DNA of 20,000 nt from Catajapyx aquilonaris (Eukaryota): contig JYFJ02001744.1 in assembly GCA_000934665.2 (NCBI GenBank), positions 50,976 to 70,975 of the forward strand, given 5' to 3'. Each line of letters starts with the position of its first letter. Within the stretch, counting starts at the first letter, position 1. Below the pieces are notes generated by a model. It saw only the letters and a list, made by a program, of their open reading frames with translations. It ran no database searches and was not told the origin of the DNA. Of the stretch, positions 1-20,000 are shown in pieces. The position numbers were made by a program, and so were the translations under genes.

Positions 1-3000
1 GCAGTAACTGATGTAAGCATGTGTGTGTGAAAAGAACAAAATTGGAACTGATATATTCATACAGATGAAGCTGATTACTTGGTTGATGTGCAGTGTGTCA
101 CCAGCATTGTCATTTGTATTGATAATGAATTAATAAGACTGCACAGAAATTGTAACTGGAGATGTAAAATATACACAATGTCATACTTAATAAGTAAATA
201 TACTTAATAGACCCAACAGAGCAAGAAGTGCAGCTCTTCATATACAATCTGTAACAGCCCGCAACTGTGTAAAAAATATGTGATTACCTATATGAATAAC
301 CAGAATGTTAATGGCTCATCTGTTGCATTACCGTGATTAATGGGTTTTCAGATAATAACCATTACCTGGGCTCCTTATCCTCAAGGACTTGGAGAAGTAC
401 CGTTCTACTTGAATCCCCATAAACTAAATATACGTCGTTGGATGGCGATCAACTTTTTACCACTCTTCTTCAGTTGCCGCAACACTTACACCTCCTGCCT
501 AGAGGGTGGTATGGTTCAGCTCACAATTCTCAAAATATCTTGGTGTTATGCAAGTGAGACCTGTTATTTCTTGTACAGTACATCGTAACTTCATTTGGGG
601 TTGTTGCAGTTATGAACATTTTACATGGAATAATGCATTCTCAACTCTGATATTACAGTGGCTTTAATATGACCATTTTTCTAGGATCTGGAATAATCGA
701 AATCATGGGCTGTGTTAATAAGCTCATACAGTCGGTAAATAATTTTACACCATAAAAGTACAAGATTACAAACTAGATACATAATATTAATCAACATAAT
801 TAATGACTCTTGATCACAAGGAGTCTTTTGATCAATCATTCCATTCACTTTTTTTCTCTCATCCAAAGGGGGCAATAGTGACTGGCACACTTTTATAACT
901 GCTTTGAGTTTCATGGTGATTGATTGCTTGGGAATATATTATTTTGTGAAATTAATTAGAAAAGGGAAAATTATTATAAATTGTCAGTACTTAAATTATG
1001 TAGCTATCTTATTGGTCGTACGTATGAGCAGCGATTATTGCAGGGAAAATGCAGGGGTAATCAATAGTCTGTCAATAATTTATTATGAAGTTTTTGGCAT
1101 GTGCCAACAACAAATATGTCCACTTCTGAGTGCACAGCATGCATATGTCAGGTATGGATATTGATTAAAATGACAAAAGTAGAACGTATGAGAATGTCAT
1201 CTTCCTTTCAATCTAAATCAATGATGGATGTGTCATAATTGTGTGCCTTAAGTAGTTTTTCTCGTATTATTTGGGTCAAAATTATTATTAGATAAGAGTC
1301 ACGTCAGGAAGGAAGTCTTCATGTAAGTACAGTGTGTAATAAATATTTATAAATGCTGACCCCTTAATATATTTGTTATACGTAAATTAATTTTCAGAAC
1401 GTTGGGTATATCTAGGCGTACTATTTCTGGAAAATATTTGAAAATGGCTTGATCAATAAATTCATCTGCAACTAATAAATTCTGGAATAAGGAAGGAATA
1501 AAGTTAATTAGGGAGTGAATGTCGAATGAAATATTTTATAAACCTGATGCACTGATCGGATGTGGGAGTGCACAAAATAATGCACACAAATACGGGGAGA
1601 AAGGGCTGCCAATAACTGCACCTGAATATCTTTTAAAATGGGTCAGACCAAATTAAAAGTCTGAGAAATGGCAAATATAACACTGACTGTGCATTACAGT
1701 GACGAACCGCATGCACAGAGATAGAAAGAAGTTATGTCATCGGATGTTGTAGCTATTAATTGGCTATGAGTAATATAGATTATGTCGGTGTTCAATACTT
1801 CATGAAGGCAAGGGAAGATATCCTTTTGGGGGACTCCATAAATTCAGATATCTATTTTTTTTTGCATACATTCATTTTGTGACAATCATTAATAAGTTAG
1901 ACTAATCCTTTTTGCTGAGTGATGCTTTTGTTAATGAAGGTAATTAAATTGCATATCACAGATTGACACATTGACTGGCTATTAGGGTTTATGTTGCTAA
2001 TATTATGGCCTTCTATTATTTGCAGTGATATTTTGCCAATATTGATTTCCGATGCTGAGGCAAAGTAGCCCTTCACTATGATTAATAGGATCTGGCGATT
2101 GCTGCTACTCAAACTTACTGAGTGTAAGTAATAAGGGCGGGAATAATCTCCTAATATTGCGTTGACATATCAGGTCGTTATTAAGCTGTGTGTAAACTGT
2201 AGTAAAAACCCGAACTGATGCCAATATAGGACCAACTCAGGTAATTCTTCATCGATTTATTATTTCTCACGCGCAATAATATGCTCCACTGATACCGTGA
2301 CAGTCATTGGTCCGGAACGTCGTTTCAGAAAGAGGTGCTTACAAAGGGCATATTCCTGATAATTTTCATACTGTATAATCTTCCTGTGTAATCGGCATCG
2401 TATGGTAATTAACCAAGCGTAATTTTGTCATATGATGCCGAAAAACTCGTAGGCTAACATAATATTATAATATGAGTAGTTTTTTGTCATCCTCATGTGC
2501 GTATACAGTATGGAGTGGAATAAAAATTGTAGCCTGTTTAGATTACATGGATGAGGAAATTAAATTATCATTAGTACCTGCCACAATAATCAAAATGTCT
2601 GCATCTGAATAAAAATTGCTAATTACCTTTTGTGCATTGATAATTCGTACATGAATCGGAGAAATGTCATCAAGTACTGCATAATTATTATGACACTGTG
2701 TACTGTACAAACGGTGCATTGCAGCCTGCAGTGACCGCAGCGCATTGCTGCACACCTAAGTAAGCAGGGGGAAAAGTAGTCTACTACATGATGAACTAGG
2801 GACCCACATTTTGCCAAGCTCGCCAGGTGATACTGTATACAACTCTAGGTCCATTTCCTGCAAGTGACCTTAAACAAGGTAACTCCACCCATTATATGAT
2901 ACAGAGATTGAAACGAACGGGAAAAAACAGTTGTAAACAACATTACTTTTCCTGCGGCAATCAGAAGCTGTTTTGCACTGCATAATGCCACGGCCAAATC

Positions 3001-4599
3001 CTGCTCTTTTAAGCCCTGAGGTAAAAAATCGGATCTGAATTTTGCTAATTAGCTGCATAATATTTTTGGTACAGTTTGCGCAAACGCCACAGTAAAGAGT
3101 ATAATGAGGCTTAATTGCAATCAACACCAACAATTATGGCACAATTTGGCAACTGTTAAGTAAATAGAGTCGTAATTGAGGCTGAATACTAGTCGACATT
3201 TGTTATAATCCATTGGTAATTAATTTATTTTTGATTCCCCTAGTGGATCAACAGTACTGAAACAGCAAAATACTGTATTAAAGCTGTACTATCCCATAAC
3301 TTGGAAGAGATATGCTGCGGAAACATTACGTTGTAGAGGAGGAAGAGAGAAGATTGGAACAGATTTTTGCAGCTGTTGTTATCGTCGTGGAATCCTGCAG
3401 GTAAACAAAAGGAGCGGCTTAATTTTAGCCACACTATAAGACAAAGATGGAGCAACTTGTAGATTTTTCAACTCCTGTCCTAATTATGCCCTTGCACATG
3501 ACAATGCAATCTCTGACATTATTTTTTAAAGCAACAATGATGTGCGTTGTGTGCTTATTCCGTTGCAGATTCCCTGATTAATTTCAATGCACTTTGTAAG
3601 TACAGTACTTCACTTTATTTACAATGCTATTTATTATATTAAATCCCAGGGTCGTTTTTGCGGATGGATTATCATTTTTAGCGTCATTCAGGCATGTACA
3701 ATACACGACTAATAATAAGCATTTTATCGACACAGCTCGGTTCCCAGCCTCGAGGCCAAATAGGAAGCATCCGACGATGTGAAGGAAGTTGGCGTAATTA
3801 GTGGTCAACAAAAGTTCTGCATTCAGTGAAGCCTGTCGATTGACGCATAGTTATTTTCAGTATAAGTTACACCTAACTAGATAATCATGCCCGCATAATC
3901 GCACATCCCCCATGTGTAATTAGAGGAAGTGCACCTTCCTGATGTGTTCTAAGATTTTGGTACGTCCGGGAAAAAATGACGTCGAATTTGCATGAACACG
4001 TCTTACGTCACACTTTGCATTTAGCAGGATCGTGATTTTTATCCGGACGTATCTGTACCCGCACAATCGTCCCCATTCCAGTTGTCAGAGTCAAAAGCCA
4101 CATTGTTCAGCACGTCTTCATTTGCATGATCCTTGGAGCGAATTTATAATTAACCACCAGGCACATACGTCATTTCGTACGCATGCATTCACTTGTCATT
4201 CATTCGGCAGAATTACAATCCATGGTCTCCAGCCGGCGACTCCAAAGTTCATGGCACTTTCTCCAGTCACATTTTCTGACCTCCAGGTTCTATGAGGCAA
4301 TCAAAATTCCTGAAGCTCTCTCTGAAAATGGACTCTAGTATGGTGGTTGAAGACACTGGCACGTGTTGCCCAAAAATGAGGATAGTAATCAATGCCAGCC
4401 ATTTTTGGCGCCATTTGGAACCAGCTGCCGCCAACTCCTCCAATTCAATCGTCCTGCCAAACTTGCACTTTGCTCCAAGACAAAAAAAAAGCCATCCAGT
4501 ATGTGAAGGCCACATATTAAGGTCATGAAAAGTGTCCTTGTAAGGTACCTGGTCACCCCCCAAAAAAATTCTTTGTGCGTATCCCCCCAAAAAATTCCG

Positions 4600-4980
4600 G
4601 GAGCCTAGAGCACGTGAGTCGCACCCCGGATCGACAACCTGCCGCAGTTGCATCCAGACTCCAGACCTGCCAGGACGTGGTCCGGTGCATCGCTCATATT
4701 GGCCTCGAAATTTTTTTTGTGTACCGTCCGGTCACGTGAGTATACTTTTTACGTTGCATTTTTTTTCTTTCTTTCTATGCACCCCCCTCTGGTTCTCATC
4801 CAGCCCACTTTCCCTCGAGTTGGGTTGGCAAAGTGCTCATCTCTTTGCGCGGATGGACAGCAGCTGTTGAGCTTTTGCCTGACTTCATGTTGTGCTGTAT
4901 ATATGTGTGCGCGAGAGACGTGGGCTGAGCAGTTCTCAAGAGGCCGATGCCCCGACCAGGTTGGCGCGGTGTAGTTGGTG
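4600..4980 (+). promoter_or_regulatory. GC/CpG-rich candidate promoter or regulatory region upstream of the M13-like gene
   Basis: Visibly richer in GC and CpG than its flanks; CACGTG E-boxes at 4611-4616 and 4733-4738 (another at 4360-4365). Confidence 0.35.
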
Positions 4981-5271
4981 CATGACTGAGTCTCCACGTA
5001 GCAGTTTTCAAGGACCCACCTTCTTTCAGGGGGGAGTGTTGAAGTGCAATATTTTGATAGTGGGATGGCTTGAAATGTGACGGTAATCACAGGAATTTAT
5101 AGTGACCCTGAAATTACACTGAATATACGTGGATATCCGGAGGAAGTTGGTGACTATACCCCCATTTTTTTATACCACAGCACAAGATGTTCCAGTCTGG
5201 CGGATGAAGATGGCACCTGAAAAACAGTGCCGGTTGCTCGTGTGACGTGTTACAAATTACGAGACCATCAG

Positions 5272-5339
5272 GAGTGTTTATTTCAGTCGTCTCCTGATTT
5301 ATCTGCCCTTTTTTTCTGAAACCCTCTGTGATTGGCACA
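5272..5339 (+). other. Candidate splice acceptor (gtttatttcag, AG at 5285-5286) and 5' UTR part of the ATG-containing exon
   Basis: TTTCAG acceptor of the same form as acceptors at exons 2, 5, 7 and 14; implies upstream non-coding exon(s). Confidence 0.45.
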
Positions 5340-5651
5340 ATGTCCAATAGTACCATCAACAAACCTCGAGAGAACGGGCTGGAGTTGGACTCGGCTGAAA
5401 AGGAACCGTGTTTGGACTCGGAAAAGGGTAGGGGGGAAGATGGTGAAGATGGGGATGTTGGAAAAGTGGACAAGTTGAAAGCGGCACTTGCGTTAACTCG
5501 AAAAGGATTTGTGGTCCTTGTGGTGTTGGCGGTGCTTCTACTCATCTTCTTCCTGATCATCATCATCATGGCTGCACTCTGGCCGGGAAGAGGGAGTGGT
5601 CACTCGAATGACATGTGTCGTGACCCGGCCTGTTTCGCCATCTCGGCCGAG
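5340..5651 (+). CDS. M13-like gene coding exon 1: cytoplasmic tail, signal-anchor TM (GFVVLVVLAVLLLIFFLIIIIMAALW), CRDPAC
   Basis: ATG 5340 (ACAATG) with in-frame upstream TGA at 5295-5297; basic RK before a hydrophobic run; donor GAG|GTTAGT at 5652, phase 0. Confidence 0.9.
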
Positions 5652-8600
5652 GTTAGTGGGATGGGTTTCTGATCATTGTTGTATTCAAGGCTTTAGTTTG
5701 AAAGGAAATAGGATCATAAAAAATTTGTGGATGCCAAATCCTTGTTTTCAATTCTGCACAGCTGCCAATCATTCTAAATTTTCTTGTGGCATATGGGCTC
5801 TGTTCTGGTAACCAGAAACAACTTTGGTGCTGAGATTGATAAAACCGGTTTCGATAGGTGCAGGAATGAATGTGTGGAACCTGTATGCCCTTGAGAATAT
5901 GCGCCTTCCCGCCTTTTACACTGTGTGTCTCATCATTCCGCTTACACCAGGAGTTACATCGTTGGAAAGTTTGTATAGGCTTTTCAACAGTGTGCTCCAG
6001 GCTAAATTTGAAGATAAGTTGACAAGCGCGAATTGTGAAACACACGGTATATAGTCAATGTTGACGAACATTTGCAATATTGCTGATAACGTGCGTAACT
6101 TTGCAAGGGGAGCTAATTTAATAGGTCGTATAATTATGCAACGTAAATTTGATAACTGTAACCCACGATAACTTTGGTATAACTTTAATTACCAGTGGTA
6201 ATTAGCTGATTAAACATTAATTGATTACAAGTTAGCCGGTGCCTAAACTACTCAGCCTATGTTGTTGAATTAATTACCCCACAGTTTACTGACTATAATG
6301 TTCAAACATGCCCAATACCCGTGTGAAAAAAAAATTCTGCCTAAAAGTAAGTGAACGACCCTTTATGCTACGGCGAACATTAAATTTGTTCTGGGTTATA
6401 AATTATAAATACGACTACGCCCCATTGACTAAAAATACTAACGGATGATGAACGGCCACCCACATTAAATCTGATTATACCCCTGTCAATTCGATTATTA
6501 AAATCTGCACAAAGATATATCTCGTCTGAAGATTAGTACCTCAAATGGCAGCCTTGGCCTATCATTGTCGACAGTTCCCATCTTTAAGGTCGTGCGTCTC
6601 CCTCCCTTCAAGCACTGCTTTATGACATCAAAGGAGACAGATTGGGTTTTAATCCACGCCACCGGAATCTCCCCCAGAATATTCTAAGCCAATCAAACCC
6701 GACCATCTGGAAATTTCCGCAGATGGAGATCAATGTCTCCTAATCTTCAAATTTATACTGTCCGACTGCTTGGAATCGATCCTTCGCTAGATACGGACTG
6801 TTTCTTCTTTTGTTGTGTCCACAAAAAAAAGCTACGGTGTCTTTGGCGCCCCAATGTACTATCTAATTAGAAACGGGGACATCATCTCTCTGTTGTGGTT
6901 GCTCTTCATTTGCAAGGTAAATGAGCAGAGCTGGCATCCGCTTTATGGCGGAGGAGCCATCAGAAACAGCTTCTTGGAAGCCAGGAATAATAATAAAAAG
7001 GTTATGTCCGGATGCTGAATGAGAAAGACTTTTGTTACCAGCCAGATGGTTCTCTGCTCCTTAAAATGGCTGGATACAATTTCCGGTCTGCAAATTACAG
7101 ATATTGATATCCGGATGGTTAATTAATCTGACGGGCGTCATATCGCAATGAGGATTCGCAGCAGTCGGACAGGTTTTTGGTTTGAGGCCAAAATGTGCCA
7201 CCAAAAATCTTCCGGCTCTTGAAATAGACCACTTGTCGAATGACTCCAGAGGCAGCAACTATCCAATCGAATCCGGACGTGCGTATATTTACATTCTGCA
7301 CATGTTGCGAAACATTATCTTCGAGAGATTCACTGGGTCAAGATGGCAGTTATGAAGTGTACAAAATCTTTCAAGTGAGGCATAAATTCTATTTCGGCTG
7401 ACTGTCAAGTGCTCGGTTTGGGCCTCCTCTTAATTCTGCGAAATTGGATCCAGAATCTCGCCAAAAGGGTCTTTGGCCCCTTATGGAAATTTGACGTGGT
7501 TTCGCTCCGGATCTTCCTCTTGTTGTGGAGTGTTGAAGGACAATGGCGCGTCTTGTGCCCCGTTAGTGAACCTGCTACAGAAAAGGCCAGTCTGGATCTA
7601 CTCGGTGAAGTGATTCTTCTAGCAGGTCAAAATCCTTGAAGTACTGTGTTTTCAACGGCTTGTGATGCATCAAATAGCTTTAATAACACTCTCAGTCACG
7701 TTTCTTCGAAAAAATGAACTTTATTTACATCTTGAAGTAACATGACTGACAGTGTACTCGAAGATCTGAAATGTAGCCAACAGAGTTACATTTTCCCCGA
7801 GATTGAAATAGTGGAGTATAATCGTTGAAGCGAACTTTCTGATGCAGTTAGTGCAATAACAAATCCATAAAGGAATGCATTTTTAAAAATAGGGGAAATG
7901 CCATTTTCAAGCTTCAAACACTCTTATACTCTAAATGACTCCAATGTGACTCTGATCGTTCTGCGTTGTCTTTTCTTGAAAAAGGGGCCATGCCCACCAT
8001 GATCGGTCATTAAAGCATAAAGCTGGATTGTAGTACAATTCTATAGGAGGAGAAAGGTTGTTTATTTTCTAGTGGTAGCAATTACGGTGGTTCAATTACA
8101 GCTGCTTCACGCTAGCTATTTATGGTATTTGGGGGCTAGATAATTATTTGCCAAAAATGGCATTTGCTTTTTAATTGAGTGTCGTGTGTAGGAAAAGTTA
8201 CAGTTCTCATTTTGTTTATTTTAATATACCGGTGACAGCAGTTTTTACACTGTACCGTATGTGACAGAGCCATTATTTCTGTACAGTACACCTGCACAGT
8301 ATCCATTTATATGACAGCCTGGCATGAATGTTTGCTGCGAAAAAAATTCAGCTGAAATGTTTGCCTGACTTTGAGTATATGACCCCACCGAACTGGTGTT
8401 AGCATAGGAAATTATTGAGTAAAAAGAAATATTGTTAGAGCCAGCCAATTACTACTAACTCTTATATACGCCAGCAGTGAACCTGCAAAACAGGGCCGCT
8501 TCATTTTGAATATTGAATTTTAAAAATTGATGACTCCCTAGAGTCAGCAAAAAATATCAAAAATGCAAAAGGGGCTTCGGAACGAGATAGCCCCATATTC

Positions 8601-11600
8601 AGCTAAGCTCCTAATTTATGTCAGGTGATCGAGAGCTGTAATCCCACCGAACTGGGATTTCATACCAAGCTGACAGCTTCCGATCCACAGCTATTTAAAA
8701 ATGAGCAGAATTGGTAAAAAAAATATAACAAAGCTTCGCATATTTAATTGACATCCCTGCAATGCTGACAGACCCCCTCAAAAAAATTCTGTACCCACCA
8801 TGCAACATATTTTTAGCTAATATTGCATCAGCTCTGCCAGAGAGTGGGCAGCCATGAATATGCGCGCCTTTATACAAGCTTTTCCCATCAAAATGCAATT
8901 TGTAGGTGGAAAGAGTGCACCGAATTGTCAGCCATGTAACGGTTAATTTCCTAGCTTCATTTACCCCTTGAATTTTTATGCTGTCACTGCAAAATTAGTC
9001 CTGCCATTTTTTTAAAACTATGGAACAAACTGCGTAGAAACACTGCAGTCACGTGTAAGCCATATCCAAGGCTACGTGTAAGATCGGGCTTTTAGATGGC
9101 AAAGTATCTTTGCTTGTCCCAGTTCTTTTGGCCCTCTACCTTTATCCGGATCTTCCGTTCAACGAGACGAGACGGGCTATTGCACAGCAGGAAGGAGCAA
9201 GGTAGCCCGACAAACAAACTTGGGAGTACAGTATTTAGGATTGCGGCACAGATTTAGTGCAAATGTAATTATCGAAGGACCCATGGAGGCTTCAACCCGG
9301 CTGCAAATTCCCTCGGCACAGGAAGGGCAGCTTTTCTCCTTCAACTAATCCGTCTAATTCAGTAGCAGGCGTGGTTTCCTCAGGTGGCGAAACGCTCTAG
9401 AATGAAACGATGCTATGCTAATAGGCCCTTCTGAATCCTACCCATTCAAAGGACATGTATGCTCTGAGACATCCTTTTCGAATCCAGCTTTGTGGGTAGG
9501 ATTACACATGTTAGGCATGTAAATACAGTAAGAAGACAGAATAATTCGGGTGCAAAGTTAGGTATTGATTTTTGTACGACTTTGCTCGTGTATATTCACA
9601 GCTAGAATTTCTAGAATTAATGAGCTCGGTGCGTGTTTTGATTTTCTAGAAAAATGTTAATTTTTTTCGCTGGAGCACTTTCAATTAATTTCTATTTTTC
9701 CATCAGCTTGTGCAAATATTTGCTCTTTCCATTCAACCTTTTTTTTTTACTTACCGGATTCATTTTTGTTGGCATAAGGCTATACACTCTGTACAGTTCA
9801 CATCGTCTATAAATGAACGAGATCCAATTTTGTTCGACATAATATAATTATACCCTGTTAGTCGGAAGCATTCTTTCCCCTGATACACATGACAGGTTAG
9901 AGTTCACATGATTACCTCTGAGTTATACTTATGTAATTGAAGGGACTGTAATTTTAAGACCTGCCAATTTGGCGCTTCCGTATTTCACTACCTTAATAAT
10001 TCTACGTATGGTATGTACTTGATGGTAAAATAATACGGTTCTCCAAAGATGTACCGAAGAAAAATATATGAAACATTGCGCGCAGAATAATAAGAGCATT
10101 GCGCCAGTAAACGATTCAAATCGAATCAAATCCCATCCAATAAAAATATCCTACGTAAATGCATGTCAATGTGCGTCTGATTAAATTAGGCTCTAACTGA
10201 GTTAGGGCAGCCAACTCATCCATTGAAATGGATTAAACTGAAATAAATTAAAATATCACGAGATTGATAGCACTTTTTCAATGTCACCGTCCCTTATTAT
10301 GCAGTTAAGGCTCAAGTGGACAGTGAGGCAGGTCCATTGCGACAGGGGGCATAACTCAATAATGCCACATCTGGAAAATGTCCGAAATGAAAAAAAAGGA
10401 GAGGAAGAGCAGTGCATCGAAGGTTGGTGCCTTATTGTCAACCAAGTTGTGTTGTGTGGAGGAGGATGTCCTCAATTTGGTGTTGGCATCGAGCCCAGTG
10501 GGCCCCAGAGGCACCAATTAGATCACCTTTTCGCCTTGAGTAATGGTTAAGGCTCAGAAGGGAGATGGACGCAATCATGCGGCGAAGACCAATTGCTCTT
10601 AACAACCTTTGCCACTTGGGGTCATTTTCAATGGCCGCCTGTCAAGGAGACTTTGTGCCCCCGGTATCAACACATCCCGACACTCCCTCAACAAACTACA
10701 GAAATGGGACTCAAAAGGAAGGAGTCTGGATTCTTCCAAAGTTTTATTGTCCCTGCTTTGAGGTCAATGACCCCGGAGGAACCATGCAGCAAATGCAAAT
10801 TGCTGTAAATTTCCCGTTGCATCGTACCAGCATGGTGCAGCTGCGACATTCGGACAGATTGAGTGGTCATTTCCGCCTGGTGACATGACACTCTTCGGGG
10901 GTCTATTAAATCATGGGCCCTCGCTTTGGTTTCGGCTAATGAAAATGTGAGCATGTCAAGTAGTTGGGAGTCGAAGAAGTTGGTCGTGTGCCATGCATAC
11001 GATGAATAGCGTCTTGAACGATGTGTGAAGATGCTGGTGATGGACCCACATTGATTTTTTGGCACGCGATCTTCGCGTATAGCAATTTAAGCAGGGTTAT
11101 TAGCTAAAATCGGATGATTTAAGCCGCACTGATTTTTTTTGCATAATCGGGTCTTCCACATGGATAATGATGCAAAAAATACACTTATTGTGCTTGCAAA
11201 AGCGGCGAATTAAAGCAGGCCCGAATGGACCCGAATTACCGATTCGAATAACTAACATGTCATTTTCCTCTGTGCAAAGTGGGAGTGGAGGATACTGCAC
11301 CCTTATAGTGCCCATTAAAAAGTTTAAGGTCCCCTTAATTAACGCTAAGATAGTAGACTATGTTTATTTTGGTCATGCTGCATTTAACAAAGAGCAACAT
11401 TGTCAAGGCTGGCTCTGTACTTCCAATTAGAACTAATTAACGTTCTCCTTTCCCTGTGAATACAATACTGGCGCATAAACGAGCAGTTCCGTCTCTTTAC
11501 TTCTTTTTTTTTTGCTATTTTCCTTCCGCCGATTCGCTACGAATTATCTGCCAACTTTCTTGAAAGCAAAGGCAGTTTCCTGGGTTCCATCAATCTTCCG

Positions 11601-14600
11601 ACCCCATCTGTTATTACCAGCCCTGGAATGTTGCCTTGTAACTTCACCTACTGACTTCGCTGTAGAACAGACCCAGTCCTGTCACTTTTCGCAATCTCCG
11701 TCTGTTCCTCGCCAAACAACATATCATTGCGGGAAAAACATATACGTTTAAAAAAAAGCATTCTTCGCCTTTCAGTTACTCCAAAGTGTCAATCACAGCG
11801 GAGATGCCTGTGAAGACTTCTGGGATTATTCTTGCGGAGGATGGATAGAACAGAATCCACTACCGGCGTCCAAAAGCAGATGGGATGTGTATCAAGAGAT
11901 CACCTTTGCCAGTAAGTAATTTAATCGCTGTACATACACACTCCATTGGGCCTGCATTCCTTGTTGGAAGTGCATTCACCCAAGTTAGATCCTAGAAACA
12001 AGTTCCTGAGATGAAACGTGCGCAAGATAACTTATATGCTCACGACTTGGACGCATGAATTATAACGATGAATTTACATAACTTATTTCATTGGGCCTCA
12101 TTACTCGAAGCATGCACAGAATTGCTTAAAAATGTAACGACTTTATTCGTCAAATTTTCACCAGCTGCAATGATTAATTCTGCTCCATTTGCAAATTTTT
12201 TTACAGCCAGAGACAAAATTAGATCTTTGATCAACACCGTCCCTTACCCGTCGGAATCCAGCTCTTTGAGTTGGAAAGTACGTAACTTCTACGAGTCATG
12301 CATGGCTGAGGAATATATTGAAACAGATAGGGACAAGCCTATCAAGGACGTCATTCGCTCTCTAGGTGAGTAACATTACTCTGCGAGATTATTTCCGGAT
12401 CTTCTGGCTGGGTCCAGAAACTTGGTGGGTGTGACGCGAATGGCTAAAATGTACGGGCCGAATGGGATCGATTGATTACGACCAAAATTTTCTCACCCTT
12501 GTAGGAGGATGGCAGATCCTACGAGAATTGGGCACCTTCGACCCTTTGAATTGGGAATTCATGCGGACACTCCGGGTGCTTCAAGCCGAATACAAAGTCG
12601 ACGCTTTTTTCAGGATTGAGGTGGCCCCCGACGATAGACATCCAGCCACAAATATTATCAAGGTAAGGAGTGTCTACAATTCAATTCCGACACGGAACAA
12701 CCGAACTAGATCGATAGGTTGAATGGCAGGTAGCAAAATCTGTGTGGCGGCTACCTGCCAATGATTGGATAGGTCGTTATCCAAGACGGATTTTACAGTT
12801 CAATAGAGCCCATTAGCATTACTAATAACACCTGGTTTCAGATTGTACCTGCCGGCCTGGGCCTTCCTGATCGCAGCTTTTATTACCGCCGACCAGACGG
12901 AATAGTACGTATAAACCTTTGCCATTATTCACACCCCACCAGCGTATAATTGCATTTGGTAACCTAATTCCATTAATTAGACTTACATTGTGGAGTGATC
13001 ACTGACTTGGCTTGTTTGCAGTCTCACATGAGAGGCCACTACGGTGAAATAGCAAGAAACCCGGAAAGGGTCAGTTGGAAAGCCTGTCCAGTGTAGTGTA
13101 CTGAACTTTGGTGCTTGACGTGTGCTTGTGTGTCGCATGGTTTTCAGATTTTGTGCCGCTAGAGAGTTAGTCGAATTAGTCCTGGAGCAAATAAAATTAA
13201 TTGGCCTGAGAGCACGTCCATTGTGTAGACTAACTGGTATCCAAACTTTCTGCGACAGACTCTAAACCGATTGTTTCTAAACAGGTGGCACACGCTTACA
13301 AACGGTACCTCAAGGATGTCGTTCAGTTGATGGGAGTGGTTAGTTCCAAAGCCAACCAATTCGCGGAAGAGATCTTCCACTTTGAGAAGCGAATTGCGGA
13401 GATGACGCCCAGCAAGGAAGAGACTCGAAGGCCTCTGCAGGTTTATCACCGCAAGACAGTCAAGGACCTCAAGAAGGAAGCTCCCTCTGTAAGTGCATTG
13501 CGACACAAATGTCAATGGATACACTCATTCGGATCTTGAACCTTTCAGATTCCGTGGAGGGATCTTCTTCTGGCCATTTATCCAAAAGCCAGCATCAACG
13601 AGGATACGGAAGTCTTGACCGTTTCTCCAAAGTTCCTGATTGGCGTCTCTAGGATTATATCGTCCTCTGACAGGGCGTAAGTAGTAAAGCAAAGTTCATG
13701 ATTAACTATAAGAGAGTAAGACCTACCAAACTTTCTTTCGAGGGAATTGAGGCTGGGGAAAGTCGCACTTTTTGATGTGTTTTCCATAGAACTGCCTTCC
13801 ACATGAATGCAGAATAATTTTGTGTAGCTACTAGCCGCACGTGTAAACTACAAAATAGTATCAGCCTGAGTAGTTTTTACAAAAGTACAGGTCAGCATCA
13901 ACAAAACTCAATTGTATAAAAATTTCGAACCAACTTGTCATTGCATGTGGAAAAATGATCTTCACAAAATGAAGAGTTTCGAAACAATGGATTGGTTGGA
14001 ACATATTGAGCCTGTTAAAGTGTTCGCTTCAACTGGCGCCTTTTCATACAGGAAAAATGGGTGCCTGATGGCGGCAGTAATTCACAGCCTGAAAGAACGT
14101 CGAAAAATAAGTCATCCAGAATGACTGCACTAATACGTTTGTCGCCCATCTCGTCAAAGACCGCCTATGTCACGTCCCTAAAACTAAATTAAACAATATT
14201 CACGAATCACGACCATTATGTTTTCATAATATAAACGTGGGAATATAACGCTTAAAACAGGTTTCAGTTACGACACACACAAAAGGTGTTTTCAGAATGC
14301 ATATTACATGGTACTTATACAAAAGGAACTTTCACGGAAGTTTGCTTTAAAAAACATTTGTACTACAGAGGAATTTGCTGTCTCATTCACAGGTTTACTC
14401 GTAGTAGACTCAAAACCTTGGTCGAGTAATGAGTAACTTACACCACTAGCTCTTAGGGCAATTGAGACTTTTAAAAATTCACTCTCGTTACTTTCAGCAT
14501 ATTTCTGTATCTTCACCTTCGCTTGTATTTGTGATGTCAACATCTCGATATGTTTTGCGAAAACATTGGCACCATAATTAGACTTCGTTATATACTGTGC

Positions 14601-17600
14601 AGTGCTTTCACATATGACGCAGTATTCATGCGTTGTGCAAATTTACTCGTGTCCGTCCCTTGAATAATTATCTGAAATCTGAATAGGGATGCTGGGCAGT
14701 TTGCGAATATGGATATGACTGTTGCCCATGGGTAGAATATACTTTCCCACTTATCTTGAGGCCTCTCTGTTAAACCTTTTTCGATACTAAAATTCACTTC
14801 CAAGCCAACTATTGGCTCTACCTGACGCCAACAGCCTCCGGCCCAAACTTGATCCGCGGTGGAAATTTACGAACTTTTTCTAGTATAGTTTATGCAGCTT
14901 CATTGCCTGGAAGCATCCAAATTGAAAACTGTGAATACCATACACAGCCTCCACCATCTTCTCCGAATTTACAGCATTATTTCATGATGAATACATCAAC
15001 ACTTTGCCAATTTATTCATCAGGAAAGGAGAACTTATTTCCCTCGTTTTCCATTATTTTTCTGGACGTATTCTGGACCTGTAAATCGCCTTTCCACAAAT
15101 ATTGTTAATAAATTTTGTTACTGTGCGTAATCGTGTGTGGAATATTTTAGGTGGAAACCACAGATATAGTACGAGCTAAGAATTAGTCAAATTTCCTCAA
15201 AATTAATTTAAATCAGAATGTTCTCAATCAAACTGGAAAATAGTTTCCACTATTTCTGCTAATTCCACCAATCCACTGCGTAATGAGAAATCGTCTATTT
15301 ATCTAGTAGGTTACATTTTATTCACTGTAAAATATTTACCTTGACGTGGAAATTAGTGTCACCTATTCTGTGTGTAAATAAATTTTTTTCCCCCAGTGAT
15401 ATAAACTGAAAAAACAGACAAATATTTGCAGTTTCTCTTTCTTTCACTGTCGTATGAAAGCAAAATATGGTTAAATATTCAATTAACTTATGTTCACCAC
15501 ACATTCACTCAAAATTTAACACAAGATAAGGAGTTTGCTTGTGCTACGTTGCATCATAATTTCTCTTAATTCCAGGTCGCTAAATAACTACCTAATGTGG
15601 CGATTGGTCAACGAATACCTGCCTTACCTGTCATCAGCCTATACTGACATACTGGACATGTACGAGAAGGACCTAAGAGGCAAGTGTGCTGACCTCGTCG
15701 GTATATAACCCTTCCTCTATAAAAGTGTGGCACGTTTCCCCCCACTTATGCTTTTACGTGCTGATGGAGACGGTTCTCTGGGGCATCATTCGCAGGCGTA
15801 GCTGAGCCGATGCCTCGCTGGGAGAAATGCGTGGAAGTGACGAGAAGTGTCCTGGGCTATGCTGTCGGGGTGATGTTCGCACGATCGATGGAAGATCGAG
15901 AAGACGCCATTTCCAGGGTAATTTTGGGCGGGAAAATCGGGCCGTTTCTCTTCCGTAACGGTTGCCTAAAGGGGGTCCTTGTCTTGCGCAGGTGGAGGCT
16001 GTGTTTGAGACCATCCGCGACACCATTGCGGAGGACCTGACCAGCAGCCCTTGGTTTGACAATGAACTACGAAATAGCGTCATTAACAAGGTGAATTGTC
16101 CATTGGCGCCGGGGGAAAAACTTGGTTAATTGCTCTTCTCTTCGCAGGTTCGCACTATGGAGATTCAAGTCGGATATCCGTCGCAGGCTCTTCATGGGAG
16201 CTTCTTGAGCAGGCACTACAGTTCATTGACGGTGCAGAGAAGCGACTTCTTTAGAAACATTCTGTATGGGGTGAGGTTTCAGAGAGAAGTGGAGCAGAGG
16301 AAGCTGTTGTATCCGTCAGGTGACAGTGGCTGGAAACCGTATCTGCTGAAGGATGGGATGACCTACATACCAACTGACAATCGCATTGTCGTTCCGGATC
16401 ACCTTCTCCAGCAGCCTTTTTACCATCACAAATACCAGCCGTAAGATCGTGTTACTAATTCATTATGTGGGACAAGGTAACAGGTGCTGCCGATGATAAT
16501 GGTGCAGCTGTATGGGGTGCATCGGAAAGGCCCTCTCTGTGTGTGGTCCCATTCCCCCCCCCCCCNGCGTAGCCGGAAATGTCCAGCAGCGCACCATTTA
16601 CTTAGACTGTATAATTGGGAGAAGTATACTTTTCGATAAGGTTGAAGATATTGTCGGCTGAAACATTAAACAACTGCAAGAATTTACTTCTTCAACGATT
16701 CTTCGACAATTGTTTAACAATGTTTGTAAAATTTTGTTGTAATTTAGTGTGGGCTTTGGAAACTAATTATTGGTTGGTAAGCCTAATAAACACCTTAAAT
16801 GCCAGAATTTACTGCATGACAGCAAGACTTCTGATAACATGCATTATACGTATGTATACATTTCAGTGTGTGGCGTATATAATTATTCCTTTGTATGCAT
16901 TAACACAACAAAATTATTATACTGTATAATAGATAACCTAACTTTATTCCGGTCGTATGACCAATTTGGGGTGGTGAACACGGTAATATGCTGCTGTAAA
17001 CCTCCACTCAATGTACAGAAAATTTGAGTTTGGTTACACTTCAGCAGAGGCTTTGTCGGATAGATCAGGCTATAGGCGAGATTCACGAGATTTACAAGGG
17101 TGATTTCTCATTTCAATGTGCAAAATTCACCCAAGATTTACTTGATTTTCCGGCTACACGTAACTGTAAAATATTCATTTTTATTTTTATTTTTATATTC
17201 CAGGCCTGTCCTGTACGGTGGCTTTGGCACGCAGCTGGCTCGACTCATAATTGAATCAATCGACGAGGGTAACTCTATGTACAATTCCGACGGTCAGCTC
17301 ATCCGGAACGAGGACATCCGAGTCAACCAAAGCCTCCGAAGCATGACCTTCCAGAAGAACTGCATCTACAAATACTACCTAAACAAGAACCTGGATAGCC
17401 AATCCTTTCTGAACCAAACTGCCAGCGACAATGCACTGGACAGCCGAGCACTGTCCGAAGCCCACCGAGCCCTCCAGAGAAGCGATGCCCCTATACTTAG
17501 GCAACCTGGAATGGAAGAGTGCTCCACCGACTACCTCTTCTTCCTGTCGTACGGTCGGGTATGTAGTCTAATAAAATTGCGTGTACCGTACATTTAAAAA

Positions 17601-17980
17601 AAAGTGTGGGACAAACGAATCTCCGTGGGACACAAACGTCAGCACCCTTACTATGGTGCTGATGAAATGTCCAAAACATTTTTAAAGCGAAATAGTTCAG
17701 CTATAGCCAGATTTAAAATTGGTAACACATGCTTCATTGCAGAGTATGTGCTCCTCTGTAACGCGGCAAGAGGAGGACATTGAGAGGACCATGAATTTCC
17801 ACATGGATAATCCCGCAAGGTTTGCCAAGTCTTGCTCATGAGTCTGGCTCCTTTTTGAAGTGCATTATCTATTTCAGGTTAAGGGGAACGGTGATGCTGA
17901 GCAGATCTTTCTCCGACGTCTTTGAGTGTTCCTATTCCTCCAACATGTACGCCTCTCAGTCGTGCGGACGCGCAATTTGA
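5340..17980 (+). CDS. Spliced gene (14 coding exons, ~770 aa): M13 family neprilysin/ECE-like type II membrane protein, predicted catalytically inactive (possibly Gone early-like)
   Basis: join(5340..5651,11776..11911,12207..12365,12505..12662,12842..12904,13285..13488,13549..13676,15576..15679,15796..15917,15992..16090,16148..16440,17204..17558,17743..17819,17878..17980) = 2313 nt, all phases compatible, no internal stop. M13 hallmarks: N-terminal TM, CxxxxC, CEDFWDYSCGGW, FYESCM, LGGW, LGLPDRSFY, NNYLMW, PRWEKC, VGYP, LQQPFY, YGGFG, LFFLSY, FxxxFxC. Confidence 0.93.
11776..11911 (+). CDS. M13-like gene coding exon 2 (LLQSVNHSGDACEDFWDYSCGGWIEQNPLPASKSRWDVYQEITFA)
   Basis: Acceptor cctttcag at 11775, donor A|GTAAGT at 11912; classic M13 C-x-DF-x-x-Y-x-CGGW motif; absent from the ORF track. 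Confidence 0.95.
12207..12365 (+). CDS. M13-like gene coding exon 3 (RDKIRSLINT...KVRNFYESCM...VIRSLG)
   Basis: Acceptor ttttttacag, donor G|GTGAGT; phases 1/1; FYxSCM motif. Confidence 0.93.
12505..12662 (+). CDS. M13-like gene coding exon 4 (GWQILRELG...APDDRHPATNIIK)
   Basis: Acceptor cccttgtag, donor AAG|GTAAGG; completes LGGW; phases 1/0. Confidence 0.93.
12724..12760. repeat. Perfect 11-bp inverted repeat in intron 4
   Basis: TGGCAGGTAGC (12724-12734) and GCTACCTGCCA (12750-12760), 15-nt spacer. Confidence 0.8.
12842..12904 (+). CDS. M13-like gene coding exon 5 (IVPAGLGLPDRSFYYRRPDGI)
   Basis: Acceptor ggtttcag at 12841, donor GTACGT at 12905; LGLPxRxYY motif; 63 nt, phases 0/0. Confidence 0.9.
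13285..13488 (+). CDS. M13-like gene coding exon 6 (VAHAYKRYL...FEKRIAE...KDLKKEAPS)
   Basis: Acceptor ttctaaacag, donor GTAAGT at 13489; AYxxY and FExxIA motifs; phases 0/0. Confidence 0.93.
13549..13676 (+). CDS. M13-like gene coding exon 7 (IPWRDLLLAIYP...SRIISSSDR)
   Basis: Acceptor cctttcag at 13548 (60-nt intron), donor GC|GTAAGT at 13677; phases 0/2. Confidence 0.9.
15576..15679 (+). CDS. M13-like gene coding exon 8 (SLNNYLMWRLVNEYLPYLS...KDLRG)
   Basis: Acceptor aattccag at 15575; NYxxW and PYLS motifs; 3' end at GC donor AG|GCAAGT (15680), with an in-phase alternative GT donor at 15701. Confidence 0.9.
15796..15917 (+). CDS. M13-like gene coding exon 9 (VAEPMPRWEKCV...LGYAVGVMF...AISR)
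   Basis: Acceptor attcgcag at 15795, donor AGG|GTAATT at 15918; PRWxxC motif; phases 1/0. Confidence 0.92.
15992..16090 (+). CDS. M13-like gene coding exon 10 (VEAVFETIRDTIAEDLTSSPWFDNELRNSVINK)
   Basis: Acceptor cttgcgcag, donor AAG|GTGAAT; WFD matches the M13 WMD motif; phases 0/0. Confidence 0.9.
16148..16440 (+). CDS. M13-like gene coding exon 11 (VRTMEIQVGYP...DNRIVVPDHLLQQPFYHHKYQ)
   Basis: Acceptor cttctcttcgcag (57-nt intron), donor CC|GTAAGA at 16441; IGYP-like and N-x-I-x-x-P...LQxPF motifs; phases 0/2. Confidence 0.94.
16554..16566. other. Poly-C run ending at an ambiguous base (N at 16566), intron 11
   Basis: 12 C followed by n; an assembly ambiguity or collapsed gap. Confidence 0.9.
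17204..17558 (+). CDS. M13-like gene coding exon 12 with the degenerate zinc-binding region (YGGFGTQLARLIIESID...TASDNALD...LFFLSYGR)
   Basis: Strong T-rich acceptor ending ttccag at 17203, donor CGG|GTATGT at 17559; aligns to neprilysin NYGGIGMVIGHEITHGFD, TLGENIAD and LFFL; phases 2/0. Confidence 0.94.
17743..17819 (+). CDS. M13-like gene coding exon 13 (SMCSSVTRQEEDIERTMNFHMDNPAR)
   Basis: Acceptor ttcattgcag at 17742, donor AG|GTTTGC at 17820; aligns to neprilysin WC...DVHSPGNFR; phases 0/2. Confidence 0.88.
17878..17980 (+). CDS. M13-like gene last coding exon 14 (LRGTVMLSRSFSDVFECSYSSNMYASQSCGRAI*)
   Basis: Acceptor ctatttcag at 17877 (58-nt intron); aligns to neprilysin GTLQNSAEFSEAFHC...SYMNPEKKC; TGA at 17978-17980. 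Confidence 0.9.
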
Positions 17981-18432
17981 AACAGTCGACTTTTTTTGAA
18001 CAGAAAGTTTTAAAAAAATCCCTCCGGGTGATCTCGATTGTAAATGTTCCCAGAAGAGCAGCTTGGATGTAAATATAGTCATTTACGCTTACTTACTATT
18101 ACTTGCTATTACAATATACACTCCGATCTCTGGACTATTAAAATTATATGTTTGAAGGACACGGTGCTGCCGGAGACAAAATCTATTTTTTGCTGGTTTG
18201 TTACGGAGTGGGAATGACCTGAAAGGAGGCGTGGAAAATATTCTCGAGGTGCCAAATATTTGTTAATCTTGTAGCTTTGCAAGCAGGAGGCGTACGGATC
18301 CATTTAAGCTCTATACTTCGCAAAGTATGTCTGAGAGTGAATGACGTTTTTAAAAAACTGAACTACCATTTTAGGTGTAGATCGTATTGTTAGAAAAGAA
18401 ACGGATTTAATATTTAGAGTATTGTGATGTTT

Positions 18433-18438
18433 AATAAA
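18433..18438 (+). terminator. Probable polyadenylation signal of the M13-like gene
   Basis: First AATAAA I found after the stop codon (about 450 nt downstream), followed by a GT/T-rich tract at about 18451-18470. Confidence 0.6.
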
Positions 18439-19939
18439 TGCAGATTTTAAGTATTATGCTGTTGTGATTGCATTTAACTTTAGCTCAGTCTATAAAGAGT
18501 TGACCTTTTGCTAATCGACTACATATTAACTTTATGGATTTATCATCCTTTCCCCGCCTACGCCCCACACTTCCATCATTTTCTCTGCGAGAATCTGAGC
18601 AGTGTTCTAGAATTTATGTATTCGGTCATGTGAAGTAACGAGGAAGCAAATCATTCTTACTGCTCCTTGTTATCGCTGGCATTGATAGGGCTAAGCCGTA
18701 ATGTAGAAGAAAGAAGAAATAACGAATCAACTTTATGGCCATATCATTCTGCTTTTGATTCACTCCATTCATCAGAGGGTTAGAGGAAGATGTGGATTAA
18801 AAAAAAAAACTCCAGATATGGTACCAGTTAGTAGAAACAACATTGAGAGAAGGGAAGAGAGAAAAAAATCATGGTCGCATTCAGTGATTCACGTGTCGTG
18901 ATTGTTGCTTCTCTTTACTGGTTGCGGAAGTAAACATTCAGTAATACCGTATACTTTGACCTATTCCCCTCTTGACCTGGGGACTTGGGTATTGAACAAG
19001 TTTGTATTATAGGCCTACTCAGAAATGCTAACCGCTGCAGTCCTCAATTCTTTATGTGACATTTATAGGAGCAGCCACCTGCTGGCACCGTATGCATGAT
19101 AAATCGCAGCCATTTGCATGGATGATTTCCGTGGGTTGTAACTGGTACAATGTGCTACAGATATTTTGCCGGATATTCTTACTACACATCATGCACTGCA
19201 AGATTTGTTTCTAAACCACGATGCGGGTGGAATTGTAATGAACAAGAAAATGTCTTGTAATGCATGAGAAAAATAATAAGGCCTGCAAAAATATTATCAT
19301 GTCTGGTCTCACTGTAATGCGGTCGAATGCGGTACAGAGATAATAATATTATGAAGCTAAGGAAGACGAATCAGTATAGAATGATATCAACTTATTTATT
19401 GTGAACATGCAATTAGGACATTAATCAACGGGTCTCCACGGGACTTCCGACATATAGCCTACTTCCTACTTTTCCCATAAGGTAATGGACCCATAAATAA
19501 ATGGTTTTTATGTTATGTTTGTGTGAATGCGTGGATGTCTTGTCAACATAATATTGTGATCCAACATCCAGAATTGGTGGCCTGCTCGTATCTTAAAATG
19601 TATCAATCATAAATTGTTTAAAAAGTCAAGCTAAATTGGCCGCTAAACTCCCCTAAATTTTTGGCCGCTTGAATTTATGTTATATTTTTGCCTGCCAAAC
19701 TATAAAACCGAAGGGGTTAACAATCCGTACGTAAATACAGTACGTAAATCGGTGTGCTCATGGCCACAAATCCTTGCATTAATTTCACAAATCCGGATAA
19801 CCATCTCACACGTCACGAATCCAGTGGCCACCAAAGTAGTAAGTTGCTATCAAACCAACTAGCACTGTCTGCACCTTAGACCATATATACCAGTAGACGC
19901 TCTCTCTCCCTCTCAAAAGTGAAACCTGCCGTTCTGAGG

Positions 19940-20000
19940 GGGGGATCACGTGACTTAGGGCAAAAGGGAGGCGGGAAGGCGAAATTAACATGGCGCCTTA
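19940..20000 (+). promoter_or_regulatory. Candidate promoter and translation start of the next gene at the window edge
   Basis: TCACGTGAC at 19946-19954, GC-box-like GGGAGGCGGG near 19966-19975, AACATGGCG with ATG at 19990. Confidence 0.4.

Follow-up and report, generated by a model that had tools for sequence, protein, structure and literature searches.

The question raised by this locus is what has become of a neprilysin-family (M13) gene of Catajapyx aquilonaris in which the zinc motif HExxH reads RLIIE. The window, which throughout this text means the whole 20,000-nucleotide stretch of contig JYFJ02001744.1 that was analyzed (positions 50,976 to 70,975 of the forward strand), had been read in an original prediction as carrying a maintained non-catalytic membrane protein, possibly a peptide-binding decoy, scavenger or co-receptor, and possibly an ortholog of Drosophila Gone early (Goe) in a little-studied lineage. 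The explanation that best fits the observations below, and that we hold to be probable, is that the gene is the sole Goe copy found in this genome and represents an ancient arthropod M13 pseudopeptidase.

Gene Structure and Support for the Model

The gene model derived from the window comprises an open frame of 770 amino acids over 14 exons, from 5340 to 17980 on the plus strand. All exons below are taken from this model, with the additional evidence in brackets.

5340..5651, + strand: exon 1, with the ATG, cytoplasmic tail, transmembrane anchor and first two ectodomain Cys (hydropathy peak at residue 58; collinear with P0001)
5397..5414, + strand: EKEPCL, residues 20-25, in the cytoplasmic tail (pattern scan of tails)
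5508..5582, + strand: type II transmembrane helix, about residues 57-81 (hydropathy; helix 48-73 in the P0001 model)
11776..11911, + strand: exon 2, with the CxxW motif as CGGW (PF05649, E=2.4e-9)
12207..12365, + strand: exon 3 (Pfam, spliced contig)
12505..12662, + strand: exon 4, spacer lobe (Pfam, spliced contig)
12842..12904, + strand: exon 5, spacer lobe (spliced contig)
13285..13488, + strand: exon 6, spacer lobe (Pfam, spliced contig; single genome match)
13549..13676, + strand: exon 7, spacer lobe (spliced contig)
15576..15679, + strand: exon 8, its splice donor being GC (Pfam, spliced contig)
15796..15917, + strand: exon 9 (Pfam, spliced contig)
15992..16090, + strand: exon 10 (Pfam, spliced contig)
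16148..16440, + strand: exon 11, with GMTY (16355-16366) in place of the substrate-binding NAFY (spliced contig, alignments)
17204..17558, + strand: exon 12, degenerate catalytic core (alignment, spliced contig; PF01431 only at E=0.0029, below cut-off)
17241..17255, + strand: RLIIE in the place of HExxH
17427..17441, + strand: DNALD in the place of ENIAD (alignments)
17743..17819, + strand: exon 13, with the H711 equivalent at 17800-17802; the R717 equivalent straddles the exon 13/14 junction (spliced contig, alignment)
17878..17980, + strand: exon 14, coding part and stop (spliced contig)
17981..18442, + strand: 3' UTR, with AATAAA at 18433; the spliced contig stops at 18442

Twelve of the 13 introns are GT-AG and intron 8 (15680-15795) is GC-AG, its GC donor being backed by the spliced contig. 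This contig, a single sequence of 2,253 nt from run X1, omits introns 3-10, 12 and 13 where the model places the junctions (ten listed joints) and is contiguous across intron 11, so that 11 of the 13 introns are bridged; no differing letters were listed, and the RLIIE motif is unchanged. Run X1, which held 0.39 of the sampled words, is not recorded as RNA and may share source material with the assembly, and the search of runs for the sampled words returned no RNA run among the holders listed. Introns 1 and 2 lie outside the contig and are based on end-to-end collinearity with P0001, an ortholog with 86.5% identity across 770 columns in which SLIVE stands at the motif, so that it is dead too. 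The intact 770-residue frame with its 13 splice junctions, as originally proposed, is thus upheld by the contig for 11 introns and by the ortholog for the remaining two. Exons 12 and 6 each match the genome once, which makes a retrocopy unlikely, and GC at third codon positions reaches 0.604 in the exons against a GC content of 0.404 in the introns. Tako8 matches that came up alongside the neprilysin alignment were repeat-summed artefacts and were set aside.

The rest of the window offered little else. Its single N (16566), preceded by a poly-C tract in intron 11, leaves the coding sequence untouched. The first intron spans 6.1 kb (5652-11775), and four open reading frames within it gave no Pfam match when tested; the Drosophila goe locus is described as carrying five genes on the opposite strand (PMC4242634). 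Altogether, seven non-exon open reading frames of the window gave no Pfam match, and the window as a whole gave no Rfam match and no meaningful repeats.

Loss of the Active Site

The substituted motif (17241-17255, +; CGACTCATAATTGAA) encodes RLIIE as residues 606-610, and the surrounding YGGFGTQLA-RLIIE-SIDE can be matched to YGGIGMVIG-HEITH-GFDD of human neprilysin without a gap. The replacements H583>R, E584>L and H587>E, stated in the original prediction and borne out by the frame, the alignment and the spliced contig, remove both zinc-binding His residues and the general-base Glu. P0001 likewise aligns gap-free to the HELTH and HEITH motifs of ECE-1 and neprilysin. The alignments also revealed changes beyond those originally noticed: ENIAD is replaced by DNALD, with the third ligand changed (E646>D) and D650 kept, and NAFY is replaced by GMTY. 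The third-ligand Glu of ENIAD is present in 83 of 83 active M13 rows. Equivalents of D590, D650, H711 and R717, which together with V580 and W693 we take, in numbering and in role, to be active-site or cavity positions of neprilysin, are retained in the window protein. An alternative catalytic exon, which could have restored HExxH, was sought in all six reading frames of the window and none was found, the only HExxH in those frames being an out-of-frame chance match between stops at 17790. The roles of H583, E584, H587, E646 and N542 have been described (PMC2259306). Judging from these residues, we infer that the window protein would hold no catalytic zinc and have no cleavage activity.

Domain Architecture, Fold and Topology

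Both M13 domains were recovered above cut-off in P0001 (PF05649, E=2.9e-96; PF01431, E=9e-21), along with exon-level Pfam matches in the window. Ten ectodomain Cys residues (93, 98, 116, 124, 181, 433, 646, 714, 754 and 766), whose intactness had been anticipated, are each found in 94% or more of the 85 active M13 rows, and the CxxW motif is present as CGGW. According to the hydropathy profile there is a single N-terminal anchor, as in a type II membrane protein; three of the four N-glycosylation sequons lie in the ectodomain. The fold was judged on P0001 as a proxy, for which an AlphaFold (AF2) model built from a 65-row alignment reached a pLDDT of 91.7, with target-normalized TM scores of 0.92 to ECE-1 and 0.88 to neprilysin (ECE-1: Z 41.6, rmsd 2.2 Å over 649 residues), an alignment holding active enzymes being one that favors this fold. 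The predicted structure agrees with the neprilysin fold. The window protein shares with neprilysin and ECE-1 (active M13 enzymes in MEROPS) the M13_N plus M13 architecture, the ten Cys, the CxxW motif and the fold, and differs from them in lacking HExxH, the ENIAD Glu and NAFY.

A PF01431 search of the genome gave 31 matches, which fall at 12 further places; HExxH is kept at every one of them (L002-L017, on contigs C35, C71, C664, C1775, C904, C891, C5968, C1954 and C33 of assembly G000, two of the places being on C35 and three on C71). The window gene was missing from this list, and Goe orthologs are therefore likely under-detected by searches with the catalytic domain.

Relationship to Gone early

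P0001, used as the query of an exhaustive search, brought up a list of 150 proteins; the 13 longer than 950 amino acids were left out of the alignment. When the window model was compared by BLASTP with 146 proteins, the 24 best matches all belonged to one HExxH-less clade. In a FastTree phylogeny of 139 rows, a first tree that omitted three partial rows, the model fell in this clade, comprising 39 rows with support 1.0 and divided into subclades of 8, 4 and 27 rows; species names were obtained for a subset of 30 proteins looked up. The named members of the first subclade are mites and a tick (Dinothrombium, Euroglyphus and Haemaphysalis) and that of the second is the centipede Strigamia, the chelicerate label thus being founded on three named rows and the myriapod label on one. 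The third contains Artemia, Portunus, Cyprideis, Caligus, Anabrus, Hetaerina, Frankliniella and Cacopsylla, as well as proteins named 'protein gone early' by NCBI in Agrilus, Bacillus rossius and the blowfly Lucilia. HExxH occurs in none of the 37 scorable rows of the 39-row clade, in which 36 different motifs stand in its place.

A second phylogeny was inferred with IQ-TREE (LG+C20 PMSF) on 62 hand-picked rows and 628 columns, with the motif columns removed to avoid grouping by shared loss. The arthropod clade was again recovered (21 rows, 100/100), the Lucilia protein joined the pancrustaceans (99/81), and the window gene and P0001 were placed among the pancrustaceans, outside a five-insect clade. 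The link to Goe runs through these NCBI-named dipteran, beetle and stick-insect proteins, in trees built without D. melanogaster CG9634, the protein searches having returned no D. melanogaster record. The Lucilia protein, whose motif EVLID has the same ends as the EAxxD listed for Drosophila Goe in a review table (PMC11266112), has a long branch (2.06) and 24% identity to P0001, and the function of Goe proteins may on this account have drifted.

These observations make it very probable that the gene is a maintained non-catalytic ortholog of Gone early (Goe/CG9634/Nepl2). As an individual gene it is an expected ortholog, and a protein of an already-known kind; proteins of beetles and a stick insect, and a fragment from a crayfish, already bear the Goe name in NCBI annotation, and since annotation pipelines transfer the name, part of this orthology is implicit in the databases. 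The proposed Goe identity and the reading as a maintained non-catalytic membrane M13 protein are both sustained by the spliced contig, the BLASTP matches and the trees with the Goe-named sequences. The loss is not confined to a little-studied lineage, being common to the sampled chelicerates, myriapods and pancrustaceans.

Drosophila Goe is, like the window protein, a type II membrane M13 protein without HExxH and ExxA/GD (PMC4242634). The two differ in motif (RLIIE against EAxxD) and in tail length (about 57 against 129 residues), and the window protein keeps the H711, R717 and D650 equivalents that most insect members of the clade have lost. The Drosophila Nepl proteins (Frma, Nepl15 and others) are also non-catalytic M13 homologs, described as mostly secreted, often arranged in tandem clusters and Drosophila-specific (PMC8223033); unlike them, the window gene encodes a membrane-anchored protein, has one copy found in the genome and is ancient, a comparison for which the trees included, among Nepl sequences, the Goe-named ones.

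Other searches were less informative. A word-indexed protein search with exon 12, by an insensitive method, returned one protein, and one with residues 400-764 of P0001 returned, besides P0001, 26 distant proteins with 21-26% identity; a profile search added nine animal proteins, followed by proteins at 23-28% identity that were bacterial where named. The ESM Atlas gave only generic M13 clusters for P0001 and for P0123, which gained no name from it. P0073 (RELPR) is near-identical to P0065 (HELTH) and probably reflects a mispredicted gene end instead of a real loss.

Age of the Loss and Deeper Placement

The distribution of dead members suggests that catalysis was lost before the arthropod radiation, so that insects, crustaceans, myriapods and mites would have inherited an inactive protein from their common ancestor. 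One Goe ortholog per genome, dead since the arthropod ancestor, is the simplest reading, with copy number checked in this one genome. In counts taken from a fast alignment, and thus approximate in divergent rows, chelicerate and myriapod rows keep R717 in 9/9, D650 in 8/9 and E646 in 5/9, and pancrustacean rows keep R717 in 7/23 and E646 in 3/24. From the retention of these residues in chelicerates and myriapods, HExxH appears to have gone first, with the rest of the active site decaying later; the window protein, with D650 and R717 retained, is conservative.

M13 non-peptidases have been described as Drosophila-specific expansions kept for about 35 million years, and CG9634 stands without a supported partner in the extracted tree text of the same paper (PMC2259306); Goe is the only M13 entry in the table of a 2024 pseudopeptidase review (PMC11266112). 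The literature searched, in which subscription papers were thinly represented and orthology databases lay outside the scope, held no paper on an arthropod-wide Goe group. Beyond the known cases, the analysis adds that the dead enzyme seems to be as old as the arthropods, that constraint has shifted onto its spacer lobe, that many members share a motif in the tail, and that dead M13 proteins form another clade outside arthropods.

In the IQ-TREE phylogeny, the arthropod clade lies inside a 37-row group (100/99) together with active enzymes, among them a hemichordate protein, a nemertean protein and P0123. The last, which we take partly by recall to be ECEL1-like (ECEL1/DINE), is catalytically intact and shares this clade with the window protein; its provisional label draws on LNAYY and on a G-to-C spacing matching G607/C760, neither of which is unique to it. 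LNAYY is given as an ECEL1-type motif in PMC2259306 and the G607/C760 positions of ECEL1 in PMC5683451; the spacing, found in 15 of 76 rows, was rejected as a marker because it is not diagnostic.

Also within the 37-row group is another clade without HExxH (100/100), with members from Branchiostoma, Owenia, Tubulanus, Haliotis, Gigantopelta and Sinanodonta, that is, amphioxus, annelid, nemertean and molluscs (P0066, P0129, P0140, P0151, P0233, P0234, P0236 and P0239), mostly annotated as endothelin-converting enzymes. In AU tests on 30 rows with a quick tree, an exclusive grouping of the arthropod clade with the ECE group (containing ECE2; ECE1/ECE2/Nep3) was rejected (p=0.0012), and an exclusive sister relation to P0123 plus P0055 (ECEL1-like, the identity of P0123 being provisional) was rejected at the borderline (p=0.045). 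The union of the two dead clades was absent from the free trees and not rejected (p=0.147); fast-evolving dead lineages can attract each other, which bears on the 37-row group. A single catalytic loss in an ECEL1-side M13 gene before the protostome/deuterostome split, yielding a bilaterian family of ligand-trapping co-receptors that would bind via the spacer lobe and would have a Cys-containing sorting signal in arthropods, is an improbable scenario on present evidence; if true, arthropod Goe and the HExxH-less proteins of amphioxus, annelid, nemertean and molluscs would form one undescribed bilaterian family. Separately, P0138 (REIIH, with ENIAD, H711 and R717 intact) groups with ECE2 and apparently represents an independent loss.

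Shift of Constraint and the Cytoplasmic Tail

In this clade the spacer lobe, and no longer the old active site, is the more constrained region, the reverse of the pattern in the enzymes. Mean pairwise identity in the spacer (residues 181-420) versus the core (561-680) was 0.356 versus 0.247 in 38 clade rows, against 0.259 versus 0.511 in 85 active rows and 0.307 versus 0.466 in the eight nearest active rows, and no other part of the clade's ectodomain changes as fast as the catalytic domain. The same trend separates the window model from P0001, which differ at 28 of 471 positions in residues 90-560 and at 50 of 208 in residues 561-768 (p=1e-10). The cavity positions N542, V580, W693 and H711 vary across the clade, W693 being found in 0/32 rows. 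The spacer residues F302, T364, S378 and N390 are conserved in the clade yet common to the nearest active rows, and part of the spacer signal is hence inherited, not new.

The tail sequence EKEPCL follows the form E-x(0-2)-[DE]-x-C-[LMIF] and also ExxxC[LMI]. Scanned with a pattern defined post hoc, after viewing the alignment, the motif appeared in 17 of the 28 clade rows that include a tail, in 1 of 5 neighboring rows and in 0 of 70 others, and it is missing from 8 of the 16 pancrustacean rows, Lucilia included. Its layout is close to that of an acidic dileucine sorting signal in which Cys takes the place of the first Leu, and, as far as the sequence allows, it may serve as a sorting signal or an acylation site. 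The sole neighboring row with the motif (EDKCL) is P0083 from Lineus; this protein keeps HExxH and has lost the H711 equivalent, and it may be a still-active relative of the dead clades.

Possible Roles and Alternatives

Taken together, the protein would be displayed at the cell surface free of zinc, its ectodomain would bind a partner, and the cytoplasmic ExxxC[LMI] motif might control sorting or acylation. Binding would take place outside the old active site, somewhat more probably than inside it, and via the spacer lobe (about residues 181-420), a preference over a peptide decoy that follows from the shift of constraint and the variable cavity residues. The spacer lobe also roofs the cavity in the neprilysin structure, and for this reason binding in the interior keeps some probability. 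By analogy with Drosophila, the ectodomain, acting from the cells that produce the ligands, might damp EGFR signaling, perhaps by capturing EGF: there, a small-wing phenotype requires the Goe ectodomain, which also suffices for it, Goe overexpression lowers dpERK, and EGF trapping is itself a proposal (PMC4242634). That this role is conserved in the Catajapyx lineage is a tentative extrapolation, which we rate slightly below an even chance.

Among the other roles considered, a decoy or scavenger would hold uncleaved bioactive peptides in the old cavity, shielding them from active neprilysins or competing with these. The fold, which the P0001 model predicts to be intact, the active M13 paralogs in the genome, and the retained H711, R717, D650 and D590 equivalents of the window protein (with R717 in 9/9 and D650 in 8/9 chelicerate and myriapod rows) are consistent with such a role, which has been proposed for the secreted Drosophila Nepl proteins (PMC8223033). 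However, the clade shows no conservation at N542, V580, W693 or H711 (W693 in 0/32 rows), R717 persists in just 7/23 pancrustacean rows, and the catalytic domain changes faster than any other part of the ectodomain, so that the decoy option of the original prediction is weakened to an unlikely one, even as its maintained non-catalytic protein stands. We give a similarly low probability to a partner-subunit role, in which the dead protein would regulate the trafficking or activity of an active M13 peptidase or another membrane protein, or take part in adhesion. The conserved spacer lobe and cytoplasmic motif would suit it, Goe is reported at germ cell-germ cell interfaces (PMC4242634), and such partnerships are a common pseudopeptidase role (PMC11266112), but the ectodomain has no conserved unpaired Cys for a covalent dimer, C699 being absent from P0001.

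Far less credit is due to a residual or rebuilt metal site, in which E610, D613, D668 and D672 would bind metal and permit weak hydrolysis. These four acidic residues do occupy ligand-adjacent positions, and P0001 has three of them, but the general base is gone (E584>L), Glu at position 610 occurs in 4 of 36 clade rows, and 36 motifs occur in 37 rows. Least credible of all is a decaying pseudogene or an assembly error: the fast divergence of the catalytic domain, a point with nothing specific to it, is outweighed by the spliced contig identical at the motif, the 14-exon open frame, the codon-position bias and the dead orthologs across Arthropoda.

The reading as a maintained, non-catalytic Goe ortholog has three consequences. 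The arthropod-wide conservation of a dead M13 enzyme would point to a conserved developmental role. The EGF-trapping idea becomes testable by cross-species rescue and by mutation of the conserved spacer residues. Additionally, many entries named 'endothelin-converting enzyme' in mites, ticks, crustaceans and insects would be misnamed non-enzymes.
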